A DNA stretch of 64,000 nucleotides, taken from NCBI GenBank assembly GCA_016178725.1, contig JACOSV010000026.1, positions 21,965 to 85,964 of the forward strand, given 5' to 3'. How positions within the stretch are numbered: position 1 is the stretch's first letter; the number at the start of each line of letters is the position of its first letter. Shown piece by piece: positions 1 through 64,000 of this stretch. The position numbers and the translations under genes are program-made. The notes beneath the pieces are model-generated. The model ran no database searches. It saw only the letters and a program-made list of their open reading frames with translations, and was not told the origin of the DNA. This DNA comes from Candidatus Eiseniibacteriota bacterium (lineage in GTDB: Bacteria > Eisenbacteria > RBG-16-71-46).

Positions 1-1898
1 TGCGCGGCTATCTGGTCGAGACGCGGCTCTCGTTCGTCGCCGCGGGCAACGGCTTCGTGACCAACCGCATCCTGAACCCGCACATCACCTACCTCAACTT
101 GAGCGGCCTCGTCATCAATCCCGGCACGCAGACCGAACGCGACTCAGCGATCGCGACGCCGACGGGCGTGGCGTGGGCGGCGAGCGGCGGGCGCGTCTAC
201 GTCACGTCGTTGAGCACGAACAAGCTCGCGGTGATCGATCCCGCCGGCTCCGGCTCGACCAGCGAGATGAAGGCGCGCATCCGCACCGTCGCGGGCCCGA
301 CCGGCGTCGTGGTGGACGACACGCGCGGCCTCATCTACGTCGTCGGGCGGTTCCACAACCAGCTCGAGACGTTCAGCTCGGCGCACATGGACTCGGTCGC
401 GGTCGCGGCGATCGGATTCGATCCGACCCCCGACGACATCGTGAACGGCCGGAAGTTCTTCTACGGCGGATTCACGTCGAGCCACGGCGACCAGTCGTGC
501 GCGAGCTGCCACGTCTTCGGCGACACCGACAACCTGCCGTGGGACCTCGGCGATCCGGCCGGCGCCTACACGCCGCCGCCCGATCCGAATCCGCTCGGCC
601 TCAAGGGATTCGATCCCGAGAAGGGCCCGATGACGACGCAGACGCTGCGCGGGCTCACGAGCACCGAGCCGCTCCACTGGCGCGGCGACCGCGCGGACCT
701 CTCGGCGTTCAATCCCGCGTTCAACTCGCTGCTCGGGCACAGCACCGGCGCGCTGCCGGACTCGGAGAAGGCGGCGTTCAACGCGTTCGTCATGCCGCTC
801 GCGTATCCGTCGAACCCCAACCAGTACCTCAACGATTCGCTCACCGACGCGCCGTCCGGTCAGCCGAGCGCCGAGCGGGGACGCACGTTCTTCATGAACG
901 AGAACGTGGACGGCCAGCGCTGCGTCGACTGCCACAACCTGCCGGCCGGCACCAACCGCCAGATGGTCGCGGCGACCAGCCTCGGCATCGATCAGGACAT
1001 GAAGGTGCCGCAGCTGCGCAACCTGTACACGAAGACCGGCTTCACCAACGCGGCCGGCGCGACCAAGCGCGCGAGCGGCTACACCAATGACGGCACCATC
1101 GACCATGTCTTCGCGTTCCTGCAGGATCCGCGGTTCAACTTCGGCCCGGTGCAGACCGCCGACGACACGCGCCGCGACGTCGCCGCGTATCTGACGTCGT
1201 TCGACACCGGCACCGCGCCGGCGGTGGGATTCCAGGTCACGTTCAACGGGTCGGGGAATCCGACCGGCGTCGCGCAGGTGGACACGCTCGAGACGGTCTA
1301 CGCCCACAACCGCTGCGACGTCATCGCCAAGGGTACCGTCGGCGGCGTGGCGCGCGGCTGGGTCTACATCGGCGGCGACCAGTGGACCTCGGACGTGTAC
1401 GCCGAGACCAACCTCACGACCGCGCAGTTGATCGCCCTCGCCTCGTCGCCGGCGACCGCGCTCACCGTCACCGGCGTCCCGAAGGGGAGCGGCGTGCGCA
1501 TGGGCGTCGATCGCGACCGCGACGGCTTCCGCGACCGCGACGAGATCGAGGCCGGCAGCGATCCCGCCGATCCCGCGTCGATCCCGCCCGCGGGCGTCGC
1601 CGCCCTCCTGCGGCGCGCGGGCGAAGGGATCGAGATGGTGAAGCCGAATCCCGCGAGCGGCCCGGCCGAGATCGTGTTCTCGATCGCGCGCGCGGGGCGC
1701 ATCGACGTCGAGGTCTACGACCTGCTCGGCCGCGCGACGCGCACGGTCGCGCGCGGCGCGTGGTTCACGGCCGGCCGCCACAGCGTGGTGTGGGACGGCC
1801 GCCGCGACGGCGGGCGCGACGCGGGCACGGGCGTCTACTTCGTGCGCGTGCGCAGCGACCACGGCGCGTGGACGCGCATGGTGACGATGCATCGCTAG
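1..1898 (+). CDS. c-type cytochrome, likely di-heme (two CxxCH), with an N-terminal YVTN-type beta-propeller-like region and a C-terminal FlgD-Ig-like sorting-type domain. The 5' end is partial.
   Basis: The frame is open from the window edge to the first start at 57, so the gene continues upstream. Heme-binding motifs are SCASCH and CVDCHN. The repeat resembling the YVTN beta-propeller motif is 'YVTSLSTNKLAVID'. The C-terminal ~75 aa (EIVFSIARAGRIDVEVYDLLGR...GVYFVRVRS) match the C-terminus of the 1181-aa protein at 18509..22054. Confidence 0.6.
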   Translation, partial: RGYLVETRLSFVAAGNGFVTNRILNPHITYLNLSGLVINPGTQTERDSAIATPTGVAWAASGGRVYVTSLSTNKLAVIDPAGSGSTSEMKARIRTVAGPTGVVVDDTRGLIYVVGRFHNQLETFSSAHMDSVAVAAIGFDPTPDDIVNGRKFFYGGFTSSHGDQSCASCHVFGDTDNLPWDLGDPAGAYTPPPDPNPLGLKGFDPEKGPMTTQTLRGLTSTEPLHWRGDRADLSAFNPAFNSLLGHSTGALPDSEKAAFNAFVMPLAYPSNPNQYLNDSLTDAPSGQPSAERGRTFFMNENVDGQRCVDCHNLPAGTNRQMVAATSLGIDQDMKVPQLRNLYTKTGFTNAAGATKRASGYTNDGTIDHVFAFLQDPRFNFGPVQTADDTRRDVAAYLTSFDTGTAPAVGFQVTFNGSGNPTGVAQVDTLETVYAHNRCDVIAKGTVGGVARGWVYIGGDQWTSDVYAETNLTTAQLIALASSPATALTVTGVPKGSGVRMGVDRDRDGFRDRDEIEAGSDPADPASIPPAGVAALLRRAGEGIEMVKPNPASGPAEIVFSIARAGRIDVEVYDLLGRATRTVARGAWFTAGRHSVVWDGRRDGGRDAGTGVYFVRVRSDHGAWTRMVTMHR

Positions 1899-2077
1899 GC
1901 AGAGGATGTCGGCGGCCTGCCCCCTTGCCGCCCCCACGGACCGCCCGGGCCTCGCGGCTCGGGCGGTTCGGTTTTTCGCGGGCCGCGCGCCTGCCGGCGA
2001 TTGCGCGACGCACGCCCCGATCCCGCGGCACAGGGCTTGCCTTGCGGGGTGGATCTTCACGTCTCCACGGAGGGGCC

Positions 2078-3628
2078 ATGTCGAGATTCGACCTGCGTGA
2101 CGTTTCGGAGCGCCTCTCGCGCTCGCGCGACACGAAGGCCGTCGTCTTCGAATTCCTGCGCGCGCTGGACGCTTCGCGGCCCGACTGGCGCGCCTCGCTC
2201 GCCTTCTACGAGGTCAGCGCCGACGCGTTCGTGGACGTTTTCGAGATCGAGGCCGGCCGACTGATCCGCCGCGAGATCGTCGTGCCCGCCAACGAGCTGC
2301 CCGAGCGGCTCGTGCGAAAGCTCTTCGACGCCAGTGCATTTTTCAATGCCCGCGAGAAGCGGTCGCTGTTCTCGGCCGGGCTGGGCGCCGCGCCCTACTA
2401 CGAGGCCGAGGAGCGCGACGCTTCGCAGCTCATGCCGCTGACCGTGCTGCCGGACTGGCGCGCGTGCATCTGCGTTCCGCTCGGCGACCAGTCGGACCTC
2501 ATGGGCATCCTGGTGCTGACCAGTGCCAAGAAGAATGCCTTCGGCGGCCGCGCGATCAGCGAGATCCTGCCGGTCAAGAGCCTCGCGACCGCCGCACTCG
2601 CGAACCACCTGCGCCGCGCCGCGTACATGGACGCCGCGGCGGTCCGGCCCGCGGCCGAGACGATCACGGACGTCGAGCCGGCGCCGGTCGCGCCGCTCAA
2701 GCTCGATCACGTGCCGGCGGCGGGGGATGACGCGCGCGAGGACGCGCCCGCCGAGATCGCCTCGTACGAGGAAGTCCCGGCGCCCGACGAAATCCCGGCG
2801 CACGCCGAGATGGTCGCGCACGACGGGCCGGCGATGCCCGACGCCGAGCCCGCGATCGAGCTCCGCGGCCAGCTCGAGGACCTGACGCGGCGCTCGCAGC
2901 ACGTGGACGAGGAGAACCGCGCGCACACGCAGATGATCGAGAACCTCACGAGCGAGTACGCGGAGCGTCAGCGCGGCGCCGACGAGTATCGCGAGGAGCT
3001 CGATCGCGTGAAGGTGACGATGGAAGAGCTCGAGGAGCAGACGGTCGCCGCGACCGAGCACCTCTCGACCGCCTACACGGAGCTCAACGACGCGAGCTGG
3101 GAGATGCAGGACCTCGAACGCCGCGTGGAATTCGCGCGCCGCCTGCTGCGGTTCGTGAGCGAGGAGCCCGACGAGCGCACGCTCACGCACAAGGTCGTGA
3201 CCTGGCTGTGCCAGGAGATCGGCATCGACCGCTGCAGCCTGATGACGCTCGATCAGAGCCGCGAGACGCTCGAGATCAGCGCGCAGTGCGGGCTCGAGGC
3301 CGACCTCGTCGGCCGCGTGCACGTGCGCGTCGGCCAGGGTGTCTCGGGCTGGGTGGCGCACAACCGCAAGCCGCTGCTCGTGCGCATGCGCAGCCAGGCC
3401 GACGTGACGCCCGAGCCGCAGGCGGACACGTACAACTCGCCCTCGTTCATTGCCGTGCCCGTGGTGCACAACGGACGGCTCTACGGCGTGCTCAACTTGA
3501 GCAACAAGCAGGGCGGCGAGCTGTTCAACGGCGTGGACTTCGACTGCGCGTCGCTCGCGGGCGCGGTGCTGGCGGTGCGGCTCGCGAGCTGCGAGCAGGC
3601 GAACGCCGCCTCGGCCTGGGCGGCGTGA
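2078..3628 (+). CDS. Tandem GAF-domain protein with an Ala/Pro/Glu-rich linker and a coiled-coil; no recognisable output domain.
   Basis: GGAGGGG precedes an ATG at 2078, inside the longer 1382..3628 frame. The C-terminal GAF signature is VSGWVAHNRKPLL...FIAVPVVHNGRLYGVLNLSN. The N-terminal 190 aa are also GAF-like. Confidence 0.6.
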   Translation: MSRFDLRDVSERLSRSRDTKAVVFEFLRALDASRPDWRASLAFYEVSADAFVDVFEIEAGRLIRREIVVPANELPERLVRKLFDASAFFNAREKRSLFSAGLGAAPYYEAEERDASQLMPLTVLPDWRACICVPLGDQSDLMGILVLTSAKKNAFGGRAISEILPVKSLATAALANHLRRAAYMDAAAVRPAAETITDVEPAPVAPLKLDHVPAAGDDAREDAPAEIASYEEVPAPDEIPAHAEMVAHDGPAMPDAEPAIELRGQLEDLTRRSQHVDEENRAHTQMIENLTSEYAERQRGADEYREELDRVKVTMEELEEQTVAATEHLSTAYTELNDASWEMQDLERRVEFARRLLRFVSEEPDERTLTHKVVTWLCQEIGIDRCSLMTLDQSRETLEISAQCGLEADLVGRVHVRVGQGVSGWVAHNRKPLLVRMRSQADVTPEPQADTYNSPSFIAVPVVHNGRLYGVLNLSNKQGGELFNGVDFDCASLAGAVLAVRLASCEQANAASAWAA

Positions 3629-3683
3629 CACGTCGCTGACCCAGGGGTCAGCACTCCAGCAGCGCTGTGCTAGCCTCGCGAGC

Positions 3684-6062
3684 ATGACCGTTCCCGTCAT
3701 GCGCGAGGCGAGCGCCGGACATCTCCCGGTGCTCCACGACGACCCCGGCTGCCTCGTGATCCTCTCCGAGCGGCTGCGCGAGAGTCCCGGCATCGTCGCC
3801 ATCGAAGCCGATTTCGGCGCCGGCACGCTCACCGTGCGCTACCAGCCGTCGCTGGTGGACGCCGAGCGCCTGAACGCCCTCGCCGAAGAGACCGGCGCGA
3901 TGTTCGCTCGGCGCGTGACCTACTGCGAGCGCCGCGAAGCGCTCGGGTCGTGCGAGGAGTGCGCGCTGCGGCTCGGCGCGCTCGCGCCCGAGGCGAGCGG
4001 CGAGTTCGCCGCCACCGCCGAACGCGGCCGCGTCGGACTGTCGCGCCGCCCGATCCCGCGCGAAACCGCCGAGCTGGTGCGCCCGCTGGCGCGAGCGAAG
4101 CCGTGGGGCGCGACGTTCTCGAACGCCGAGATCGACGCCGCGGCGAAGAGCCGCGCCATGGCGGTGCTCACCGGCACGTGCCTCGTCCTGCTCCTCGGCG
4201 GCATGGTGCTCGAGCGCATCGCGCTGCCGCCGATCGTGTCGCGCGCCGCCTTCGCGCTCGCGGCGCTCTCCGGCGGATGGTTCGCGTTGCGCTCGACGGT
4301 GCGCGCGCTGGCGCGGTTCCGCTTCGACGTGAACCTCCTCATGATCCTCGCCGCGGTCGGCGCGGGGGCGATCGGCTACGTCTTCGAAGGCGCCGTGCTG
4401 ATGTTCCTGTTCTCGTTGAGCAACACGCTCGAGGTCTACACGATGGGCCACACGCGCCGCGCGCTGCGGGCGCTGCTGCGGTTGCGCCCGGCGCGGGCGC
4501 TCGTGCTGCGCGACGGCCGCGAGGTCGAGGTCGAGGCCGAGGACGTGCGCGTCGGCGAGCGCGTGATCGTGAAGCCGGGCGAGGCGGTGCCGGTGGACGG
4601 CACGGTGCTCGCGGGCGCGTCGCTCATCGATCAGAGCAGCCTGACCGGCGAGTCGGTGCCGGTCGAGAAGGCCGTCGGCGACCGCGTGTTCGCGGGCACG
4701 ATCAACCAGCAGGGATCGCTCGAGGTGCTGACGAGCCACGCCGCGGGCGACACGACGCTCGCGCGCATCGTGCAGCTCGTCGAAGACGCGCAGGAGCAGA
4801 AGTCGCGCACCGAGGAGCTGGCGCAGTGGGTGGGGCGCTACTACACGATCGCGGTGATGATCGGTGCGGCGCTGATGATCGCGATCCCGCCCTTCGTGAT
4901 GGGCCGCGCGTTCGCGCCGTCGTTCTACCGCGCGATGGTGCTGCTGGTGGTGGCCTCGCCGTGCGCGCTGGTGATCGCGACGCCCGCCACGGTGCTGTCG
5001 GCGATCGCCAACGCGGCGCGCAACGGCATCCTGTTCAAGGGCGGACGCTTCATCGAGGCGCTCGGGCGCGTGAAGGCGGTCGCGTTCGACAAGACCGGCA
5101 CGCTGACCCAGGGGCGCTTCGAAGTCACCGACGTGGTGGCGCTCGCGGGCGGAACGGATCGCGACGTGCTGCGCTGGGCCGCGAGCGCCGAGAAGCGCTC
5201 GCAGCATCCGCTGGCGCAGGCGGTGGTGCGCGCCGCGGAGGCGCGCGACATCGCGATCACGCCCGCCGAGCAGCTCACGTCGCACCTCGGCAAGGGGCTG
5301 GTGGCGACCGTCGGCGCCGTGCGCGTCGAAGTGGGAACGCCCGAGCTGTTCGAATCGCTCGGCACGCCGGCGCCGGCCGCCGGGGTCGAACGCATCGCCG
5401 CGTTCCGGAGCGAAGCGCGCACGGCGATGCTGGTGCGCTGGTCGTCCGCCTCGCCGGGGAACGGCTCCGGACCGGTCGGATGGGGTGTGATCGCGGCGGC
5501 CGATCAGGTGCGGCCCGCGGCGGCGCCGACGCTCGCGTCACTCAAGCGCCTCGGCATCCGGAGCGCGGTGCTGCTCTCGGGCGACAGTCCGCCGACAGTC
5601 GAGGTGATCGCGCGGCGCACCGGCGTGGACGAGCATTTCGGCGGCCTGCTGCCCGAGGACAAGGTGCGCGTGATCGGCGCGCTCGAGCAGCGCCACGGCG
5701 ACGTGGCGATGGTCGGCGACGGCGTCAACGACGCGCCGGCGCTGGCGCGCGCGACGGTCGGCATCGCGATGGGCGGGATCGGCAGCGACGCGGCGATGGA
5801 GAGCGCCGACATCGTGCTGATGAGCGACGATCTGACCGCGCTGCCCTACGCGGTGTCGCTTGCGCAGCGCGCCCGGCGCGTGGTGATCCAGAACGTGTCC
5901 ATCGCCGCGGGCGTGATGCTGGTGCTGGTGACGATGGTGTTCATCGGCGCCCAGACGCCGTTCGGCGCGCTCAAGCTGCCGGTCGCGGTCTCGGGCCACG
6001 AGGGGAGCACCGTCGTGGTCATCCTGAACGGGCTCCGCCTGCTGCGCGGCCGGCGCGGCTGA
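3684..6062 (+). CDS. Heavy-metal translocating P1B-type ATPase, Zn/Cd/Pb type.
   Basis: Motifs: transmembrane CPC (SPCALVIATP), DKTGTLT phosphorylation site, GDGVNDAPAL, C-terminal HEGSTVVVILNGLRLL. The N-terminal metal-binding region is non-canonical: CEEC replaces GMTCxxC. Confidence 0.85.
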   Translation: MTVPVMREASAGHLPVLHDDPGCLVILSERLRESPGIVAIEADFGAGTLTVRYQPSLVDAERLNALAEETGAMFARRVTYCERREALGSCEECALRLGALAPEASGEFAATAERGRVGLSRRPIPRETAELVRPLARAKPWGATFSNAEIDAAAKSRAMAVLTGTCLVLLLGGMVLERIALPPIVSRAAFALAALSGGWFALRSTVRALARFRFDVNLLMILAAVGAGAIGYVFEGAVLMFLFSLSNTLEVYTMGHTRRALRALLRLRPARALVLRDGREVEVEAEDVRVGERVIVKPGEAVPVDGTVLAGASLIDQSSLTGESVPVEKAVGDRVFAGTINQQGSLEVLTSHAAGDTTLARIVQLVEDAQEQKSRTEELAQWVGRYYTIAVMIGAALMIAIPPFVMGRAFAPSFYRAMVLLVVASPCALVIATPATVLSAIANAARNGILFKGGRFIEALGRVKAVAFDKTGTLTQGRFEVTDVVALAGGTDRDVLRWAASAEKRSQHPLAQAVVRAAEARDIAITPAEQLTSHLGKGLVATVGAVRVEVGTPELFESLGTPAPAAGVERIAAFRSEARTAMLVRWSSASPGNGSGPVGWGVIAAADQVRPAAAPTLASLKRLGIRSAVLLSGDSPPTVEVIARRTGVDEHFGGLLPEDKVRVIGALEQRHGDVAMVGDGVNDAPALARATVGIAMGGIGSDAAMESADIVLMSDDLTALPYAVSLAQRARRVVIQNVSIAAGVMLVLVTMVFIGAQTPFGALKLPVAVSGHEGSTVVVILNGLRLLRGRRG

Positions 6063-6114
6063 TCGTTCGCCGCGCGCCGCCGGGCGCCGTGACTTCCCGC
6101 GGGTCGCGCCCGCG

Positions 6115-6618
6115 CTACGGCCTGTTGCGCGTCACCTTCCAGCTGCCGGTCTGCCGGGGCCCGTTCGACTCCGTGCGCTCCGTCACGTACCAGCCCTGGA
6201 TCGTGTCGCCGTGGATGCTCCCGACGAACCGCGTGCGCACCGGACAGTCGCAATCGGGATCACGATAGGGCCGGAGCTCACCGCTCACGCCGCCCCTGGC
6301 CGTGCGCACGAACGCGATCACGAGCACCTGCGGCGCGGGCGGCATCGGCAGGCCCATCGACGGCGTCGCGGGCGACGGCTCGTTGACGCGCCGCGCCGGG
6401 ATCATCACGACGTCGCCGAACGCGGTGTCGGCCGCCGCGGTCAGCCGGAACACGATGCTGCCGCTCCGCCCGTTCATGTCGCCGTGGTATTCGCCGCCCC
6501 ACTCGCCGGCGAGCAGCCGTACGTCGGCAGGCGCGCCGACGATCGGGACCGGCGCGGGAGCGCTCGAGCACCCGGCCGCGATCAGGATCGCGGCCGCGGC
6601 GGCGAGACGACGGATCAC
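6115..6618 (-). CDS. Hypothetical lipoprotein.
   Basis: GTG start overlaps the stop of the upstream gene as GTGA. Signal peptide with lipobox (LIAAGCSS). The mature part (GEWGGEYHGDMNGRSGSIVF...CDCPVRTRFVGS) is not Arg-rich, unlike the N-terminal extension of the long ORF 6115..7077. Confidence 0.45.
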   Translation of the reverse strand: MIRRLAAAAAILIAAGCSSAPAPVPIVGAPADVRLLAGEWGGEYHGDMNGRSGSIVFRLTAAADTAFGDVVMIPARRVNEPSPATPSMGLPMPPAPQVLVIAFVRTARGGVSGELRPYRDPDCDCPVRTRFVGSIHGDTIQGWYVTERTESNGPRQTGSWKVTRNRP

Positions 6619-7307
6619 GGCAGTTCCGTGACGACCACGTTGTCGTAGAAGACCGTGCACTCGCCGACGCCGCCGGTGTACGCGGCAAGCGCGATGCGCC
6701 CCGCGTGCGGCGAGCGCTTGGCGTCGGGCCGGTCGATGAGCAGCGTGCCGTTCACCCACACGCGCAGACTCTGATCCCGCACCTCGACGCGGATGTGGTG
6801 CCACGCGCCGTTGGCGTTCACGACGCGCGCCTTGCCCAGCGACCACTCGCGCACGTTGACGATCACGTCCTGATAGCCGGGCCCGCGCAGGTCGATGCCG
6901 ACGCCGGTCTTCTTGTCCGCGACGCGCACCGCGACGCCCTTGTCGACCCCGCGCATCGCGCACACGTCGAGATCGACCGCGTAGTTGGTCCAGCCGTCGG
7001 AGCCCGCGAACAGGAACGAACGCTCCTGGCGCCGGTCGGGCAGATCGGCGCGGAGCGCGCCGTTGCGCACGGTCCACACGCCCGCGCGGTCCGCCTCCCA
7101 GCCGGAAAGTGAGTCGCTGCTGAAGTCATCCTGAAAGAGCACGTGGCCCTTGGGCGGGAGCGTTCGCGGCGAGAGCGGCGGCATCGCGAGCCGCGCGGGA
7201 TCGAACGACGCGGCGCCGACGGCGAAGAGGAAGCCCGGGACGAGCAGGCCGCGGCGGAGGAGGGCGCGCATCGCGATCAAACTGGCGGCAATCGCGGTGC
7301 GAGTCAA
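6615..7307 (-). CDS. Secreted DUF1080 protein (3-keto-disaccharide hydrolase-like / LamG-like domain).
   Basis: Signal peptide at the N-terminus. Typical DUF1080 layout: WEADRAGVWTVRNGAL...GWTNYAVDLD...HIRVEVRDQSLRVWVNGTLL...ECTVFYDNVVVTEL. Confidence 0.55.
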   Translation of the reverse strand: MTRTAIAASLIAMRALLRRGLLVPGFLFAVGAASFDPARLAMPPLSPRTLPPKGHVLFQDDFSSDSLSGWEADRAGVWTVRNGALRADLPDRRQERSFLFAGSDGWTNYAVDLDVCAMRGVDKGVAVRVADKKTGVGIDLRGPGYQDVIVNVREWSLGKARVVNANGAWHHIRVEVRDQSLRVWVNGTLLIDRPDAKRSPHAGRIALAAYTGGVGECTVFYDNVVVTELP

Positions 7308-7326
7308 GGACTGCTAGGCTGCGCGC

Positions 7327-8247
7327 ATGTCGATCGAGGGCCGATTCATCGAGGTGATCGGCGTGCCGGTGGATCTCGGCGCGGGCCGGCGCGGCGTGGA
7401 CATGGGCCCCTCGGCGATCCGCGTCGCCGATCTCGAGGCGCGGCTCGAGCAGCTCGGCCATCAGGTCGAGGACCGCGGCGATCTCGACGTGATGATCCCC
7501 GAGACGCAGGCGGTGGGCGAGAGCAAGCTGCGCTACAAGGAGCCGATCCTCGCGATGTGCGACCGGTTGAGTGCGGCGGTCGAGGAGGCGCTCGGCCGCG
7601 GACGGCTGCCGCTCGTGCTCGGCGGTGACCACTCGATCGCGATCGGCTCGATCGCCGGCTCGGCGTCCCACTACGCGCGCGAGGGCGCGGCACTCGGCCT
7701 GATCTGGTTCGACGCGCATGGCGACGCGAACACGCCCGAGACGACGCCGTCCGGCAACATCCACGGCATGGCGCTCGCGATCGCGCTCGGCCTCGGCGAT
7801 CCCGATCTCGTCCGCCTCGGCGGCCGCACGCCCAAGATCCGGCCGCGCAACACCGCGCTGATCGGGCTCCGCGACGTGGACCCCGGCGAGCGCGAGACGC
7901 TGAAGAAGGTCGGCATCGAGGTCTACACGATGCGCGACATCGACGAGCGCGGCATGCGCGACGTCGTGGACGAGGCGATCCGGATCGCGAGCGACGGCAC
8001 CGCCGGCATCCATCTCTCGTTCGACCTCGACGTCGTGGATCCCGAGGACGCGCCCGGCACGGGGACGCCGGTGTGGGGCGGCATCACGTACCGCGAGGCG
8101 CACCTGGCGATGGAGCTGGTGAGCGACCGGGCCGAGATCGTGGCGATCGACCTCGTCGAGGTGAACCCGGTGCTCGACACGCAGAACATGACCGGTGTGC
8201 TGGCCGCCGAACTCGCCCAGAGCGCGCTCGGCAAGCGGATCTTCTAG
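7327..8247 (+). CDS. rocF: Arginase.
   Basis: 306 aa. Binuclear-Mn motifs of the ureohydrolase family: GGDHSIAIG, DAHGDANTPETTPSGNIHGM, SFDLDVVDP. Confidence 0.85.
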   Translation: MSIEGRFIEVIGVPVDLGAGRRGVDMGPSAIRVADLEARLEQLGHQVEDRGDLDVMIPETQAVGESKLRYKEPILAMCDRLSAAVEEALGRGRLPLVLGGDHSIAIGSIAGSASHYAREGAALGLIWFDAHGDANTPETTPSGNIHGMALAIALGLGDPDLVRLGGRTPKIRPRNTALIGLRDVDPGERETLKKVGIEVYTMRDIDERGMRDVVDEAIRIASDGTAGIHLSFDLDVVDPEDAPGTGTPVWGGITYREAHLAMELVSDRAEIVAIDLVEVNPVLDTQNMTGVLAAELAQSALGKRIF

Positions 8248-8280
8248 AGGACACGGCGTCCGTCGCCGGCCGGCGTCCTC
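8247..8280 (+). terminator. GC-rich imperfect palindrome downstream of the arginase stop; terminator-like.
   Basis: GAGGAC...GTCCTC arms enclose the 12-nt perfect palindrome CGCCGGCCGGCG (8263-8274). No clear U-tract follows. Confidence 0.25.
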
Positions 8281-8341
8281 GGGCGCCCGCGCCAGTCCGC
8301 GCTTGACGCGGCGGCCCCGCGGCCCGCATCATCTCCACGCG

Positions 8342-8434
8342 ATGAACCCAATCCTCATGGCGATGCCGATGTGTTGTTGCCACATGCTCGAGGGGAGCAT
8401 GCGGTATCGGCGCGCTGGGGGACGCAGAGACTAG
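8342..8434 (+). CDS. Candidate Met/Cys-rich leader peptide, 30 codons.
   Basis: ATG AAC CCA ATC CTC ATG GCG ATG CCG ATG TGT TGT TGC CAC ATG CTC GAG GGG AGC ATG ... TAG translates to MNPILMAMPMCCCHMLEGSMRYRRAGGRRD. That is 6 Met and 3 consecutive Cys codons. It lies in the 5' leader of the FMN-reductase/LLM-monooxygenase operon and is followed by a terminator hairpin. The region is AT-richer than its surroundings. Confidence 0.35.
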   Translation: MNPILMAMPMCCCHMLEGSMRYRRAGGRRD

Positions 8435-8469
8435 TCCCGGGGCTCTAAGCCCCGACAGCAGACCGAGAC

Positions 8470-8512
8470 GACCGCGGCTCCCACTCCGGTGGGGGCCGCG
8501 GTCGTTTTCATT
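8470..8512 (+). terminator. Intrinsic terminator/attenuator hairpin immediately upstream of the FMN reductase RBS.
   Basis: GACCGCGGC-tcccactccggtggg-GGCCGCGGTC: a perfect 9-bp outer stem plus a nested CCCAC/GTGGG stem, followed by GTTTTCATTT. GGAGG and the ATG at 8525 come directly after. Confidence 0.45.
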
Positions 8513-8524
8513 TCGGAGGCAAGC

Positions 8525-9130
8525 ATGAGCGTGATCGCACAGCTGTCGTCGTTGCGCGCCATCGGACTCTCGGCGAGTCCCGGCGGCGCGTCGTCCCGGT
8601 CGCATCAACTGCTCGCCGCCGCACTCGCGCGGCTCGGCGAGCTCGGCTTCGCCGGCGCGATCGTCGACCTCGCCGCGTTCCCGGCCGACGCGCTGCTCGG
8701 CCGCGCGCGCGATCGCGCGCTCGACCGCGCGATCGCCGATCTCGCCGCGGCGCAGGTCGTGGTCGTGGCGACGCCGGTCTACCGCGCGTCGTACAGCGGG
8801 CTGCTCAAGGTGTTCCTCGACCAGCTCGACGAGGATGCACTCGCCGGCAAGGTCGCGGTGCCGATCGCCTCGGGCGGCGGACCCGCGCATCTGCTCGCCA
8901 TCGACCACGGGCTCCGCCCGCTGCTCACGAGCCTCGGCGCCACGGTCGTCGCCGCGGGCGTCTACGCGACGCCGGCGGGATTCACGGACGGCGTGCCGGG
9001 CGGGGCACTGCTCGACCGGCTCGACCGCGCGCTCACCGAGGCCGTCACGCTCGCCACCGCGGCGATCACGCGCCGCGATTTCGCGCCGGCCGCGGCGCAC
9101 CGACACGCACCGCTCGCACTGGAAAGGTAG
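8525..9130 (+). CDS. NAD(P)H-dependent FMN reductase (SsuE/MsuE-like).
   Basis: GGAGGCAAGC then ATG. Flavodoxin-like FMN reductase pattern: IGLSASPG...S.S, VVVATPVYRASYSGLLKVFLD. Confidence 0.7.
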   Translation: MSVIAQLSSLRAIGLSASPGGASSRSHQLLAAALARLGELGFAGAIVDLAAFPADALLGRARDRALDRAIADLAAAQVVVVATPVYRASYSGLLKVFLDQLDEDALAGKVAVPIASGGGPAHLLAIDHGLRPLLTSLGATVVAAGVYATPAGFTDGVPGGALLDRLDRALTEAVTLATAAITRRDFAPAAAHRHAPLALER

Positions 9131-9137
9131 GTTCGCC

Positions 9138-10106
9138 GTGCCCGTCCATCCCGATCGTCCGATCGCCATCTACCACGAGCATCCCGACTGGTTCCGCCCG
9201 CTGTTCTCCGAGCTCGAGCGCCGCGGCACGCCGTACGTGCGGCTCGACGCGACCAGCCACCGCTACGACGCCGCGGCGCCGCGCCCGCCGTACGCGCTGG
9301 TCTTCAACCGCATGAGCCCGTCGGCGTGGACGCGCGGCCACGGCCACGGGATCTTCTACACGCTCCAGTACCTCGAGCACCTCGAGCGCCTCGGCGTGCG
9401 CGTCGTCAACGGCGCGCGCGCGTTCCTCACCGAGATCTCGAAGGCGCGCCAGCTCTCGCTGCTCGAGCGGCTCGGGCTGCCGTATCCGCGCGCCCGCGTG
9501 ATCCACGATCCGCGCCACGCCCCGGCGGCGGCGCAGGGGCTGCGCTTCCCGATCGTCGTCAAGCCCAACATCGGCGGCAGCGGTGCCGGCGTGCGCCGCT
9601 TCGACGACGCCGAGGCGCTGCGCGCCGCGGCCGAGGACCGCGTGTGGAGCCTCGGCATCGACGGCACCGGGCTCGTGCAGGAGTTCATCCCCGCCGAGGA
9701 GGGACGGATCGTGCGCGTCGAGGTGCTCGGCGGCCGCTACCTCTACGCGATCCGCGTCTACACGAACGGCGAGAGCTTCGATCTCTGCCCGGCGGACATC
9801 TGCCGCGGCTTGGACGGCGCCGAGCTCGAGCGCAGCGCGTGCCCGGTGGACGCGCCGAAGAACGGCCTGCGCGTCGAGGCGTACGAGCCGCCGGCCGCGA
9901 TCGTCGCCGACGTCGAGCGCATCACCGCCGCGGCCGGGATCGACGTGGGCGGCGTCGAGTACGTCGTGGACGCGCGCGACGGCGGACATCGGTTCTACGA
10001 CGTGAATGCGCTCTCCAACTTCGTCGCCGACTCGCCGCGGGTCGTCGGCTTCGACGCCCATGCACGGCTCGCGGACTGGCTCGAAGCGGAGGCGAGCGCG
10101 TCATGA
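9138..10106 (+). CDS. ATP-grasp domain protein (RimK/glutathione-synthetase-like ligase).
   Basis: GTG start with an upstream GGAAAGG. ATP-grasp core: FPIVVKPNIGGSGAGV...GLVQEFIP...RVEVLGGRYLYAIRV. The stop overlaps the next start as ATGA. Confidence 0.65.
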   Translation: MPVHPDRPIAIYHEHPDWFRPLFSELERRGTPYVRLDATSHRYDAAAPRPPYALVFNRMSPSAWTRGHGHGIFYTLQYLEHLERLGVRVVNGARAFLTEISKARQLSLLERLGLPYPRARVIHDPRHAPAAAQGLRFPIVVKPNIGGSGAGVRRFDDAEALRAAAEDRVWSLGIDGTGLVQEFIPAEEGRIVRVEVLGGRYLYAIRVYTNGESFDLCPADICRGLDGAELERSACPVDAPKNGLRVEAYEPPAAIVADVERITAAAGIDVGGVEYVVDARDGGHRFYDVNALSNFVADSPRVVGFDAHARLADWLEAEASAS

Positions 10107-11212
10107 GATTCGGATACTGGCTACCCGTGTTCGGCGGCTGGCTGCGCAACGTGCCCGACGAGGGCATGGAGGCGAGCTGGGCCTACGTGAGCCGGCTCGC
10201 GCGGAGGAGCGAGGCCATCGGCTTCGATCTCACGCTGGTCGCCGAGCTGAACCTGAACGACATCAAGGGCGTGGACGCGCCGTCGCTCGACGCGTGGTCC
10301 ACGGCCGCGGCGCTCGCGGCCGTGACCGAGCGGCTCGAGATCATGGTCGCCGTGCGGCCGACGTTCCATCCGCCGGCGCTGCTCGCCAAGCAGACCGCGA
10401 GCCTCGACCAGTTGAGCGGCGGGCGCATCACGCTCAACGTAGTCTCGTCGTGGTGGGAGGACGAGGCGCGGCAGTACGGCGTCGAGTTCGACGCTCACGA
10501 TGCGCGCTACGCGCGCACCGCCGAGTGGCTGACGGTGGTCTCGGGCATGTGGAACGAGGCGAAGTTCAGCTTCAGCGGCCGCTACTACAAGGTCGAGGGT
10601 GCGGTGCTCGAGCCCAAGCCGCGCCGCTGGCCGCGGCCGACGCTCTACGCCGGCGGCGAGTCCGAGGCGGCGAAGGAGCTGATCGCGCGCTCGTGCGACG
10701 CGTACCTGATGCACGGCGATTCACCGGAGCGCGTCGCGGCGAAGGTCGCCGACCTCTCGGCGCGGCGCGCGCGCTGGGGGCTGCCGCCGATGCGCTTCGG
10801 CGTCGCGGGCTACGTCGTGTGCCGCGACAACGAGGACGAGGCGCGCGCCGAGGTCGCGCGCATCACGACGCTCAAGCCCGGAGCGCCCGGGTTCGAGAAC
10901 TTCGGCCAGTGGGTCAACGGCACGCAGCTCGAGCAGCGGCTCAAGCTCGAGGACTACTCGGTCTCGAATCGCGGCCTGCGCTCGGGGCTGATCGGCACGC
11001 CGGAGCAGATCGCGGCGCGCGTGCGTGCGTTCGAAGCCGCGGGCGTCGAGCTGCTGCTGCTCCAGTTCAGCCCGCAGGCCGAGGAGATGGAGCGGTTCGC
11101 GGCGGAGGTGATCCCGCTATGCGGTGCGGCGGAGCCGAGCGTGACGCTCGAACCGGCGGGCGAGAGCGCGGCGGCGGCGGAGCGGAACGCAACGGCTGCG
11201 GCGTCGGCCTAG
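10104..11212 (+). CDS. LLM-class flavin-dependent monooxygenase (luciferase-like; SsuD/SfnG-like).
   Basis: MRFGYWLPVFGGW...LTLVAELNLN...RITLNVVSSWWEDEARQYG...YAGGESEAAKELIA. Translationally coupled to the ATP-grasp gene. Confidence 0.8.
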
Positions 11213-11448
11213 GTTTTGTTCCCCGGCTGTTCGTCGCCGTCGCTCGAGTCGTTCGTCACGTCCTCGGCGGGCGTCCAGCCGTCACCCGGCAGCAGGATGT
11301 CGGCGTGTCCGGTCATGCGCTGGATGCGCACCGGATACGTGTCGTTGCCGATCGTGATGTGGTCGTAGCGCCACTGGGTCGGCCACACGAACGCGGCGAA
11401 CGCCGCGATCAGCGCGAGTACCAGCAGCGCCGCGAAGAAACGCGACAC
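11209..11448 (-). CDS. Possible small single-pass membrane protein, ~80 aa, hypothetical.
   Basis: GTG start. Hydrophobic segment FFAALLVLALIAAFAAFVW, then an acidic tail. Lies downstream of the S9 peptidase on the same strand. Its stop overlaps the monooxygenase stop within the palindrome CCTAGG. Alternatively this is a frame artefact. Confidence 0.25.
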   Translation of the reverse strand: MSRFFAALLVLALIAAFAAFVWPTQWRYDHITIGNDTYPVRIQRMTGHADILLPGDGWTPAEDVTNDSSDGDEQPGNKT

Positions 11449-11534
11449 CGTGGCCGCCGCGCTGCCGCCGCCGCCGGTCGCGCCCGCCGTTGCGCCGGCC
11501 GCGCTCGTCGCCGCGTCCGTCGCGGGCGCCGCGG

Positions 11535-13547
11535 CTAGCGGATCCACTTGTCGAACCAGGCGAGCGTGCGCGTCCAGCGATCCCAGAGGTGCCGGTACTC
11601 GCGGTAGCCATGCGGCTCGCGCGGATAGTGGACGAACTCGGTCGGCACGCCGAGTGCCAGCAGCGAGCGGTAGAGCTCCTGCCCCTGCGGGAACGGGACG
11701 CGCACGTCCTGATCGCCGGAGAACACGATCGTCGGCGTCTTGACGCGCGCGACGTAGGTGATGGGCGAGGCGCGCTCCCAGTTCGCGCGCGATTCCCACG
11801 GTCGGCCACTGAAGTCCCACGCGCGGTACTGCTGGATGTCGCTCTGCGCCCAGTGTGCGGCGAGGTCCACCGCGCCGGCGCTCACCATCGCGGCGCGGAA
11901 GCGGTCGGTCTGCGTGATCGCCCACGCCGAGAGATAGCCGCCGTACGAGTGCCCGTACACGCCGAGACGCTTGCCGTCGACGAGGCCGCGCGCGATCAGC
12001 GAATCGAGGCCGCTCGTCACGTCGCGCCAGTCCTGCCCGCCCCAGTCCGCGCGCTGCCGCAGCAGGAACGCGACACCGTAGCCGTCGCTCGAGCGGAAGT
12101 TGGGCATGAAGATCTGATAGCCGTGCGCGGCGTAGAACTGCGGCACCGGCTGGAACGCGTTGGTGAACCGCGAGCCGTACGGACCGCCGTGGAGCAGGAC
12201 CAGCGTCTTGAGCGGCGCGCTCGCCGGGGCGTCGGGCGGCCGCACGAGCAGGCCCTCGACGCGCACGCCGTCGCTGCTCGTCCATTCGACCGCGCGCGTC
12301 GCGGCGAGATGCAGCGCCGCGACGGCGGCGTGAATCGTGGTCACCGGCCGGCCGGGATCGCTCACACGATCGGCGACCACGACCTCGGCGGGATGGAGCG
12401 GATCGGACTGGATCCACGCGACCGCGCCCGACGCGGCGCGCACCGGCGGACCGGCGTCGGCGCCGCGATCGAGCACCGTGCGCACCGCGCCGCCCGCGCG
12501 CGGCACGACCGCGAGCGCCGTGCTCACGCCGTGCGCGTAGTGGAAGTAGAGACTGTCGGAATGGGCACTCCACATCGGCGCGCCGGCGTCGTCGTCGAAC
12601 GCCGCGGTGAGGTTGACCGGCGCCCCGCCCGCCGCCGCGACCACGCGCACGTCGGCCTTCTGGACGAACGCCTTGCGGTCGCCGCCGCCGGAGAGCGCGA
12701 TCCAGCGTCCGTCGGGCGACCACGCGAACGTGCCGTTGCCGATGACGCCGAGCCGACGCATCGCGCCGCCGTCCACGCTCACGATGCCCAGGTCGGTCTG
12801 ATTCTCGTCGTCCGGCTTGCCGCTCGGGCTCGTGAGGAACGCGATCGCGCGCGAGTCGGGCGACCAGCGCGCGTTCCAGATCCACTGCGCGCCGGAGGTG
12901 AGCCGGCGCTTGCGGCCGGTCGCGACCTCGATCACCCAGAGGTGCGGGTACTGGAGCCGCTCGTCCTCGATCGTCTGGTCCCATTTCTTCTTGCGCCAGT
13001 CCTTGATCTGCTTGGACAGCGTGTCGGTCATCACGTACGCGAGGTAGCGGCCGTCGGGTGACCACGCGACCTCGCCGACGCCGTCGTCGTACGTGCCGAA
13101 CGCCCACGGCTCGCCGCCCTCGAGCGACAGCATGTAGATCGCGGGCTTCGCGTCGTCGCCCGCGGCGCGCGTGGCGACGAAGGCGATCGTGTCGCCGCCG
13201 GGCGAGAACGTCGGGCTGAAGTCGTTCTTCGGATGGCGCGTGAGCCGGAGCGCGCGGCGCGTGTCGCGGTCGTAGAACCAGAGGTCATGGTTCTGCGCCG
13301 TCTCGGCGGTGTCGATCGAGGTGACGACGAACGCGAGGTGCCGCCCGTCGCGCGACCACGTGAGGCCCGAGATCGCTTCGAGCGTCAGCGCGTGCTCGAG
13401 CGTGTAGGCGGAAGCGGACGGAATCGCGGCCGGCGACGTGGCGGGGCGCGCGGTGGTGCCGCCGGATGCGGGCGCGGATGCCGACACGCGCGGCGTGGCG
13501 GCGGCGAAGGCGAGGGCGATCAGGATCGCGGGAATGCGCGTCATCGG
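11535..13547 (-). CDS. S9-family serine peptidase (prolyl oligopeptidase/acylaminoacyl-peptidase-like) with an N-terminal TolB-like beta-propeller.
   Basis: Signal peptide MTRIPAILIALAFAAATPRVSAS. Propeller repeats WSPDGR...; catalytic GHSYGGYLSAW (GxSxGG); C-terminal Asp/His region. Confidence 0.8.
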   Translation of the reverse strand, partial: PMTRIPAILIALAFAAATPRVSASAPASGGTTARPATSPAAIPSASAYTLEHALTLEAISGLTWSRDGRHLAFVVTSIDTAETAQNHDLWFYDRDTRRALRLTRHPKNDFSPTFSPGGDTIAFVATRAAGDDAKPAIYMLSLEGGEPWAFGTYDDGVGEVAWSPDGRYLAYVMTDTLSKQIKDWRKKKWDQTIEDERLQYPHLWVIEVATGRKRRLTSGAQWIWNARWSPDSRAIAFLTSPSGKPDDENQTDLGIVSVDGGAMRRLGVIGNGTFAWSPDGRWIALSGGGDRKAFVQKADVRVVAAAGGAPVNLTAAFDDDAGAPMWSAHSDSLYFHYAHGVSTALAVVPRAGGAVRTVLDRGADAGPPVRAASGAVAWIQSDPLHPAEVVVADRVSDPGRPVTTIHAAVAALHLAATRAVEWTSSDGVRVEGLLVRPPDAPASAPLKTLVLLHGGPYGSRFTNAFQPVPQFYAAHGYQIFMPNFRSSDGYGVAFLLRQRADWGGQDWRDVTSGLDSLIARGLVDGKRLGVYGHSYGGYLSAWAITQTDRFRAAMVSAGAVDLAAHWAQSDIQQYRAWDFSGRPWESRANWERASPITYVARVKTPTIVFSGDQDVRVPFPQGQELYRSLLALGVPTEFVHYPREPHGYREYRHLWDRWTRTLAWFDKWIR

Positions 13548-13652
13548 GGCTCCAGGGTGCGGGCGGCGAACGGCGGGTGAGAGTAGCGGTCGCGGTGGCC
13601 CCGGACAATCGCCGGATCCCGGGCGCGAGGGCTCGCCCGGTCCCGGCACGGC

Positions 13653-14018
13653 TCAACGATCCGTCGTCGAGTCGTCCGCGTTCTTCTTGACCACCACGCG
13701 ATGCGCCACCGCGTGGCCGTTCTCGTCGCGGTAGTAGACCGTGACGCGTGCGTCCTTCTCGAGGTCGCCGGTGGTGCGCAGCTCGGCGTGCTTGGTGAAC
13801 ACGCGGCTCTCCGGCTTCTTGCCGCCCTTCTCGACCGTGAGCGTGGTCTTGTCGAACGCGGTCACGACCCCCGAGAACTGCCGAAGGCCGTTGCGCGACT
13901 TGCTCGACGTTCCGGCGGCCGACTTGCCCGCCGCGTGCGCCGCGGCGAGCGGCATCGCCGCGCCGGTGAGCAGCGCGAGCGTCACCGCAAGCGAAAGGAA
14001 CTTCCGTCCCTGCTTCAT
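13653..14018 (-). CDS. Small secreted protein (DUF5666-like?), hypothetical.
   Basis: GAGGTGAAGAGG then ATG. Signal peptide MKQGRKFLSLAVTLALLTGAAMPLAAAHA. Mature domain ~95 aa, Lys/Thr-rich. Confidence 0.5.
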   Translation of the reverse strand: MKQGRKFLSLAVTLALLTGAAMPLAAAHAAGKSAAGTSSKSRNGLRQFSGVVTAFDKTTLTVEKGGKKPESRVFTKHAELRTTGDLEKDARVTVYYRDENGHAVAHRVVVKKNADDSTTDR

Positions 14019-14192
14019 CCTCTTCACCTCCCTCCGTCGTTCCGAGGGCAGGGCGAGCGGCATGCTAGGAGGCGGCGCCGGGAGCGTCAAGCGTTTCGAC
14101 CGCGATCCATGCGGGTGGAAACGATGTCGCCACGATCGGCAACGGCGTGGACGCGCGTCGTCGTCGTCGCGCCGCACGCGACGAGCCGCACG

Positions 14193-14954
14193 CTACTTCG
14201 GCGGACGGCGGACGCCGAGCCGCTGCATGCGCGAGACGAGCGTCGACGGCTTGAGCCCGAGCGCCGTCGCGGCGCCGCGCGGTCCGCTGATGCGCCCCGC
14301 CGTCTCGATTAGCACGCGTTCGATCGCCTCGCGCTGGATCTCGGCGAGGGTGCGCGTCTCGCGCTCCGCGACCATCTCGGGCGCGGGCCGCGCCGTGCGT
14401 CGCACGCGCACGACCCGCTCGCGCGCCGCCCGCGATGCCGGGCCGGGCGCGGGCAGGCCGACGCCGGGAGGGAGCGCCGCTCGCGCCGCCAGTGCCAGCA
14501 GCCGCAGCTCGTCGTCGTTCAATACGCGGCGCGAGAAGAGGGCGAGGACGCCATGCGCCGACGGGCCGAGCGGCACGGCCGCGAAGCTGCGCACGCCGTG
14601 GAGCGCGAGCCATCCCGGTTCGGCGAGCCCGCGCAGCGCCTGCTCGCCGCGCTCGACGTAGGCGACGCGCTCGCTCGCGACGCGGCCGACGCGGCGCGCG
14701 CCGATCGGAAAGCGGCGGAACGGACCGTCGGTCGCGCGCGACAATCCTTCGCTGACGATCAGATGGAGGCAGCGGCGCCGGTCGGGGCACTCGCCGGCCA
14801 TTGCGCACGTCGCACAGAGATCGCCCGCGGCGATCAGCCAGATGCGGGCGAGGACCGCGTCGCAGGCTTCGAGGGATTCGCGGGCGAGGGCGGAGAGCGC
14901 CTCGCGTATGCCGGGGGCGATGTCCATGCCGGGAACCTCCATCGGCCGGGTCAC
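14193..14954 (-). CDS. Transcriptional regulator: GAF domain plus C-terminal Fis-type HTH.
   Basis: The C-terminal ATALGLKPSTLVSRMQRLGV is typical of Fis/NtrC-family HTH_8. The N-terminal GAF-like region has a Cys cluster (CATCAMAGECPDRRRC). There is no AAA+ domain. The true start may be the internal MDIAPG at ~14927. Confidence 0.55.
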   Translation of the reverse strand: MTRPMEVPGMDIAPGIREALSALARESLEACDAVLARIWLIAAGDLCATCAMAGECPDRRRCLHLIVSEGLSRATDGPFRRFPIGARRVGRVASERVAYVERGEQALRGLAEPGWLALHGVRSFAAVPLGPSAHGVLALFSRRVLNDDELRLLALAARAALPPGVGLPAPGPASRAARERVVRVRRTARPAPEMVAERETRTLAEIQREAIERVLIETAGRISGPRGAATALGLKPSTLVSRMQRLGVRRPPK

Positions 14955-15057
14955 GAGATGTCGGGACCATAGCCCGCGATATGTCGTGAGTCACGAAATA
15001 TCGTGACTTTGGCTGTGGGTCGCGCTTTTGCAACGACTTGAGCCACCGTCCGAGGGT

Positions 15058-16053
15058 ATGCTGCGCGCCGTGCTTTCATTCGCGAACGGAATCCGGATCG
15101 CCTGCATGGACGCCCCGCTCGACCCGCGCAAGCGGTGCGATCGCGCGATCGTCACGCACGCCCACTCCGACCACGTCCGCCGTCACAAGCGCTGGGTGAC
15201 GACGCCGGGGACGGCGCTCCTCTGCGCGCGGCGCTGGAACGCCGCCGACCTCGAGGTGCACGAGTTCCACGCGCCGTGGCGCGAGGGCGAGGCGACGGTG
15301 ACGCTGCTCCCGGCCGGCCACATCCTGGGCTCGGCGATGGTGCTGGTCGAGTCGCGCGGGCTCCGCTTCCTCTACACGGGCGACTTTCGCCTGCGGCCGT
15401 CGGCGACGGCCGAGCCGTGCGAACCGATCGACGCCGACGTGCTGATCACCGAGTGCACGTTCGGCGAGCCGCGCTACCGGTTCCCCGAGCGCGCCGCGGT
15501 CGTGGACGATCTCTGCACGTTCGTCGAAGAGACGCTGGCGCAGGAGGCGGCGCCGATCCTCATCGCCTATTCGCTCGGCAAGGCGCAGGAGGTCGCGCGC
15601 ATCATGGGCGACCTGTGGTATCGCGTCGCGCTCCATCCGCGCGCGTGGGCGATGCTCGAGGCGTATCGCGACCTCGGCGTCGCGTTCACGAACTGCGAGT
15701 GCTACGCGATGGGCCCGCTCGCGCGCGGCGTGCTCATCGTGCCGCCGGGGCCGGGCGGCATGGCGCTCGCGCACCGTTTCCGCCGCCGGCGTACGGCGTT
15801 CCTCTCCGGCTGGGCGCTCGCGCCGCCGGGACGCTTCGGCCGCTACGACGCGGCGTTTCCGATCAGCGACCACGCCGACTGGAGCGAGCTGCTCGAGATG
15901 GTCGAGCGCGTGCGCCCGCGGCGGATCTACACGCTCCACGGCGCCGACACGTTCGCGGCACGGCTGCGGGCGCGCGGATACGACGCGTGGCCGGCGGGCG
16001 CCGATGCCCCGTCCGTGCCGCCGGCCGAGTCGGCGCAGCTCTCGCTGCTCTAG
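15058..16053 (+). CDS. MBL-fold metallo-hydrolase, beta-CASP/ligase-associated exonuclease-like.
   Basis: HAHSDH motif, a downstream D/H (TGDFR...ITECTFGE), C-terminal ISDHADWSEL...YTLHG. ATG at 15058 preceded by CCGAGGGT. Confidence 0.6.
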   Translation: MLRAVLSFANGIRIACMDAPLDPRKRCDRAIVTHAHSDHVRRHKRWVTTPGTALLCARRWNAADLEVHEFHAPWREGEATVTLLPAGHILGSAMVLVESRGLRFLYTGDFRLRPSATAEPCEPIDADVLITECTFGEPRYRFPERAAVVDDLCTFVEETLAQEAAPILIAYSLGKAQEVARIMGDLWYRVALHPRAWAMLEAYRDLGVAFTNCECYAMGPLARGVLIVPPGPGGMALAHRFRRRRTAFLSGWALAPPGRFGRYDAAFPISDHADWSELLEMVERVRPRRIYTLHGADTFAARLRARGYDAWPAGADAPSVPPAESAQLSLL

Positions 16054-17684
16054 GGACGCACGCGCGCGAGCACCAGGCTCGGCGTGCGCGTCAGGATCTC
16101 GAGCGGCGTGCCCGCGTTCCGCGCCACGTCGCGCTCGCGCGCCGGGCGGAACGCGACGTAGGCCAGTCCGTCCGCGGCGCGATGCGCGGCGAGCGTCGCC
16201 GCGAGCGCGTCGGCGACCACGAGTTGGCGATGCGCGTAGACGCGCAGCGACGGCGGCGCGGGCTCGACCAGCACCAGCGCCGCGCGCGGCGGCGCCACCG
16301 CCGTCATCGCCTCCGCGACGCTCCGCGTGTTCAGGGAGTCCTCGATCGCGGGCAGCATCTCGAGCGCCACGACCGGAACGCCGATCGCGACCGGCATCAC
16401 GAGCAGCGCCGCGGCGATCCGGCCCCGCCCGATCAGCTCCGTGAGCAGCGGCGCCCAGCTCGTGACGAGCAGCGTCGCGCCGAGCAGCCGCAGCGCCGGC
16501 GCGCCGTCGCCGAGCCGCGCGGCGAGCACCGCGCATCCGATCGCGCCGACGCTGCCGATCAGCGCCAGCATGCGGCACGCGCCGGCGAGCGGCGCGCGCA
16601 GGCGTTGGGGTGCCTCGATGAGATGCGCGACGAAGCGCCCGCAGAGGAGCGCTGCCGCCGGCAGCGCCGGCAGCGCGGCCGAGAGCGGCGGGCGGGGATA
16701 GATCGCGATCGGCACGAGCGCCGCGGCGAGGCAGGCGATGAAGAAGTGCGCCGCGCTCTCCTCGCGGCGCTCGATCGTCGCCGGATCGACGGCGTGCGCG
16801 GCTCCGGGCGCGGCGCCCGTCCCAGGGCGGCGCGCCGCGCGCCATCCCATCGCGGCGTGGAGCGCCGCCGCCGGGAGCAGCGCGCTCCACGGGAACGCGG
16901 CGACGATCAGGAATCCCATCGCGAGCGGCACGCCCGCGAACCATGGGCCGCGCGGCTGGGTGCCGTACGGGAAGAACGGCGCGTGGGCGAGGAACGGCGC
17001 GCCGTGGATGCCGGCCATCGCGCCGTACCACGGCAGCGCGAAGCCGATCACGATCGCGAGGCCGGCGAGCGGACGCACCGCGCGCCAGCCGCCTTCGGGC
17101 CGCGCGAGCCGGAGGTAGAGCGCGAGCCCCGCGACCGGCCACGTCGCGGGCAAGGGGCCCGCGATCACGAGCGCCGCGCCGAGCGCGCCGTACGCGGTGA
17201 CGAGCCGCAGGTCGCGGCCTGCGCGGCGGCCGAACAGCGCGTCGGCGTAGCCGGCGCATCCAACCCACGCGAGCAGCGTCGCCAGGACCTGCGTGCCGTC
17301 GGTGCGCGCGGCGAACGGCAGGCCGAGCATCGTCACCAGCGCCGCGGCGGCGCACCAGCCGGCGCGCGCGCCGAAGTGCCGCGCCGCGATCGAGCCGGTG
17401 AGCAGCACCAGCGCCAGTGCCGCGATCGCGCGCACCGCGCGCGCCGGGCCGGCGGACGTGGGGCTCATCCAGCGGCCGAGCGCTTCCAGCGCGTAGCCGA
17501 GCACCGGCTTCTCGAAGCGCGGCTCGTGCGCGTCGAGCGGCGTCAGTACTTCGCGGCGCTCGATCAGTTCGCGCGCGACCTCGTTGTCGCGCGCCTCGCC
17601 CTCGTCGGTGAATCCGACATGGCCGAGCCCCGTGAACAGGACCGCCGCGCACAGCACGGCCAGCGCGAGCGGGGCGAAGCGCAT
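16050..17684 (-). CDS. Membrane glycosyltransferase, ArnT/PMT-like (GT39/GT83 family), ~11-13 TM.
   Basis: MRFAPLALAVLCAAVLF...TDEGEARDNEVAREL matches the D-E loop-1 motif of ArnT/PMT glycosyltransferases. Multiple TM helices. The upstream part of the long ORF is Arg/Ser-rich junk. Confidence 0.6.
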   Translation of the reverse strand: MRFAPLALAVLCAAVLFTGLGHVGFTDEGEARDNEVARELIERREVLTPLDAHEPRFEKPVLGYALEALGRWMSPTSAGPARAVRAIAALALVLLTGSIAARHFGARAGWCAAAALVTMLGLPFAARTDGTQVLATLLAWVGCAGYADALFGRRAGRDLRLVTAYGALGAALVIAGPLPATWPVAGLALYLRLARPEGGWRAVRPLAGLAIVIGFALPWYGAMAGIHGAPFLAHAPFFPYGTQPRGPWFAGVPLAMGFLIVAAFPWSALLPAAALHAAMGWRAARRPGTGAAPGAAHAVDPATIERREESAAHFFIACLAAALVPIAIYPRPPLSAALPALPAAALLCGRFVAHLIEAPQRLRAPLAGACRMLALIGSVGAIGCAVLAARLGDGAPALRLLGATLLVTSWAPLLTELIGRGRIAAALLVMPVAIGVPVVALEMLPAIEDSLNTRSVAEAMTAVAPPRAALVLVEPAPPSLRVYAHRQLVVADALAATLAAHRAADGLAYVAFRPARERDVARNAGTPLEILTRTPSLVLARVRP

Positions 17685-17733
17685 GGCGCGACGGTAGCAG
17701 AGTCGCGACGCGCCGATTAGACTCGCGGCACCC

Positions 17734-18426
17734 ATGACCGACCGCGCTCCGATCGCGGCCGACGCGTTCCGCCATCGCTTCGTCGCGGGATCCGATCCGG
17801 CGCGTCCGCCGCTCCTCCTGCTCCACGGCACCGGCGGCAACGAGGACGACCTGCTGTCGCTCGGCGAGATGCTGGCACCCGGCGCGGCGCTGCTCGCGCC
17901 GCGCGGCCAGGTGATCGAGCACGGCATGCCGCGCTTCTTCCGTCGCTTCGCCGAGGGCGTGTTCGACGTCGAGGACCTCGAGCGCCGCGCGCACGAGCTC
18001 GCCGACTGGACGCCGGTGGCGCTCGCGCATCACGGCCTCGCCGGCCGGCGGCCGATCGCGGTCGGGTTCTCGAACGGCGCCAACATCGCCGCGGCGATCC
18101 TGCTGCTCCGCCCCGAGACGCTGGCGGGCGCGGCGCTGCTGCGCGCGACGCTGCCGTTCGAGCGCCGCGTGACCGACTTGGATCGCGGCGCCGATCGCGG
18201 CGCCGATCGCGGCGCCGATCTCGCCGGTCGCCCCGTGCTGATTGCATCCGGCCGCGGCGATCCGCACGTGCGCGCCGCGGACGCCGAGCGGCTCGCAACG
18301 GTGCTCGGCGAGGCCGGCGCGATCGTCACCCGGCACTGGAGCGAGGGCGGCCACGCGCTGACGCCGGGCGACGTCGCGGCAACGCGCGACTGGCTGGCCC
18401 GCGCGAAGGGTTTGACGCCCTCCTGA
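17734..18426 (+). CDS. Alpha/beta-hydrolase: phospholipase/carboxylesterase-family esterase.
   Basis: LLLLHGTGGNEDDL, nucleophile elbow GFSNGAN, C-terminal His. Contains a DRGA x3 tandem repeat. Confidence 0.7.
   Translation: MTDRAPIAADAFRHRFVAGSDPARPPLLLLHGTGGNEDDLLSLGEMLAPGAALLAPRGQVIEHGMPRFFRRFAEGVFDVEDLERRAHELADWTPVALAHHGLAGRRPIAVGFSNGANIAAAILLLRPETLAGAALLRATLPFERRVTDLDRGADRGADRGADLAGRPVLIASGRGDPHVRAADAERLATVLGEAGAIVTRHWSEGGHALTPGDVAATRDWLARAKGLTPS
18181..18225 (+). repeat. 12-bp tandem repeat GATCGCGGCGCC x3.6 inside the esterase coding sequence.
   Basis: gatcgcggcgcc gatcgcggcgcc gatcgcggcgcc gatctcgcc, encoding DRGA-DRGA-DRGA-DLA in a surface loop. Confidence 0.8.
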
Positions 18427-18508
18427 CCTGCCCGTAGAATTCGCCGGACATCAGTCTCCCATCCCGCGCCCCCGATTCCGCCGGGGCATCATCCGGACCT
18501 CGACAGGC

Positions 18509-21500
18509 ATGCGCACACGCGCGCTGACGCTGCTCCTCGCACTGACCTTCGTTGCGGCCCTGCCGGTCGCCGCCGCGCCGCCGGGAACGCCGGGCGTGCC
18601 CGGCACGACCGTCGTGCCGCGCCGCTTCGAGGTCCGCTCGCTGCCGCGCGCGACGCCCTTCGTCGGACCCGTGCAGGAGATCGCCGAAGGCGAGGTGCCG
18701 ATGGGCAACGCCGCCTTCGAAGCGTTCAAGAAGAGCGCGCCCCGTGTGCTCGCCTCGCAGTTGACGCACGTGACGATCGATCCCTCGGCGGGAACTTCGG
18801 GACCCGGTCCGCTCGCGCCGACCGCCGGCACCGGGTTCGAGGGCATCCTCCAGAACGGCTTCATCCCCGGCGAGCCCTGCGTCGCGGCCGGGCCGCTCAA
18901 CATCTTCACCACCGGCAACGTCACGGTCACGATCACCGACAAGGACGGATCGAACCGCGTCGAGATCAACGGCGACACGTTCTTCGGCGCGCCGACCGGC
19001 GAGGGCGCGATCTCGGACGCGGTCTGCTACTACGACGCGCTGCGCGGCCGCTTCCTCGCGCTGTGCTTCACCGAGGGGACGGCGGGAAGCACCAAGTGGT
19101 CGAACTTCTACCTCGCGATCTCGCAGACGAACGACGCGCGCGGCGCCTGGTACCTCTACAAGTTCGACCAGCGCTTCGATGGCACGACGCTCACCAGCAA
19201 CTGGAGCGACTTCGAGGGCCTCGGCGTCAGCGACGACAAGATCGCGATGAGCAGCCAGCAGTTCTCGTTCGGCGCGAACTTGTACAAGTACCAGAAGGTC
19301 CGCGTCATCGATCGCGCGATCGCCTACACCGGCGCGCCGGTGACGTTCATGGACCTCGTCAGCTTCCCGGCGCCGCCGGGCGGCGACGTGAACGACCTCT
19401 TCGTGACCAAGGTCGGCCGCAACCTGACCGCCGGCGACAACACCATCTACTGCCTCAACGTCCGCTACAACGGCGGCTCGCGCGTGACGTATCGCACGGT
19501 GACGGGCCCGCCGGGCGCGCCGGTGATCTCGGCGGGCCAGATCGTTCCAGTCAACACGTACAGCGCTCCCGTCGGCGCGCCGCAGTCCGGCAGCTCGGGG
19601 CTCGTGGCCACCAACGACTGCCGCCTCGGCGCGTTCTACGTGCGCAGCGGCGTGCTCCTCGCGTCGTGGCACTTCGGCATCAACTTCGGCGACGGTAACG
19701 TGGATGCGGTGCGGCTGTTCCGCCTGCGCACCAGCGACCAGTCCGTGCTCACCGACGAGACGTTCGGCGCCGACGGCGTCTTCTACTACTACCCGGCCGC
19801 CACGGTGGATTCGCTCGGCGCGATCTTCCTCGGCTTCGACCGCTCGAACCTGACCGAGTTCTCCTCGTCCTGGGCCACCGGCAAGCGCCGCTCCGACGCG
19901 ACGCTCGAGCCGAGCGCGCTGCTCAAGGCCGGGATCTCCGGCACGTCGCAGTCGCGCTGGGGCGACTACACCGGGATCGACATGGACGCCGCGGCGTCCG
20001 GACCGTCGGGCTCGACGGCGTGGTATGCGGGGCAACGGGTGAAGGGGACGAACACGTTCGGAACCTGGATCACGCCCCTCACGTTCAGCTACGGCACGAT
20101 CGCCGGCACCGTGCAGGACGACTGCGACGGTTCGACCGGGACGACCGGCGATCGCGTGCCGCTCGCCGGCGCGACCGTGACGCTCAAGCAGGGCGTGAAC
20201 ACGGTCGGCACGACGACCACCGACGTCTCGGGCGCGTACCTGTTCGGCTACCTCGAGGCCGGCACGTACGACGTGGTCGTCACGCCGCCCGCGGGCGGCG
20301 GATCCGTGGACGCGATCCCGGGGAGCGGCGCCACGTCGCAGACGCGCATCAGCGCGAGCGACATCCAGGTCGCGCTCACGGTCACGCAGGCGTCGGCGGC
20401 GAATCAGTTCCTGGTCACCACCGTCCATGGCGCGCCCGCGACGACCTCGATCGCGCCCGCGACCAAGAATCAGGGCGATCCCGGATTCGCGATGACCGTC
20501 AACGGCTCGGGCTTCCTCGCCTGCTCGATCGTGCGCCTCGACGGCAGCGATCGCACCACGGCGTACGTGAGCGGCGGCCAGCTCACCGCGACGATCCCGG
20601 CGTCGGACATGGCCTCGGGCGGCACGCACACGATCACCGTGTTCACTCCCGCGGCGGGCGGCGGCACGTCGAACGGCCAGACGTTCACGGTCAACACCGG
20701 CGACGGGACCCCGCCGACCGTCACCGTGAACGCGCCCAACGGCGGCGAGACGTGGAAGGCGGGATCGAGCCACGCGATCACGTGGACCGCGAACGACAAC
20801 GTCGGCGTGACCGCGATCGACATCGCCTGGTCGTCGGACGGCGGCGCGACCTATCCCAACGCGATCGCGACCGGCATCGCCAACAGCGGCACCTACGCGT
20901 GGTCCGTGCCCAACGCGCCGACGACGACCGCGCGCGTGCGCGTGACCGCGCACGACGCCGCGACCAACACGGGCGCCGACGCGAGCGACGCCAACTTCAC
21001 GATCGACCGCTGGACGATCACCGCTTCGGCCGGCGCGCACGGCACGATCGTGCCGGTCGGTGCGGTGCCGGTCGTCGAGGGCGCGGGCCAGGGTTTCACG
21101 ATCACCGCCGACACCGGCTACGGCATCGCCGACGTGCTCGTGGACGGGAGCTCGGTGGGCGCGGTCGCGAGCTACACGTTCAACACGGTGAACGCGAACC
21201 ACACGATCGCCGCGAGCTTCGCCGCCAACATCTATCCGCTGACGACGACGAGCATCGGCGTCGGCAGCATCGGCCGCAATCCGAACGCCGCGAGCTACGC
21301 GTACGGCACGAACGTGGATCTCACTGCGACGGCCGGCGCGGGCTGGGCGTTCAGCGCCTGGAGCGGCGACGCGACAGGGAACGTCAACCCGGTGACCGTC
21401 ACGATGAACGCGGCGAAGAGCGTGACCGCGACGTTCCTCGACGTGGCGCCCCCGCTGGTCACGGTCTCGGCGCCGAACGGCGGGGAGGACGTGCCGGTCG

Positions 21501-22054
21501 CGAACCACTTCAACGTCCAGTGGACCGCGACCGACAACGTCGTCGTCGCGCTGGTCCACCTGCTGCTCTCGCGCACCGGCCTCGGCGGACCGTACGACAC
21601 CGTCGCGGCGCGGATCGCCAACTCCGGGAGCTACGACTGGACCGCGAACGGGCCCACGACGTCCAACGCCGTGTTCCGAGTGGTCGCGATCGACTCCGCC
21701 GGCAACCCCGGCGAGGACCACAGCGACGCGCCGTTCGCGATCACGGATCAGGTCGCGGCCGCCGATCTCACGCCGATCACCGAGTTCGCGGTCGTGGTCG
21801 CGGGAGCGAATCCCGGCCACGGCCCGGTGACGATCGAGTTCTCGGTGCCCGCCGAGGCGGCGGTCGTCGTCTCGGTGCTGGACGTGACGGGCCGCGAAGT
21901 GAGCCGGCTCGCCGACGGCGTGCACCCGCGCGGGCGCTTCCGCGCGACGTGGGACGGCCGCGGCGCGGGCGGTGCCGTGCGCTCGGGCCTTTACTTCGTC
22001 CGGCTCCACTGGCCGGGCGGCACGAAGGTGCGGCGGGTCGCCATCACGCGGTAA
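18509..22054 (+). CDS. Large secreted multidomain protein (1181 aa): carboxypeptidase-regulatory-like domain, Ig-like/InlB-B-type repeats, C-terminal FlgD-Ig-like sorting-type domain.
   Basis: Signal peptide MRTRALTLLLALTFVAALPVAAAP. CarbopepD_reg-like stretch (TIAGTVQDD...GATVTLKQG...DVSGAYLFGYLEAGTYDVVV). Two NAPNGGE...W...TANDNVGV...IANSGTYAW repeats. InlB-B-like repeats (GTIVPVGAV...GFTITADTGYGIADVLVDGSSVG...YTFNTVNANHTIAASF). The C-terminal TIEFSVPAEAAVVVSVLDVTGREV...GLYFVRLH is homologous to the C-terminus of the first CDS. Confidence 0.7.
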   Translation: MRTRALTLLLALTFVAALPVAAAPPGTPGVPGTTVVPRRFEVRSLPRATPFVGPVQEIAEGEVPMGNAAFEAFKKSAPRVLASQLTHVTIDPSAGTSGPGPLAPTAGTGFEGILQNGFIPGEPCVAAGPLNIFTTGNVTVTITDKDGSNRVEINGDTFFGAPTGEGAISDAVCYYDALRGRFLALCFTEGTAGSTKWSNFYLAISQTNDARGAWYLYKFDQRFDGTTLTSNWSDFEGLGVSDDKIAMSSQQFSFGANLYKYQKVRVIDRAIAYTGAPVTFMDLVSFPAPPGGDVNDLFVTKVGRNLTAGDNTIYCLNVRYNGGSRVTYRTVTGPPGAPVISAGQIVPVNTYSAPVGAPQSGSSGLVATNDCRLGAFYVRSGVLLASWHFGINFGDGNVDAVRLFRLRTSDQSVLTDETFGADGVFYYYPAATVDSLGAIFLGFDRSNLTEFSSSWATGKRRSDATLEPSALLKAGISGTSQSRWGDYTGIDMDAAASGPSGSTAWYAGQRVKGTNTFGTWITPLTFSYGTIAGTVQDDCDGSTGTTGDRVPLAGATVTLKQGVNTVGTTTTDVSGAYLFGYLEAGTYDVVVTPPAGGGSVDAIPGSGATSQTRISASDIQVALTVTQASAANQFLVTTVHGAPATTSIAPATKNQGDPGFAMTVNGSGFLACSIVRLDGSDRTTAYVSGGQLTATIPASDMASGGTHTITVFTPAAGGGTSNGQTFTVNTGDGTPPTVTVNAPNGGETWKAGSSHAITWTANDNVGVTAIDIAWSSDGGATYPNAIATGIANSGTYAWSVPNAPTTTARVRVTAHDAATNTGADASDANFTIDRWTITASAGAHGTIVPVGAVPVVEGAGQGFTITADTGYGIADVLVDGSSVGAVASYTFNTVNANHTIAASFAANIYPLTTTSIGVGSIGRNPNAASYAYGTNVDLTATAGAGWAFSAWSGDATGNVNPVTVTMNAAKSVTATFLDVAPPLVTVSAPNGGEDVPVANHFNVQWTATDNVVVALVHLLLSRTGLGGPYDTVAARIANSGSYDWTANGPTTSNAVFRVVAIDSAGNPGEDHSDAPFAITDQVAAADLTPITEFAVVVAGANPGHGPVTIEFSVPAEAAVVVSVLDVTGREVSRLADGVHPRGRFRATWDGRGAGGAVRSGLYFVRLHWPGGTKVRRVAITR

Positions 22055-22065
22055 GCTGGCGCTCC

Positions 22066-23784
22066 ATGGCGAAGGAAACCCTCCCGCCCGTCCCCGATTC
22101 GCACGGCCTGCTCGACGACTACGATCGTGTGCGCGCCGCGTTCCGGTGGGACGACGTCGAGCGCGAGTTCGACTGGTCGCGCACCGGCAAGGTCAACATG
22201 GCGCACGAGGCGATCGACCGCCACGTCGCCGGCCCGCGCAAGAACAAGCTCGCGCTCCTCTACACCGACGGCCAGCGCGTCGAGAAGCACACGTTCGAGG
22301 ACCTCATGCGGCTCTCGAACCGGTTCGCCAACGCGCTCACGCGCCTCGGCGTGAAACGCGGCGACCGCGTGTTCGTGTTCCTGCCGCGCACGCCCGAGTG
22401 CTACATCGGCATCCTCGGCATCCTCAAGGTCGGCGCGATCCCGAGCCCGCTGTTCGAGGCGTTCATGACCGACGCGGTGCGCGACCGCATGCAGGACGCG
22501 GGCGCAGTCGCGCTGCTCACGACGCGCGCGCTGCTCGAGCGCGTGCCCGAAGGCGACCTGCCGAGCCTCCAGCACGTGATCCTGGTCGGCGGCGGCGGCG
22601 CGCGGGAGGGACGCCACCGTTCGTGGGACACCGAGATGGACAAGGCCGGCGATCACTTCGAGCCGGTGTGGCTCGAGCGCGAAGACCCGCTGATCCTCCA
22701 CTACACCTCGGGATCGACCGGGAAGCCGAAGGGCGCGCTCCACGTCCAGAACGCGATGATCGGCCACCTGCAGACCGGACGCTGGGTGCTCGATCTGCGC
22801 GAGACCGACACCTACTGGTGCACCGCCGATCCCGGATGGGTGACCGGCACCTCGTACGGGATCTTCGCGCCATGGCTCAACGGCGCGACCAACGTGATCC
22901 GCGGCGGCCGCTTCGACGCCGCGGCGTGGTACGAGACGATCGCAGAGCACCGCGTCACCGTGTGGTACTCGGCGCCGACCGCGTTCCGCATGCTGATGGC
23001 GGCCGGCGAGAAGGTGGCCGAGCAGCACGATCTCTCGTCGCTGCGCCACGTGCTCTCGGTGGGCGAGCCGCTCAATCCCGAGGTCGTGCGCTGGGGATGG
23101 CGCGTCTACAAGCGCCGCATCCACGACAACTGGTGGATGACCGAGACCGGCCACCAGCTGATCTCGAACTATCCGAGCATGGCGATCCGCCCCGGCTCGA
23201 TGGGCAAGCCGATCCCCGGCGTCGAGGCCGCGATCCTCGACGAGAACGGGAAGGCGGTGCCCGCGGGAACGCTCGGCCTGCTGTGCATCAAGGCCGGCTG
23301 GCCCGGGATGATGCGCGCGATCTGGAACAATCCCGCGCGCTATCAGGAGTACTTCCGCTTTCCCGGCTACTACTTCACCGGCGACACCGCGCACATGGAC
23401 GAGGACGGCTACTTCTGGTTCCAGGGCCGCGCCGACGACGTGATCAACACCGCCGGCGAGCGCGTCGGCCCGTTCGAGGTCGAGTCGGCGCTGGTCTCGC
23501 ATCCCGCGGTCGCGGAGGCGGGCGTGATCGGCAAGCCCGACGAGCTGCGCGGGCAGATCGTGAAGGCGTTCATCTCGCTGCGCTCGGGGTTCACGCCGAG
23601 CGAGGAGCTGAAGAAGGAGATCGCGACGCACGTGAAGCAGAATCTCGCCGGCCACGCCGCGCCGCGCGAGATCGAGTTCCGCGACAAGCTGCCGAAGACG
23701 CGGAGCGGGAAGATCATGCGCCGCGTGCTCAAGGCCTGGGACCAGGGCCTGCCGGTGGGCGACATCTCGACGCTGGAGGACTGA
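22066..23784 (+). CDS. acsA: Acetyl-CoA synthetase (AMP-forming), Bacillus AcsA type.
   Basis: 572 aa. YTSGSTGKPKG (AMP-binding), WWMTETG. The C-terminal REIEFRDKLPKTRSGKIMRRVLKAW...GD.STLED is nearly identical to the B. subtilis AcsA C-terminus, including the acetylatable Lys in PKTRSGK. Confidence 0.9.
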   Translation: MAKETLPPVPDSHGLLDDYDRVRAAFRWDDVEREFDWSRTGKVNMAHEAIDRHVAGPRKNKLALLYTDGQRVEKHTFEDLMRLSNRFANALTRLGVKRGDRVFVFLPRTPECYIGILGILKVGAIPSPLFEAFMTDAVRDRMQDAGAVALLTTRALLERVPEGDLPSLQHVILVGGGGAREGRHRSWDTEMDKAGDHFEPVWLEREDPLILHYTSGSTGKPKGALHVQNAMIGHLQTGRWVLDLRETDTYWCTADPGWVTGTSYGIFAPWLNGATNVIRGGRFDAAAWYETIAEHRVTVWYSAPTAFRMLMAAGEKVAEQHDLSSLRHVLSVGEPLNPEVVRWGWRVYKRRIHDNWWMTETGHQLISNYPSMAIRPGSMGKPIPGVEAAILDENGKAVPAGTLGLLCIKAGWPGMMRAIWNNPARYQEYFRFPGYYFTGDTAHMDEDGYFWFQGRADDVINTAGERVGPFEVESALVSHPAVAEAGVIGKPDELRGQIVKAFISLRSGFTPSEELKKEIATHVKQNLAGHAAPREIEFRDKLPKTRSGKIMRRVLKAWDQGLPVGDISTLED

Positions 23785-23817
23785 ACGCAGGCCGCGGCCC
23801 CGCTGTTCACGGCCTAC

Positions 23818-25014
23818 GTGCCGGGGCTCGACGCGCGGCGGATCGACGCCGCGACGACGCCTCACGTGCACGCGCTGCGCGCATCGTTCCCGACCGTCGC
23901 GCTGCGCACGCTCCCGACGACCGAGCTGCTGCCGACGCTCCTGACCGGCGTCCCGCCCGAAGCGCACGGGATCTGGCAGGTGCGCCTGAAATCCGAGGCG
24001 CGCGCGATGCCGGAGCCGCGGCTCGTCGACCGGCTCCCGCCGGTCGTCGGCACGACGCTCCAGTGCCTGCGCCAGTTCGCGGATCACGGCTACGACCTCG
24101 CCGCGGTGCCGCCGCGCCGCCGGCGCATGTTCGACCTCCGGCGCTTCAAGTACACGCGCCGCGAGCACGACGGCCGCGTGATGGAACGGATCGGCGCGAG
24201 CGAGTCGCTGTTCGGCCTGCTCGGTCAGCGTTCGCGCTATCGGTTCACGCGCCGGTTCGCCGAGCTGCCGCGGCTCGCGCGCGAGCTGCCGAGCGCCCGC
24301 TTCGAGTTCGAGCTGCTCGAGATGTACGCGCTCGACCTCTTCCAGCACTGGCACATGGATCGTCCGGCGGAGCTCGCCGCCGCCTACCGCCGCGCCGACG
24401 ACTTCATCGGCGCGCTCCACGCGCGCGCCCGGGAGCGCGGCGTGCGATTCATGCTGCTGGTCGATCACGGGCAGGAGCCGGTGATCGGCACGATCCCGCT
24501 GTTCGCGGCGATCGCGGGCGCGCACGTGCCCGAGCGGGAGTACGCGCTGTTCGTCGAGGCGGCGATGGCGCGGCTCTGGTTCCACACCGACCGCGCGCGC
24601 ACGGCGATCACGGCGGCGATCGCGCGTCTCGATCACGTCACGCGCCTCGGCTGGCGCGATCTCGCCGCGCACGGCATCCGCTTCGACGACGACGCCTGCG
24701 GCGAGCTCTACGTCAGCGCCGACCCCGGCTGGATCTTCTTCCCGCACGACTTCTATCAGCCCGCCGCGAATCTCTTCCTCGGCCTCTTCGGCGGCCACCA
24801 GCGTCCGCGGCTCTTTCAGCCGCGCCATCGCGGCAATCACGGCTACCTGCCGCGGCATCCGTCGGAGCAGGGCTTCGTCGTGCTGGCCGAGCCCGGCGTG
24901 CGCGCGCTCCGGGCCGAGATGACGCTGATCGACTTCGCGCCGTCGGTGCTCGGGCTGCTCGGGCGCGACGTGCCGGCCGCGATGCGCGGCGTCCCGGCGT
25001 TCGAGGCCGCATGA
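23818..25014 (+). CDS. Alkaline-phosphatase-superfamily protein (type I phosphodiesterase/nucleotide pyrophosphatase-like).
   Basis: GLDARR.D...TPHV...L near the N-terminus and the C-terminal GNHGYLP motif are typical of the AP superfamily. Only GTG starts are available, and no ISIDG-type first metal ligand is present. The stop overlaps the next gene as ATGA. Confidence 0.5.
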   Translation: MPGLDARRIDAATTPHVHALRASFPTVALRTLPTTELLPTLLTGVPPEAHGIWQVRLKSEARAMPEPRLVDRLPPVVGTTLQCLRQFADHGYDLAAVPPRRRRMFDLRRFKYTRREHDGRVMERIGASESLFGLLGQRSRYRFTRRFAELPRLARELPSARFEFELLEMYALDLFQHWHMDRPAELAAAYRRADDFIGALHARARERGVRFMLLVDHGQEPVIGTIPLFAAIAGAHVPEREYALFVEAAMARLWFHTDRARTAITAAIARLDHVTRLGWRDLAAHGIRFDDDACGELYVSADPGWIFFPHDFYQPAANLFLGLFGGHQRPRLFQPRHRGNHGYLPRHPSEQGFVVLAEPGVRALRAEMTLIDFAPSVLGLLGRDVPAAMRGVPAFEAA

Positions 25015-25982
25015 ATCGAAAGCTGCTGCTGATCGCGCGTGTCGGCGTCGCGGCACTCCTCATCGTCTGGCTCTTCCGCCGCTCGGGCGGACTCGCGCCC
25101 GTGTGGAACGCGTTCCGTTCCGCGCGCCCCGCGCTCGTGGTCGCCGCGTTCCTCGCGACGCTCGCCGTGCAGGCGCTGATCGCGCACCGGCTGCAGCGGC
25201 TGACCGCGGCCGGCGGCGCGACGCTCGGCACGCGCGAGGTGCTGGCGATCAACCTGACGACGCTCTTCTACGGCCTGTTTCTGCCCGGCGGTGGCGTCAC
25301 GGCGATCGCGATCCGCTACTTCCGGCTCACGCGCGGCGACCGGCGCTACGCGGCGACGCTGGTCGCGATCGTCTGCGACCGCGTGCTCGCGACCGCGGCG
25401 CTGTGCGTCACGGGGCTCGGCTTCTGGTTGTTCGATCCCGGCGCGTCGCGCGCGGGGCTCGCCGTGCTGCTGGTCGCCGCGGCCGCGAGCTTCGCGACGC
25501 TCGCACCGATGTTCGGCGCCGCGCCGGCGCGCCGGCTCGGCGCGATCGCCGCGCGCATCCCGTTCGCGCGCGATCTGTGGCCGCGCGTCGACGAGGCGCT
25601 CGCGATGTGCCGCGCGCTGCCCTCGCGCGGACGGCTCGAGGTCGGGACGCTTTCGGCCGTGGCGCACGTGCTGGGCGCGGCCGTCTACCTGCTGCTCGCT
25701 CGCTCGCTCGCGATCGCCACGCCGTTCGCGGCGCTCGGCTGGATGCGCGCGCTCTCGGGGCTCGTGACGCTCGTGCCGATCTCGGTTTCGGGCCTCGGCC
25801 TGCGCGAGGGGACGATGACGGCGTTGCTCGCCGCGCGCGGCGTGCCGCACGCGGCGGCGTTCGCCTACTCGTTGCTGGTGTTCGGCATCACCGTGCTCGC
25901 GACCGGACTGATCGGCGGCCTGATCGAGGCGTCCCAGTGGTTCGGCGCGCGCGCCGAACCCGATCCGCGACCGGGCGCGTAG
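25011..25982 (+). CDS. Flippase-like membrane protein (lysylphosphatidylglycerol-synthase/MprF transmembrane-domain family, UPF0104).
   Basis: 8 predicted TM helices. Family pattern: LINLTTLFYGLFLPGG.G...IRY, a C-terminal PISVSGLGLREG-type motif. Confidence 0.6.
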   Translation: MNRKLLLIARVGVAALLIVWLFRRSGGLAPVWNAFRSARPALVVAAFLATLAVQALIAHRLQRLTAAGGATLGTREVLAINLTTLFYGLFLPGGGVTAIAIRYFRLTRGDRRYAATLVAIVCDRVLATAALCVTGLGFWLFDPGASRAGLAVLLVAAAASFATLAPMFGAAPARRLGAIAARIPFARDLWPRVDEALAMCRALPSRGRLEVGTLSAVAHVLGAAVYLLLARSLAIATPFAALGWMRALSGLVTLVPISVSGLGLREGTMTALLAARGVPHAAAFAYSLLVFGITVLATGLIGGLIEASQWFGARAEPDPRPGA

Positions 25983-26354
25983 GGGGAATCGATGAGGCTC
26001 GCGATTGAGGCGGTGAGCAAGCGCCTCGGACGCCGTCGGCGTCTGGGCGCCTGACGACGCACCGGACGATCGGCGGAGTCGTCCGCGCAAACGACGGCGG
26101 CGCTTTCGAATGCGGCGTCGGGTCGGGCTCGCTGCGGCACAGGGACTTGAATGGAGGCCGCAATTGGCCGATATTTCTTCCGTCTTCGTTATCGGTGGAC
26201 TGGCCGAGACCATTAGCCGCCCTGGACGACATGGCGGCTTTTTCCATGTCCAGTCCCGCCGACTCGGAGGTTTCCGGTCAGAGTGACCGGGCGAGCCGTC
26301 GCGTTGGACGGCATCAGCAACAGGGCCGTCGCGCCCTGAACAAGGAGTTCGTCA

Positions 26355-26555
26355 GTGGCTACAGGTACCGTGAAGTGGTTCAACGAGGCGAAGGGATTCG
26401 GCTTCATCTCCCAGGAGGGTGGCGAGGACGTTTTCGTTCACTTCTCTGCGATCCAGGGCGAAGGCTTCAAGACCCTCGCCGAGGGAGACCGCGTCGAGTT
26501 CGAAGTGACCCGTGGGCCGAAGGGCCTGCAGGCGGGCAACGTTCGCCGGGCCTGA
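26355..26555 (+). CDS. cspA: Cold-shock protein (CspA family).
   Basis: [34 protein letters not shown]: RNP1 (KGFGFI) and RNP2 (VFVHF) motifs, 66 aa. A ~370-nt upstream non-coding region is consistent with the long csp 5'UTR. Confidence 0.92.
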
Positions 26556-26584
26556 CCGCCCGAGGAGCCACATCACGCGTTCAA

Positions 26585-26616
26585 GGGCGGCGCTCGGCGC
26601 CGCCCTTCGCGTTTGT
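26585..26616 (+). terminator. Intrinsic terminator after cspA.
   Basis: GGGCGGCGC-tcg-GCGCCGCCC is a perfect 9-bp stem, followed by TTCGCGTTTGT. Confidence 0.6.
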
Positions 26617-26645
26617 AGGCGGCGCGCCGCCTCTCGCGTTTTCGG
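26617..26645 (+). terminator. Second hairpin after cspA, in tandem with the first terminator.
   Basis: 16-nt perfect palindrome AGGCGGCGCGCCGCCT followed by CTCGCGTTTTCGG. Confidence 0.4.
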
Positions 26646-26796
26646 GCCGGGGGCGCTCGCCGCGGAGGCGCTGGCGAATGACCGCCGGATCGCCGAGGCA
26701 AGTGCCTTATCCCTCAAGCGCCAGAGGGACTTGGCCGATTGTCTTACCTGATAGACCCGCAGCTCCGGCGGGTCTTGGAGCAGGGAGGCTTTCGGC

Positions 26797-28575
26797 ATGG
26801 ACGAGCATTCCGCCCGCCCCGCGGCGGCGGTGCCGACCCAGACCCCCGCGACCCCGATCGAGTCCGATCCGGAACGCGAGGTGCTCGTGCGCGCGGCCGG
26901 TGCGTGGATCGGGCAGTTCGCCCGCACGCTCAAGACCTGCCGCCTCTACGACGCGGCCAACCCGGCGGCGGTGCGCTTCCGCGAGGAGCTCACGGCGGCG
27001 CTCGGCCGGCTGCTCGATGCGCACGGCGCGGTGACCTACAAGTTCAGCGCCGACGACGTCCTGTGCGAGGAGGCCTCGCTCTATCCGGCGAAGTCGCGCG
27101 ACGACAACATCGCGCTGCCGTTCCATCGCGACGGCGTGCGCGGCCTGACGCTTTCGCCCGGGACCGAGGCGCGCGAGGTGGACGCGATCGTCGACGCGGT
27201 GCTGCTCGTCACCGGCCAGGGACAGATCGAGGACGATCTCGTGACGCTGCTCTGGGAGGCGAACCTCCGCCACGTGGACATCGACTACGTGCCGGGCGAA
27301 GGCGACGTGGGCGCGGGGCCGGGCGAGGAGACCGGCGATCTGGTGCCGTGGCCGACCGCGACCGTCACCGACGAGCCTTCGAGCGAGGCCGCCGCGGCCG
27401 CGAGCGAGGCCGATGCGGACGCGGCCGTGACGAACCCGGCGGGATCGCGCTCGGACGACTGGACCACGGGCGACGTGACGGTCGAGGTGGACGCGGGATT
27501 CGAGGAGCTCGACGCTCTGGCGCCCACCGAGACCGAACGCTTCCGCGACGAGTTCGCCGCCGAGCACGAGGTGCCGCTGATGACCACCGCGCTCGCGATC
27601 GCGCACGCCTACATGAACGCGCCGGTGAGCGACGAGGACCGCGTCGAGCTGGCACAGTTTCTCCCGCGCATGCTGCGGCTCGCGATCGGCGACGGGCTGT
27701 GGCTCGAGGCGCGCGAGGCGCTCGCGCTGCTGCGCGCCTGCGGGAGCGAGGAGTGGTCGGTCGAGACCTTCTCGCAGGAGCTGCTGCAGCCGATCTCGAT
27801 CACCTCGACCGCCGAGCGACTCGACCGCGCCGAGCCGAACCAGATCGCCGAGTGCATCGCGCTCGCGCGCGAGCTCGGCGAGCCGGGGATCGACTGGCTC
27901 GGCCTGCTGCTGGGCGCGAGCCAGCAGCGCCGCACGCGGCGCCAGCTCGCCGAGGCGGTGACCGCGCTCGTCCGCGACAACCCCGAGCGCATTGCGCCGT
28001 GGCTCGCCGACGAGCGCTGGGAAGTGGTGCGCAACGCGGCGCAGATCCTGGGCTGGATCGGCGGCGACGCGATTGCCGGGATGCTCCAGGCCGCGTCGCG
28101 CCATCCCGAGCCGCGCGTGCGGCGCGAGGTCGCCGCGGCGCTCGGGCAGGTGAGCCCCGACGTCGCGAAGCCGATTCTGATGACGATGCTCGACGACCCC
28201 GACCCGCGGCTCTTCGGCTCGATTCTCCACCAGCTCGCCGGCCGGCGCGACGCCGACGTCGCGCGGCTCGTCGCCGGCTACCTGCGCGATCCCTGGTTCG
28301 AGCAGCGGCCGGCCGAGGCGCAGCGCGCGATCTACAACGCGCTCGCCACCGCCGGCACCGACGACGTGCTCACCGATCTCGAGGCCGAGCTGGTCAAGAG
28401 CGGCGGCTGGCCGTCGCGCGGGCAGGACGAACACCGCGCCATGATCGCGCGCTGCATCGCGCGGCTCGGCACGGTGCGGGCGCTCGCGGTGCTCGAGCGC
28501 GGCGCCGAGGCGAAGCGTCCGGCGTTGCGCCAGGCGTGCGCCGACGCGTTGAGGACGGTCCGTGTCCGCGGCTGA
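26797..28575 (+). CDS. HEAT-repeat protein with a ~350-aa N-terminal region of unknown function.
   Basis: C-terminal HEAT/PBS-lyase-like repeats (HPEPRVRREVAAALGQV..., DPDPRLFGSILHQLAG..., VARLVAGYLRD). Overlaps the downstream HD-GYP gene start by 14 nt, implying an operon. Confidence 0.5.
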   Translation: MDEHSARPAAAVPTQTPATPIESDPEREVLVRAAGAWIGQFARTLKTCRLYDAANPAAVRFREELTAALGRLLDAHGAVTYKFSADDVLCEEASLYPAKSRDDNIALPFHRDGVRGLTLSPGTEAREVDAIVDAVLLVTGQGQIEDDLVTLLWEANLRHVDIDYVPGEGDVGAGPGEETGDLVPWPTATVTDEPSSEAAAAASEADADAAVTNPAGSRSDDWTTGDVTVEVDAGFEELDALAPTETERFRDEFAAEHEVPLMTTALAIAHAYMNAPVSDEDRVELAQFLPRMLRLAIGDGLWLEAREALALLRACGSEEWSVETFSQELLQPISITSTAERLDRAEPNQIAECIALARELGEPGIDWLGLLLGASQQRRTRRQLAEAVTALVRDNPERIAPWLADERWEVVRNAAQILGWIGGDAIAGMLQAASRHPEPRVRREVAAALGQVSPDVAKPILMTMLDDPDPRLFGSILHQLAGRRDADVARLVAGYLRDPWFEQRPAEAQRAIYNALATAGTDDVLTDLEAELVKSGGWPSRGQDEHRAMIARCIARLGTVRALAVLERGAEAKRPALRQACADALRTVRVRG

Positions 28576-29992
28576 TCCGCGCCCCGATGCGCCGCTCGAC
28601 GCGGTCGGGCCGCAGCTCCTGCTCCGCCTCTCGGCGGTGATCCGCACCGCGCGCACCCACGACGTCTCGAATCAGGCGTTCCAGCGCCAGCTGCACGACC
28701 TGCTCGCCGTGATCGCCCTGCTCCACGGCGACGAGGATGAGTGCGTGCTGGGCGCGATCGCCGACTACTTCTACCTCGACGGCCGGCGCATCAAGGCGAG
28801 CGCGACGCTGCTGCCCGTCTACCACGGCCTGCTCGGCGAGTTCGAGCGCCGCGCGGTCGGCGGGATCCGGTTTCTACAAGGCCTGCACGCCGCCGAGCTC
28901 GAGCGTTTCTTCCAGCTGTTCATGGCCGCCGAGGATCCGGCGATCGCCGAGCTGCTGCCGCAGACGATCGAGGAGGCGCGCATCGAGCACGTCGTCGTGA
29001 TGCCCGCCGCGGATCTCGACGTCGACGACCTCACCCGCGAGATGACCGAACAGCGCACCGAGCGCGGCCGGGCGAAGCGCGTGTTCTGGCGCGCCGTGCT
29101 CGGCACGAAGAAGATCCTGCTGCGCGCGCGGCAGAGCGGCCGCCCCGACCTGCGCCAGGCGAAGCGGCTCGTGCAGCCGGTGGTGGACAGCGTCATGCGC
29201 CACGAGTACTCGATCGTCGGCCTCACCGCGGTCAAGGACCACGACGAATACACGTACGCGCACTGCGTCAACGTCAGCATCCTCTCGGTCGGCATGGGCC
29301 AGGCGCTCGGCCTGCCGCGTCAGGTGCTCGCCGACCTCGGCGTCGCGGCGCTGCTCCACGACATCGGCAAGCTCGCGGTGCCGGGCGAGGTCCTGCGCAA
29401 GCCGGCGCGGCTGACGCCGGAGGAGTGGCACCTCATGCAGCGCCATCCGCTCGAGGGCGTGAAGATGACGATGCGCATGCCCGGGCTCTCGATGCTGACG
29501 CTCGACTCGATGCGCGTGTGCCTCGAACACCACATGAACTTCGACCGCACCGGCTATCCCGAGATCGCCCACGATTGGGGGCAGGCGACGCTGTCGCGCA
29601 TCGTGGCGGCCGGCGACTGCTTCGACGCGATCACCGCGCACCGCACGTACCACCGGCGGCCGCGCACCGCGTTCGAGGCGCTCCAGTACCTGCTCGGCCC
29701 GACGCGCGTGTCGTTCGATCCCGCGGTGCTGTGGGCGATGGTGCGGACCGTCGGGCTCTATCCCGCGGGCTCGGTGCTGGTCACCGACACCGGGCACGTG
29801 GCGCTGGCGTTGAGCCCGAACCCCGAGGACCCGCGGCGTCCGTTCTGCCGCCTGCTCACGTGGCCGGACGGGCGCGCGGTGGACGCGGCCGAAGCGGACG
29901 CGTGGAGCCCGATGCCGAAGGACGTGCGCGTCGTGCGCGTGCTGCGCCCCGAGGAGCACGAGCTCGCGACGCAGGACGCGCTCGCGGCGTAA
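28562..29992 (+). CDS. HD-GYP domain phosphodiesterase (cyclic-di-GMP).
   Basis: HD motif ALLHDIGKLAVP and the GYP signature FDRTGYPE. ~200-aa N-terminal extension. Confidence 0.8.
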   Translation: MSAADPRPDAPLDAVGPQLLLRLSAVIRTARTHDVSNQAFQRQLHDLLAVIALLHGDEDECVLGAIADYFYLDGRRIKASATLLPVYHGLLGEFERRAVGGIRFLQGLHAAELERFFQLFMAAEDPAIAELLPQTIEEARIEHVVVMPAADLDVDDLTREMTEQRTERGRAKRVFWRAVLGTKKILLRARQSGRPDLRQAKRLVQPVVDSVMRHEYSIVGLTAVKDHDEYTYAHCVNVSILSVGMGQALGLPRQVLADLGVAALLHDIGKLAVPGEVLRKPARLTPEEWHLMQRHPLEGVKMTMRMPGLSMLTLDSMRVCLEHHMNFDRTGYPEIAHDWGQATLSRIVAAGDCFDAITAHRTYHRRPRTAFEALQYLLGPTRVSFDPAVLWAMVRTVGLYPAGSVLVTDTGHVALALSPNPEDPRRPFCRLLTWPDGRAVDAAEADAWSPMPKDVRVVRVLRPEEHELATQDALAA

Positions 29993-30000
29993 CACGAACG

Positions 30001-30022
30001 GGCGGCGCCTTGCGACGCCGCC
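30001..30022. terminator. Hairpin between the convergent HD-GYP and secreted-protein genes.
   Basis: GGCGGCG-ccttgcga-CGCCGCC 7-bp stem, weak TGTTGT tail. Confidence 0.3.
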
Positions 30023-30102
30023 AGCCGTGTTGTGGTGAGCCCGATTCGCGCAGTCCAGGACGCTCCCCGTCTCCGACTGCGTCCACACGAGCTCACACGT
30101 TG

Positions 30103-30615
30103 CTAGTGCTCGTTGTCGTTCCAGTCCCCGTCGTCCCCGTCGCGACCGTGGTCGCGCCAGCCGCGGTCGTTGCGGTCGTAACCGTACGGGCACCAGCCGT
30201 CGTCGCCGTAGCGATACGTGCCCACGCACTCGCCGCTGTTGATCGCGATCACGCGCACCAGCGCGCCGTGGCGGAAGGGGTGGCGGTGGACGCGATAGGC
30301 CTCGAGCGAGGTGAACTCCTCGTGGCAGTAGGGGTCGTAGTAGACGTAGCCGCGCGGCGCCTGATCCGCGAGCACGGCGCCGAGGAACAGCCCGCCGAGG
30401 AATCCCGCGATCGCCGGGCCCGCGCTCGAGCGGCGCACGATGTAGGTGCTGCCCGGCCGATAGTCGCGGTACACGACGCGGCCGCGGTCGCCGCGCCACT
30501 CGTCGCGGTCACGATGGTCCTTCGCGGCGGCCACCGAAGCGGCGCCGGTCACGAGCGTCGAGGCGAGCAGCGTCGCCGCCACGCACCGATTCAGTCTGGG
30601 GGTCCAGCGCATCAT
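30103..30615 (-). CDS. Secreted glycine-zipper protein, hypothetical.
   Basis: AGGGAGG then ATGATG. Signal peptide MMRWTPRLNRCVAATLLASTLVTGAASVAAA. Glycine-zipper AIAGFLGGLFLGAVLA. Asp/Arg/Trp-rich C-terminus. Confidence 0.5.
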   Translation of the reverse strand: MMRWTPRLNRCVAATLLASTLVTGAASVAAAKDHRDRDEWRGDRGRVVYRDYRPGSTYIVRRSSAGPAIAGFLGGLFLGAVLADQAPRGYVYYDPYCHEEFTSLEAYRVHRHPFRHGALVRVIAINSGECVGTYRYGDDGWCPYGYDRNDRGWRDHGRDGDDGDWNDNEH

Positions 30616-30816
30616 CTGCCTCCCTAGGATTGCGGCCGAAACCGGCCTTCTACGGGAGCAGACAGCAGCCCCTGTGCCATTGGCGCCCGGGGCGTGCGCG
30701 CGGCTGCGCGGCAATCACTTGGCGCGGCGTCGGGGGGACGCATACCCGCGCGCGCGGCCCGCGCGTGTGGCGGCGCGGCCACAGTCGCGGGACGCGCCGC
30801 CGCGGTCCGCGCGGGG

Positions 30817-31206
30817 TCAGTTGCTGGTGACGGTGTGGTTCGTGCCGCCGCTGACGTTGATCCAGCGCACGGTGCCGCCGGGCTTGATCGTGACGGCATT
30901 CGGGCTGTAGGAGAGCGTGCCGCCCGGCCCGACGCTTACGAGCATGCTGTCGGCGCCGCCGCCCGCGACCGTGACCGAGCCCGCCATCCCGGTGCCGTGG
31001 ATCTGGCAGTGATAGCCGTACACGGCCGCATTCGCGAACACGTGCGAGTATGAGGCGCCGTTCACGAGCGTGCCCGAGTTGAGCTCGAGCGCCCCGCCGC
31101 CCCCCCCGCCGGCCGGGCTGGTCGACTTGCTGCAGCTGATCGCGATCACGAACACGCCCGCGAGCAGCAGGCCTAAGGCCGGCACCAAAAGACGCCTCAT
31201 CGTCAT
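30817..31206 (-). CDS. Lipoprotein with cupredoxin-like (type-1 copper) motifs in permuted order.
   Basis: AGGAGGA then ATG. Lipobox VIAISCSK. 'YGYHCQIHGTGMAGSVTV' (C-x2-H-x3-M) precedes 'AVTIKPGGTVRWINVSGGTNHTV', the strand that is normally N-terminal. A Gly6 linker is encoded by a C8/G8 homopolymer at 31100-31107. Confidence 0.5.
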   Translation of the reverse strand: MTMRRLLVPALGLLLAGVFVIAISCSKSTSPAGGGGGGALELNSGTLVNGASYSHVFANAAVYGYHCQIHGTGMAGSVTVAGGGADSMLVSVGPGGTLSYSPNAVTIKPGGTVRWINVSGGTNHTVTSN

Positions 31207-31358
31207 GCATCCTCCTAGGACGGTCTCGATGGATCGCGGCGGGGGGATCGGCCATTGAGATTGGGTTCGGGGCCCGGGAGAACCAGACTTTTCGCCAACC
31301 CGGTGCCCGGCCGCGCGGTTCGGGCCGCCGTTCATTCCACGGCCGCGGGCGGCCTCAC

Positions 31359-31550
31359 TCACTTCTTCCCGCGCCCCGCGGCCGACGGCGATCCGCCGCC
31401 GCGGGGGAGACGGCCCTCGCCCTGGAGCGAGCGGCGCAGCAGGAACTCGATCTGTCCGTTCAGGCTCCGCAGGTCGTCGGCCGCCCATTTCTGCAGGGCG
31501 TCGAACAGCGCCGGATCGAGGCGGAGCAGGAACGGCTTGCGTTCGGACAC
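31359..31550 (-). CDS. Arc-family (ribbon-helix-helix) DNA-binding protein.
   Basis: MSERKPFLLRLDPALFDALQKWAADDLRSLNGQIEFLLRRSL is the typical Arc-like RHH pattern. It lies 16 nt downstream of the SPFH gene on the same strand. Confidence 0.55.
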   Translation of the reverse strand: MSERKPFLLRLDPALFDALQKWAADDLRSLNGQIEFLLRRSLQGEGRLPRGGGSPSAAGRGKK

Positions 31551-31565
31551 GGAATGCTCACACGG

Positions 31566-32435
31566 CTACTGGTAGAGCGTGCCGGTGTTCACGACCGGCT
31601 GGGTGTGCTGGTCGCTGCAGAGCACGACCAGCATGTTGCTGACCATCGCGGCCCGGCGCTCGTCGTCGAGCGTGACGACGTTCTTCTTCGCCAGCTGCTC
31701 GAGCGCCATCTCGACCATGCCGACCGCGCCTTCGACGATCTTCTGGCGCGCGGCCACGATCGCGCTCGCCTGCTGGCGGCGCAGCATCGCGCCGGCGATC
31801 TCGGGCGCGTACGCGAGATGGCTGATGCGAGCCTCGATGATCTCGATGCCCGCCCGGGAGAGACGCTCCTGGATCTCCTTCTGCAGTTGTGTGGCGACCT
31901 CGCCGGTGCTGCTGCGCAGTGCCAGCTCGCCATCGACATGCGCATCGTACGCGTATGACGTGGCGAGGTTGCGCAGCGCCGACTCGCTCTGCACGTGCAG
32001 GAAGTTCTCGTAGTTGTCGACGTCGAATAGCGCCTCGGCGGTCTCGACCACCTTCCACACCACGACCGCGGCGATCTCGATCGGATTGCCGACGTGATCG
32101 TTGACCTTGAGCTTCGCGGTCTCGAAGTTACGGACGCGCTGCGAGACCTTGCGCTTGGTGATGAACGGGCTCATCCACTTGAAGCCCGGCGACTTGACGG
32201 TGCCGACGTAGCTGCCGAAGAGCTGCAGTACCTTGGCCTCGTTCGGATTGACGACGAACAGGCCGACGAAGCCGAGGATGTCGACCAGCCACACGACCAC
32301 GCTCGTGACGATGCCCGCCAGCGACTGGTGCTGCACCGACTGGATGACCGCGATTGGCGCGAGGATCGCGACCAGGAACAGCACGACCAGCATGAGTCCG
32401 CCCGACACCGGCTGGACGACGCGTTCGCGCATCAT
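31566..32435 (-). CDS. SPFH/band-7 domain protein (stomatin/prohibitin-like).
   Basis: Strong RBS AAGGAGG. N-terminal TM segment, then the SPFH core ([25 protein letters not shown]...). Confidence 0.8.
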
Positions 32436-32454
32436 GACGACCTCCTTCGATGGG

Positions 32455-32487
32455 GTGATGTCAATATGATATCACTTTGATATCGCC
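32455..32487. promoter_or_regulatory. AT-rich operator/promoter element with two TGATATC palindromic half-sites, in the SPFH-Arc / two-component divergent intergenic region.
   Basis: tgtcaataTGATATCacttTGATATCgcc. The two GATATC palindromes sit 11 bp apart centre to centre. Local AT content far exceeds the ~30% genome average. Confidence 0.45.
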
Positions 32488-32584
32488 CGTGTCCAGAGGA
32501 TTCAAGGAGGTCCCCGGCCGGGACGCGCTCGCGGGTCATGCCGGCGGTCGCCGTGCGGGCAAGGGGCTGCGGTAGAGTCCGCGC

Positions 32585-33832
32585 GTGGATCGACTGGCCG
32601 TGGAGTTGAGCGCCCTCGGCTTCGAGGCCCTGATCACGTGGCTGCTGGCGCTCGTCTACTGGACGCTCTGGTACCAGCAGCGTCGCTCCTATTTCGCGAC
32701 ATGGGCCGCGGCGTGGGCCGCATTCGGCCTCCGGCTCGGTTTCATCTCCGCGTTCGTGCTCACCCGCAGGGAGGTGTGGCTCTTCGCGCATCAGGCCGCG
32801 ACCGGCCTCACCGCGTTGCTGCTGCTCTGGGCGGCGCTGCAATTCTCGGTCGGCGCGGTGTGGCACCGTCGGTATCTCGCGCTCGGCGGGGCTGCGATCG
32901 CATGGGCGTGGCTGGCGATCTACGTGATTCGCGACATGCGCGCCGCGGGGGTCTCCGCCGCGTTGCTGCTCGCCGGCGTGACGCTGTGGACGGGCCTCGT
33001 GTTCTGGCGCCGGCGCGCGCGCGGCGACTCGACCGGCGCGACGATCCTCGCCTGGACCTTCACGCTTTGGGGCCTGCACCACCTCGACTACCCGTTGCTG
33101 CGTCCGCTGGGGAGCGGCGTACTCTACGGCGTCTTCGCGGACGTGCTGCTCATCGTCGCCGCCACCGTCGGCACGCAGTTCCTCGTGCTGGGCGACGGGC
33201 GTCGGGCGCTGGAGGCGCGCAGCCGCCAGCTCGAGCAGCTGACACGGCTCCTCCTCCGCGCGCAGGAGGACGAGCGGCGGCGGATCGCCCGCGAACTGCA
33301 CGACGAGGCGGGGCAGGTGCTCACCGCGGTGAAGATCGAGCTCGACCTCGAGGGAAACACCGAGGCGGGCCGCATGGTCGGTCGGGCCCTGGCGCAGGTG
33401 CGCGACGTGAGCAATCTGCTGCGCCCCTCCGTGCTCGACGATCTGGGACTCGTGCCGGCGTTGCGTGGACTGGTCGACGACTTCTCGCGCGGCACCCGCG
33501 TCGATGCGACCCTCACCGTGGGCGATCCGCTCGGCCCGTTGCCCGACGATCTCGAAGTCGTGATCTACCGGGTGATCCAGGAGGCGCTCACCAACGTGGC
33601 ACGTCATGCGGCCGCTCGGCGCGTTCAGATACGTCTCGAGGCCGATCGCGAGCGCGTGCGGCTCGCGATCGAGGATGACGGGCGCGGCGTCTCGGGCGAA
33701 CCTGTGCCACACCTCGGCCTGCTCGGCATCCGCGAACGGATCACGACGCTTGGCGGGAGGTTGCAGCTGGGCGGAGGCCCAGGGCGCGGATTCCGGATCG
33801 AAGCGGTGATTCCGACCGGAGGGAACGCGTGA
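32585..33832 (+). CDS. Sensor histidine kinase, NarL/DesK type (HisKA_3 + HATPase_c) with a 5-6 TM N-terminal sensor.
   Basis: Phospho-His helix: RRRIARELHDEAGQVLTAV. ATPase: NVARHAAA...IEDDGRGV...GLLGIRERITTLGG. The stop overlaps the response-regulator start as GTGA. Confidence 0.8.
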   Translation: MDRLAVELSALGFEALITWLLALVYWTLWYQQRRSYFATWAAAWAAFGLRLGFISAFVLTRREVWLFAHQAATGLTALLLLWAALQFSVGAVWHRRYLALGGAAIAWAWLAIYVIRDMRAAGVSAALLLAGVTLWTGLVFWRRRARGDSTGATILAWTFTLWGLHHLDYPLLRPLGSGVLYGVFADVLLIVAATVGTQFLVLGDGRRALEARSRQLEQLTRLLLRAQEDERRRIARELHDEAGQVLTAVKIELDLEGNTEAGRMVGRALAQVRDVSNLLRPSVLDDLGLVPALRGLVDDFSRGTRVDATLTVGDPLGPLPDDLEVVIYRVIQEALTNVARHAAARRVQIRLEADRERVRLAIEDDGRGVSGEPVPHLGLLGIRERITTLGGRLQLGGGPGRGFRIEAVIPTGGNA

Positions 33833-34485
33833 GCCGCGCGGCGCCGACCCGCGTGCTGCTCGCGGACGACCACAACCTGGTCCGTGCCGGGGTGCGGCGG
33901 ATTCTCGAGTCCCACCATGGCGTTCAGGTCGTGGGCGAAGTGGGTGACGGCGAGAGCGCGCTTCGCGCGCTCGATGCCACGCCCGCCGATGTGCTCGTGC
34001 TCGACCTGACGATGCCGGGCATGGACGGCTTCGAAGTCCTGCGGCGCGCGAGGGCGGCGCATCCGCGACTCCGCATGCTGGTGCTGACCATGCACACGAC
34101 CCCGGCGTACGTGTCGCGCGCGATCCGCGAGGGCGCCGACGGGTATCTGCTCAAGGACTCCGCGGTGCAGGATCTGATGACTGCGATCGGCAGCGTGATG
34201 GAGGGTCGCGCCTACTACAGTCCGCCGATCCAGCGCGAACTGGGTGAAATCCTGCGGACCGAGAGCGCCGGGCGGCGCCCGCTCGATCAGCTCACCGAGC
34301 GCGAGCGGGAGGTGCTGCGGCTCGTGGCCGCCGGACTTTCGACCAAGGAAATCGCCGGTCGGCTCGCGATCAGCGGTCGCACGGTCGAGAGCCATCGCGC
34401 CCGTCTGATGGGCAAGCTGGGGCTGCGCTCGGTCGCGCTGCTCACGCAATTCGCCATCCGCGAGGGAATGCTGGCGGATCCATAG
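33829..34485 (+). CDS. Response regulator, NarL/FixJ family (REC + LuxR HTH).
   Basis: VLLADDHNLVRAGVRR...VLDLTMPGMDG (the phospho-Asp lies in VLDL). C-terminal LTEREREVLRLVAAGLSTKEIAGRLAISGRTVESHR. Confidence 0.85.
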   Translation: MSRAAPTRVLLADDHNLVRAGVRRILESHHGVQVVGEVGDGESALRALDATPADVLVLDLTMPGMDGFEVLRRARAAHPRLRMLVLTMHTTPAYVSRAIREGADGYLLKDSAVQDLMTAIGSVMEGRAYYSPPIQRELGEILRTESAGRRPLDQLTEREREVLRLVAAGLSTKEIAGRLAISGRTVESHRARLMGKLGLRSVALLTQFAIREGMLADP

Positions 34486-34563
34486 GTATCCGTAGGACTA
34501 CGGAGGACGTCTCCGTACTCTTGCGTATCGCCGTCGGCGCGATCGTTCCCCTAGGCTGACGGG

Positions 34564-35880
34564 ATGCCACAACGACGTCCGGTTCGTCATCCCGTCCTCG
34601 CGGCTCCGCCCGCGATCGACGCGCTGCGCGTGTTGAGCATTCACCATCGCACGGCGGCCCTCGACGACCTCGAGCGCATGGTTCTCCCGGCGACGACGGT
34701 CGCCGATCTCGGACGGCGATTCGGCGCGCGAGGGCTTCAGGCGGTCGTGCTTTCGACGTGCCATCGGACCGAGCTCTACAGCTGCGCGCTGCGCGCGGCC
34801 GACCATGCGCGTGCCGAGGAGATGCTGCTGGCGACGGCGCCGGGCGGAGCGCCGGCGCGCGAGCGCTTCATGGTGGCGCGCGGACGGTCCGCGGCGGAAC
34901 ATCTCTTCCGGGTCGCCGCGGGACTCGAGTCGCTGGTGCTCGGCGAGGCCGAGGTGCTGGGTCAGGTCCGCATCGCGATCCGCGTCGCCGAGGACGCCGG
35001 CGCCGCGGGGTCCTTCCTCTCCGCCCTGTTCCGCGCCGCGCTCCGGTTCGCGGGCCGCGCGCGCAGCGAGACCGCCATCGGCACCGGCGCGCTCTCCGTC
35101 GCATCGGCGTCGATCCGGCTGCTCGGCCGCGTCCACCCCGACGTCACCGCATGTACCGTCCTCGTCGTCGGCGCCGGCGCCACCGGACTCAAGGCCGCGC
35201 GCCAGCTCGCGGCCGAGCGTGTCGGGCACCTCGTCATCGCGAACCGCACCGCATCGCACGCCGCCGTCGCCGCCGAGTTGGGAGGCGAGGCCGTGCCGGT
35301 CGAGTCACTTCCCGAATGGCTTGCGCGTGCGGACGCGGTGATCGCCGCGGTCCAGGTGGACCGTCCGCTGATCACGGCGGAGGCCGTCGGCGCCGCGCGC
35401 GCGGGGATCGCTCGCCCGATCGTGCTGGTCGATCTGTCCCTGCCGCGCGCGATCGAGCCCGAGTGCGCGTCCGTCCCGGGCGTGACCCTGCACGACCTCT
35501 CGGGGCTCGAGCCGATCGTCGCGCACAACCGCGCGCGACGCGAGAGCGAGATCCCGCGCGTCGCCGAGCTCCTGGAGCGCGAGCTCGAGTGGTTCACGGC
35601 CCAGACGCAGGAGTCCATGGCCCGCCCCCTCGTCGCCGAGCTGCGGCGGCGCGCAGAGGCGATCCGCCGCGAAGAGCTCGAGCGGGCCGCACGGGACGGC
35701 GTGCACGACCGCGAGCTGCTGGATCGCGTCACGCGGCGATTGGTCGCCCGCCTGCTGCACGTGCCGAGCACGGCCCTGCGACGCGGCGATCTGCGGGCCG
35801 GCGCGCACGGACACGACCTGCGGTCGTTATTCGGTCTTCATGCGAACGATGACCCCGATGCGGTGGAGGGTCGTCCGTGA
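34564..35880 (+). CDS. hemA: Glutamyl-tRNA reductase.
   Basis: LSTCHRTELY (catalytic Cys). NADPH-binding VVGAGATGLKAARQL. The start is uncertain; the internal GTG near 34627 gives the canonical LRVLSIHHRTA N-terminus. Confidence 0.8.
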   Translation: MPQRRPVRHPVLAAPPAIDALRVLSIHHRTAALDDLERMVLPATTVADLGRRFGARGLQAVVLSTCHRTELYSCALRAADHARAEEMLLATAPGGAPARERFMVARGRSAAEHLFRVAAGLESLVLGEAEVLGQVRIAIRVAEDAGAAGSFLSALFRAALRFAGRARSETAIGTGALSVASASIRLLGRVHPDVTACTVLVVGAGATGLKAARQLAAERVGHLVIANRTASHAAVAAELGGEAVPVESLPEWLARADAVIAAVQVDRPLITAEAVGAARAGIARPIVLVDLSLPRAIEPECASVPGVTLHDLSGLEPIVAHNRARRESEIPRVAELLERELEWFTAQTQESMARPLVAELRRRAEAIRREELERAARDGVHDRELLDRVTRRLVARLLHVPSTALRRGDLRAGAHGHDLRSLFGLHANDDPDAVEGRP

Positions 35881-36824
35881 GCGCCGTCATCCGCGTCGGC
35901 ACCCGCGCCAGCGCGCTCGCACGCTGGCAGACCGACCACGTGATCGCGCTGTGGCGCGCGGTCGAGCCGCAGCTGGCTGTCGCAGTCCTCGACCTGACGA
36001 CGGCCGGCGATGACATGGCCGATGCGCCGCTCGAAGCCATGGAGGGCACCGGCTTCTTCACCTCGACGCTCGAGCGGGCGCTGCTCGAGCGCCGGATCGA
36101 CGTCGCCGTGCACAGCTTCAAGGATCTCCAGGTCGACGTGACGCCGGGACTCGACGTGGCGGCCGTGCCGCCGCGCGGTGCGGTGGAGGATGCGCTCTGC
36201 GCCCGCGACGCCCGGACGTTCGCGCAGCTCGTTCCCGGGGCGCGCATCGGCACGTCGAGCCTCCGGCGCCGGGCACAGCTGTGCGCGATGCGCCCCGACC
36301 TCGACTACCGTCCGCTGCGCGGCAACGTGCCCACGCGGCTCGAGCGTGTCGCGCGCGGGGATCTCGATGCGGTCGTGCTCGCACGCGCCGGCCTCGAGCG
36401 GCTCGGCCTGGCGGAGCGCGCGACCGACGTCTTTCCGGCCGAACGCGTGCTGCCGGCGCCGGCGCAAGGGGCGCTGGCCGTCCAGGTGCGCGCCGACGAC
36501 ACGTCGCTCGCACGACGCCTCGCGCGGCTGGATCACGCGCCGACTCGTCGCGCGGTCACGGCCGAGCGCGAGGTGCTCCATCGGCTCCGCGGCGGCTGTT
36601 CGGTTCCGGTCGGCGCCTTCGCGCGCACCGCGGGTGAGACGCTGACGGTGATCGCCGGCGTGTTCGCGACCGACGGCACGCGTGCCGTGCGCGTCGAGCG
36701 CACCGGGACCGAGCCGCTCGCAGTCGCCGCGGAGACGGCGAGCGCGCTGCTGGAGCGCGGCGCGGGCGAGATCCTTGCCGCGCTCTCCCGGGGTGCGCGC
36801 ATCGCCGGAGGCGTGTCGCCATGA
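35877..36824 (+). CDS. hemC: Hydroxymethylbilane synthase (porphobilinogen deaminase).
   Basis: IRVGTRASALARWQT...; cofactor-binding Cys region RLRGGCSVPVGAFA. GTGA overlap with hemA. Confidence 0.9.
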   Translation: MSAVIRVGTRASALARWQTDHVIALWRAVEPQLAVAVLDLTTAGDDMADAPLEAMEGTGFFTSTLERALLERRIDVAVHSFKDLQVDVTPGLDVAAVPPRGAVEDALCARDARTFAQLVPGARIGTSSLRRRAQLCAMRPDLDYRPLRGNVPTRLERVARGDLDAVVLARAGLERLGLAERATDVFPAERVLPAPAQGALAVQVRADDTSLARRLARLDHAPTRRAVTAEREVLHRLRGGCSVPVGAFARTAGETLTVIAGVFATDGTRAVRVERTGTEPLAVAAETASALLERGAGEILAALSRGARIAGGVSP

Positions 36825-37621
36825 GCGATCATCCCCTGCGCGTCGCGGTCACCCGGGACGAAGGACTCCACGGTCCTCTGGCCGAGGCGCTGCGTCGCCG
36901 CGGGCTCGATCCCGTGTCCTGCCCCGTCTGCCGTACGGTTCCTGCGCCGGACCCCGAGCCGCTCCGGCGCGCGGCGCGGGAGATCGGGCGTTTTCACTGG
37001 ATGGTGGTGGCGAGCCCGCGCGCGCTGGCGGCGATCATGACCGCGCGTTCCGGCGCGCCGCTGCCCGTCTCGCTCCGCACTGCGGCCGTCGGTGCGAAGA
37101 CCGCGGCGATGCTGTCGCGGGCGGGGGCCCGTTCGCCGCTCGTCCCGCCGACGGCCGGCGCGGCGGCGCTGATCGAAACGCTGCATGGGGCCGACGAATG
37201 GGCGGAACGGGACGTGCTCATTCCGCGCGCCCTCGACGGCGGCCGCGATCTGGCCGCCTCGCTGCGCCGATCGGGCGCGCAGGTCGCCGAGGTCGTCGCT
37301 TACCGCACCGTCACGCGACCGGCCGCCGACATCGCCCGCGCGTGGCGCGCCGCGCGACCCGAGGCGGTCGTGGTGGCGAGCCCGTCGGCGGCGCGCGGGC
37401 TGGTTCGTGCGCTCGGCGTCGACGAGATGCGCCGGCTCGCGTGCGTGGCGGCGATCGGCGCCACCACCGCCACGCAGCTCGAGGCCCTGGGCGTGCCCGC
37501 CACGATGTCCGCGCGCGCGGACCTCGACGCGCTCGCCGATCTGCTGGCCTTAGGGCCGCACGCGCATGGCGCCGGCGCCAACGGCCGCGGCGCCCCGGCG
37601 AGCGGAAGGGCCGGGTCGTGA
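36821..37621 (+). CDS. hemD: Uroporphyrinogen-III synthase.
   Basis: Position between hemC and hemB, HemD-like size (266 aa) and composition; ATGA overlap with hemC. Confidence 0.7.
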   Translation: MSDHPLRVAVTRDEGLHGPLAEALRRRGLDPVSCPVCRTVPAPDPEPLRRAAREIGRFHWMVVASPRALAAIMTARSGAPLPVSLRTAAVGAKTAAMLSRAGARSPLVPPTAGAAALIETLHGADEWAERDVLIPRALDGGRDLAASLRRSGAQVAEVVAYRTVTRPAADIARAWRAARPEAVVVASPSAARGLVRALGVDEMRRLACVAAIGATTATQLEALGVPATMSARADLDALADLLALGPHAHGAGANGRGAPASGRAGS

Positions 37622-38619
37622 GCTACCCCGTCCATCGCGGTCGCCGGCTGCGGCGCAGCGAGGGGTTGCGCTCCGTGATGCGTGAGTCGCGGCTCACGGC
37701 CGATCAGCTCGTGGCGCCGCTCTTCGTGCACGACGACGGCTCGGCGCGGCAGCCGATCGCCTCCCTGCCGGGTCACGCGCGGCTGTCGCCCGAGCTCGCC
37801 GCGGACGAAGCCGCGTCGCTCGCCGCGCTCGGGATCGGCTCCGTCCTCCTGTTCGGCATCCCGAGGGCCAAGGACGCCGACGGTTCCGGCGCGTGGGCGG
37901 AGGACGGCCCGGTGCCGCGCGCGATCCGCGCCATCAAGCGGCGCGCTCCCGGCCTCGTGGTGTGGGCCGACGTCTGCCTGTGCGAGTACACCGATCACGG
38001 CCACTGCGGCGTGCTCTGCGACGGCGCGGTCGACAACGACGCATCCTTGCCGCTGTTGGCCCGCGCGGCCGTCACCTACGCGCACGCCGGCGCGGACGTC
38101 GTCGCGCCTTCGGACATGATGGACGGCCGTGTCGCCGCGATCCGCGTCGCGCTCGATCGCGCGGGCGCGTCCGAGACCGTGATCGTCTCGTACGCCGTGA
38201 AGTACGCCTCCGCCTTCTACGGACCGTTCCGCGAGGCGGCGGGCTCGACGCCGCGCGCCGGCGACCGGCGCGGCTACCAGATGGACCCGGGCAACGTGCG
38301 CGAGGCGTTGCGCGAGGCGCACGCCGACATCGAGGAGGGCGCCGACGCGCTGATCGTCAAGCCCGGCCTACCGTACCTCGACGTGCTGCGCGCGGTGCGC
38401 GGCGAGGTGCGCGTCCCGGTGGCCGCGTACCAGGTCTCGGGCGAGTACGCGATGCTGCACGCGGCCGCGGAGCGCGGCTGGCTCGACCTGGAGCGCTCGA
38501 TGTGGGAGACGACGCTCGGGCTGCGCCGGGCCGGCGCGGACCTCGTGATCAGTTACTTCGCCCGCCCGCTCGCCGAGCGCATGAGCGAAGGGCGCATGAT
38601 CGCCGAGGCCGGGCGATGA
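37618..38619 (+). CDS. hemB: Porphobilinogen synthase (delta-aminolevulinate dehydratase).
   Basis: RLR.S...R....ADLV.PLFV; Zn-site cysteines DVCLCEYTDHGHCG; active-site Lys region. GTG overlaps the hemD stop. Confidence 0.9.
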   Translation: MSYPVHRGRRLRRSEGLRSVMRESRLTADQLVAPLFVHDDGSARQPIASLPGHARLSPELAADEAASLAALGIGSVLLFGIPRAKDADGSGAWAEDGPVPRAIRAIKRRAPGLVVWADVCLCEYTDHGHCGVLCDGAVDNDASLPLLARAAVTYAHAGADVVAPSDMMDGRVAAIRVALDRAGASETVIVSYAVKYASAFYGPFREAAGSTPRAGDRRGYQMDPGNVREALREAHADIEEGADALIVKPGLPYLDVLRAVRGEVRVPVAAYQVSGEYAMLHAAAERGWLDLERSMWETTLGLRRAGADLVISYFARPLAERMSEGRMIAEAGR

Positions 38620-39923
38620 GCGTCGTGCGCGCCGACGCGGGCACCCTGCCCGACCTGTTCGCGCGCGCCGCGCGCGTGACCCCGGGCGGCGTCCACTCGC
38701 CGGTGCGCGCCTTCCGCTCGGTCGGCGCTGCGCCGCTCGCGATCGTCGAGGCACGTGGTGCGCGGTTACGCGACAGCGGCGGGCGCGAGTACGTGGACTG
38801 GATCGGCGCGTGGGGCCCGGCGCTGCTCGGCCACGCGCATCCGACGGTCATCGACGCGGTCGAGCGCGCCGCCCATCGTGGCCTGCTCTTCGGCCTCGTG
38901 TCGCCCGACGAAGCGAGGCTCGCCGAGCGCGTCACCGCGCGCGTCCCGTGCTGCGACATGGTGCGCTTCGTCGCCACCGGCACCGAAGCCGCGATCAGCG
39001 CGGTGCGGCTCGCCCGCGCCGCGACCGCGAGGCCCGGGATCCTCAAGTTCGACGGGTGCTATCACGGGCATGGCGATGCGTTCCTCATCCGCGCCGGATC
39101 GGGTGCCGCGACGATGGGCGTGCCCGACTCGCCCGGAGTCACCGAGGGCGCCGCGCGCGACACGTGGATCGCGCGCTACAACGACCTCGAGGACGTCGAT
39201 CGCGTCTTCGTCGCCGCCGCGGGCGCGATCGCCTGCGTCATCGTCGAGCCGGTCGCCGGCAACATGGGCTGCGTCCCTCCCGAACCGGGGTTCCTCTACG
39301 GCCTGCGCGAGCGTTGCGATCGCCACGGCGCGCTTCTCGTGCTCGACGAGGTGATCACCGGATTCCGGCTCGGTCCGGGAGGCGCGGCGCAGCGCTTCGG
39401 CATTCGGCCTGACCTCGTGACGATGGGCAAGGCGCTGGGCGGCGGCATGCCGCTCGCCGCCTACGGCGGGCGGGTCGACTTGATGCGGAAGATCGCGCCC
39501 GAAGGGCCGGTCTACCAGGCTGGCACGTATGCAGCACATCCGGTCTCGATCGCCGCGGCGCTCGCGGTGCTCGACGTCCTCGACGGCGACCCGGGCATCT
39601 GGGGGCGACTCGAGGCGGCGGGCGAGCGTCTCGAGGCCGGACTCACCCGGGCGGCGGTCGCGGCCGGCGTCCCGGCACGTGTCCAGCGCGTCGGCTCGAT
39701 GTGGACGTTCTTCTTCACGTCGGCGCCGGTGCGCTCGTGGGACGATGCCGGCGCCGTCGACCGCGCGCGCTACGCCGCCTTCTTTCGCGCCATGCTCGAG
39801 CGCGGCGTGCTGCTGCCGCCATCGCCGTTCGAGAGCGCGTTCCTCTCGATCGCCCACGGTGACGCGGAGATCTCCATCACGCTCGACGCAGCGCACGCGA
39901 GCCTCGCGGAGGTCGCACGGTGA
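38616..39923 (+). CDS. hemL: Glutamate-1-semialdehyde 2,1-aminomutase.
   Basis: GGVHSPVRAF, VDEVITGFRLG, TMGKALGGGMP (PLP-Lys). ATGA overlap with hemB. Confidence 0.9.
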   Translation: MSVVRADAGTLPDLFARAARVTPGGVHSPVRAFRSVGAAPLAIVEARGARLRDSGGREYVDWIGAWGPALLGHAHPTVIDAVERAAHRGLLFGLVSPDEARLAERVTARVPCCDMVRFVATGTEAAISAVRLARAATARPGILKFDGCYHGHGDAFLIRAGSGAATMGVPDSPGVTEGAARDTWIARYNDLEDVDRVFVAAAGAIACVIVEPVAGNMGCVPPEPGFLYGLRERCDRHGALLVLDEVITGFRLGPGGAAQRFGIRPDLVTMGKALGGGMPLAAYGGRVDLMRKIAPEGPVYQAGTYAAHPVSIAAALAVLDVLDGDPGIWGRLEAAGERLEAGLTRAAVAAGVPARVQRVGSMWTFFFTSAPVRSWDDAGAVDRARYAAFFRAMLERGVLLPPSPFESAFLSIAHGDAEISITLDAAHASLAEVAR

Positions 39924-40951
39924 ACGACCGCTTCTTGCGAGCCTGCCGGTGCGAGCCGGTCGACCGCACGCCGATCTGGATCATGCGACAGGCGGGCCGC
40001 TACCTGCCGGAATACCGTGAGCTGCGTGCGCGTGCCGACTTCCTGACGGTGTGCCGCACGCCCGACCTGGCGGTCGAGGCCAGCCTCCAGCCGCTGCGTC
40101 GCTTCGCGCTCGACGCGGCGATCGTGTTCTCGGACATCCTGCTCCCGCTCGGGGCGCTCGGCATCGAGATGACGTTCGATCCGGGCCCGCGCCTCGCGCG
40201 GCCGGTGCGCACGCGCGCGGACATCGAGGCGCTCGCGGGGCGGCCGGCGGCCGAAGTGCTGGGCTGCGTCGCCGAGACGGTCCGGATGCTGCGGCGCGAG
40301 CTCGACGGACGCACGCCGGTGATCGGGTTCTGCGGCGGGCCCTTCACCCTCGCCGCGTACATGACCCAGGGCGAGGGGCGCGACGGCTTCCCCGAGGTGC
40401 GCGCGTTGCGACACCGCGATCCCGAAGCATTTCGGCGGTTGCTCGACCGCCTCGCGTCGCTCGCCGCCGAGACGCTGGAGCTCCAGATCGCCGCCGGCGC
40501 GCAGGCCGTGCAGATCTTCGACTCGTGGGCGGGCGTGCTCGACGCGGCCGATTACCGCGCCTTCGCGCTGCCGGCCGTGCGGAAGGTGGTGCACGCGATC
40601 CGGCACGCTGGCGTGCCCGTCATCTATTTCGCGCCCGCTGCGGGACACCTGCTCGCGGACGCCGCGACCTGCGGCGCCGACGTTCAGGGTGTCTGCTGGC
40701 GGACGCCGATCTCGGAGGCGCGGCGCCGGACGGGAGGCGCGGTCGCGATCCAGGGCAACCTCGACCCTGCCGCCCTGCTCGCGGGGCCCGATGCCGTGCG
40801 CGCCGCCGCCCGCGCCGTGCTCGACGACGCCGGCGACGCTCCGGGCCACGTCATGAACCTCGGCCACGGCATTCTGCCCGGCACGCCGATCGCGTCGGTG
40901 GAAGCGCTGGTCGAGGCGATGGCCGGATCGGCCGCGCGAAGGGCGTCGTGA
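39920..40951 (+). CDS. hemE: Uroporphyrinogen decarboxylase.
   Basis: PIWIMRQAGRYLPEY signature. GTGA overlap with hemL. Confidence 0.9.
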   Translation: MNDRFLRACRCEPVDRTPIWIMRQAGRYLPEYRELRARADFLTVCRTPDLAVEASLQPLRRFALDAAIVFSDILLPLGALGIEMTFDPGPRLARPVRTRADIEALAGRPAAEVLGCVAETVRMLRRELDGRTPVIGFCGGPFTLAAYMTQGEGRDGFPEVRALRHRDPEAFRRLLDRLASLAAETLELQIAAGAQAVQIFDSWAGVLDAADYRAFALPAVRKVVHAIRHAGVPVIYFAPAAGHLLADAATCGADVQGVCWRTPISEARRRTGGAVAIQGNLDPAALLAGPDAVRAAARAVLDDAGDAPGHVMNLGHGILPGTPIASVEALVEAMAGSAARRAS

Positions 40952-42387
40952 ATCCGGAGGGCGCACCGAATGGATCGCGCGTCGGCGTGACCGCGGACGG
41001 CGGACCCGGCACGGCCGAACTGCTGCGTCGCTACGACCGGCCCGCGCCACGCTACACGTCGTATCCGACCGCGCTCGAGTTCCATCCCGGATTCACGGAG
41101 AACGACTATCGCGAGCGCCTCGCCGCGGCCGACCGGCAGACCGGTGCGCCGCTGTCGGTCTACGCACACCTTCCGTTCTGCGAGGAGCGGTGCCTGTTCT
41201 GCGGGTGCAACGTCGTCATCACGCGGCACCGCGACGTCGCCGCCGAGTATCTGGACCACGTCCTGCGCGAGGTCGATCTCCTGGCGCGCCAGCTGCCGCA
41301 TCGTCGCCGAGTCTCGCAGATGCATTGGGGCGGCGGCACGCCCACCTACTATCCGGCGGCCGACCTCGAACGCCTGTTCCACGCCTTCGCCGAGCGGTTC
41401 CAGTTCACTACGGACGCCGAGATCGGCATCGAGGTCGATCCGCGCGTGACGAGCGGCGACCAGATCGCCGTGCTCCGCCGGCTCGGGTTCAACCGGATTT
41501 CGATGGGCGTCCAGGACTTCGCCGCCGACGTGCAGCAAGCGGTGCACCGCGTGCAGAGCTACGAGCTGACCCGCTCACTGATCCAGCGGTCGCGCGAGGA
41601 AGGCTTCGATTCGATCAACATCGACCTGATCTACGGCCTTCCGTATCAGACGATCGACGGTTTCACGCGCACGCTCGAGCAGGTGATCACGCTCCGTCCC
41701 GAGCGGGTCGCCGTCTACTCGTTCGCGTACGTGCCGTGGATCAAGGCCCACATGAAGGGCATTCCGACCGAGGCGCTTCCCGACGGCGCGCTCAAGCTGC
41801 AGCTGCTGGCCCGCTCGATCGAGGCGTTCGTGGCGGCCGGCTATCGCGCGATCGGGATGGACCACTTCGCGCTGCCGGACGACGAGCTGGCTCGCGCCGT
41901 CGCAGCGCGCACGCTCCACCGCAATTTCATGGGCTACACGGTGCAGACCGCGCGCGACATGGTGGGCGTGGGGATCTCGGCGATCGGCGACATCCAGGGC
42001 GCGTACGTCCAGAACGTCAAGAAGTTGCCCGACTACTACGGCGCGATCCGTGAAGGCCGCTTCGCGGTCGAGCGCGGGCTGGCGCTGACCGACGACGATC
42101 GCGCGCGGCGCCACGTGATCACGACGCTCATGTGCAACGGGCACCTCGACGTGCGGGAGGTCGAGCGGCGGTTCGACCTCCGATTCGCCGAGACCTTCGC
42201 CCGTGAGCTGGACGAGCTGCGCGGTCCCGACTCGCCCGTGGCACACGGCCTCCTCACGGTGACCGACGACGCGCTCGAGCTGACGCCGCTCGGGCGGCTG
42301 TTCGTGCGCAACGTCTGTATGGTCTTCGATCGCTACCTCCGCGCCCGCACGGCGCAGGAGAAGCCCGTGTTCAGCCGCGCGGTCTAG
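40948..42387 (+). CDS. hemN: Oxygen-independent coproporphyrinogen-III oxidase (radical SAM).
   Basis: RYTSYPTA; radical-SAM CEERCLFCGC (CxxxCxxC); HemN C-terminal region. GTG overlaps the hemE stop. Confidence 0.85.
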   Translation: MNPEGAPNGSRVGVTADGGPGTAELLRRYDRPAPRYTSYPTALEFHPGFTENDYRERLAAADRQTGAPLSVYAHLPFCEERCLFCGCNVVITRHRDVAAEYLDHVLREVDLLARQLPHRRRVSQMHWGGGTPTYYPAADLERLFHAFAERFQFTTDAEIGIEVDPRVTSGDQIAVLRRLGFNRISMGVQDFAADVQQAVHRVQSYELTRSLIQRSREEGFDSINIDLIYGLPYQTIDGFTRTLEQVITLRPERVAVYSFAYVPWIKAHMKGIPTEALPDGALKLQLLARSIEAFVAAGYRAIGMDHFALPDDELARAVAARTLHRNFMGYTVQTARDMVGVGISAIGDIQGAYVQNVKKLPDYYGAIREGRFAVERGLALTDDDRARRHVITTLMCNGHLDVREVERRFDLRFAETFARELDELRGPDSPVAHGLLTVTDDALELTPLGRLFVRNVCMVFDRYLRARTAQEKPVFSRAV

Positions 42388-42389
42388 CC

Positions 42390-43790
42390 ATGCGCGTCGT
42401 CGTCATCGGCGCCGGCATCGCCGGCCTCACGATCGCGCTTCGCGTCGCGCAGCGCGGCGCGGCGGTGACCGTGCTCGAGGCGGGCGAGACCGCCGGGGGC
42501 CACGTGCAGACGCTCCGCGAGGACGGCTTCATCGTCGAGGCCGGCCCCAACGGGTATCTGGAGAGCGCCGATGCGCCGGAACCGGGCCGGCTCGTGGGCG
42601 ACCTGGGTCTGCTCGCGGCGGTGATCGAGGCGCGGCCCGCGGCTCGCCGCCGCCATGTCGTCCGCGGTGGGCGCCTGCGGAGGGTTCCCGATTCGCCCGG
42701 CGGCCTGCTCGGATCCGACGCCCTGGGCCTGGGAGGCAAGCTGCGCCTGCTCGCGGAACCGTTCGTGCCTCCGGCGCCGGCGGGGCGCGAAGAGAGCGTC
42801 CACGCGTTCGCACGGCGGCGCGTCGGGCGCGAGGCGGCCGACGTGCTGGTCGATACCGCGGTCATGGGCATCTCCGCCGGCGACAGCCGCGAGTTGTCCA
42901 TGAACGCGGCGTTCCCGCAGGTGACCGAGATGGAGCATCGGCACGGCAGCCTCTTCCGCGCCATGATGGCCCGGCGCGCGCGGAGGCCACGGCTCGTGAG
43001 CTTCGCCGGCGGCATGCGAACGATGATCGACGCGCTGGTCGCGCGCCTCGGGCCCGATCTGCGCTTGCGTACGCGCGCGCTCGGGCTCGAGCGCGGTGAA
43101 GACGGATGGCGCATCGCGCTCGACGGGGGCGAGGTCGTGACCGCCGACCGCGTCGTGCTGGCGGCGCAGGCCGCGCACGCGGCGGGCCTCGTGCGCGTAC
43201 TCGATCGCGAGCTGGCGGAGGGGCTCGGCGCGTTTCCGTTCGCCGGACTCGCGGTGGTGGCGATGGCGTTCCCGGCCGCCGCCGTGCCTCGCGCGCTCGA
43301 CGGCTACGGCTACCTGGTCGCGCGCAGCGAGGGCCTCGACACGCTGGGCGTCGTCTGGGATTCCTCGCTGTTCGCGGGCCGCGCGCCGGAGGGCCGGGTG
43401 CTGCTGCGCGCGATGATGGGCGGCGCGCGGCGACCCGAGGTCGCGGCACTGGAGCCCGACGATCTGGTCCGGCGGGCTCGCGCCGATCTGGCGACCGTGC
43501 TGGGCGTCCACTCCGCGCCCGCTCGCGTCTGGGCGTGGCGGCGGCCGGCGGCCATCGCGCAGTACACGTTCGGCCACATCGAACGCGTCGCCCGCGCCCG
43601 CGCGCTGGCCGCGCGATACCCGGGCCTCGAACTGTGCGGCACGTCGTACGACGGTGTTTCCTTCGGCGCCGGCGTCGCGTCGGCCGAGGCGATCGCGGCC
43701 CGAGTGCTCGGATCGCCGGACGCTCCGCGCGCGGCCACGCCGCCGCCGGGGGCGGAGTCCGCGCGCGCCGAGGTCGTGAGGATCGCGTGA
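42390..43790 (+). CDS. hemY: Protoporphyrinogen oxidase (HemY-type FAD amine oxidase).
   Basis: FAD dinucleotide fold VVVIGAGIAGLTIA...VLEAGETAGGHV; HemY-like length (466 aa). Confidence 0.75.
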   Translation: MRVVVIGAGIAGLTIALRVAQRGAAVTVLEAGETAGGHVQTLREDGFIVEAGPNGYLESADAPEPGRLVGDLGLLAAVIEARPAARRRHVVRGGRLRRVPDSPGGLLGSDALGLGGKLRLLAEPFVPPAPAGREESVHAFARRRVGREAADVLVDTAVMGISAGDSRELSMNAAFPQVTEMEHRHGSLFRAMMARRARRPRLVSFAGGMRTMIDALVARLGPDLRLRTRALGLERGEDGWRIALDGGEVVTADRVVLAAQAAHAAGLVRVLDRELAEGLGAFPFAGLAVVAMAFPAAAVPRALDGYGYLVARSEGLDTLGVVWDSSLFAGRAPEGRVLLRAMMGGARRPEVAALEPDDLVRRARADLATVLGVHSAPARVWAWRRPAAIAQYTFGHIERVARARALAARYPGLELCGTSYDGVSFGAGVASAEAIAARVLGSPDAPRAATPPPGAESARAEVVRIA

Positions 43791-44779
43791 GCCGGCGCCA
43801 CGTCGTCCTCGTCACCTACGGCGAGCCGCCGACCGCATCGTTCGGCGCGCAGCTCCGCTATTCGTGGCGTATCCTGCTCGGGCTCACGCGCTCGGTCGCG
43901 CCGATTCCGATTCCGCTGCTGCCGTGGATCGCGTTCTCGCGCGCCCGCTTCCGCACGCGACTCTGGACCACGGAACGCTACGGCTCGCCGCTCGAGCCCA
44001 TCACGCGCGATCAGGCCGCGGGCCTCGTGCTCGCGCTCGCCTCCGTCGCCCCGGGCACCGACTGGCGCGTCCACGTCGCCTACGAGTTCCGCGATCCGAC
44101 GCTGCTGGCTACGGTTTGCTTGCTGCCCGACGACGAGCCCGTGGACGTGATGCCCGCCTACGTCGCCGACTCCGCCTTCACCCACGAGATCGCGCGCAGC
44201 ACGCTTGCCCGCTGGCCGGGCGGTCGCGCCCGCCGCGCGCCGCTGCGCGTGCTGCCGCCGCTGGACGAGGAGATCCTTGCCGATCTATGCGCCCGCCACG
44301 TGATCACCGAGGCGGCCCGGCGGAATGCGGTCGGCCCGGAATGGGGGGTCGTGCTCGCCGCACACGGGACGCTGCTCGAACCCCGGCGGCCGATCGAAAC
44401 CGGGCGGGTCGCCACGGAGCGGATCGCCGCGCGCATCGCCGCGCATCTCACGGGTCACTTTGGCGCCGTGAGGCTCGGCTGGCTGAACCACGTCTACGGA
44501 GGACGCTGGACCGGGCCGCCGGTCGAGGTCGCGCTACGCCGGATGGTCGAGGCAGGGTTTCGACGGCTGGTCTACTTCCCATTCGGGTTCTCCGCCGACA
44601 ACGCAGAGAGCGAGCTCGAAGGGCGGATCGCACTCCGGGCGGCCCCCGAGCTCGAGTCGATCCACCTGCCGTGCCTCAACGCCGCGCCGGAGTACCTCGA
44701 GGCGCTCGCGCGTCAGTTGGCGTGCGCCATCCCCGCGCATGGAATCTCCTCCGTCGACAGCTTTGCGGGGCGGGGCTAG
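43787..44779 (+). CDS. hemH: Ferrochelatase-family protein (divergent HemH/CpfC-like).
   Basis: VVLVTYGEP (LVN.GTP-like), VVLAAHGTLLEP (fSAHslP-like His region). Terminal gene of the hem operon. GTGA overlap with hemY. Confidence 0.6.
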   Translation: MSRRHVVLVTYGEPPTASFGAQLRYSWRILLGLTRSVAPIPIPLLPWIAFSRARFRTRLWTTERYGSPLEPITRDQAAGLVLALASVAPGTDWRVHVAYEFRDPTLLATVCLLPDDEPVDVMPAYVADSAFTHEIARSTLARWPGGRARRAPLRVLPPLDEEILADLCARHVITEAARRNAVGPEWGVVLAAHGTLLEPRRPIETGRVATERIAARIAAHLTGHFGAVRLGWLNHVYGGRWTGPPVEVALRRMVEAGFRRLVYFPFGFSADNAESELEGRIALRAAPELESIHLPCLNAAPEYLEALARQLACAIPAHGISSVDSFAGRG

Positions 44780-44874
44780 GCTACGACCCATTGCGCCGCG
44801 CCAGGGACGACACTCCGGGACGGACCCCGACCACCATCGAGCGCGCGTGGACTCAACGCGCCAAGGAGTCCCAC

Positions 44875-45384
44875 ATGACCCAGAACACCGCGACCGAGAA
44901 GGACATGTTCCTGCAGACCTTCGAGCGTGAGTGCCAGACCACGCTCAAGATTCTGCGCGCGTTCCCCGCCGACAAGGCCGGGTTCCGACCCGCCGAGAAG
45001 TCCCGCACCGCCGCCGAGGTCGCGGGCACGTTCGTGCTCGAGCAGGGGCTCGCGGGCAAGGCGCTGGCCGGCACGCTCGACTGGTCGAAGATGGGACCGA
45101 TGCCGAAGCTCGAGGGCACGCTGCCCGAGATCATCACCATGTTCGACAAGTCGTCGAAGGAGACGGCCGCCGCAGTCGCCAGGTCGAGCGAGGACGATCT
45201 CAACAAGGGCGCCCAGTTCCCGGTCGGCCCCGGGAAACTCGGCGACTTCCGCCGCATGGACATCCTGTGGATGACGCTGATGGATCAGGTCCATCACCGC
45301 GGCCAGCTGTCGGTCTATCTCCGGATCGTCGGGGCCAAGGTGCCCTCGATCTACGGCCCGTCGGGCGACGAGCCCTGGATGTAG
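44875..45384 (+). CDS. DinB/YfiT-like (DinB_2) four-helix-bundle protein.
   Basis: AAGGAG then ATG. HHRGQLSVYLR-type His motif near the C-terminus. Confidence 0.6.
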   Translation: MTQNTATEKDMFLQTFERECQTTLKILRAFPADKAGFRPAEKSRTAAEVAGTFVLEQGLAGKALAGTLDWSKMGPMPKLEGTLPEIITMFDKSSKETAAAVARSSEDDLNKGAQFPVGPGKLGDFRRMDILWMTLMDQVHHRGQLSVYLRIVGAKVPSIYGPSGDEPWM

Positions 45385-45406
45385 ATCGCGCCGCGGCGCG
45401 ATGCGA

Positions 45407-45445
45407 TCGAGGCCCGGGCGCTCTGCCCGGGCCTCGTCGTTTTCA
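45407..45445. terminator. Bidirectional intrinsic terminator between the DinB-like gene and the convergent AtuA-like gene.
   Basis: GAGGCCCGGGC-gctct-GCCCGGGCCTC is a perfect 11-bp stem followed by GTCGTTTTCAG. The 12-nt palindrome GCGCCGCGGCGC sits just upstream. Confidence 0.65.
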
Positions 45446-47341
45446 GCGTCGCTTCGCCCGGCGCTTCGGCGCGCCCCGTGACATCGCGCTCGTTCGCCGC
45501 GCCGCGTTCGCCCGCGGGCTCGCTTCGCGCACGTGCGCGTGCGTGCGGCCATCGGCCTGGTCGCCGCCTCGCGCGGCGTCCACCAGCGCCTGCGGCGCCG
45601 TCACCTCCATCGCGAGCAGCGCGTGCGAGAGCGTCTTTCCCTGCGCGTCGAGGCGCAGCGACACCGTGCCGCCGCCGCCGAGCGACTCGTGGAGCAGGAA
45701 GTTGAGCGCCCAGAGGTTCGGCACCTCGTGGCGCTCGACCCTGCCCTCGCAGATGCCGCGGAAGCGCCGCTTCACCGCCGTCGCGGTGAGCGTCTGCTTG
45801 AGCCACGGATAGATCTCGGGCGCGCGCGCGATCACGCCGATGTTGCAGGTGTCGCCCTTGTCGCCGCTCCGCGCGTGGGCGAGTGTCGCAAGCGGCACGC
45901 GCACGGTGCGCGTCGATCCCGGCGCCTTCGGCCATTCCACGCGCGGCGCGCCGCCGGGCGCCCGCGCCGGCACCAGCGGCGTCGGCCACTCGAGCGCTCG
46001 CTCGCCGTCGCGCGTCACGAGCTTCGGTTTCACGCGGTCGCGCGGCACGAGCGCCGGCCAGTACGCGACCACCTCCTGCGCCTGCGGGCGCCCGCCGGTG
46101 ACCGCGACGCCCGGAGGGCCGGAGAGGATCACGCCCGGGACGAGCCTGGCGAAGCGCTCGATCTTCTCGCGGTCGGCATCGCGCACCGAGAGCCGCAGCA
46201 GCACCTCGGGCGGATCGGTCGCCGGCGCGAGCGGGCCCCAGCATGCGGACGCGCCCACGTACTCGACGTGGCGCGCCGCGAACTCGAGGCCGAGGCGCTC
46301 CCAGAAGAGCGCCGCGAACGCCTCGGCCTTGGCGAGCGCGTCGGGCGCCGAGATGATGAGCGAGCCGCTGGCCTTCCAGCCGTCGAAGTGCGACACGCTC
46401 ACCTTGAGGTTCGCCGGCGCCGGCCGGCCGCGCACGCCCCACACGCGCACGCGATCGCGGCCGATCTGCTCGAGGCGGATCGAGCCGAAATCGGCGACGA
46501 CGTCGGGCGTGATGTAGCTGCGCGGATCGCCCATCTCGTAGACGAGCTGTTCCTTCACCGTGCGCACCGTCACCGCGCCGCCGGTGCCGGCGTGCTTGGT
46601 GACGACGAACGACCCATCCGCCGAGACCTCGAGCAGCGGATAGCCGATCTCGGCGAAGCGCGGCACCGTGCGCCAGTCGGTGAGGTTGCCGCCGGTGGAC
46701 TGGGCGCCGCACTCGACGATGTGCCCGGCGACGATGCCGGAGGCGAGGCGGTCCCAGTCGTCGGGCTTCCAGCGGAACGCGTGGATCATCGGCGCGAGTG
46801 TGATGCCGGTGTCCGTGCAGCGGCCGGTGACGACGATGTGAGCGCCGTGGTCGAGCGCGTCCACGACCGGCCACGCGCCGAAGTAGGCGTTCGCGGACGA
46901 GACGCGGTCGCGGATCGCCGTGAACGCGCCGCCGTCGTCCATGTGGTCGAGCGAGACGCCGGCCGCGTTCAGCTCGCCGAGGCGGTCCATCAGGTCGTCG
47001 CCCAGCACCGCCGCGACCTCGATCGCGCGCCCGTGCGTCTGCGCCATCGCCAGCAGCGCCGCGCGGCAGGCGAGCGGATTGACGCCGCCGGCGTTCGAGA
47101 TCACGCGGATGCCGGCGTCGACCAGCCGCGGCAGCGTCTCTTCGACCTGGGTGACGAAATCGCGCGCGTAGCCGGCGCGGGGATCGCGCGCGCGCTGCTT
47201 CTGCATGATCGACATCGTGATCTCGGCGAGGAAATCGAGCGTCACGACGTCGACCGGACCGAGCTCCACCTGCCGCCGGAACTGGGCGGGGTCATCGCCC
47301 CAATACCCGCCCGCGTTGGCGATCCGGATCACATCGGCCAT
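45443..47341 (-). CDS. AtuA-family protein (acyclic terpene utilisation; fused DUF1446 + DUF4387).
   Basis: MADVIRIANAGGYWGDD is the typical DUF1446 N-terminus. The C-terminal RSGDKGDTCNIGVIAR...NFLLHESLGGGG matches DUF4387. Confidence 0.7.
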   Translation of the reverse strand: MADVIRIANAGGYWGDDPAQFRRQVELGPVDVVTLDFLAEITMSIMQKQRARDPRAGYARDFVTQVEETLPRLVDAGIRVISNAGGVNPLACRAALLAMAQTHGRAIEVAAVLGDDLMDRLGELNAAGVSLDHMDDGGAFTAIRDRVSSANAYFGAWPVVDALDHGAHIVVTGRCTDTGITLAPMIHAFRWKPDDWDRLASGIVAGHIVECGAQSTGGNLTDWRTVPRFAEIGYPLLEVSADGSFVVTKHAGTGGAVTVRTVKEQLVYEMGDPRSYITPDVVADFGSIRLEQIGRDRVRVWGVRGRPAPANLKVSVSHFDGWKASGSLIISAPDALAKAEAFAALFWERLGLEFAARHVEYVGASACWGPLAPATDPPEVLLRLSVRDADREKIERFARLVPGVILSGPPGVAVTGGRPQAQEVVAYWPALVPRDRVKPKLVTRDGERALEWPTPLVPARAPGGAPRVEWPKAPGSTRTVRVPLATLAHARSGDKGDTCNIGVIARAPEIYPWLKQTLTATAVKRRFRGICEGRVERHEVPNLWALNFLLHESLGGGGTVSLRLDAQGKTLSHALLAMEVTAPQALVDAARGGDQADGRTHAHVREASPRANAARRTSAMSRGAPKRRAKRR

Positions 47342-47404
47342 GGAGGCGGCAGGTTAGCACAGCGATTCATCAGGCCCGCGCCCCGGTCTGCCGATAACGA
47401 GCGG

Positions 47405-48049
47405 ATGGAATGCGCCGCCGCATCGCCCGACGTCGCGGCGGCGCCCGCGCGCGGCATCACGCTTGCCGCCGTCGGCGCCGCGATCCCCGACCTGGCACTC
47501 GCCGGCGCGTTCCTCGCGACCTGGATCGCGCCGTCACCGGATCGCGTCTGGGCGATCAACGGCCTCATGCTCCTCATGCTGCTCGAGTTCATCAACGTCC
47601 ACTCGTCGGCGTTCATGGGGCAGACGATCGTGAGCGCGATGCCGCGCCCGCAGAAGGCCGCGGCAATCGTGACGCTCGGCGCGTTCTACACCCTGTTCGT
47701 CGGCGCGTTCTCGCTGGCGATGCGGCAGCTCTGGCCGCTCGTGAGCTTCTGGGGGCTCACGCTCAACCGGCTGCTCGGCGTGCTGATCGGGCAGGCGCCC
47801 GCGGGCGAGGAGGCGCTCTTCCTGCGCCGCACATGGGCGGCGTCCGTGATGTTCTACCTGCTCGGCGCGTTCGTCACGACGCTCGCGCCGCTGCCGCGGC
47901 TCGGCGTGTCGCCCGCGATCATGGCGCACTTCAATCGGATGGGGACGAGCGGCCTCTGGCTCGACCAGCCGTGGCGCGTGCTCGCGTTCGGCTTCATCTA
48001 CTTCACCGCGGTCGCCGTGTCGGAGCTCTTCGGCCACCGCTGGATCTAG
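47405..48049 (+). CDS. Hypothetical polytopic membrane protein.
   Basis: 4-5 hydrophobic helices (LMLLMLLEFINVHSSAF..., IVTLGAFYTLFVGAFSLA...). Low-confidence start. Confidence 0.35.
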   Translation: MECAAASPDVAAAPARGITLAAVGAAIPDLALAGAFLATWIAPSPDRVWAINGLMLLMLLEFINVHSSAFMGQTIVSAMPRPQKAAAIVTLGAFYTLFVGAFSLAMRQLWPLVSFWGLTLNRLLGVLIGQAPAGEEALFLRRTWAASVMFYLLGAFVTTLAPLPRLGVSPAIMAHFNRMGTSGLWLDQPWRVLAFGFIYFTAVAVSELFGHRWI

Positions 48050-48212
48050 GCGAGCGCGCTGCCGCACGCGCACTGATCCGCGCGGCCCCGGCGGCGCGGC
48101 GGCGACGCGCGCCCGTTGTCGGCGGCGCGGCGCGCGTGCTAGCCTCGCCCGTCTCGACGCTCCGGCATCGGTCCGCGGCATTCGGACCGGTCGCCCCGAT
48201 CCACCGGCCGAG

Positions 48213-48809
48213 GTGCCCATGTCCGCCCGCACGCTGACGCTCGCCGACGTCGCCGCCCCGCGCGCCGGCGTCTTCTCGAACACGATGCTCGTCGTCGTCG
48301 CGAGCGTCGTCACGGCGCTCGCCGCGCAGCTCTCGATCCCCGTGCCCTGGTCGCCGGTGCCGATCACCGGGCAGACGTTCGCCGTCGTGCTGTCGGGCGC
48401 CGTGCTCGGCGCGCGGCGCGGGTTGATCGCGCAGGCGCTCTATCTCGCCGAGGGCGCGATCGGACTGCCGGTGTTCGCGGAAGGCCGCGCCGGCATCGCC
48501 GTGCTGATCGGGCCGACCGCCGGCTACCTGTTCGCGTTCCCGGTCGCGGCGTGGGTCGCGGGCGCGCTCGCCGAGCGCGGCTGGGATCGCCGCTTCGAGA
48601 CCATGCTCGGCGCGATGTTGATCGCGACCGCGGTGATCTTCGCCGCCGGCCTCGCGTGGCTCGCGCGCTTCGTGCCCGCCGGCCGCGTGTTCGCCGCGGG
48701 CCTCGTGCCGTTCATCCCCGGCGACATCCTCAAGTCCACGCTCGCGGCACTCGCCTTCCCGGCCGCGTGGCGCTGGACGCGATCGCAGGGGATGCCGCCC
48801 GACGCGTGA
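48213..48809 (+). CDS. bioY: Biotin transporter BioY (ECF S-component).
   Basis: PITGQTFAVVLSGAVLG, GPTAGYLFAFPVAAW, PFIPGDILK. Confidence 0.8.
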   Translation: MPMSARTLTLADVAAPRAGVFSNTMLVVVASVVTALAAQLSIPVPWSPVPITGQTFAVVLSGAVLGARRGLIAQALYLAEGAIGLPVFAEGRAGIAVLIGPTAGYLFAFPVAAWVAGALAERGWDRRFETMLGAMLIATAVIFAAGLAWLARFVPAGRVFAAGLVPFIPGDILKSTLAALAFPAAWRWTRSQGMPPDA

Positions 48810-49666
48810 CGATCCAGACGGTCGCGGTGCTCGGGGCCGGCCTGATGGGCCGGGGCATCGCCTACGCATCGTCGCTCGCCGGCTACCGCACGATCCTCGA
48901 AGACTCGAGCGCCGAGGCGCTCGACCGCGCCTGCGATGAGATCTCGGCCCTGCTTGAGAAAGGCGTCGCCACCGGCAAGGTCGCGGGCGAGGATTCGATC
49001 GCGGCGCGCAAGCGCCTGACCGTGACGCGCAGCGTCGAGGCCGCCGCGGCGGCCGCCGATCTGGTCATCGAGGCGGTGCCCGAGACGATCGAGCTCAAGC
49101 TCGAGATCTTCGCCGCGGTGGATCGCAAGGCGCCGCCGCACGCGATCCTGGCCTCGAACACGTCGTCGCTCTCGATCACCGAGATGGCGGCCGCGACGCA
49201 GCGGCCGGCCCGGGTGGTCGGCATGCACTTCTTCAATCCCGTCCACCGCATGCGCCTCCTCGAGGTCGTGCGCGCGCTCGAGACCAGCGACGAGACGATC
49301 GCGGCCGCGTGCGAGGCGGGGACGAAGATGGGCAAGGAGTGCGTGATCGTGCGCGAGTCGCCGGGGTTCGTCACGAGCCGCATCAACGCCATGATCGGCA
49401 ACGAGGCCTTCTACATGCTCCAGGAGGGGGTCGCGAGCGCGCGCGACATCGACAAGGCGCTCAAGCTCGGGCTCAACCATCCGATGGGTCCGTTCGAGCT
49501 GGTGGATCTGGTCGGGCTCGACACGCGGCTCGCGATCCTGCGCTTCCTTCACCGCTCGCTCGGCGACAAGTTCCGGCCGTGCCCGCTGCTCGAGCAGTAC
49601 GTCGCCGCCGGACGTCTCGGTCGCAAGTCCGGGCGCGGCGTGTACGACTACCCGCCGGCGTCGTGA
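48806..49666 (+). CDS. hbd: 3-hydroxyacyl-CoA (3-hydroxybutyryl-CoA) dehydrogenase.
   Basis: VAVLGAGLMGRGIA, NTSSLSIT, HFFNPV, PGFVTSRI. GTGA overlap with bioY. Confidence 0.85.
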   Translation: MTIQTVAVLGAGLMGRGIAYASSLAGYRTILEDSSAEALDRACDEISALLEKGVATGKVAGEDSIAARKRLTVTRSVEAAAAAADLVIEAVPETIELKLEIFAAVDRKAPPHAILASNTSSLSITEMAAATQRPARVVGMHFFNPVHRMRLLEVVRALETSDETIAAACEAGTKMGKECVIVRESPGFVTSRINAMIGNEAFYMLQEGVASARDIDKALKLGLNHPMGPFELVDLVGLDTRLAILRFLHRSLGDKFRPCPLLEQYVAAGRLGRKSGRGVYDYPPAS

Positions 49667-50418
49667 TGGCGCGGACGCGCGCGGCGCCGAAGAAGCGCAC
49701 GGCGAAGCCGGCACGCAGGGCGGCGCAGGCGGCGGCGAAGCGCACGCGCAAGGTCGCGCGCCGGAGCGCGCCGACGGCCAAGGCGCGAAAGAACGCACGA
49801 GCCGGCAAGCGGACCGGGACCGGAAAGCCGAAGCGTACGCGCGCGTCCCACTCGCGGCGCAGCCGGGCGATCCGTCGCGCGGATGCCCGTCGGCGGGCCG
49901 CTCGCCGACCGCCGGTCGCGCAGGCGTTCGAACAAACCGCCGGCGCATCGCCCAAGCAGCGTCTGCTCTTCGACCTCCTGCGCGCGCGCACCGCCGTGCG
50001 CGCCGCGGTGGCGGGCCTCGGCGGCGGGTCGGGCGATCAGCCGATCGCGCCCGGCAAGTGGAGCGCGCGTGAGACGCTGCTCCACCTCGTGACGCGCGAC
50101 CACGCCCGGCTGACCGAGATGGAGGCCGCGCTGCGCGGCACGCCGGCGTCGTGGGAGGGCGCAAAGCCCGCCGACTGGGCGCGCATCAACGCCGAGACCA
50201 TGGCGCCGATCCGCCCGCTGTCGTGGGAGGACACGCTTCGGCTCCTCGATCGCACGCGCGAGCGGCTGATCGAAGCCCTGGAGAGCGTGCCCGACGACCG
50301 ACCCGAAATCTGGGCCGAGTCGCACGCGTTCGGCAAGATGTTCCTCGACTTCCACGAGCACGACCGGCATCACGCCGAGATCCTCAAGCGCTGGCGGACT
50401 CGCGGCCGCCGCGGGTAG
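49666..50418 (+). CDS. DinB_2-like domain protein with a ~100-aa Lys/Arg/Ala-rich histone-H1/AlgP-like N-terminal tail.
   Basis: N-terminus MARTRAAPKKRTAKPARRAAQAAAKRTRKVARR... C-terminal W..RETLLHLV..., HEHDRHHAEILKRW. ATG overlaps the hbd stop. Confidence 0.5.
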   Translation: MARTRAAPKKRTAKPARRAAQAAAKRTRKVARRSAPTAKARKNARAGKRTGTGKPKRTRASHSRRSRAIRRADARRRAARRPPVAQAFEQTAGASPKQRLLFDLLRARTAVRAAVAGLGGGSGDQPIAPGKWSARETLLHLVTRDHARLTEMEAALRGTPASWEGAKPADWARINAETMAPIRPLSWEDTLRLLDRTRERLIEALESVPDDRPEIWAESHAFGKMFLDFHEHDRHHAEILKRWRTRGRRG

Positions 50419-50449
50419 ACTCCGCCGCTCGATCTCCCGTGAGGACGCC

Positions 50450-51913
50450 ATGACCGAAACACTCGCGCCGGTGCGCCCCGGCAAGCTGATCATCGACGGA
50501 CAGGCGGTGGACGCCGCCTCGGGCCGGACCTTCACCACCGCCAATCCCGCGACCGAAGAGCCGGTGACGCAGGTCGCCGAGGCCGGCGTCGAGGACGTCG
50601 ATCGCGCCGTGCGCGCCGCGCGCGCCGCGTTCGACGACGGCCCGTGGCCGAAGATGCGGCCCGCGGAGCGCCAGCGCATCCTGACGAAGCTCGGCGATCT
50701 CGTCCTCGCGCACGCCGACGAGCTCGGACGGCTCGAGACGCTCGACAACGGCAAGCCGATCTTCGAATCGCGGCAGATTGACGTGCCGATGGTCGCCGGC
50801 TGCTTCCACTATTTCGCCGGGTGGGCGACCAAGATGACCGGCGAGACGATCCCGGTCGCGCCGCAGTGGTTCACCTACACGCTGCGCGAGCCGCTCGGCG
50901 TCGTCGGCGCGATCATCCCGTGGAACTTCCCGATGATCATGGTCGGCTGGAAGTGCGCGCCGGCGATCGCGGCCGGCAACACGGTCGTGCTCAAGCCGGC
51001 GCTCGAGACGCCGCTCACCGCGATCCGGATCGGCGAGCTGGCACTCGAGGCCGGGCTGCCGCCGGGCGTGCTCAACGTGCTGCCGGGGCGCGGCTCGGTC
51101 GCGGGCGAGGCGCTGGTCAAGCATCCGCTCGTGGACAAGATCAGCTTCACCGGCTCGACCGAGGTCGGCCAGCACATCATGCGCGTCGCCGCCGACACGG
51201 TGAAGAAGCTGACGCTCGAGCTGGGCGGAAAATCCCCCAACATCGTGTTTGCCGACGCCGATCTCGACGCCGCAGTGCGGGGTGCCGCGACCGGGATCTT
51301 CTACGGCAAGGGCGAGGTGTGCGCCGCGGGATCGCGGCTCCTGGTCGAGCAGAGCGTGCACGACGCGTTCGTCGCCAGGCTCGCCGATCGCGCGAAGAAG
51401 ATGACGCCCGCCGATCCGATGGATCCCAAGACGCGGCTCGGCGCGCTGGTGAACGAGGCGCAGATGAAGAAGGTGCTCGGATACGTCGCGACCGGCGTTG
51501 GCGAGGGCGCGCGGCTCGTCGCCGGCGGCCAGCGCCAGCCGGTCAACGGCCGCGGCTGGTTCGTGCAGGCGACCGTGCTCGATCAGGTCGAGAACACGAT
51601 GCGCATCGCGCAGGAGGAGATCTTCGGCCCGGTGCTCGCGGTGATCCCGTTCGCCGACGCCGACGACGCGGTGAAGAAGGGCAACGACATCTTCTACGGC
51701 CTCGCCGCGGGCGTGTGGACGCGCGACGTCGGCAAGGCGCATCGCGTCGCGCGTCAGCTCCGCGCCGGCACGGTGTGGGTGAACATGTACAACTTCTACG
51801 ATCCCGCGATGCCGTTCGGCGGCACCAAGGGCTCGGGATTCGGCCGCGACCTGGGCGCCGAGTCGCTGCGCGACTACACGCAGACGAAGAGCGTGTGGAT
51901 GAACATCGAGTAG
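50450..51913 (+). CDS. NAD(P)+-dependent aldehyde dehydrogenase.
   Basis: Catalytic Glu in LELGGKSP and nucleophile Cys in GEVCAAGSR; GSTEVG. Confidence 0.85.
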   Translation: MTETLAPVRPGKLIIDGQAVDAASGRTFTTANPATEEPVTQVAEAGVEDVDRAVRAARAAFDDGPWPKMRPAERQRILTKLGDLVLAHADELGRLETLDNGKPIFESRQIDVPMVAGCFHYFAGWATKMTGETIPVAPQWFTYTLREPLGVVGAIIPWNFPMIMVGWKCAPAIAAGNTVVLKPALETPLTAIRIGELALEAGLPPGVLNVLPGRGSVAGEALVKHPLVDKISFTGSTEVGQHIMRVAADTVKKLTLELGGKSPNIVFADADLDAAVRGAATGIFYGKGEVCAAGSRLLVEQSVHDAFVARLADRAKKMTPADPMDPKTRLGALVNEAQMKKVLGYVATGVGEGARLVAGGQRQPVNGRGWFVQATVLDQVENTMRIAQEEIFGPVLAVIPFADADDAVKKGNDIFYGLAAGVWTRDVGKAHRVARQLRAGTVWVNMYNFYDPAMPFGGTKGSGFGRDLGAESLRDYTQTKSVWMNIE

Positions 51914-51915
51914 CG

Positions 51916-53130
51916 ATGGACCGCACGCCGCGCGTGCTCCTGGCCGGGGGCGCGCGCACTCCGATCGGCAACTTCGGCGGCGCGCTCGCCGCCTCGTCGG
52001 CCGCCGAGCTCGGCGGCGTCGCCGCGCGCGGCGCGCTCGAGCGCGCGCAGGTGCCGCCCGCCGCCGTGGACGAGGTGATCTTCGGCCACGCGCGACAGGC
52101 CGGGAACGGTCCCAACCTCGCGCGCCAGGTCGTGCGCCGCGCCGGGCTCGCCGATTCCGTGCCCGCGTTCACGATCAACAAGGCGTGCGCCTCGGGACTG
52201 CAGGCGATCGTCTCGGCGGCGCAGAGCGTGCGGCTCGGCGACAGCGCGGTCGTGCTCGCGGGCGGCACCGAGCACATGTCGAGCATCCCGTTCCTCGCCG
52301 TCGACGTGCGCTGGGGCAAGAAGCTCGGCGACGAGCGGCTGGTGGACGCGATGTATCGCGATGGCTACCTGTGCCCGCTGTGCGACCAGCTGATGGGCGA
52401 GACCTGCGAGACGCTCGCGACCGAGTACGCGATCGCGCGCGAGGAGCAGGACGCCTACGCGCTCGAGAGCAACCGCCGCGCGTCGCGCGCATGGCAGGAG
52501 GGGCGCTTCGCCGGCGAGGTGGTCGCGATGACGGTGGGCGAGGGGAAGCGCCGCCGCCATCCAAGTCAGTCAGGCGGCGCCGCGCACGTGACGCGCGACG
52601 AGCACTTCCGCGCCGACGCGTCGCTCGACGAGATGGCGAGGCTGAAGCCGGTGTTCCGCAAGGACGGCACGATCACCGCCGGCAACGCCTCGGCGATCAC
52701 CGACGGCGCCGCGGCGATCGTCGTGCTCTCGGAGGCGGCGGCGAAGCGCCACGGCGTGGCGCCGCAGGCGGCGCTGCTCGGCTCGGTGTCGGTGGCGGTC
52801 GATCCGGCGCGCATGGGGATCGGGCCGGTGCCGGCGGTGCGCGCGCTGCTCCAGCGACACGCGCTCACGCTGGAACAGATCGACGTGATCGAGCTCAACG
52901 AGGCGTTCGCCTCGCAGGTGCTCGCCTGCGATCGCGAGCTGCGCTTCGACCGCGAGCGGCTGAACCCGAACGGCGGCGGCATCGCGCTCGGCCATCCCAC
53001 CGGCTGCAGCGGCGCGCGGATCATGGTCTCGCTGCTCTCCGAGCTCGGGCGCGTGAAAGGCCGCTACGGCATCGCGACGCTGTGCGTCTCGGGCGGCCAG
53101 GGCATGGCGGTGCTGGTGGAGCGCGTGTAG
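51916..53130 (+). CDS. Acetyl-CoA C-acetyltransferase (thiolase II).
   Basis: NKACASGLQAI (active Cys), C-terminal NPNGGGIALGHPTGCSGARI and CVSGGQG. Confidence 0.85.
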   Translation: MDRTPRVLLAGGARTPIGNFGGALAASSAAELGGVAARGALERAQVPPAAVDEVIFGHARQAGNGPNLARQVVRRAGLADSVPAFTINKACASGLQAIVSAAQSVRLGDSAVVLAGGTEHMSSIPFLAVDVRWGKKLGDERLVDAMYRDGYLCPLCDQLMGETCETLATEYAIAREEQDAYALESNRRASRAWQEGRFAGEVVAMTVGEGKRRRHPSQSGGAAHVTRDEHFRADASLDEMARLKPVFRKDGTITAGNASAITDGAAAIVVLSEAAAKRHGVAPQAALLGSVSVAVDPARMGIGPVPAVRALLQRHALTLEQIDVIELNEAFASQVLACDRELRFDRERLNPNGGGIALGHPTGCSGARIMVSLLSELGRVKGRYGIATLCVSGGQGMAVLVERV

Positions 53131-53137
53131 CCGGGCC

Positions 53138-54250
53138 TCATGACCTCGCCGCTCGACATCGCGACGCGATCGCCTCGGCGTAGACCTCGCGCACCTGGCG
53201 CGCGACCTCGCTCCAGCCGTAACGCTCGGCACGCAGGCGATTGCGCTCGCCCATCGCGCTCCGCCGCGCCGGATCGCGCGCGAGCTCGGCGATCGCGCCC
53301 GCGAGCGCCGCGCCGTCGCCGGGCGGGATGAGCCGCGCGCCTTCCAGGTCCACCACGTCGCGATAGCCGCGGATGTCCGAGCACACGACCGGCCGCCCGC
53401 ACGCCATCGCCTCGAGCAGCACGATGCCGAAGGACTCCTGGCCGGTCGCCGGGGAGATGAAGAGATCGCAGCGCCGGTAGCGCTCGGCGAGCGTTTCCTC
53501 GACGCCGATCGGGCCGTGGATCGTGACGCCGGGGAGCGCGTGGCTCGCGTCGGGCGTCCCCTGGCCGACGATGTCGAGCGACACCTTCTCGCCGCGCTCG
53601 AGCAACCGGCGATAGGCGTCGAGCAGCACCGGCAGGCCCTTCCGCGGGTCGCGCCAGTTGCCGACGAACAGGAGCCGCAGCGTGCCGTTCGGAGCACTGC
53701 CTTCGCCCGCCGCGGGCGGGCGGAACGTCGCGGTCGGGACGCCGTTCGGGATCACGTGGAGCGGGCGTTTCCACACGCGCCCGGCGTAGTCCGCGGCGGC
53801 GGGCGAGACGGCGATCGCGGCCTGCACGGCGGGGAGGAGCGCGGCGCCCACCACGGCGCGCGCGACGCGGCTCATCGCCGGCTCGGACTCCGCGTACATG
53901 TGGAACGTCGCGACGTGCGCGGCGCGGCCCGGCAGCCGCAGCGCGTACCAGCTGATGACCGGAACGAGCGGCTCGTGGTGGTGGACGACGTCGAACCGTC
54001 CGTGCTGGATCATCGCACCGACCGTCCAGGGCGCGACGAGCAGCGCCATGTGGTTCGCCGCGCCGTTGGCCGGGATGTTGACGATGCCCCCGAACCCGTG
54101 GACGCCGGCGGGCGGCGTCCCCCGGCTCCAGGGGCCGGCGACCGTGACCTCGTCGCCCGCCCGGCGCAATGCGTCCGCGAGGTGGAACGCATGGCGTTTG
54201 ACCCCGCCCTCATCGGCGATGTCGTAGGGGACGACGATGCAAACGCGCAT
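53138..54250 (-). CDS. GT4 glycosyltransferase, PimA-like (phosphatidylinositol mannosyltransferase-like).
   Basis: The N-terminus MRVCIVVPYDIADEGGVKRHAFHLADALRRAGDEVTV resembles PimA. C-terminal E..G.VLLEAMACGRPVV motif. Confidence 0.75.
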   Translation of the reverse strand: MRVCIVVPYDIADEGGVKRHAFHLADALRRAGDEVTVAGPWSRGTPPAGVHGFGGIVNIPANGAANHMALLVAPWTVGAMIQHGRFDVVHHHEPLVPVISWYALRLPGRAAHVATFHMYAESEPAMSRVARAVVGAALLPAVQAAIAVSPAAADYAGRVWKRPLHVIPNGVPTATFRPPAAGEGSAPNGTLRLLFVGNWRDPRKGLPVLLDAYRRLLERGEKVSLDIVGQGTPDASHALPGVTIHGPIGVEETLAERYRRCDLFISPATGQESFGIVLLEAMACGRPVVCSDIRGYRDVVDLEGARLIPPGDGAALAGAIAELARDPARRSAMGERNRLRAERYGWSEVARQVREVYAEAIASRCRAARS

Positions 54251-54282
54251 GGGCGACCGGAAGACGGCCGAACGCTAACGGG

Positions 54283-54900
54283 TCAGCGACGCGCCTCGAT
54301 CGCCTCGGCGAATCGGGCTGCAACCCAGCGGTTACCTTCCTGCGTCAGATGGATCCCGTCGACGAAGCAATCGAGCGGGATGTCCGACAGCTCGACCAGC
54401 GCCAGACGGCGCCGGGCGGCGATCGAGCGATAGGCCTCGTTCAGCTCGAGGACGTGACCGTTCATGCTCCAGGGCTCGCGCGGCGCGCCGAACCCGCGCT
54501 TGCCCGGCAGGGTGGCGAGGTACACGAAGCGTCCCGCCGCGCGGCACTGGTCGAGCACCGCTTCGCAGGCGATCAGCGTCTGCTCGAGCGATCGGTTCTG
54601 CTTCGCGTCGTTGGTCCCGCCCCACAGGCACACTTCGCCGGCCTCGGGCACGGAGAGAAGCTCGTGGTAATTGCGTCGCCAGATCTCGGACCAGCCGTCG
54701 CCCGGCACGGCGAAGTTGACCGTCGCCCAGATCTGGTCGTGCTTCTGGGACAGCATGCGGCCCAGGTACATGGGATAGCTCATCCCGTCCGGGTCACGCG
54801 ACCCGTAGGTCAGCGAATCGCCCTGACAGGCGATGAGTCCGTAAACCAGACCGCGGCGTGTCGTTGGCCTCGTCTCCGTAAGGCTTGCTTGTTCGGTCAT
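54283..54900 (-). CDS. SGNH/GDSL hydrolase (lipase/acylhydrolase-like).
   Basis: GDSLTYG block I, GTNDA block III, DGIHLT block V. Immediately upstream of the GT4 gene on the same strand. Confidence 0.65.
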   Translation of the reverse strand: MTEQASLTETRPTTRRGLVYGLIACQGDSLTYGSRDPDGMSYPMYLGRMLSQKHDQIWATVNFAVPGDGWSEIWRRNYHELLSVPEAGEVCLWGGTNDAKQNRSLEQTLIACEAVLDQCRAAGRFVYLATLPGKRGFGAPREPWSMNGHVLELNEAYRSIAARRRLALVELSDIPLDCFVDGIHLTQEGNRWVAARFAEAIEARR

Positions 54901-55052
54901 CGTCCCCCCATGTCCGCTGCTCGTCGCAATGCCGCCCGGAGTGTATATTCCCGCGCGCCGGTCGAGCAACGTGCCGCCACACCTCACCCGTACCCCGGAG
55001 ACTGCCGGGATCGTCCGGGAGGGCGTCGCCCTTCCTGCCGATTCGCCCGATC

Positions 55053-56429
55053 ATGACCCATTCCCAAACCGTCGAACCCGCTCTCGGAGCGAAAGCTCCG
55101 CGCATCCTGACCGAGATTCCCGGGCCCAAGAGCCGCGCGCTGGTGGCGGCCGAGGCGGCCAATCTGGCGCCGGGTGTCCAGTCCATATCAACTCTTTCGG
55201 GGCTGGCCATGGCCCGCGGCCAGGGCTCGGTCCTCGAGGACGTGGATGGCAACCGGTTCCTCGATCTGGCGGCCGGGATCTGCGTCAACGCCCTGGGCCA
55301 CGCCCACCCCAGGTACCGAAAGATCCTCCAGGACCAGCTCGACGACCTCACGGTCGGCTCGTTCACGACCGAGCATCGGGCGAAGGGGCTGGCCAAGGTC
55401 GCGTCCCATACGCCGCCCGGCCTCGACAAGATCCAGCTCTACTCGGGCGGCACGGAGGCGGTCGAGGCCGCGATGCGCCTCGCCAAATCGGCAACCAAGA
55501 AGTACGAGTTCCTGTCGTTCTGGGGCGGATTCCACGGCAAGAGCGCGGGGACGCTGTCGCTGATCGGGGACGGGACCAAGAACGGCCTCGGTCCCTCGAT
55601 GCCGGGCACGTTCCACGCGCCCTACGCCGACTGCTATCGCTGCCCGCTCGGGATGACCTATCCCTCGTGCGGCGTCGCGTGCGCCGAGTTCGCCGACCAG
55701 GTCATCCGCCATTCGAGCACCGGGGCGCTGGCGGCGATCCTGATCGAGCCGATCCAGGGGACGGCCGGGAACATCGTCCCGCCGCCCGAATACCTGCCGG
55801 CGATCCAGTCGATCGCCAGGCATCACGGGGCGCTGCTGATCGCGGACGAGATGATCACCGGCTTCGGCCGCACCGGCCGCTGGTTCGGGGTCGAGCACAG
55901 CGGCGTCGTGCCCGACGTGATCACGATCGGCAAGGGCCTCGGCGCCGGGTTCCCCGTCTCGGGGCTGGTTTCGACCGACGCGATCACCCGGAGCGCGCCG
56001 TGGGGGCTGCCGTCGGGGTCGAGCTCGAGCTATGGCGGCAATCCGCTCGCGGGTGCGGCCGTCCATGCCTCGGTCAGTGTGATCGAAGAGGACGGACTGG
56101 TCGATAACGCTGCCAGGGTAGGCGAATGGATGCTGGGCCGATTCCGGGAAATGCAAGAGCGGCATCCGTTTATCGGCCACGTCCAGGGCAAGGGCTTGCT
56201 GATCGGCCTCGAACTGGTCAAAGATCGGCAAACGCGCGAGCCACTCGACCGTAAGGTTTGCCGGCACGTGTTTCAGGAGTGTCTCAAGCGCGGGCTGATC
56301 GGCATGGTGTATTCACCGCACGTCCGTGTGAATCCCGCGCTCTCCATCGATCAAGCCACCGCCGAAACGGCGCTCGGGATCCTGGACGAAGTGTTCACGC
56401 AACTGGGGCGGGAGGGTCATTGGCGCTGA
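55053..56429 (+). CDS. Class-III PLP-dependent aminotransferase.
   Basis: ADEMITGFGRTGRWF, TIGKGLGAG (PLP-Lys), Aminotran_3 architecture, 458 aa. Confidence 0.8.
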   Translation: MTHSQTVEPALGAKAPRILTEIPGPKSRALVAAEAANLAPGVQSISTLSGLAMARGQGSVLEDVDGNRFLDLAAGICVNALGHAHPRYRKILQDQLDDLTVGSFTTEHRAKGLAKVASHTPPGLDKIQLYSGGTEAVEAAMRLAKSATKKYEFLSFWGGFHGKSAGTLSLIGDGTKNGLGPSMPGTFHAPYADCYRCPLGMTYPSCGVACAEFADQVIRHSSTGALAAILIEPIQGTAGNIVPPPEYLPAIQSIARHHGALLIADEMITGFGRTGRWFGVEHSGVVPDVITIGKGLGAGFPVSGLVSTDAITRSAPWGLPSGSSSSYGGNPLAGAAVHASVSVIEEDGLVDNAARVGEWMLGRFREMQERHPFIGHVQGKGLLIGLELVKDRQTREPLDRKVCRHVFQECLKRGLIGMVYSPHVRVNPALSIDQATAETALGILDEVFTQLGREGHWR

Positions 56430-58558
56430 AGCTGCGCGGCGCGCTGCTCGGGGCGGGGAACATCGCGCTCAAGAGCCACGCGCCGCAGTGGACGCTCGAT
56501 CCCGAACTGCGCGAACGGGTCGAGATCGTCGCGGTCGCCGACCTCGCGCCCGCCAACATCGCCGCGATCCGCGAGTTCCTACCCGACGCGCGCGCCTACG
56601 CGGATGCCGAGCAGCTGCTCGCCAGCGAGTCGCTCGACTTCTGCGACATCTGCACCCCACCCTTCACACACCGCGCGCTGATCGAGCGCGCCGTGGCCGC
56701 CGGGCTCCACGTCGTGTGCGAGAAGCCGCTCGCGCCGACGCTGGCCGACGCCGAGGCGATCGCCGCGACCGTGCGCGCCGCGGGCATCGTGTTCCTGCCC
56801 TGCCACCAGTACCGCTACTCGCCGCAGTGGGAGGCGGTGCGGCGGCTCCTGCCGCGGATCGGGCGCGTGTCGTTCGCCGAGTACGAGGTGCTGCGCTCGG
56901 CGGCCAACGACGGCAATCCGCACTGGCAGCCGACGTGGCGCACGCAGCCCGAGCTCGCGGGTGGCGGGATCCTCGTGGATCACGGGACCCATATCTTCTA
57001 TCAGCTGCGGGCGCTTCTCGGCACGCCGGACACCGTCGCGGCGACCGTGTCGCGCAGCAAGCATCAGGGCTACGGCGTCGAGGACACCGCCGAGGTGACG
57101 CTCGACTACGGGGATCACGCGGCGCGCATCCATCTCACCTGGGCCGCGGGCCGGCGCGCGATCACGTTCCGCTTCGTCGGCGAGAAGGGCGAGATCGTCG
57201 GCGACGACAGGAGCCTCACGCTGCGCGACGGGCGCACCGAGACGTTCCACTTCGACGACGGCATGAGCCAGAACTCCTCGCATGCGGGCTGGTACCGGCC
57301 GCTGCTGCGTGAGTTCACCGGCCGCGTGCTCGCGGGCGGGTCGAGCGACGAGTCGCTCGACGAGGCGCTCTACGTGACGCGACTGATCGATTGCGCCTAC
57401 GCGTCGGCCGTGGCCGGCCACGCGCTGGCGCTCGGCGCGGATCGGGTCGCGGCCGCGCCGAACGGCGCACCGGTCGCGCCTGCCGCGAGCGTCGCGCACG
57501 TGACCCGCGTGCCCGCGCCGGCCGGGGTTCCGGCGCTGGCGGCGGCTGCGGTCGCCACGCCCGCCGCGAGCGTCACGCCCGCCGAACCGCCCGCGCGCCG
57601 GCGTCACCGCCTCGCGCTCGCGCTGCGGCTCGCGGGGCTGGTCGCGGTGGTCGCCGGCGCCTTTGTGCTCGTCCGCCGGCTCGACTGGTCCGACTTCTGG
57701 GACGCGATCAGCACGTCCGATCCGCGCTGGCTCGCGCTCGCCGCGGCGCTCAACCTCGTGGCGCTGTGCTTCGCCGCGGTCCGCTGGGTCGCGCTGCTGC
57801 GGCCGCTCTCGCCGCTCTCGCGCTGGCGCGACGCGTTCAACGCGCTGGTCGTCGGCCTCACCGTCTCGGCCGTGGTCCCGGCGCGCGGCGGCGAAGTCGC
57901 GCGCATGGCGTGGCTCCATCGCCGCACCGGACTCTCGAAGATCGCGATCCTCGGCTCGATCGGCCTCGATCAGCTGCTCAACGTCGCCGGGCTGATGGTG
58001 GGCCTCGCGCTCATGCCGTGGCTCGGCGGCATTCCGACCTGGCTCCAGTTCGGCGTGCGCCTCGCCCTGTTCGCGTTCGCGGCCGGCGTCACGCTCGTCC
58101 TCCTCCTGCTCCCGCGCGGCGAGCGCGCCCGCGCGGCGGCCGGATCGTCCGGCAGCTTCATGGCGCGCATCCGCTCCGGCCTCGCCGCGGCGCGCAGCCC
58201 GCGCGCGCTCGGCGGATCGCTCGCCGCCTCGCTCACGGTGTGGGGCCTCGAGCTGATCGTGATGCGCGTCGCGCTCCACGCGTTGGACATCGACCTGCCG
58301 TACTCGGCGACGCTGGTGGTGCTCGCCGCGGTCAACCTGATGCTCGCGATTCCGGTCGCGCCGGGGAACATCGGCACGCTCGAGCTCGGCGCGACCCTCG
58401 GGTTGCGCGGCTTCGGCGTCGCCAACGAGCGCGCGCTCGCGTTCGCGGTCTGCTACCACGCGCTGCAGATCGTGCCGATCGCGCTGCTCGGGCTGCTGAT
58501 TGCGGGCGCCGAGAGCTGGAACACCGGCTTCGCCGAGTGGGGTGGCGGCGGCGGATGA
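56420..58558 (+). CDS. Fusion protein: N-terminal Gfo/Idh/MocA-family NAD(P) oxidoreductase plus C-terminal MprF-flippase-like (LPG-synthase TM) membrane domain.
   Basis: GGAGGG then TTG, overlapping the aminotransferase stop. Rossmann LLGAGNIALKSHAP, EKPLA catalytic region. A ~60-aa Ala/Pro linker, then 8 TM helices with the flippase-like family motifs. Confidence 0.6.
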   Translation: MALKLRGALLGAGNIALKSHAPQWTLDPELRERVEIVAVADLAPANIAAIREFLPDARAYADAEQLLASESLDFCDICTPPFTHRALIERAVAAGLHVVCEKPLAPTLADAEAIAATVRAAGIVFLPCHQYRYSPQWEAVRRLLPRIGRVSFAEYEVLRSAANDGNPHWQPTWRTQPELAGGGILVDHGTHIFYQLRALLGTPDTVAATVSRSKHQGYGVEDTAEVTLDYGDHAARIHLTWAAGRRAITFRFVGEKGEIVGDDRSLTLRDGRTETFHFDDGMSQNSSHAGWYRPLLREFTGRVLAGGSSDESLDEALYVTRLIDCAYASAVAGHALALGADRVAAAPNGAPVAPAASVAHVTRVPAPAGVPALAAAAVATPAASVTPAEPPARRRHRLALALRLAGLVAVVAGAFVLVRRLDWSDFWDAISTSDPRWLALAAALNLVALCFAAVRWVALLRPLSPLSRWRDAFNALVVGLTVSAVVPARGGEVARMAWLHRRTGLSKIAILGSIGLDQLLNVAGLMVGLALMPWLGGIPTWLQFGVRLALFAFAAGVTLVLLLLPRGERARAAAGSSGSFMARIRSGLAAARSPRALGGSLAASLTVWGLELIVMRVALHALDIDLPYSATLVVLAAVNLMLAIPVAPGNIGTLELGATLGLRGFGVANERALAFAVCYHALQIVPIALLGLLIAGAESWNTGFAEWGGGGG

Positions 58559-59307
58559 CGCCGACCGCCATCGAGCGCATCGCGTTCCTCTCGTTCCTCA
58601 CGATGATCGCGGTCGCCGTGGTGTCGATGGGCGCCTACGCGTGGCTCGGCCGCAAGCGCGACGCCGACGTCGCGGGCAAGGGCGGCCAGTTCCTCGGCGG
58701 CGCAGGCGATTTCCCGCTCCACTGGTTCATGTGGGCGATCACGCCGGCGGTGACGATCTCGCGCGCGCTCGGCCTCACGCCCGACTTCTACAACTACGTC
58801 GGCCTCGCGTTCGGCATCGCAGGTGGCTGGCTGGTGGCGATCGGGCGGCTCGAGCTCGCCGGCTGGGCGATCGTGCTCGGCGGCGTCGCCGACGTGCTCG
58901 ACGGCCGCATCGCGCGGCTCACTCAGACCGCCTCCAACTTCGGCGACTTCATCGACAGCACGTTCGACCGCTTCGTCGAGGCGGCGACGTTCCTCGGCTT
59001 CGCCTGGTACCTGCGCGACACGCGCTGGGGGCCGCTGCTCTCGGGCGCCGCGCTGTCGGGCTCGCTGATCGTCAGCTACGCGCGCGCGCGCGGCGAAGTG
59101 CACGGCGTCAACTGCACCGGCGGGCTGATGCAGCGCGCCGAGCGCATGGCCTTGACCGCGCTGGTCTGTTTCCTCGGCCCGCCGATCTCGTCGGCGCTCG
59201 GCCTCGCGCACGGCACGCTGATCGAGTGGGTCCTGGGGCTGATCGCCGCCGGCACCTGGTACACCGCGATCTACCGCACCGCCTGGATCGCCGCGCGGCT
59301 GCGCTGA
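58555..59307 (+). CDS. CDP-alcohol phosphatidyltransferase-family protein.
   Basis: DVLDGRIARLTQTASNFGDFIDSTFDRF fits the D-G-x2-A-R-x8-G-x3-D-x3-D signature. Polytopic membrane protein. ATGA overlap with the upstream gene. Confidence 0.8.
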   Translation: MTPTAIERIAFLSFLTMIAVAVVSMGAYAWLGRKRDADVAGKGGQFLGGAGDFPLHWFMWAITPAVTISRALGLTPDFYNYVGLAFGIAGGWLVAIGRLELAGWAIVLGGVADVLDGRIARLTQTASNFGDFIDSTFDRFVEAATFLGFAWYLRDTRWGPLLSGAALSGSLIVSYARARGEVHGVNCTGGLMQRAERMALTALVCFLGPPISSALGLAHGTLIEWVLGLIAAGTWYTAIYRTAWIAARLR

Positions 59308-59344
59308 CCGGGCGTTCGCGCGCGCCGCGCCCGCGGCCCGCCGC

Positions 59345-60200
59345 TCAATGCGCCGCCGGCTCGGCGCTCTCCGGCTTCTCGTCCACGTACTTCATCCGCA
59401 CCGAGAGCGAGACGACCGCCACGGTGATGCCGAACAGGCAGACGATCGTGGCGCCCATCGGCCAGTCCTTCGCGTACGAGGCGACCGCGCCGAGGATCGA
59501 GACCACGATGCCGATCACCCACGCCCAGACGAGCCGCGCCGTGCCGTGGCGGCCGAGCAGCGTCGCGCACACGATCGGGACGATGAGGAACGAGAACACC
59601 GCGAGCACGCCCGACACCTGCACCGAGCTGGTGACGACGAGGCCGAAGGCGGCGTAGAAGAGGAAGTCCCACTTCCTGACCGAGAGCCCCATCGCCCGCG
59701 CCCGCTTCTGGTCCTCGGAGCAGATGAGGAGCTTCCGGCGGTTGATGAAGAGGAACGTGCCGACCACGGCGTAGAGCACCGCCATGATCGCGATGTCCTT
59801 GGTGGTCACCCAGCCCAGGGCCTCGCCGCTCAATGCGCCGCTCACGTGCTCGGCGCCGTGCGGCGCGTTCGACAGCAGCAGCAGCGTGGCCGCGGTCGCG
59901 AGCGCGAACGAGATGCCGATGAACGCCTCCTGCAGCACCGAGTGCCCGCGATCCCAGAGGAAGCTGAAGAGCGCCGCGCCGAGCAGCGTGAACCCGAACG
60001 ACCAGTAGTACATCGCCGGATCGTGCGGCTCGGCGCCGAGCAGGAACGCCACGCTCTGGCCGAGGGCCGCGATCTGCGCCAGCGCGAGGTCCACGAAGAT
60101 CACGCCGCGCGCGAGCACGTGCTTGCCGAGCGCGGGGAGGATCAGCACCAGCAGCAGGCACGCGACGAGCGGCAGCGCCATCACCGCGAAGAAGCTCATC
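59345..60200 (-). CDS. Metal ABC transporter permease (ZnuB/MntB/TroC family).
   Basis: ABC-3 family 8-TM permease pattern. The start overlaps the SBP stop. Confidence 0.8.
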
Positions 60201-61126
60201 GCGATCCCGCCTTGCCGGCGAGCGCCCCGGCGATCGTCGACACGACCGAGTCGAACTTGGTGAACACGTCGGTGGCCGCCGGCACGCCGCCGACTTCGCT
60301 CGCGACCTCGACCGCGACGCCGCCGGCGCGTTTCGCGACCTCGTGGCTCGCGTCGGCGTTGTAGTAGGGCTGGTAGACCACCACCGTCACGCCCGCCTTC
60401 TTCATCGCGTCGGCGAGGTCGGCGATGTGGTGCGGGCTCGGCGGGATGCCGGGCTTGGGCTCGACGGTGGTGAAGAGCTTGAGCCCGAAGCGCTCCGCGA
60501 AGTAGATGAAGTTCCTGTGGTAGGGAACGATCGACGTCCCCTTGTACGGCGCGAGCTGCTTCTGCCACTTCTCGAGCGACGCGTCCATCTTCTCGTCGAA
60601 CGCCTTCGCGTTCGCCGCGTAGTCGGCGGCGTTCGCGGGATCGAGATTCGAGAACGCGTCGGCGAGATGGTGGGCCACCACCTCGAGCGCCTTGGGATCG
60701 AGGTAGTAGTGCGGATTGCCCAACGGATGGATGTCGCCCTCGGCGCGGCTCACCGTGCCGATCGGCTTCTCGAGCACCGTGACGCCTTCGGAGGCGTCCA
60801 CGAATCCCTTCGCGCCCGGCTGGATCCTGGGGTTGCGGCTCCCCGGCAGGACCAGCGGCAGCCAGCCGCCGTCGAGCTCGAGGCCGACCGAGACGAACAC
60901 GTCGGCGTTCTGGATCGACTTCATCAGGCTCGGCTTGGCGGGCACGAAATGCGGGTCCTCGAAGCCGCGGCACAAACTCTGCGCGGTGACGTGCTTGCCG
61001 CCCACGAACTGCGCGACCGACGCGAGATCGGTCAGCGACGTCGCGACCTTGAGATCGGCGCGTGCGGGCGACGTCGCGAGCAGGCCGAGGAGCAGGAGCG
61101 AAACGCATTTCAATGACGACTTCATG
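60196..61126 (-). CDS. Metal ABC transporter substrate-binding protein (ZnuA/TroA/MntC family).
   Basis: GGAGGATTC then ATG. Signal peptide MKSSLKCVSLLLLGLLATSPARA. DIHPLGNPHYYLDP and HPH-type metal ligands. Confidence 0.8.
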
Positions 61127-61162
61127 AATCCTCCATGTGCGGCGGGATGTGCGGATGTCCTG

Positions 61163-62266
61163 TCAGTAGGCATGTGCCGGGTGGTAGCCGATCGTGTAGC
61201 TCATCTGCACCATCACGCGGTCGTCGTCGCGGTGGACACCGCGATTGGCACGCGCGTGGCTGTACTCGAGGCGCACGAACGAGAACTCGGACGGCATCCA
61301 GGCGATGTTGGCCGCGCCGCGGCGCACAGCGCCGGCGAGCGGCGCGCCGGCGCCGTCCACCATGAAGTCGGCGACGCTGTTGCGCGCCGCTTCGCCGCGG
61401 ATCCCGGCCCACCAGACCTGCGACAGGCGGTACTGGAACGACGCGTAGCCGCCGTCCTCTTCGCGCACGAAGCTCCCGCCCGCCGACGAGCCCTTCTGGA
61501 TGTACTCGCCCATCAGGATCCAGCCGCCGCGATTCGAGTTCCGCGGCGGCACGTTGCGGAACGTGACGTCGGCGCCGAGCGCCGCGCGCCGGACGCCGTC
61601 GCCGCCGCGGCCCTGGAGATACGACTCGCCGACCTCGAGCGTCGTCGCATCGTCGAGATCGAACTGGTTCTTGAGATGGCCGAGGAACGGCACGTTGTCG
61701 TGGCGCGTCGATCCCAGATCGAGCGGATGATCGCCGTCGGGTCCGGTCGGCTCGTACACGCCGCCGGTCAGCTCCGCGTACCACGGCAGCGGCGTCAGCC
61801 ACGCGGCCTCGGCGCCGGCCGCCTTGAACCCCTCCTCGCCGATCGTGTTGACCATGACGATCGGCGATTCGACGAACGGGAACGCGTGCGTGTGCAGCAG
61901 CCCCTGCTTGCCGAACGTGCCGCGGATCTTCCCGAGCTTGAGCTGGATCGCGGGGATGTTGGTGCTGCGCGCCCAGACCTCTTCGGGGTCCACCGCGCCC
62001 TGCGTGAAGACGATGTTGCTCACCAGCGTCCAGTAGGGATCCACGACCGAGATCAGGCTGATCTCGGCTTCGTCGAAGTGGAGGCCGTAGGCGCGGTCGA
62101 GGTTGCGCGCCGCCGTGCCCGAGAACAGCGCGTTCATCCCGATCGCGGGATTGGCGAGGTTCGAGTACAGCGACGAGGTCTGTGCCGCCGCGGGCGCCGG
62201 CATCAGCGCGAGCGCCGCGGCAAGACACGCCAGCATGCGCATCACGACCGGAATGGGTCGGAGCAT
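61163..62266 (-). CDS. Outer-membrane beta-barrel protein (putative porin of the metal-uptake operon).
   Basis: Signal peptide; alternating amphipathic strands; C-terminal aromatic residue (...AHAY). Confidence 0.5.
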   Translation of the reverse strand: MLRPIPVVMRMLACLAAALALMPAPAAAQTSSLYSNLANPAIGMNALFSGTAARNLDRAYGLHFDEAEISLISVVDPYWTLVSNIVFTQGAVDPEEVWARSTNIPAIQLKLGKIRGTFGKQGLLHTHAFPFVESPIVMVNTIGEEGFKAAGAEAAWLTPLPWYAELTGGVYEPTGPDGDHPLDLGSTRHDNVPFLGHLKNQFDLDDATTLEVGESYLQGRGGDGVRRAALGADVTFRNVPPRNSNRGGWILMGEYIQKGSSAGGSFVREEDGGYASFQYRLSQVWWAGIRGEAARNSVADFMVDGAGAPLAGAVRRGAANIAWMPSEFSFVRLEYSHARANRGVHRDDDRVMVQMSYTIGYHPAHAY

Positions 62267-62374
62267 CGCTTCCTTCCTGTGGTGCGCCCGGAGCCGGACG
62301 GGTGAGGCCGTCGCCCGGCCGGGGACGTGTCGGAGATGCGCGCGGAGGCTCCGCGCGCGGACCGAATCGGAAGG

Positions 62375-62664
62375 TCAGGCGATGGGAGGAGCCCGTCCGC
62401 GCGGAACGTCGAGGCGGATCGGGCGCGGGGCGCGCTCCGAGGAGGCGATGAAGGCGTGCGGGCGCTCGATCGGCGCGGCGGCCGGGCCGGGCACCGAGGT
62501 CGCGACCGCAGAGCCGTGGCCGGCCGTGCACAGCACGCACGCATCGTGCGCGCCGTCGGCATGGTGGTGGATGCCGCCCACCACCGCGCTCACGAGCAGC
62601 AGCAGCGCCACGACCGGCGCGAACCGGTGGGCGAGTCGTCGCAGCGTCGGGATCGGATGGGTCA
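62375..62664 (-). CDS. Small membrane-anchored His/Cys-rich protein (putative metal-binding), hypothetical.
   Basis: MTHPIPTLRRLAHRFAPVVALLLLVSAVVGGIHHHADGAHDACVLCTAGH. First gene of the OMP-SBP-permease operon. Confidence 0.35.
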
Positions 62665-62835
62665 TGATGAACGCGCCTTGCACGTAGCGCGCCGGCGAGA
62701 ATGCGCGGCGCCCGGACCGCGCGTCAAGCGCCGATCGCGGCGACGCGGGCGCCGGTCGGCCGCTCCGCCGCGATGGTCGTGTGTGCACGACGCCACCGCC
62801 CTGGGCCGCGTCAGGGGCACGTCAAGCGCGTCGCG

Positions 62836-63606
62836 TCAGCGCATCGCCCCGGCGATCGCCTTGAGCGACCGCGGCAGGTGCGTGCTCCAGTAACTCCACG
62901 TGTGGGCGCCCGGGAACTCGTGATACGCGTGCGGGACGCCGAGGCCGGTGAGCGTCTCGTGGAACGCGCGGTTGTCGGCCGCCTCGGGATCGCCCGCGCC
63001 GCAATCGAAGTAGAGCGGGATCGCGCGCAACCGCCCGGCCGCGCCGGCCGCGGTCAGCGCCGGGCTGTGCTCGGCGAGCAGCCGCGAGGCGCCCGGCCCG
63101 CACCCCAGGATCGCGAAGGCCGAGAACTCGCGTCGCAGGCGGAAGCATCCGCTGTGTCCGCCGGCGGCGCCGAACACGTCGGGATGGCGGATCACGAGAT
63201 TGAACGCGGCGGTGGCGCCGTCCGAGATCCCGATCACCGCGCGGCCCCCGGGGGTCGTGCGCGTGCGGAACGTCGCGTCGGTCCACGCCACGAGGTCGCG
63301 CGCGACGTAGTCCTCCATGCGCGTCGCGCCGCGCTGCGCGTTCATGTAGATCGTGCGCATCCACAGTCCGCGCGCGTTGCCGTTCGGGCACACGAGGATC
63401 ACGGGCGGGATCTCGCCGCGCGCGATCAGCGCGTCGGCGATCGCGTGCGCTTTGGCCTGCGTGAACCAATCGCCGTCGGCGCCCGGCCACCCGTGCAGCA
63501 AGGTGACGACGGGATAGCGCCGCGCCGCGGCCTCCTCCCGCCCGTACTCCGCGGGCAGGTACACGTGAACCCGGCGCCGCGCCTCACCGAGCGACGGCGC
63601 GGGCAT
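62836..63606 (-). CDS. Alpha/beta-hydrolase: putative esterase (esterase/enterochelin-esterase-like family).
   Basis: RVHVYLPAEY...RYPVVTLLHGWPG, nucleophile elbow GISDG. A longer N-terminal extension to 63825 is possible. Confidence 0.55.
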   Translation of the reverse strand: MPAPSLGEARRRVHVYLPAEYGREEAAARRYPVVTLLHGWPGADGDWFTQAKAHAIADALIARGEIPPVILVCPNGNARGLWMRTIYMNAQRGATRMEDYVARDLVAWTDATFRTRTTPGGRAVIGISDGATAAFNLVIRHPDVFGAAGGHSGCFRLRREFSAFAILGCGPGASRLLAEHSPALTAAGAAGRLRAIPLYFDCGAGDPEAADNRAFHETLTGLGVPHAYHEFPGAHTWSYWSTHLPRSLKAIAGAMR

Positions 63607-63674
63607 GGCGTGACGCGCGACGGTGCCGGCCGCGTGCGTGTCCGCGGGCCGTCGCTGCGGCGTCGGCGCGGCGC

Positions 63675-64000
63675 TCACGGATGCGGCAGGCGCTGGAGGT
63701 ACGACCACAGCCCGCCGCCGGGACTCTGCGCGCGCACCAGCGCGATCGCGACCTGCGGCAGCGCGAGCGGATGGGGATAGATCAGGAACCGGTCTTCGAA
63801 CTCCGGCGCGAACTTCTTCTTCCACAGGAACAGGCCCTTGAAGTCGTAGAAGCGCGCGAGATGCTGGCTCAAGAACCCGCGCGCGCGGTCGGCGCGCGTC
63901 TCGACCGCCGGCTCGCCGTCGTCACCGTCGGCGGGCTCGTCCACGCTCGCGAGGGCCGAGAGCGAGAGCGAGAGCAGCCGATCGCCGCGCTCGCGCGCGC
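63675..64000 (-). CDS. 3' end of an MprF C-terminal-domain-like gene (aminoacyl-phosphatidylglycerol synthase, DUF2156-like). Partial; the 5' end lies beyond the window.
   Basis: The reading frame is open to the window edge. The C-terminal ...FYDFKGLFLWKKKFAPEFEDRFLIYP resembles the conserved C-terminus of the LPG-synthase/DUF2156 family. Confidence 0.4.
   Translation of the reverse strand, partial: ARERGDRLLSLSLSALASVDEPADGDDGEPAVETRADRARGFLSQHLARFYDFKGLFLWKKKFAPEFEDRFLIYPHPLALPQVAIALVRAQSPGGGLWSYLQRLPHP

Follow-up and report, generated by a model that had tools for sequence, protein, structure and literature searches.

A predicted cysteine- and methionine-responsive transcription attenuator upstream of a three-gene organosulfur-type operon in Candidatus Eisenbacteria

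The leader of a three-gene operon from a Candidatus Eisenbacteria metagenome-assembled genome has the layout of a leader-peptide transcription attenuator that would report charged tRNA-Cys, and probably charged tRNA-Met, to the genes behind it. From sequence analysis, we put the probability of this reading at roughly 0.78. Attenuation is the most likely reading because the small open reading frame (ORF) and the terminator are conserved in three phyla. The initial annotation of the window (the whole 64,000-nt stretch of DNA that was analyzed) had proposed this architecture, and it is supported by the conservation of the ORF, covariation in the terminator, a predicted antiterminator, and SAM-II riboswitches in relatives. 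All features lie on the forward (+) strand of the window:

8303-8332 (+), promoter-like site: TTGACG (8303-8308), 18-nt spacer, CATCAT (8327-8332)
8342-8434 (+), leader ORF: 30 codons plus TAG, encodes MNPILMAMPMCCCHMLEGSMRYRRAGGRRD
8357-8386 (+), putative regulatory codon cluster: Met codons 6, 8, 10, and 15; Cys codons 11-13
8371-8389 (+), segment 1, left arm of hairpin A; contains the Cys codons
8391-8413 (+), segment 2, GGGGAGCAUGCGGUAUCGGCGC; pairs with segment 1 (hairpin A) or segment 3 (antiterminator)
8414-8459 (+), central junction: GCUG/CAGC (8414-8417 with 8456-8459), encloses two small hairpins
8463-8484 (+), segment 3: CCGA plus the terminator left arm GACGACCGCGGCUCCCAC (8467-8484)
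8489-8513 (+), segment 4: terminator right arm (8489-8506) and U-rich tail UUUUCAUUU (8505-8513)
8515-8527 (+), Shine-Dalgarno (SD) sequence and start of the first structural gene: GGAGG (8515-8519), ATG (8525-8527)
8525-9130 (+), SsuE-like NAD(P)H-dependent FMN reductase: 201 aa; PF03358, 87 bits
9138-10106 (+), RimK-family ATP-grasp ligase-like protein: 322 aa, GTG start
10103-11212 (+), luciferase-like FMNH2-dependent monooxygenase of the SfnG/SsuD clade: PF00296, 212 bits

In the proposed mechanism, the promoter-like site at 8303-8332 would set the transcription start only a few nucleotides upstream of the leader ATG (8342), and a ribosome would begin the 30-codon ORF without an SD sequence. 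With Cys and Met in ample supply, the ribosome would reach the UAG at 8432 and segment 1 would re-pair with segment 2 behind it. Segment 3 would then be free, the terminator (8467-8506) and its U-run would form, and RNA polymerase would stop before the operon. Under limitation for sulfur amino acids, the ribosome would stall on the Met/Cys cluster (8357-8386) and cover or melt segment 1. The freed segment 2 would pair with 8463-8484, which holds the terminator left arm, no terminator would form, and the operon would be transcribed. We infer that the physiological signal is the supply of sulfur amino acids.

The leader ORF reads exactly as first annotated. It has six ATG codons (codons 1, 6, 8, 10, 15, and 20) and three consecutive Cys codons (TGT TGT TGC, 8372-8380), and the Met codons of the cluster lie at 8357, 8363, 8369, and 8384. 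With the CCC run at codons 11-13, it belongs among polycysteine leaders, taken here as first-cistron small ORFs with at least two consecutive Cys codons. This Met/Cys run had been called unusual, and the statistics bear this out. Within the 64 kb, on both strands, the leader is the sole ATG-ORF of up to 70 aa with a C-x0-1-C-x0-1-C cluster; no other Cys-cluster small ORF was found elsewhere in the window. Against the codon background of seven reference genes from this 72% GC window (Cys 0.54%, Met 1.6%, TGT:TGC 1:15), the binomial probability is 5e-4 for at least three Cys codons in the leader ORF and 9e-5 for at least five internal Met codons.

An alignment of orthologs, which the initial annotation had suggested, revealed that the Cys-rich ORF is conserved in position across three phyla. 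We compared 80 homologous loci for which 260 nt or more of sequence was available upstream, and scored ATG-ORFs of 8-70 codons that have at least three Cys and end 40-130 nt before the reductase gene. Such an ORF was in place at 52 of the 80 loci, compared to 4.6% for dinucleotide-shuffled upstream sequences and 2/80 for reverse complements. The carriers include Eisenbacteria (the window, L001, L002, L005, and L028), many Gemmatimonadales, and two Acidobacteriota (L053 and L082) whose leader peptides and terminators are unrelated in sequence and whose peptides share only Cys richness. Over the 52 leaders, Cys makes up 17% of residues and Met 9.6%. The proposed tuning to Cys and Met held in part: the Cys cluster is conserved, and Met codons accompany it in most lineages but are missing from the cluster in L028, L053, and L082. 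The Cys codons are always in frame with the start and use TGT and TGC interchangeably (140:118), and amino-acid conservation extends over the N-terminal half of the peptide with its Cys and Met positions. In contrast, the downstream motif GCGGNCGAU is read in frames 0, 1, and 2 in 3, 22, and 13 leaders, respectively. Hence, the constraint on the ORF is at the codon level in its first half and at the RNA level in its second. Identity between the window and L001 is 96.8% in the terminator, 87.8% from the Cys codons to segment 2, 78% in the reductase coding sequence, and 63% in the 5' part of the ORF. We also scanned metagenomes with the pattern ATGTGTTG-N70-100-RCCGCGRCTCC. Eleven of 120 matches were genuine leaders and the rest were chance matches. 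Since the pattern is biased towards this terminator and all 11 leaders precede the same reductase gene, the scan is evidence neither for nor against a wider Cys-ORF regulon.

A promoter scan returned one site, at 8303-8332, where 0.0 were expected in shuffled sequences, and L001 and L002 share this TTGACG/CATCAT site. In the window, just 9 nt separate the end of the predicted -10 hexamer from the ATG of the leader, so that the small ORF would be leaderless or nearly so. The distance from the -10-like hexamer to the ATG or GTG start is 8-10 nt in the majority of 49 leaders; L002 differs in having a 70-nt insert with GGAGG ahead of its ORF. The leader ORF in the window has no SD; for it to be translated, initiation would have to be of the leaderless type, and this in a phylum that is uncultured. 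Upstream, the arginase gene stops 220 nt earlier, with the promoter-like site lying in between. On these features, transcription is predicted to start just upstream of the ORF and the ORF is probably translated.

The GC-rich stem-loop with a U-rich tail that had been noted 3' of the leader ORF is an 18-bp hairpin in the window and covaries in relatives. Its arms (8467-8484 and 8489-8506) include one G-U pair and are closed by a UCCG loop. The hairpin at 8467-8506 has a folding energy of -42.5 kcal/mol (z = -8.8), and none of 200 shuffles folded as well. It is followed by UUUU-CA-UUU (8505-8513), then GGAGG at 8515-8519 and the ATG at 8525. A generic terminator scan of the window missed this hairpin, whose U-run is interrupted (UUUUCAUUU), and we therefore used folding and covariation instead. 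In 48 aligned leaders, 95.8% of terminator cells are paired and 9 of 15 pairs have compensatory changes, a level of covariation matched by 0 of 500 shuffles. RNAalifold returned the terminator as the only consensus helix of this alignment. The terminators of L053, L056, L063, and L082 carry 6-9 consecutive U. We also considered whether the hairpin arm is a dispersed repeat and rejected this, since it is not dispersed within the window. An intrinsic terminator is thus placed between the small ORF and the first structural gene; that it terminates transcription, and that a stalled ribosome relieves this, are predictions.

The fold for a mutually exclusive antiterminator proposed with the initial annotation was also predicted: the 3' part of the ORF can pair with the terminator left arm, and this pairing recurs across lineages. 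Segment 2 resembles the terminator right arm in sequence and is complementary to both segment 1 and segment 3; in relatives, the frame-independent core motif homologous to it changes together with the terminator left arm from lineage to lineage. Hairpin A (8371-8413; approximately -22 kcal/mol) consists of the helices 8371-8376/8408-8413, 8378-8381/8403-8406, and 8383-8389/8395-8401, and the duplex of segments 2 and 3 in the window has an energy of -26.8 kcal/mol. When the fold was constrained by a ribosome placed on the Cys codons, 8391-8410 paired with 8463-8486, and constrained folds of L037, L032, L005, and L028 gave the same antiterminator pairing. The leader region is highly structured overall (z = -5.45). 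The central junction, with its two hairpins (8419-8423/8434-8438 and 8439-8444/8448-8453), persists in both alternative folds; the GGGGC/GCCCC junction hairpin is 77% paired in relatives, and the leader stop UAG (8432-8434) sits inside the junction.

Statistical support for the antiterminator and for the pairing of segments 1 and 2 is modest. Alignment-wide, 75.8% of antiterminator cells pair, compared to 36%-47% with slid partners. The duplex energy between the region after the Cys codons and the terminator left arm gave P = 0.033 in the window (1000 dinucleotide shuffles) and a Fisher P of 1.8e-4 over seven lineages with different terminator sequences, with modest values per lineage (0.002-0.25; 0.88 for L041). 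Hand-checked left arms were used in this test, and the partner is ORF nt 41-70 in every lineage. We adopted duplex energy because a count of left-arm nucleotides paired in stalled minimum free energy (MFE) folds did not separate real from shuffled leaders (71% versus 62%; significant at 1 of 45 loci), a count that rested on automated terminator picks and in which several loci, the window included, were mis-called. The antiterminator stands with this caveat. Complementarity of segments 1 and 2 is family-wide (73% paired versus 35%-52% slid); covariation between them (both-side changes and pair types) was not in excess over shuffles in a test of a structure taken from one member. RNAalifold recovered neither of these two helices from the 48-leader alignment.

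The initial annotation had placed a monooxygenase gene directly after the reductase gene. This had to be corrected, since the RimK-like ATP-grasp gene at 9138-10106 intervenes and the operon has three genes; nearly all related operons keep the ATP-grasp gene in this place. The start of the monooxygenase gene overlaps the ATP-grasp stop (ATGA), and the interval between the terminator and the SD of the reductase gene is too short to hold a promoter of its own. The view that the downstream enzymes are of organosulfur type is supported, with the reductase and the monooxygenase falling in the SsuE and SfnG/SsuD clades, both under NCBIfam equivalog cutoffs. The reductase scores 136.5 bits against TIGR03567 (SsuE; cutoff 164) and has zero Cys and zero internal Met. 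The monooxygenase scores 253 bits against TIGR04021 (SfnG; cutoff 383), and its PDB matches are an alkanesulfonate monooxygenase (8vw6, 370 bits) and a dimethylsulfone monooxygenase (8t0u, 191 bits). The ATP-grasp protein scores 80 bits against TIGR00768 (RimK type) and 23 bits against TIGR04187 (peptide maturase; cutoff 350). These assignments suggest that the operon scavenges organosulfur compounds.

Other RNA leaders precede orthologous operons. The SAM-II riboswitch (RF00521) occurs above its gathering score at the same position in L007, L052, and L060, and this ties the operon to sulfur amino acids and to SAM. At least 22 loci have the three-gene operon without a Cys-rich ORF (SAM-II precedes 3 of them; 19 have a different leader or no leader), and a third, unassigned RNA leader is also present before orthologous operons. 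In the window, Rfam 15 gave zero matches at gathering score, and a search of 8200-8600 at E ≤ 10 gave chance-level matches only (best 23 bits versus a gathering score of 52). We therefore rejected a known riboswitch here.

We weighed four other explanations. A Cys-sensing ORF might act mainly through translation or Rho, with the stalled ribosome unmasking the reductase SD or blocking Rho and the hairpin serving as a stabilizer or pause site. Such a mode has a precedent in Ms5788A, the only experimentally studied poly-Cys leader, which uses SD sequestration (bioRxiv 10.1101/834739); moreover, the terminator U-run is interrupted, and the full-length MFE fold pairs parts of the SD (8513-8516/8463-8466 and 8518-8521/8364-8367). 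These SD-touching helices are weak, however, at 4 bp each, whereas the 18-bp GC hairpin with its U-run covaries in all lineages, even sequence-unrelated ones, and the frame-independent motif complements the terminator arm and not the SD. An SD-sequestering duplex of the mycobacterial type was not found: the terminator ends 9 nt before GGAGG and is the dominant structure. We consider this explanation improbable, but, judging from the modeled folds, a translational component may act besides termination. A ligand- or protein-binding RNA switch with a terminator platform, in which the ORF would be incidental, has a very slim chance. The strong structure of the region with its conserved three-way junction is what such a switch would offer, and orthologous operons do use SAM-II and a third, unassigned RNA leader. 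Nevertheless, no Rfam model matched even at E ≤ 10, the Cys codons vary synonymously, and the start codon keeps a fixed distance from the -10-like element. Lineages without nucleotide similarity still keep the start, the in-frame Cys cluster, and the stop before the terminator, and no conserved unpaired ligand pocket is evident, with RNAalifold giving the terminator alone.

The small ORF could also encode a functional Cys/Met-rich peptide, either a precursor for the ATP-grasp enzyme and the monooxygenase or a metal- or sulfur-binding peptide, and the hairpin would then set the peptide:enzyme ratio. Gene clusters for peptide natural products do contain ATP-grasp enzymes and flavin monooxygenases, and their precursor genes often have a partial terminator after them; the weak TIGR04187 match and the amino-acid conservation of the N-terminal half fit as well. 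However, the TIGR00768 score lies far above the TIGR04187 score, the operon occurs without such an ORF at the 22 or more loci above, and the monooxygenase belongs to a sulfonate/sulfone clade. After the Cys cluster, nucleotides are conserved but the frame is not, and the Acidobacteriota peptides have nothing in common beyond Cys richness. We also rejected a graspetide-like precursor and maturase pair: the maturase type, obligatory co-occurrence, and core conservation were all lacking. We give the peptide explanation a very slim chance, and it is likewise quite unlikely that the Cys-rich peptide of an attenuator doubles as a substrate of the ligase or the monooxygenase. Lastly, spurious ORFs and hairpins are abundant in GC-rich genomes, and the leader might be a chance ORF beside the ordinary terminator of an upstream transcription unit. 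The probability of this is negligible, and the comparative data already effectively refute it: the ORF is unique in 64 kb and recurs at 52 loci in three phyla against 4.6% of shuffles, the promoter-like site separates it from the arginase gene, the hairpin arm has no dispersed copies in the window, and the operon would be left without another route of transcription.

The attenuator proposed here resembles the classical attenuators of Proteobacteria (trpL, hisL, leuL, thrL, ilvL, and pheL; summarized in PMC4007540 and PMC2965389) in having a short ORF with a run of sensed codons, four segments that pair as 1:2 and 3:4 or as 2:3, and a terminator immediately 5' of the first structural gene. It differs from them in that Cys, and probably Met, would be sensed, that the ORF lacks an SD and starts ~9 nt after a -10-like hexamer, and that a three-way junction lies between segments 2 and 3. 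Furthermore, the regulated genes encode scavenging-type enzymes and not a biosynthetic pathway, no Rfam model matches, and the hosts are Eisenbacteria, Gemmatimonadota, and Acidobacteriota. Sensing of more than one amino acid has parallels, as the thr and ilv leaders sense several amino acids each.

Among Cys leaders, mycobacteria have polycysteine leaderless small ORFs such as Ms5788A and Rv2334A (Canestrari et al. 2020, bioRxiv 10.1101/834739), and Cys leader peptides without terminators were predicted in Actinobacteria (Seliverstov et al. 2005, PMC1262725). With the mycobacterial ORFs, the window leader shares a first cistron that is putatively of the leaderless type, consecutive Cys codons with stalling there as the proposed signal, and downstream genes of sulfur or cysteine metabolism. 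Unlike them (Ms5788A is translational), it has a covarying intrinsic terminator and a predicted antiterminator, Met beside Cys in most lineages, and an ssuE/sfnG-like target in place of a cysK/cysE-type one; it also occurs in other phyla and has no sequence homology to them. In Deinococcus deserti, cysS has a leaderless 10-aa leader with two Cys (de Groot et al. 2014, PMC4007540). As predicted here, translation of that Cys-containing leader begins right at the 5' end of the transcript, and control by attenuation of transcription was put forward, but the target is cysteinyl-tRNA synthetase, the leader has two Cys only, and the proposal covers a single species and includes no comparative or structural analysis of alternative hairpins. 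SAM-II (RF00521) is a functional analog that occupies the same operon position and reports sulfur amino-acid status; it differs in that SAM is bound directly by the RNA with no translation needed, and the window leader has no similarity to it. S-box and Cys T-box elements control sulfur genes in other bacteria.

To our knowledge, nearly all documented leader-peptide attenuators respond to Trp, His, Leu, Thr, Ile/Val, or Phe and come from Proteobacteria or a small number of Gram-positive bacteria. The initial annotation had put the known Cys-rich leaders in mycobacteria and had claimed novelty for a combined Met and Cys leader before an ssu-like operon. The claim is roughly right. Cys leaders are known in Actinobacteria, where they are translational or lack a terminator, and in one Deinococcus gene (PMC4007540); in the literature we searched, none was described with a terminator, with Met, or before an ssu-like operon. 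If the attenuation reading is true, it would provide the first attenuator of the terminator type for Cys (and Met) and a first mechanism of regulation in Candidatus Eisenbacteria, one that is also widespread in soil Gemmatimonadota, and three different kinds of RNA device would couple a single operon to sulfur status. The reductase, ATP-grasp, and monooxygenase trio would be flagged as a response to sulfur limitation, a functional handle in mostly uncultured phyla. A broader reading, in which leaderless dual-input Met/Cys sensors arose or spread in all three phyla, are interchangeable at this operon with SAM-II and at least one further RNA leader, and control a novel organosulfur-assimilation route that includes the conserved RimK-like ligase, is tentative and in our estimate doubtful. 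In total, 60-odd leaders were found, a number sufficient for a covariance model that could be used in annotating genomes.

Apparent CCC-encoding ORFs elsewhere in the homologous loci were discarded. Near position 5400, they arise from the monooxygenase gene read out of frame, and near 5615 in L012 and L013 a Leu-run leader is likewise read in the wrong frame. Leader-peptide attenuation is represented in this lineage: in these two Gemmatimonadetes loci, the Leu-run leader is a textbook case, followed by a terminator and placed before a LeuA-like gene.

The initial annotation placed a small Met/Cys-rich ORF ahead of an FMN-reductase/monooxygenase operon, and reading the window confirmed it: the ORF carries six ATG codons (codon positions 1, 6, 8, 10, 15, and 20) and a TGT TGT TGC run at 8372-8380. 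The leader and operon are arranged as follows.

Features of the leader and its operon
8303-8332, promoter-like site (TTGACG, 18 nt, CATCAT), ending 9 nt 5' of the leader ATG
8342-8434, + strand, leader ORF encoding MNPILMAMPMCCCHMLEGSMRYRRAGGRRD
8371-8389 with 8395-8413, hairpin A (-22 kcal/mol), Cys codons in its left arm
8414-8459, small three-way junction with the stop codon inside
8467-8484 / 8489-8506, arms of the terminator hairpin (18 bp, one G-U pair, UCCG loop)
8505-8513, U-rich tail (UUUU-CA-UUU) continuing from the hairpin
8515-8519, GGAGG, with the first structural gene's ATG at 8525, both 3' of the U-rich tail
8525-9130, SsuE-like FMN reductase, first operon gene
9138-10106, RimK-family ATP-grasp protein, GTG start
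10103-11212, SfnG/SsuD-clade luciferase-like monooxygenase, ATGA overlap with the ATP-grasp gene

Because Cys and Met are rare in seven reference genes (0.54% and 1.6% of codons) and TGT:TGC there is 1:15, the leader ORF is a strong compositional outlier in the window (72% GC). In two close metagenome relatives, L001 and L002, promoter, ORF, and Cys run are all retained, together with a near-identical terminator (leader peptides MSHLHLHMAMPMCCCCMLRGSTRYRRAGGRH and ...MNAARTCTPMCCCRMLDGSTRYRRAGERES, respectively). A reductase alignment used to scan one genome per species gave 80 loci, mostly from Gemmatimonadales, with two from Eisenbacteria, two from Acidobacteriota, and three from Actinomycetota. 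Of the 80 loci with 260 nt or more of upstream sequence (window, L001, and L002 counted), 52 have an ATG-ORF of 8-70 codons that contains three or more Cys and ends 40-130 nt 5' of the reductase gene, against 4.6% of dinucleotide shuffles and 2/80 reverse complements of the same regions. In the 64 kb, searched on both strands, no other ATG-ORF of up to 70 aa has a tight Cys cluster. Together with the conservation, this rules out a chance ORF. Typical leader peptides are MKPVTMLMCCRVCRPMCCTGSGRSGASACGMT, MKPTCMAMRCLCPCPMCCSGG..., MLACACCHSPLMM..., and MMMRRCCCCRPMCMG...; those from Acidobacteriota (MRHRCLCPCICS... and MRNCCCPCLCS...) are encoded by nucleotide sequences that, like their terminators, are unrelated to the remaining leaders. 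Over the 52 leaders, Cys makes up 17% and Met 9.6% of residues, versus 0.1% and 0.2% in the adjacent reductases.

At the Cys cluster, the conserved feature is codon identity, because every Cys codon shares the frame of the start codon while TGT and TGC are interchangeable (140:118 in the 52 leaders). A strongly conserved motif, GCGGNCGAU (GCAUGCGGU in Eisenbacteria), follows the cluster. Its reading frame varies (frame 1, 22 leaders; frame 2, 13; frame 0, 3), so the C-terminal "peptide" changes completely (SGRSG..., ERTI..., ADDL...) while the RNA is kept. Between the window and L001, identity is 96.8% in the terminator and 87.8% from the Cys codons to segment 2 (8391-8413), versus 63% in the 5' part of the ORF and 78% in the reductase coding sequence. 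This split is what a regulatory leader would be expected to show, and it argues against a functional peptide and also against a purely non-coding RNA. Met codons flank the Cys run on both sides in the window (MAMPM-CCC-HM; P = 2e-6 at a gene-like Met frequency) and in most lineages of Gemmatimonadota, even L056 and L063, which are unrelated in sequence. Because such flanks recur but were absent beside the Cys cluster in L028 (Eisenbacteria), L053, and L082 (both Acidobacteriota) in a per-lineage check, joint Met and Cys input is likely in the window's lineage, yet it is no defining trait of the leader class.

The stem-loop and U-tail noted 3' of the small ORF are present, and the hairpin is very stable (-42.5 kcal/mol; z = -8.8, 200 dinucleotide shuffles). 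A dispersed repeat was ruled out as its explanation. The free leader (8300-8530; z = -5.45) folds into hairpin A, the three-way junction, and the terminator. We then modeled a stalled ribosome by leaving the nucleotides under a ribosome on the Cys codons unpaired and ending the transcript before the right arm of the terminator. Here, 8391-8410 pairs with 8463-8486 (duplex -26.8 kcal/mol; helices GGGAGC/GCUCCC, UGCGGU/ACCGCG, and UCGG/CCGA), the mutually exclusive antiterminator for which the initial annotation had proposed to look; with the ribosome constrained to the stop codon, the terminator forms. Four related leaders (L037, L032, and the Eisenbacteria loci L005 and L028) show the same alternative folding.

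Across 48 leaders aligned with MAFFT, the terminator is 95.8% paired with compensatory changes at 9/15 pairs, a level reached in 0/500 shuffles, and it is the sole consensus helix returned by RNAalifold. The antiterminator is 75.8% paired, compared with 36-47% when partners are slid; its 9-bp core is nearly invariant, which limits covariation within Gemmatimonadales. The structure equivalent to hairpin A is 73% paired versus 35-52% slid, with covariation that is not significant. Counting left-arm pairing in stalled minimum-free-energy folds did not discriminate (real 71%, shuffled 62%), since GC-rich RNA pairs with almost anything. A sharper test, which did discriminate, took hand-checked terminator left arms and ranked their duplex energy with the post-Cys region against 1000 dinucleotide shuffles, giving P = 0.033 for the window, 0.002-0.25 for most others, and 0.88 for the locus L041 (Fisher's combined P = 1.8e-4; seven lineages with differing terminator sequences). 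The left-arm partner lies at ORF nt 41-70, just 3' of the Cys cluster, in nearly all cases, and it changes along with the terminator across lineages: GGGAGAGGGGG with CCCCUCUCC in L053, AGAGAGGUGGC with GCCUCCUCUC in L056, and GGGAGAGCGGUCGGGG with CCCGGCUCUCUC in L063.

The leader ORF in the window has no Shine-Dalgarno sequence between the promoter-like site and its ATG. Of 49 leaders, most have a -10-like hexamer (TAGGTT or TAGTTT) that ends 8-10 nt 5' of the ATG and is preceded by TTGCA/C at a distance of 17 nt; where the annotated ATG is farther away, an in-frame GTG lies at that distance instead. The window leader has the same geometry, and this spacing points to leaderless or near-leaderless initiation. 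L002 differs: an insertion of about 70 nt (L002:2740-2815) separates the promoter-like site from the leader ORF. It holds a GC hairpin (GCGCCGCCGC...GCGAGCGGCG) and then UUCAUUUUCGGAGG, resembles a copied terminator tail plus Shine-Dalgarno, and supplies the GGAGG that the window's ORF is without. Further upstream in the window, a GC-rich palindrome without a U-run (CGCCGGCCGGCG within GGCGUCCGUCGCCGGCCGGCGUCC, 8248-8300) directly follows the arginase stop codon (8245-8247).

We consider it probable (about 0.78) that the leader is a classical leader-peptide transcription attenuator, as initially proposed; of the features open to in silico testing, the leader ORF, Cys codon cluster, terminator, and antiterminator support this, and the helix of hairpin A is conserved as complementarity without significant covariation. 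That the small ORF instead encodes the precursor of a modified peptide is unlikely: the ATP-grasp protein is RimK-like rather than maturase-like (80 versus 23 bits), the operon also occurs without the ORF, and the C-terminal reading frame is not conserved. A riboswitch whose ORF is incidental would hardly explain Cys codons that stay in frame and vary synonymously in lineages without shared nucleotide similarity. The same Cys sensor might act at the level of translation or Rho, and two weak helices do touch the Shine-Dalgarno sequence, but the conservation of terminators with U-runs favors termination of transcription.

Transcription attenuation itself is textbook; compared with classical attenuators, the specificity of this leader would be unusual (Cys, probably plus Met), its start of the leaderless type, and its target of the scavenging type. 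Terminators were not found for the Cys leaders predicted in Actinobacteria (Seliverstov et al. 2005, PMC1262725). Mycobacterial leaderless poly-Cys ORFs are Cys-responsive attenuators of translation (Canestrari et al. 2020, bioRxiv 10.1101/834739), and a leaderless 10-aa leader with two Cys precedes cysS in Deinococcus deserti (de Groot et al. 2014, PMC4007540); both resemble the inferred start of the window leader. In the literature searched, with incomplete coverage, no Cys or Met leader is described as having a terminator, as preceding ssu/sfn-type genes, or as occurring in Gemmatimonadota, Eisenbacteria, or Acidobacteriota.

Both enzyme types originally named are present in the operon, but the ATP-grasp gene intervenes, making three genes; 48 Cys-leader loci keep all three. 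The reductase, 100% identical to a protein from a Candidatus Eisenbacteria MAG, best matches the SsuE profile (136.5 bits, below the cutoff of 164), and the monooxygenase SfnG (253 bits, below the cutoff of 383), then SsuD. The closest solved relatives of the monooxygenase are 8vw6 (370 bits), deposited as an alkanesulfonate monooxygenase, and the dimethylsulfone monooxygenase 8t0u (191 bits). Sulfur-starvation proteins are known to be poor in sulfur. The reductase (201 aa) has zero Cys and zero internal Met, and its homologs average 0.1% Cys and 0.2% Met, a composition that fits a protein made under sulfur limitation. The ATP-grasp gene is kept between reductase and monooxygenase in nearly all related operons; canonical ssu and sfn operons are not known to include a RimK-like ligase.

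Three loci from Gemmatimonadaceae/Gemmatimonas MAGs have a SAM-II riboswitch (RF00521) at the leader's position, followed by a terminator-like hairpin and the orthologous reductase/ATP-grasp/monooxygenase operon.

SAM-II matches (gathering score 36)
L007:2785-2859, 40.4 bits
L060:2788-2864, 39.0 bits
L052:2791-2867, 36.3 bits (same sequence in L058)

Some 19 other operons carry a different conserved leader or lack one. With the Cys leader, SAM-II, and other leaders at one operon, the same operon is, by prediction, tied to sulfur-amino-acid status by different RNA devices in different genomes. The Cys-leader family spans several phyla, is interchangeable with a SAM riboswitch, and is predicted to regulate an uncharacterized operon in poorly studied bacteria. 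It is absent from Rfam: with Rfam 15, the window gave no match at gathering score, and 8200-8600 gave only chance-level matches at E <= 10.

A third conserved 5' leader occurs at L043:2770-2960 and in L006, L055, and L062, with L011 and L081 similar. It comprises TTGACC-17-TATGAT, a GCAA...UUGC hairpin, and a terminator-like GAGUCCGGCCCGGCUCU...AGAGUCGGGCUGUUUCAC, lacks a Cys ORF, matches nothing in Rfam at E <= 1, and may be an undescribed RNA element. Nine loci (L016, L018, L042, L049, L065, L073, L075, L076, and L083) have no leader at all. Their reductase GTG directly follows a conserved promoter-like stretch, CTTGCC...GATCTTGCC, at about 60 nt upstream of the gene's start, so these versions may be leaderless and free of attenuation; L016, L018, and L042 are paralogs without ATP-grasp and monooxygenase genes.

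A leader with a Leu run (MMPFALVLVLLLLVLLL...) lies at L013:5545-5800 and is identical in L012 (Gemmatimonadetes). A promoter-like TTGACA-17-TAACCT site, an ORF at 5605-5703 (MMPFALVLVLLLLVLLLSIPAQEGSAARENMT), and a GC hairpin (CCGCGGACC...GGUCCGCGG) with UUUUUUU precede a LeuA-like gene starting MERNVSIFDTTLRDGEQAPG. Because a Leu-run leader and terminator stand before this gene, classical attenuation evidently operates in these bacteria.

Follow-up and report, generated by a model that had tools for sequence, protein, structure and literature searches.

The window, a 64-kb stretch of DNA, contains three forward-strand genes that fill positions 8525–11212 with coding-frame GC3 values of 0.88–0.98 and constitute a single operon, encoding an FMN reductase, an ATP-grasp ligase, and a luciferase-like monooxygenase (LLM) (Table 1). 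The tight coupling described in an earlier note on this DNA stands as regards the ATGA overlap between the ligase and LLM genes (10103–10106); the gap between the reductase and ligase genes is corrected from 8 to 7 nt (TAG, 9128–9130; GTG, 9138–9140). The ligase starts at GTG 9138, not 9139, an assignment supported by the N-terminus of its homologs, MPVHPDRPIAIY. The transcription unit would comprise, in order, (i) a promoter, (ii) a Met/Cys leader peptide, (iii) a terminator, (iv) the FMN reductase, (v) the ATP-grasp ligase, and (vi) the LLM.

Table 1. Coordinates of the operon, its leader elements, and the following gene in the window
Feature	Position	Strand	Description	Basis
Promoter-like site	8303-8332	+	TTGACG, 18-nt spacer, CATCAT	Consensus match only
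Leader peptide ORF	8342-8434	+	30 codons, MNPILMAMPMCCCHMLEGSMRYRRAGGRRD*	ORF list and sequence
Putative attenuator terminator	8465-8513	+	20-bp G+C-rich hairpin (8465-8508) into TTTTCATTT	Sequence, folding
FMN reductase, NAD(P)H-dependent, SsuE/MsuE-like	8525-9130	+	201 aa	PF03358
ATP-grasp carboxylate-amine ligase, RimK/LysX structural type	9138-10106	+	322 aa; GTG start	PF08443
LLM, FMNH2-dependent, class C, 3RAO clade	10103-11212	+	369 aa	PF00296
Weak terminator-like hairpin	11194-11219	+	Overlaps LLM stop codon; marks operon end	
S9 peptidase	11535-13649	opposite	Next gene after LLM	

Relationships of the monooxygenase and the ligase

Profile searches, which the earlier note had proposed as a check, bear out the family assignments, with 87 bits for PF03358 (FMN_red), 33.5 bits for the RimK-like ATP-grasp domain PF08443 (cutoff, 21), and 212 bits for PF00296 (Bac_luciferase). 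The best NCBIfam model of the reductase is SsuE (TIGR03567), at 136.5 bits, under the cutoff of 164, and the LLM lies under the cutoffs of both SfnG (TIGR04021; 253 versus 383 bits) and SsuD (TIGR03565; 169 versus 518 bits). The system thus departs from canonical ssu and sfn operons, in agreement with the earlier note. The description of the monooxygenase as SsuD-like has to be replaced: the LLM scores 432 bits with PDB 3RAO (residues 2–343) and 369 with 8VW6, compared with 189 for SfnG, 139 for MsuD, and 127 for SsuD. On these sequence scores, the LLM is assigned as an ortholog or near-ortholog of 8VW6 and of 3RAO, an uncharacterized B. cereus structure, and to a separate uncharacterized 3RAO clade nearest to SfnG. 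The motifs AELNLNDIKG and SVSNRGLR are identical in 3RAO and the window LLM, whereas 8VW6 displays the variants PELYLNDRKG and SVGTRGLR. In a plasmid collection, orthologs show 57–60% identity and all other sequences, annotated SfnG included, at most 37%; these orthologs lie beside, or a few genes from, an ATP-grasp gene. In a related Bacillus, the ortholog is followed by an ATP-grasp homolog, with a SAM-I riboswitch upstream. A literature search found no reported function for 3RAO or 8VW6, and no paper mentioning 8VW6; 3RAO has been used solely as a molecular-replacement model for SfnG.

The nearest characterized relative, with identity in the mid-30s per cent, is SfnG from Pseudomonas (PDB 8T0U), which with MsuE forms a two-component FMNH2-dependent class C system, induced by sulfur starvation, that cleaves a C-S bond (PMC11588060) and, unlike the window LLM, has no ATP-grasp partner. 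According to pairwise alignments at ~30% identity, the LLM retains Asn at the O2 site (N112), the residues for the FMN phosphate (H132, Y136, and S187), and two of the three sulfonyl hydrogen-bond donors of SfnG (W117 and N289), the SfnG residues in common being W11, N116, W121, H136, Y140, F267, and N297. In contrast, the aromatic cage that accommodates neutral dialkyl sulfones in SfnG is absent, the cage and its neighbors showing the replacements Q53→E48, R55→N50, Y60→K55, and Y296→S288 and the deletion of W285. The residues E48, N52, D53, K55, and SVSNR (286–290) are invariant in 77 orthologs. Compared to SsuD, R290 adjoins the position of R297, and the counterparts of C54, R226, and H228 are S, A, and Y; with the Arg226/His228 pair and Cys54 missing, a sulfonate would have to be bound in another way than the SsuD model describes. 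The SsuE/SsuD system of E. coli (ssuEADCB) and MsuD resemble the window genes in their reductase plus LLM architecture and sulfur-starvation role; nevertheless, the window lacks the ssuABC transporter, and Cbl/CysB control has its counterpart here in a putative attenuator or riboswitch.

The best sequence models of the ligase are TIGR00768 and TIGR02144, with 79.9 bits against TIGR00768 (below the cutoff of 143.4) and 63.9 against LysX (below 275.6). Its AlphaFold2 model (pLDDT 88.4) finds ArgX (3vpb; TM 0.75), LysX, PsnB, RimK, and Ddl as the best Foldseek matches in the PDB. In its fold and in the residues for nucleotide and Mg, the ligase matches the ATP-grasp alpha-L-glutamate and amino-group-carrier ligases RimK, LysX/ArgX, MptN, and CofF. 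K142, Q181/E182, R193, E274, D288, and N290 are kept in 35 diverse homologs. However, the ligase falls under every one of these family cutoffs, and two features set it apart, a unique flexible Cys-containing insert (residues 218–241; motif CPADxC...C) and an invariant NRxSxSA motif. The neighborhood survey disclosed no conserved LysW-like carrier or S6-type target near the ligase, whose family comprises 320 clusters at 50% identity (E<1e-30) and is represented in at least 594 GTDB species.

Conservation of the ligase–LLM pair

The ligase–LLM core occurs in hundreds of bacterial species. At 68 of the 79 informative species loci, an LLM ortholog (56–84% identity) is encoded within 250 nt 3' of the ligase gene, with a median gap of 13 nt, and at 5 more it is found within 3.3 kb; a ligase without a nearby LLM is found at the remaining 6 loci and in plasmid homologs from Pediococcus and B. 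mycoides. The pair spans more than seven phyla, including Gemmatimonadota, Acidobacteriota, Planctomycetota, Verrucomicrobiota, Armatimonadota, Methylomirabilota, Eisenbacteria, and Chloroflexota, and no other conserved neighbor gene was found around it in the neighborhood survey. In Bacillaceae the same two families form a two-gene operon in reversed order; in Deinococcus the LLM ortholog (59–60% identity) follows an unrelated ATP-grasp ligase of 426 aa, and in a haloarchaeon a ligase of this Deinococcus type precedes an LLM of the NtaA/DmoA family. The functional tie between ATP-grasp enzyme and monooxygenase suspected from the window is thus borne out, since the cross-phylum adjacency, the non-orthologous ligase in the same position, and an FMN_red::ATP-grasp fusion (P0040, locus L004) argue that the ligase shares the pathway of the LLM. 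A literature search found nothing on the pair.

The recurrence of the trio, as distinct from the pair, is partial. The same genes and synteny recur in L095 (a Ca. Eisenbacteria MAG) and L096, which are the closest relatives, and the trio is also present at L001. Beyond these three loci, the reductase gene precedes the ligase in only 13 of 75 informative GTDB loci, all from Gemmatimonadales/-etes MAGs, and the conserved unit is therefore the pair; the reductase is an accessory that the cassette carries only in certain lineages. The SsuE-like reductase would supply FMNH2, and most other species would need a housekeeping reductase.

Leader peptides, terminators, and riboswitches

A consensus scan returned one promoter-like site, compared with 0.0 expected in shuffles. 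The transcript from this site would start just before the leader ATG, so it would be nearly leaderless. The leader peptide is Met/Cys-rich (MNPILMAMPMCCCHM...) and comprises six Met codons and three consecutive Cys codons (8372–8380), with the terminator downstream; it is the sole intergenic Cys/Met-rich small ORF within the window. [quoted passage not shown] The leader folds with z = -5.9, the terminator hairpin reaching about -42 kcal/mol, and a candidate antiterminator pairs 8388–8415 with 8465–8492 (-27.7 kcal/mol); in constrained folding of the window leader, the antiterminator does not come out thermodynamically ahead of the terminator. We propose that the leader peptide senses the charging of Met-tRNA and Cys-tRNA. 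Scarcity of either charged tRNA would stall the ribosome in the MAMPMCCCHM stretch, and the leader would then refold, which would prevent the 8465–8513 terminator from forming and allow transcription of the operon. This proposed attenuation model builds on comparative evidence plus assumed kinetics.

The comparative evidence covers 81 orthologous upstream regions, of which 39 contain comparable Cys/Met-rich leader ORFs, whereas dinucleotide shuffles average 0.1 (maximum, 3) and the reverse complement gives 2. Strict terminator-like hairpins occur 10–160 nt 5' of the first gene at 38 of the 81 loci (shuffle mean, 1.5), and leader ORF and terminator follow in the expected order at 31. Outside the Cys/Met run and a tail that often reads ...RML.G.../...ERP..., the peptides differ from one another in both sequence and length, and their Met codons are as prominent as their Cys codons. 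Short upstream ORFs whose consecutive Cys codons stall the ribosome and so control downstream sulfur or cysteine genes are described as (i) the polycysteine leaderless sORFs of mycobacteria (bioRxiv 10.1101/834739), which the window leader resembles in being, apparently, nearly leaderless; (ii) uORFC-8-2, 5' of cysS in Rhodobacterales (PMC8632094); and (iii) predicted attenuators of actinobacteria (PMC1262725). The leaders described here differ in that Met codons are interspersed among the Cys codons (MAMCMCMCCC type), in their phyla (Acidobacteriota, Gemmatimonadota, and others), and in regulating the ligase–LLM pair; moreover, the mycobacterial case sequesters a Shine-Dalgarno site, whereas the platform here is an intrinsic terminator.

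Other lineages carry riboswitches 5' of the pair: SAM-I in Bacillus sp. N5-665 (100.5 bits), B. infantis (93.4), Virgibacillus (87.4), and D. peraridilitoris (60.6), and SAM-II at three Gemmatimonadota loci (45, 44.1, and 38.9 bits), each of which also has a Cys-rich leader ORF. The link to sulfur metabolism drawn in the earlier note gains support from these riboswitches and the Met/Cys leader peptides, and, as predicted from these elements, expression of the pair probably rises under methionine or cysteine shortage.

A putative sulfur-recovery route and competing explanations

The pair probably represents a hitherto undescribed way of recovering sulfur from a compound resembling an amino acid. 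In the reading we favor, at a probability of about 0.5, the operon serves sulfur-amino-acid starvation by cleaving a C-S bond of an organosulfur substrate of amino-acid-like structure, one step being an ATP-dependent ligation or activation. Its products would comprise a two-component flavin monooxygenase system and an obligate ATP-dependent partner. The LLM, with FMNH2 and O2, would attack a sulfonyl-type compound (sulfone, sulfonate, or sulfinate) with a charged amino-acid-like moiety, and C-S cleavage would yield sulfite or a sulfinate for Cys and Met synthesis. The ATP-grasp partner would ligate or activate the substrate or product of the LLM, its likeliest role being to mask an amine or carboxylate within a peptide-like conjugate that is acceptable to the oxygenase. 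The rationale for masking comes from SsuD, which accepts N-substituted taurines and not taurine. In the salvage of S-alkylcysteine and S-(2-succino)cysteine by B. subtilis, which is raised under sulfur limitation, the N-acetyltransferases SnaA/SnaB likewise mask the amine first and the LLMs CmoO, CmoJ, and YxeK then cleave or oxidize at sulfur; PMC11588060 lists CmoJ and YxeK among the class C enzymes. The logic proposed here is alike; however, the B. subtilis route comprises acetyl-CoA-dependent N-acetylation, a dedicated deacetylase, and LLMs of the NtaA/DmoA type, in contrast to ATP-grasp ligation, no dedicated hydrolase, and an LLM of the 3RAO clade. A scheme of ligation, cleavage, and deconjugation would be incomplete as encoded, because the cassette carries neither a transporter nor a hydrolase for removing the conjugated group.

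The nature of the substrate is hinted at by neighboring genes and by the charged pocket residues. The D. deserti operon has the order CuyA, CuyB, ligase, LLM, with CuyA matching D-cysteate sulfo-lyase at 535 bits (cutoff, 450) and CuyB cysteate racemase at 271 (cutoff, 190). In Spirosoma, two APC amino-acid permeases stand between ligase and LLM, BcaP-like (branched-chain type) and weakly matching a methionine/branched-chain transporter model. The ligase homolog of Pediococcus has, directly upstream, genes for an acidic-amino-acid symporter (DAACS) and a thioredoxin-domain protein, and in Parageobacillus the pair adjoins an ssu-like cluster. The Spirosoma permeases, CuyA/CuyB, and the charged pocket hint at the amino-acid-like substrate that the earlier note had envisaged; its other suggestion, biosynthesis of an N-acylated metabolite, becomes less likely than sulfur recovery because of the control by sulfur-amino-acid starvation.

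A methionine-specific role is a live alternative, since SAM riboswitches, which control the pair in three phyla, report methionine/SAM and not general sulfur status, and sulfonate genes of Bacillus are normally controlled by CymR. The operon might then salvage oxidized methionine, for example methionine sulfone, the LLM converting the dialkyl sulfone to formaldehyde and homocysteine sulfinate, or to methanesulfinate and aspartate semialdehyde, and the ligase turning the glutamate-like sulfinate into a phosphoryl ester reduced by thiols, as by sulfiredoxin; homocysteine and then methionine would be regenerated. The prominence of Met codons in the leaders fits this, as do the cleavage of dialkyl sulfones by SfnG, two of whose sulfonyl-binding residues are kept, the charged residues in place of the methyl-binding cage, which could hold an amino-acid zwitterion, the BcaP-like permeases of Spirosoma with their weak methionine-transporter matches, the thioredoxin-domain gene in Pediococcus, and the use of glutamate-like acids by RimK-type ligases. 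Nevertheless, the scheme is inferential throughout and appears doubtful: no sulfinate-activating ATP-grasp enzyme is known, no reductant partner was conserved in the neighborhood survey, and the leader Cys codons and CuyA/CuyB point to general sulfur supply or cysteine-derived compounds. Ordinary scavenging of alkanesulfonates (SsuED type) or dimethylsulfone (SfnG/MsuE type), with a separate, merely co-transcribed ATP-grasp enzyme, would agree with regulation by sulfur starvation, with SsuE, SfnG, and SsuD as the best NCBIfam matches, and with JGI/UniRef orthologs named "dimethylsulfone monooxygenase" or "alkanesulfonate monooxygenase". It is unlikely in view of the three missed equivalog cutoffs, the loss of the SfnG cage and of SsuD R226, H228, and C54, the identity gap in the plasmid collection, the missing ssuABC-type transporter, and the adjacency, ligase replacement, and fusion.

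A biosynthetic cassette, in which ligase and oxygenase make a peptide-like metabolite or modify the Cys/Met-rich ORF as a RiPP precursor, is quite improbable. Graspetide ligases join Asp/Glu with Ser/Thr/Lys residues, and the leader peptides lack these. Structural neighbors of the ligase (LysX/ArgX, RimK, and PsnB) do have proteins or peptides as substrates, the genes at the 39 loci follow a short Cys/Met-rich ORF, and ATP-grasp enzymes as well as LLMs are known from RiPP clusters according to a published paper; against this, an intrinsic terminator separates small ORF and enzymes at the 31 loci, a SAM-I riboswitch takes the same upstream position in Bacillaceae and Deinococcus (from the riboswitch scan only), SAM-II riboswitches accompany the Cys-rich ORFs of the three Gemmatimonadota loci, and the peptides vary outside the Cys/Met run and tail. 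The neighborhood survey disclosed no conserved protease, exporter, or immunity gene, and a sulfur-rich product made during Met/Cys shortage would be paradoxical. Chance juxtaposition of three functionally unrelated genes, to which the unrelated flanking genes (arginase, 3-keto-disaccharide hydrolase, and S9 peptidase) might point, has a negligible probability and is refuted by the neighborhood survey; the genes are translationally coupled, the pair is adjacent at 68 of 79 loci in many phyla within otherwise variable neighborhoods, the closest relatives preserve the syntenic trio, and a fusion protein exists.

Recurrence of the ligase-monooxygenase pair

The conserved unit at this locus comprises two genes, encoding an ATP-grasp ligase and a luciferase-like monooxygenase (LLM), which move as a cassette between unrelated neighbourhoods, with an FMN reductase as an optional third gene. 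In the window, the G+C content of about 72% crowds the raw ORF lists with shadow ORFs; coding genes were picked by third-position GC, yielding three consecutive + strand genes from 8525 to 11212 that form one operon. The tight coupling described in the earlier note is borne out, including the ATGA overlap of the ligase and LLM genes, with 7 nt rather than 8 nt counted between the reductase and the ligase. The surrounding genes are functionally unrelated to the three, and comprise a P-type metal ATPase, a 3-keto-disaccharide hydrolase-like protein (minus strand), an arginase and, downstream, an S9 peptidase (minus strand). Elsewhere in the window, a gene for a GAF and Fis-type HTH regulator adjoins one scoring 213 bits against the ligase-associated DNA damage response exonuclease model TIGR04122, under its cutoff of 325, and long high-GC3 ORFs lie at about 16-18.4 kb; this 14-18.4 kb region is unrelated to the ligase-LLM cassette.

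Features of the window and of homologous loci (L-numbers are handles for the homologous loci compared)
Feature	Locus	Positions	Strand	Details
Promoter-like site	window	8303-8332		within the leader
Leader ORF	window	8342-8434	+	30 codons, MNPILMAMPMCCCHMLEGSMRYRRAGGRRD; 6 Met and 3 consecutive Cys codons
Candidate antiterminator duplex	window	8388-8415 with 8465-8492		-27.7 kcal/mol
Terminator	window	8465-8513	+	20-bp G+C-rich hairpin (8465-8508), then T-run
Ribosome-binding site	window			GGAGG, then reductase start codon, at end of leader
FMN reductase	window	8525-9130	+	201 aa; PF03358 FMN_red, 87.1 bits (cutoff 24)
ATP-grasp ligase	window	9138-10106	+	GTG start; 322 aa; RimK-like PF08443, 33.5 bits (cutoff 21)
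Ligase insert	window	9789-9860		residues 218-241
LLM	window	10103-11212	+	369 aa; PF00296 Bac_luciferase, 212.4 bits (cutoff 27.9), residues 1-316
GAF and Fis-type HTH regulator	window	14193-14954	-	
TIGR04122-like gene	window	15028-16053	+	
SAM-I riboswitches (Bacillaceae, Deinococcus)	L088; L091; L092; L090	7813-7918; 6813-6919; 6825-6932; 5369-5492		
SAM-II riboswitches (Gemmatimonadota)	L006; L008; L049	6663-6738; 3632-3703; 1819-1894		
CuyA, CuyB, 426-aa ATP-grasp ligase, LLM ortholog	L089, D. deserti plasmid 3	3876-8023		one operon
Ligase, LLM, NAD(P)-dependent oxidoreductase	L090, D. peraridilitoris	5701-9211		
Deinococcus-type ligase homolog, NtaA/DmoA-family LLM	L094, Natrononativus amylolyticus plasmid	7001-9675		ligase 35% identical; LLM 541 bits
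TetR regulator and aldo/keto reductase between ligase and LLM	L047; L068	8676-10291; 6820-8435		
Aldo/keto reductase abutting lone ligase	L041	8362-9429		
SelD-like and SelU-like genes	L092, Virgibacillus necropolis	9117-11254		
Leader/terminator similar to that of the window	L001, L004-L008, L011, L012, L016, L017, L020-L032, L035, L036, L040, L041, L043, L045, L046, L050, L052-L054, L058, L064, L069, L076, L077, L079, L081, L083			

The ligase family is large, with 8000 matches from a word-indexed search, 320 clusters at E<1e-30 in an exhaustive search of 50%-identity representatives, and relatives in at least 594 GTDB species when one genome per species was scanned; an exact-sequence lookup of the window ligase matched no record. 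The locus survey, searched with an 11-sequence ligase alignment, covered the best 80 loci of these at least 594 species, distributed over Gemmatimonadota, Acidobacteriota, Planctomycetota, Verrucomicrobiota, Armatimonadota, Methylomirabilota, Ca. Eisenbacteria, Chloroflexota and one Rhodanobacteraceae genome. An LLM ortholog (56-84% identity) lies on the same strand within 250 nt downstream of the ligase in 68 of the 79 informative loci (median gap in these, 13 nt) and 0.5-3.3 kb away in five more; in another six, no LLM was found within the flank of the ligase, and an IS element or unrelated genes take its place, with no alternative oxygenase found there.

The reductase gene occurs in just 13 of 75 informative loci, each from a Gemmatimonadales/-etes MAG, and is found as well in L001 and in the two closest relatives of the window, L095 (a Ca. 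Eisenbacteria MAG; ligase 89% identical) and L096 (93%), which have the whole local synteny in common with it; in L004 reductase and ligase are fused into one 549-aa protein. The neighbourhood survey suggested in the earlier note thus finds recurrence of the pair and not of the trio as a unit, and chance juxtaposition, the outcome that the note set against its own proposal, is out, since the pair recurs across phyla and the trio in the L095/L096 synteny. All-against-all ORF clustering of 85 loci recovered only the pair, the reductase and shadow ORFs, with no further conserved neighbour, and the conserved unit is therefore the two-gene cassette. An ABC ATPase (11 loci) and mixed PD40/S9 proteins were rejected as conserved neighbours, being lineage synteny or promiscuous repeats. 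Two MAGs, one of Verrucomicrobia and one of Granulicella (L047 and L068), have a TetR regulator and an aldo/keto reductase inserted between the two genes of the pair, and another aldo/keto reductase abuts a lone ligase in L041.

The pairing extends beyond orthologs of both partners. Bacillaceae carry an isolated two-gene operon in reversed order, with the LLM first (57% identical to that of the window) and a ligase homolog second (31-34% identical), and two Deinococcus megaplasmids carry an LLM ortholog (59-60% identity) after a 426-aa ATP-grasp 'carboxylate-amine ligase' of an unclassified family, for which no sequence relationship to the window ligase is detectable. This non-orthologous replacement of one partner with the pairing kept is strong evidence that ligation and oxygenation belong to a single pathway. 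A plasmid of the haloarchaeon Natrononativus amylolyticus (L094) combines a homolog of the Deinococcus-type ligase with an LLM of another family, and the association of ATP-grasp enzymes with class C LLMs is therefore a theme wider than the clade of the window LLM, reaching Archaea. Database names of family members are generic or homology-transferred ('LLM class flavin-dependent oxidoreductase', 'dimethylsulfone monooxygenase', 'alpha-L-glutamate ligase', 'hypothetical protein'), and a literature search found no paper on the pair, and none tying ATP-grasp enzymes to LLM/SsuD, FMN reductase, SAM riboswitches or the S-box.

The monooxygenase, the ligase and the reductase

The LLM belongs to the class C two-component FMN-dependent luciferase-like monooxygenases. 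The solved structures compared with it are, by falling score, (i) PDB 3RAO, a B. cereus LLM from structural genomics with no function, after which its clade is named here (432 bits); (ii) PDB 8VW6, deposited as an alkanesulfonate monooxygenase (369 bits); (iii) SfnG, PDB 8T0U (189 bits); (iv) MsuD, PDB 7JV3 (139 bits); and (v) SsuD, PDB 1M41 (127 bits). A literature search found no reported function for 3RAO or 8VW6, and no match at all for the latter. The enzyme scores 253 bits against the SfnG equivalog model TIGR04021 (cutoff 382.95). In a plasmid collection, identity to the window LLM is 57-60% for the three best matches (two Deinococcus, one Bacillus), each of which sits right beside an ATP-grasp gene, and 37% or less for the rest, annotated SfnG genes included. 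The LLM is assigned to a distinct uncharacterised clade, related to the C-S-cleaving SfnG, SsuD and MsuD, on the basis of its scores against HMMs and PDB entries, this drop in identity between 57% and 37%, and signature residues.

SfnG binds DMSO2 by means of the strictly conserved R55, W121 and N297, an aromatic cage of W11, Y60, F267, W285 and Y296, and Q53; these residues (PMC11588060) were mapped to the LLM through pairwise alignment. The positions for the FMN phosphate and O2, H136, Y140, S188/S189 and N116 in SfnG, correspond to H132, Y136, E186/S187 and N112, of which H132, Y136, S187 and N112 are invariant in 77 LLM orthologs and E186 replaces one SfnG serine. The LLM also keeps W6, W117, N289 and a Phe aligned to F267, and thereby two of the three hydrogen-bond donors to the sulfonyl group (W117 and N289). 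The DMSO2-binding set is incomplete in the window enzyme, which has E48 in place of Q53, N50 in place of R55, K55 in place of Y60 and S288 in place of Y296, and a deletion over N284/W285. Residues E48, N52, D53, K55, W117/W118 and the stretch Y285-S-V-S-N-R290 are invariant in the 77 orthologs, over all phyla sampled. The pocket would thus still fit an S-oxygenated group. Where SfnG holds methyl groups, charged side chains seem to have taken over, which would suit a substrate bearing an amino-acid-like or otherwise charged moiety.

The label SsuD-like, given to the LLM in the earlier note, does not hold, as the enzyme reaches 169.3 bits against an SsuD equivalog cutoff of 518.2 (TIGR03565) and the SsuD residues are replaced. 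In an alignment of about 30% identity, C54, R226 and H228 (E. coli numbering), which together with R297 are catalytic and substrate residues of SsuD, correspond to S61, Ala and Tyr; R297 aligns to N289, adjoined by the invariant R290.

The PF08443 score, the fold and the conserved residues place the ligase among RimK-like ATP-grasp enzymes, at 79.9 bits against the RimK-family model TIGR00768 (cutoff 143.4) and 63.9 against LysX (TIGR02144, cutoff 275.6). An AlphaFold2 model built with 35 diverse homologs (pLDDT 88.4) is confident save for residues 218-241, and Foldseek places ArgX and LysX nearest (TM 0.70-0.76), followed by the graspetide ligase PsnB, RimK and D-Ala-D-Ala ligases, with probability 1.00 for ArgX, LysX, RimK and Ddl. 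Residues K142, Q181/E182, E274, D288 and N290, conserved among the homologs, are putative ATP/Mg-binding residues, and because of their conservation the ligase is probably an active enzyme. ORF clustering over the 85 loci revealed no conserved gene for a carrier or target protein near the ligase; a 54-aa ORF upstream in L002/L003 was rejected as a LysW-like carrier, being without zinc ribbon or acidic C-terminus and not conserved. The low-confidence region (pLDDT <50) is a flexible insert with conserved cysteines, C217 and C222 in the motif FNLCPADxC, plus C235 (CPADxC...C). It has no counterpart in RimK, LysX and ArgX, and may serve to bind a metal or as a redox-sensitive lid. A 567-aa homolog of the ligase (P0220, 38% identical) carries an N-terminal FGE-sulfatase/sulfoxide-synthase-like domain (PF03781, E = 5.5e-9, partial match), a type of domain whose substrates in FGE, EgtB and OvoA are Cys or thiols.

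The best NCBIfam model for the reductase is SsuE (TIGR03567, 136.5 bits, equivalog cutoff 164.05); it scores 102 bits against MsuE (cutoff 212.5), and the protein is SsuE/MsuE-like by sequence, without certified ortholog status. The profile searches proposed in the earlier note thus place the three proteins in PF00296, PF03358 and the ATP-grasp family PF08443, and all of them miss the SsuD, SfnG, SsuE or RimK/LysX cutoffs.

Leader peptides and riboswitches upstream of the cassette

The regulation of the cassette is unexpected, and is the main clue to its function: three independent sensor types, recognised from sequence, indicate control by sensors of methionine/SAM and of Met/Cys-tRNA charging. 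The 277-nt leader of the window has the anatomy of a classical leader-peptide attenuator that would read the supply of Met-tRNA and Cys-tRNA, with a Met/Cys-codon upstream ORF conserved over loci and a terminator between this ORF and the first gene. Leader peptides with at least five Cys+Met per ten residues, such as MAMCMCMCCCARER, MAMAMCCCMCCCTGERP and NMAMCMCCCMCMCQSERP, occur in 39 of 81 orthologous upstream regions, compared with a mean of 0.1 (maximum 3) in dinucleotide shuffles and 2 in the reverse complement. A strict terminator-like hairpin lies 10-160 nt 5' of the first gene in 38 of the 81 loci versus 1.5 in shuffles, and the Cys/Met ORF and the terminator follow each other in the expected order in 31 loci. 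In the window leader a candidate antiterminator duplex can be drawn; the terminator still wins in equilibrium folding with the leader masked, and the antiterminated structure was not obtained with this 'stalled ribosome' mask.

Interleaved Met/Cys leaders (e.g., MAMCMCMCCC) followed by an intrinsic terminator stand directly upstream of the operon in many loci, and many of the peptides have a common tail, ...RML.GS... or ...ERP.L.N.S. This looks like a Met/Cys-sensing attenuator family in Acidobacteriota, Gemmatimonadota, Chloroflexota, Methylomirabilota and Eisenbacteria. Cys-codon leaders are known in mycobacteria, acting on translation (bioRxiv 10.1101/834739), and upstream of cysS in Rhodobacterales (PMC8632094); interleaved Met/Cys leaders with terminators were not found described in the literature for the phyla of the cassette. 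With the present leaders, attenuation by Cys codons would reach Acidobacteriota and Gemmatimonadota in the form of Met/Cys leaders.

The other two sensor types are riboswitches. A SAM-I riboswitch lies directly upstream of the Bacillus pair (100.5 bits), and others precede the pair in B. infantis (93.4 bits), Virgibacillus (87.4 bits) and D. peraridilitoris (60.6 bits), where the ligase behind it is the alternative, Deinococcus-type one; the region upstream of CuyA in D. deserti yielded no riboswitch. SAM-II riboswitches occur upstream in three Gemmatimonadota loci (45, 44.1 and 38.9 bits). In these loci (L006, L008 and L049) the SAM-II aptamer is followed downstream by a leader ORF rich in Cys and by a terminator-like hairpin, and because of this order aptamer and leader attenuator appear to act as two sensors in series. 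A scan of the whole window found no Rfam element at gathering threshold, and hence no SAM aptamer, and positions 8230-8540, scanned against Rfam at E up to 10, gave sub-threshold noise only.

Proposed function and alternatives

Two-component flavin monooxygenases are the main aerobic bacterial route for freeing organosulfur sulfur, and, to our knowledge, the known systems Ssu, Msu, Sfn, Dsz, Cmo and Smo have no ATP-grasp partner. We rate the cassette as a sulfur-starvation system of this kind with an obligate ATP-grasp partner and unusual regulation. It is found in at least several hundred species, including many poorly cultured soil phyla, the Bacillus cereus group and other Bacillaceae; this spread, the 56-84% LLM identity over phyla and the three sensors speak for a significant place in methionine, cysteine or sulfur metabolism. 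The orphan crystal structure 3RAO gains a functional context from the cassette, and Bacillus and Deinococcus are tractable hosts among its carriers.

The operon would be expressed when sulfur amino acids are limiting, and would draw on an amino-acid-like sulfonyl compound to regain sulfur or a sulfur amino acid, with the LLM performing the oxygenolytic C-S cleavage and the ligase an ATP-dependent conjugation or activation of substrate or product. The interpretation in the earlier note is supported in part, in that the pathway is a non-standard one tied to sulfur and its substrate is probably amino-acid-like; the trio as its unit and an SsuD-like monooxygenase have to be given up. The gene context offers several substrate hints. 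In the D. deserti operon, CuyA (D-cysteate sulfo-lyase, 535 bits, cutoff 450) and CuyB (cysteate racemase, 271 bits, cutoff 190) accompany the ligase and LLM, with a cysteine synthase-family gene nearby. Spirosoma has two APC-family amino-acid permeases (BcaP-like) between the ligase and an LLM two genes downstream of it; on Pediococcus plasmids, genes for a DAACS acidic-amino-acid symporter and a thioredoxin-domain protein precede a ligase homolog, and in Bilophila a transporter of the DAACS family stands next to CuyA. In Parageobacillus the pair abuts an ssu-like cluster. Aldo/keto reductases by ligase or LLM loci may handle an aldehyde product, or else be there by coincidence, and there is a faint suggestion that they or the D. 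peraridilitoris oxidoreductase could deal with such a product.

The order of the two reactions can be read in more than one way. SsuD takes N-substituted taurines and not taurine, and in Bacillus S-alkylcysteines are N-acetylated prior to cleavage by an LLM; because of these precedents, masking of the substrate by the ligase followed by cleavage is the most economical guess, against which counts the lack of a gene for a deconjugating hydrolase in the cassette. The main rival is a methionine-specific salvage, e.g., of methionine sulfone, in which the sulfinate product would be activated by the ligase so that it can be reduced; it fits the SAM riboswitches and the SfnG kinship of the LLM, but calls for a reaction not known from any ATP-grasp enzyme. 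A bolder version, which we hold to be a long shot, makes the pair a new two-step route from irreversibly oxidised sulfur amino acids to usable forms under Met/Cys attenuators. Dealkylation of a sulfone amino acid (methionine sulfone or S-methylcysteine sulfone) by the SfnG-like LLM would yield homocysteine sulfinate or cysteine sulfinate, and the ATP-grasp enzyme would phosphorylate this glutamate- or aspartate-like sulfinate, which a thiol would then reduce to homocysteine or cysteine. If true, the ATP-grasp superfamily would gain a new type of reaction, the equivalent on small molecules of what sulfiredoxin does, and the leader-peptide attenuators with interleaved Met and Cys codons that control it would be a family not described before. 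That the Cys/Met-rich peptide is instead the precursor of a RiPP is unlikely, since a terminator intervenes between its ORF and the enzymes and a SAM riboswitch holds the same upstream position in Bacillaceae and Deinococcus.

In Virgibacillus necropolis, a selenophosphate synthetase gene (SelD-like, AIRS domains) lies directly downstream of the LLM-ligase pair on the same strand, together with a tRNA 2-selenouridine synthase-like gene (rhodanese and SelU).

Follow-up and report, generated by a model that had tools for sequence, protein, structure and literature searches.

The 149-bp spacer between a gene for an SPFH/Band_7 membrane protein and a divergent histidine kinase gene (positions 32436-32584) contains AT-rich palindromic repeats, and the question is which protein acts on them, if any. 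The window, i.e., the whole stretch of 64,000 nucleotides that was analysed, had previously been read from its letters only. This sequence-only reading described an AT-rich island with a duplicated TGATATC in a divergent promoter. It proposed an autoregulatory operator for the Arc-like ribbon-helix-helix (RHH) protein encoded by the second gene of the SPFH operon or, as another option, a target of the neighbouring NarL-type regulator. The flanking genes were as described there: SPFH, the 63-aa Arc-like gene, the kinase and the regulator were all found at their places (Table 1).

Layout of the locus and anatomy of the boxes

Table 1. Positions of genes, predicted promoter elements and repeat boxes in the window.
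Feature	Position	Strand	Remarks
Arc-like RHH gene, 63 aa, GTG start	31359..31550	-	15 nt after SPFH stop codon
SPFH/Band_7 membrane protein gene, 289 aa, first in operon	31566..32435	-	Pfam Band_7 E 2e-27
Ribosome-binding site GGAGG	32441..32445	-	5 nt before ATG 32435, 8 nt before ATG 32432
Putative operator, 36-bp pseudo-palindrome with three 8-bp boxes, 11-bp period	32453..32488	-	centre 32470/32471 (GAT|ATC)
Box 3, downstream, TGACATCA on minus strand	32456..32463	-	hexamer 32457-32462; over predicted transcription start
Predicted extended −10: TG (32474-32473), A, TATCAT (32471-32466)	32466..32474	-	consensus promoter scan
Box 2, central, perfect 8-bp palindrome TGATATCA	32467..32474	-	hexamer 32468-32473; coincides with predicted extended −10
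Box 1, upstream in gene orientation, CGATATCA on minus strand	32478..32485	-	hexamer GATATC 32479-32484
Predicted −35 hexamer TGGACA of the SPFH operon	32490..32495	-	consensus promoter scan
HisKA_3 histidine kinase gene	32585-33832	+	divergent from SPFH
Response_reg+GerE (NarL-type) regulator gene	33829-34485	+	after kinase gene

The GC content of positions 32456-32485 was 30%, the lowest among all 30-bp intervals of the 64 kb (mean 72%). Only three 30-bp intervals were that low, and all of them lay at the putative operator, so the AT-rich island is indeed the most AT-rich 30 bp of the window. On the plus strand, TGATATC was found at 32467-32473 and 32478-32484, 11 bp from start to start, and a third in-register copy, TGATGTC, at 32456-32462. 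The two copies one helical turn apart were thus recovered, but the array consists of three boxes, not two. The distance of the TGATATC pair from the SPFH ribosome-binding site was approximately 22 bp (about 20 bp in the sequence-only reading). The two arms of the pseudo-palindrome (32453-32472 and 32469-32488) were 80% complementary in a repeat search.

As a single 7-mer, TGATATC was not significant in the window (3 matches vs. 1.5 expected; 17 of 100 shuffles reached 3). The tandem arrangement was significant: TGATRTC-N4-TGATRTC with up to two mismatches gave 4 matches vs. 0.38 expected, and none of 100 shuffles reached this number. Further copies of the tandem motif had been named as something to look for, and within the window all four matches lay at the putative operator.

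A consensus promoter scan of 1.6 kb gave a sole sigma-70-like site, on the SPFH strand (TGGACA, 18 nt, TATCAT; 10/12 consensus matches, TG present; one site vs. 0.1 expected). Since the scan places TG-n-TATCAT at 32474-66, box 2 coincides with the predicted extended −10. Box 1 falls inside the −35/−10 spacer. The boxes therefore cover the spacer, the extended −10 and the +1 of a promoter that, like its start site, is predicted from consensus. Box 3 and the predicted start (at about 32459-32460) are about 15 nt before the GGAGG, which is conserved in relatives as AGGAGG. The SPFH open reading frame opens with two adjoining ATG codons (32435 and 32432). The NCBI model of an identical MAG protein starts at the second one, giving 288 aa, and this ATG has the more usual 8-nt gap to GGAGG.

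The description of the spacer as a divergent promoter was correct for the SPFH side, where the promoter holds the boxes, but the kinase gene has a separate conserved TAGAGT approximately 90 bp away. This hexamer, located 6 nt before the kinase GTG start (window 32573-32587), is a candidate −10 of a leaderless kinase-regulator transcript. The block CACGCCGGCACTCTACCGCAAT at the kinase start was conserved in the relatives L204, L206, and L207. The conservation of TAGAGT suggests that each of the divergent operons has its own promoter, some 90 bp from the other.

Two observations concern the wider neighbourhood. In the window (30817-31300, minus strand) and in L001, L203, L204, and L206, the RHH gene is followed by a gene for a small cupredoxin of the plastocyanin/azurin-like type; this placement was seen in Eisenbacteria relatives and not in other phyla. 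The cupredoxin ORF as called (30817-31488) overlaps the RHH gene, so that translation probably starts at an internal Met preceding a lipoprotein-like signal. The two-component system is directly followed by a haem-biosynthesis cluster (34564-38619) of GlutR/hemA-like, porphobilinogen deaminase-like, and further ORFs, with the same order in L206.

Conservation of the boxes at SPFH loci

By SPFH homologue alignment, 80 genome loci were retrieved (protein identity 55-74%), belonging to Eisenbacteria, Acidobacteriota, Gemmatimonadota, Gammaproteobacteria, Chloroflexota, Planctomycetota, Ignavibacteria, and others. An RHH homologue directly follows SPFH in 79 of the 80, and the site lies upstream of SPFH in 78 of these 79 RHH-containing loci. 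The site was not assessable in L033, the upstream DNA of which is cut off. The sequence-only reading had named conservation in related genomes as one point on which its operator could fail, and such conservation was found. The site lies 26-90 bp before the SPFH start, and in most loci its centre is 26-41 bp before the start codon.

The consensus of 75 aligned loci was GATATCA-aar-TGATATCA-yttt-GATATC, with a TTGACA-like −35 upstream. The central hexamer was exactly GATATC in 67 of the 75, with 1.4-1.8 bits per position. At least four of the six bases of GATATC were present in the equivalent of box 1 (-11 to -6 of the PWM) in 67 loci and in the equivalent of box 3 (+11 to +16) in 61 loci; close relatives keep box 3 as GACATC/GATGTC. 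The −10 was TATCAT, TATCAC, or TATCAA in 62/75 loci, and a TTGACA-like −35 (at least 4/6) was located at 16-18 nt in 46/75. When 671 kb of locus DNA was scanned with the PWM on both strands at a threshold of 15 bits, every site lay directly before an SPFH gene; elsewhere in the 671 kb, the best score was 12.9 bits. In close Eisenbacteria relatives, the operator/promoter forms a conserved island, while the rest of the spacer is variable.

The SPFH-RHH pair and the boxes were also present on a plasmid of Deinococcus sp. NW-56 and, adjoining purD, in Bacillus thuringiensis, where the small protein is annotated as 'HicB family antitoxin' (the B. cereus-group genes are WP_000660677.1 and WP_001085171.1). 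The Eisenbacteria genome OY970178.1 also carries the module. In Parabacteroides distasonis, represented by WP_005854106.1, the pair is accompanied by three copies of TAATATCA directly before the ATG, and the small protein is annotated as 'Arc family DNA-binding protein'. As judged from these alignments, conservation of the operator spans more than ten bacterial phyla.

These loci also bear on the option that the boxes are bound by the adjacent NarL/GerE-type regulator, in which case the two divergent operons would be coupled. In its favour, the window and the close relatives L041, L204, and L206 have the kinase and regulator genes next to the module in divergent orientation. Among the 80 genome loci, however, kinase/regulator homologues occur in four and are adjacent and divergent only in L041, whereas the boxes occur in about 79. 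L203, with an SPFH protein 83% identical, has a DinB gene instead and keeps the boxes. Moreover, the kinase gene has its own TAGAGT element, and the boxes do not resemble the NarL heptamer, TACYYMT. Overall, the two-component system adjoins the module only in close Eisenbacteria relatives; this option is unsupported, and we regard it as very improbable. There is still room for lineage-specific extra regulation elsewhere in the 149-bp spacer.

The pattern of conservation is likewise informative on whether the palindrome acts as a nucleic-acid structure, either a DNA cruciform or an RNA leader hairpin, as the 80% self-complementarity of its 36 bp might imply. What is conserved is the sequence (the invariant GATATC) and not the pairing. 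Agreement between mirror positions of the arms beyond the consensus was marginal, as a sign of a hairpin and of co-evolving specificity alike (408 vs. 393 +/- 9 expected, p about 0.05). An RNA would carry one arm only because the predicted start is inside the palindrome, and no Rfam family matched in the intergenic region (only noise, E above 3). A structural role therefore has next to no likelihood.

Two other readings of the motif were considered and rejected. Fur, Zur, and PerR boxes are contiguous 6-7-bp repeats, in contrast to GATATC hexamers spaced by 11 bp. GATATC as an EcoRV-type restriction or methylation site was dismissed since conservation at one gene's promoter across phyla is unlike a restriction-modification target.

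Presence of the boxes with and without the RHH gene

SPFH genes without an RHH gene had no boxes in five of five cases: L059, with an SPFH protein 69% identical, and L210-L213, more distant plasmid copies from Pseudomonas and Vibrio. In L059 (3259-4107), a Gemmatimonadetes MAG, the SPFH orthologue is intact (69% identity over the match), and the RHH gene and the operator are both lost. The C-terminus of this SPFH protein, TSDRGTQPVVNTSSSKSE, departs from the otherwise conserved C-terminal sequence.

Metagenome contigs were scanned for GATATC-N5-GATATC-N5-GATATC, blind to gene content, which yielded 120 loci. Three of them contained SPFH together with an RHH gene, and nine contained an RHH-family gene (profile E 2e-21 to 3e-9) and no SPFH. 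The RHH genes of these nine SPFH-free loci start 3-60 bp from the motif, and most are divergent from an unrelated 255-aa gene. Loci with RHH and triple GATATC but no SPFH include L156 (128-1176), L200 (2991-3930), L106, L142, L163, L164, and L186, in which the RHH gene is divergent from a conserved 255-305-aa protein without a Pfam match; a Fic-domain gene is located near that of L156.

In a two-by-two table of site and RHH gene, 86 loci had both, one had the RHH gene only, none had the site only, and five had neither (Fisher p = 1.2e-7, not corrected for phylogeny). The sole locus with only the RHH gene, Bosea L208, keeps one perfect TGATATCA. Across genomes, the site and the regulator gene thus co-occur and are lost together. 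The boxes follow the small protein and not SPFH, since they are absent from SPFH loci lacking RHH and present beside RHH genes lacking SPFH.

The co-occurrence has to be weighed against another explanation, a strong sigma-70 promoter (TTGACA, 17 nt, TG-n-TATCAT, AT-rich flanks) conserved as such, with no dedicated repressor. In its favour, the central box equals an extended −10 at most loci, the window included, with a TTGACA-like −35 at 16-18 nt. The bases T, G, T, A, T, A, and T of TGATATCAT in the central box are also required by the extended −10, so part of the conservation of this box is promoter constraint. However, the A at -13 (98%) and the C at -9 (95%) are left unexplained by the promoter consensus, as are the two GATATC-like hexamers that flank the centre at exactly 11 bp, one inside the spacer and one over the start site. 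The boxes also persist in Bacteroidota, directly before the ATG, although promoters of this phylum differ. Finally, they vanish without the RHH gene and recur beside RHH genes in other contexts. A promoter with no repressor of its own consequently has little chance of being the full explanation.

The triple pattern is not exclusive to the RHH family: 12 of the 120 motif-selected metagenome loci were RHH-linked, and about 96 had no recognisable link, many being contigs of 27-45% GC or tandem arrays. In another 12 of the 120, three copies of GATATCAACGC followed by (GAGACA)n lie inside a 255-aa replication-protein-like ORF (L100 950-1040, L089, L099, L128, L140, L151, L155, L158, L169, L172, L188, and L199). 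These arrays look like iterons in an initiator gene, unrelated to the RHH family. An integrative mobile element is suggested in L099 by a neighbouring Rfam int-alpA RNA. The locus L143 (8016-8353), on a contig of 40% GC, is a satellite-like tandem array with at least 20 overlapping triple-GATATC matches. On two contigs of 27-30% GC (L109 4289-4582 and L110 133-420), a 97-aa CopG/ParD-like ORF (…EIEFIVRLKGKQAKYLSDFVNQGYYATKSEVVRAGILEL…) is located beside triple GATATC and may represent a second RHH lineage on the same box.

The iteron-like arrays leave some weight to another binder, be it some other regulator of wide conservation or the RHH protein itself, joined by a partner, in the role of an activator or a partition-like element; the binder has been assigned by comparison. 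Nevertheless, the RHH gene alone co-varies in presence with the boxes across contexts, and boxes placed over −10 and +1 fit a repressor and not an activator. We consider another binder, or a role other than repression, quite improbable.

The RHH and SPFH proteins

The sequence-only reading took the second gene of the SPFH operon to encode an Arc-like RHH protein, and both profile comparisons and matches to Arc structures agree with it. The family profile aligned with P22 Arc by hhalign over 50 columns (91.7% probability, E 7.8e-7, 32% identity). Against the Arc entries of the PDB, it gave E values of 1.5e-7 to 2e-3 (pArc 1.5e-7, Arc 1.5e-3, full length). Of 75 family members, 60 matched Pfam Arc (PF03869) and 62 matched RHH_5; the window protein alone scored 15.3 bits against Pfam Arc, below the cut-off of 20.4 bits. 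In the 75 sequences, R10 of the N-terminal strand K5-x-F-x-L-R10 is invariant, and so are R28, S29, and N31 at the start of helix B. By hhalign, these four residues align with R13, R31, S32, and N34 of Arc, which are DNA-contacting positions in the Arc-operator complex. By these profile alignments, homology with Arc extends over the full length of the RHH protein.

The AlphaFold2 monomer model of the RHH protein (pLDDT 78) consists of one long helix (residues 13-44) and no strand; such a model does not bear on the RHH fold, an obligate, intertwined homodimer. Only a variable basic/Pro/Gly-rich tail follows residue 48, and no sensor domain was found in the protein. At least about 8000 homologues form the family (1875 clusters at 50% identity, E up to 1e-3), and all names given by their source are 'hypothetical protein'. 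In phage records, matches were close to nil (3 of 50,697). A link of strand residue 8 (L, A, or P) to the flavour of the operator was discarded, as the patterns follow clades and are confounded by phylogeny.

The SPFH protein was 100% identical to a Candidatus Eisenbacteria MAG protein, and more than 8000 homologues were 55-83% identical to it across phyla. Its best solved relatives were HflK structures (E about 1e-4). The match to the NCBIfam HflK model (E 2e-8) had 34 bits vs. a cut-off of 159, and judged by this score the protein is not an HflK orthologue. Neither the SPFH nor the RHH protein matched the PADLOC defence models. A type II toxin-antitoxin module, with the small protein as a HicB antitoxin (as WP_001085171.1 is annotated), found no support: the partner is a Band_7/SPFH protein, and the small proteins, of 55-66 aa, are the RHH core only.

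Proposed mechanism

We are fairly confident that the three boxes are the operator of the co-encoded Arc-like RHH protein, which would act in negative autoregulation through cooperative dimers blocking the promoter. The anatomy of the site, its overlap with the promoter by consensus match, the homology with Arc, and the fact that boxes and RHH gene occur together across phyla are observed features; binding, its stoichiometry, and repression are what we infer from sequence comparison. Of the two options raised by the sequence-only reading, it is the autoregulatory operator that gained comparative support: the boxes overlap the predicted promoter, are conserved upstream of SPFH at 78 of 79 RHH-containing loci, are absent from all five RHH-less loci, and accompany nine RHH genes without SPFH.

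Each two-fold symmetric RHH dimer would set its two-stranded beta-ribbon in the major groove of one palindromic box. With the 11-bp period, up to three dimers could line up on the same side of the helix and, like those of Arc, bind cooperatively. RNA polymerase would be excluded once the boxes are occupied, since spacer, extended −10, and predicted start all lie under them. The resulting self-repression of the operon would keep both of its products, SPFH and repressor, at a defined level.

A wider proposal, which we consider speculative and unlikely, is that the SPFH-RHH pair is a laterally spread pan-bacterial membrane module in which SPFH exerts feedback on the sensor-less repressor, either via sequestration of its variable C-terminal tail at the membrane or via FtsH-gated proteolysis. 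If true, the extent to which the operator is occupied would reflect how far the SPFH complex is assembled or the condition of the membrane, and the operator of three TGATATCA would be one of the bacterial cis-elements with the deepest conservation, on a par with CIRCE/HrcA.

RHH autorepressors acting on promoter-overlapping repeats are textbook examples of regulation (Arc, Mnt, CopG, omega, MetJ, and antitoxins). Out of the ordinary here are a cis-element conserved across more than ten phyla and the fixed partnership with an uncharacterised, highly conserved SPFH protein. It is unusual for a cis-element to be nearly invariant between Bacillus, Bacteroidota, and Eisenbacteria, and a non-exhaustive literature search found no description of the SPFH-RHH pair or its operator. 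The putative operator offers a testable regulatory handle on a widespread, uncharacterised subfamily of SPFH (stomatin/prohibitin/flotillin/HflK-like) proteins. The element could help in annotating these operons and predicting promoters in uncultured phyla, and repressor and operator together could serve as a compact part. The analysis also corrects annotations that name the small RHH protein a HicB antitoxin.

Comparison with known systems

For the SPFH partner, the control of lambda CII by HflK/HflC-FtsH serves as an analogy only, in which an SPFH protein is tied to the fate of a small transcription factor. That the SPFH protein might affect the stability or location of the RHH protein, as HflKC does for lambda CII, is pure conjecture.

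With type II RHH antitoxins, the system shares a small, probably autorepressing RHH gene placed second in a two-gene operon (hicAB, higBA). Unlike in those modules, the partner is a highly conserved SPFH membrane protein and not a known toxin. The N-terminal domain of HicB is absent, and only the RHH part gives weak matches to Pfam HicB, in 20 of 75 family members.

MetJ, CopG (pMV158), and omega (pSM19035) are RHH proteins, dimers of which bind short, often palindromic repeats and polymerise cooperatively over the promoter of their own operon. For MetJ, the tandem metboxes follow each other directly every 8 bp, and S-adenosylmethionine is required; the omega repressor reads heptads of 7 bp, and CopG a 13-bp element. 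Compared with these systems, the boxes presented here have an 11-bp period, and the RHH protein has no evident cofactor domain.

A close comparison is with P22 Arc (PDB 1par, 1arq; operator in Pant), an RHH protein of about 50 aa to which the RHH family profile can be aligned end to end and in which helix B likewise opens with the R-S-x-N turn. In the phage system, Arc dimers occupy subsites separated by one helical turn on the same DNA face, and Arc represses the promoter that its operator overlaps and that also drives arc itself. The Arc operator is 21 bp long and has two subsites, neither of which is palindromic in itself, vs. three 8-bp palindromes here. The base-contacting Q9 and N11 of Arc align with P/A/S and L/A/P in the RHH family. 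Arc belongs to a phage, whereas the RHH genes described here reside on chromosomes or plasmids in association with an SPFH gene.
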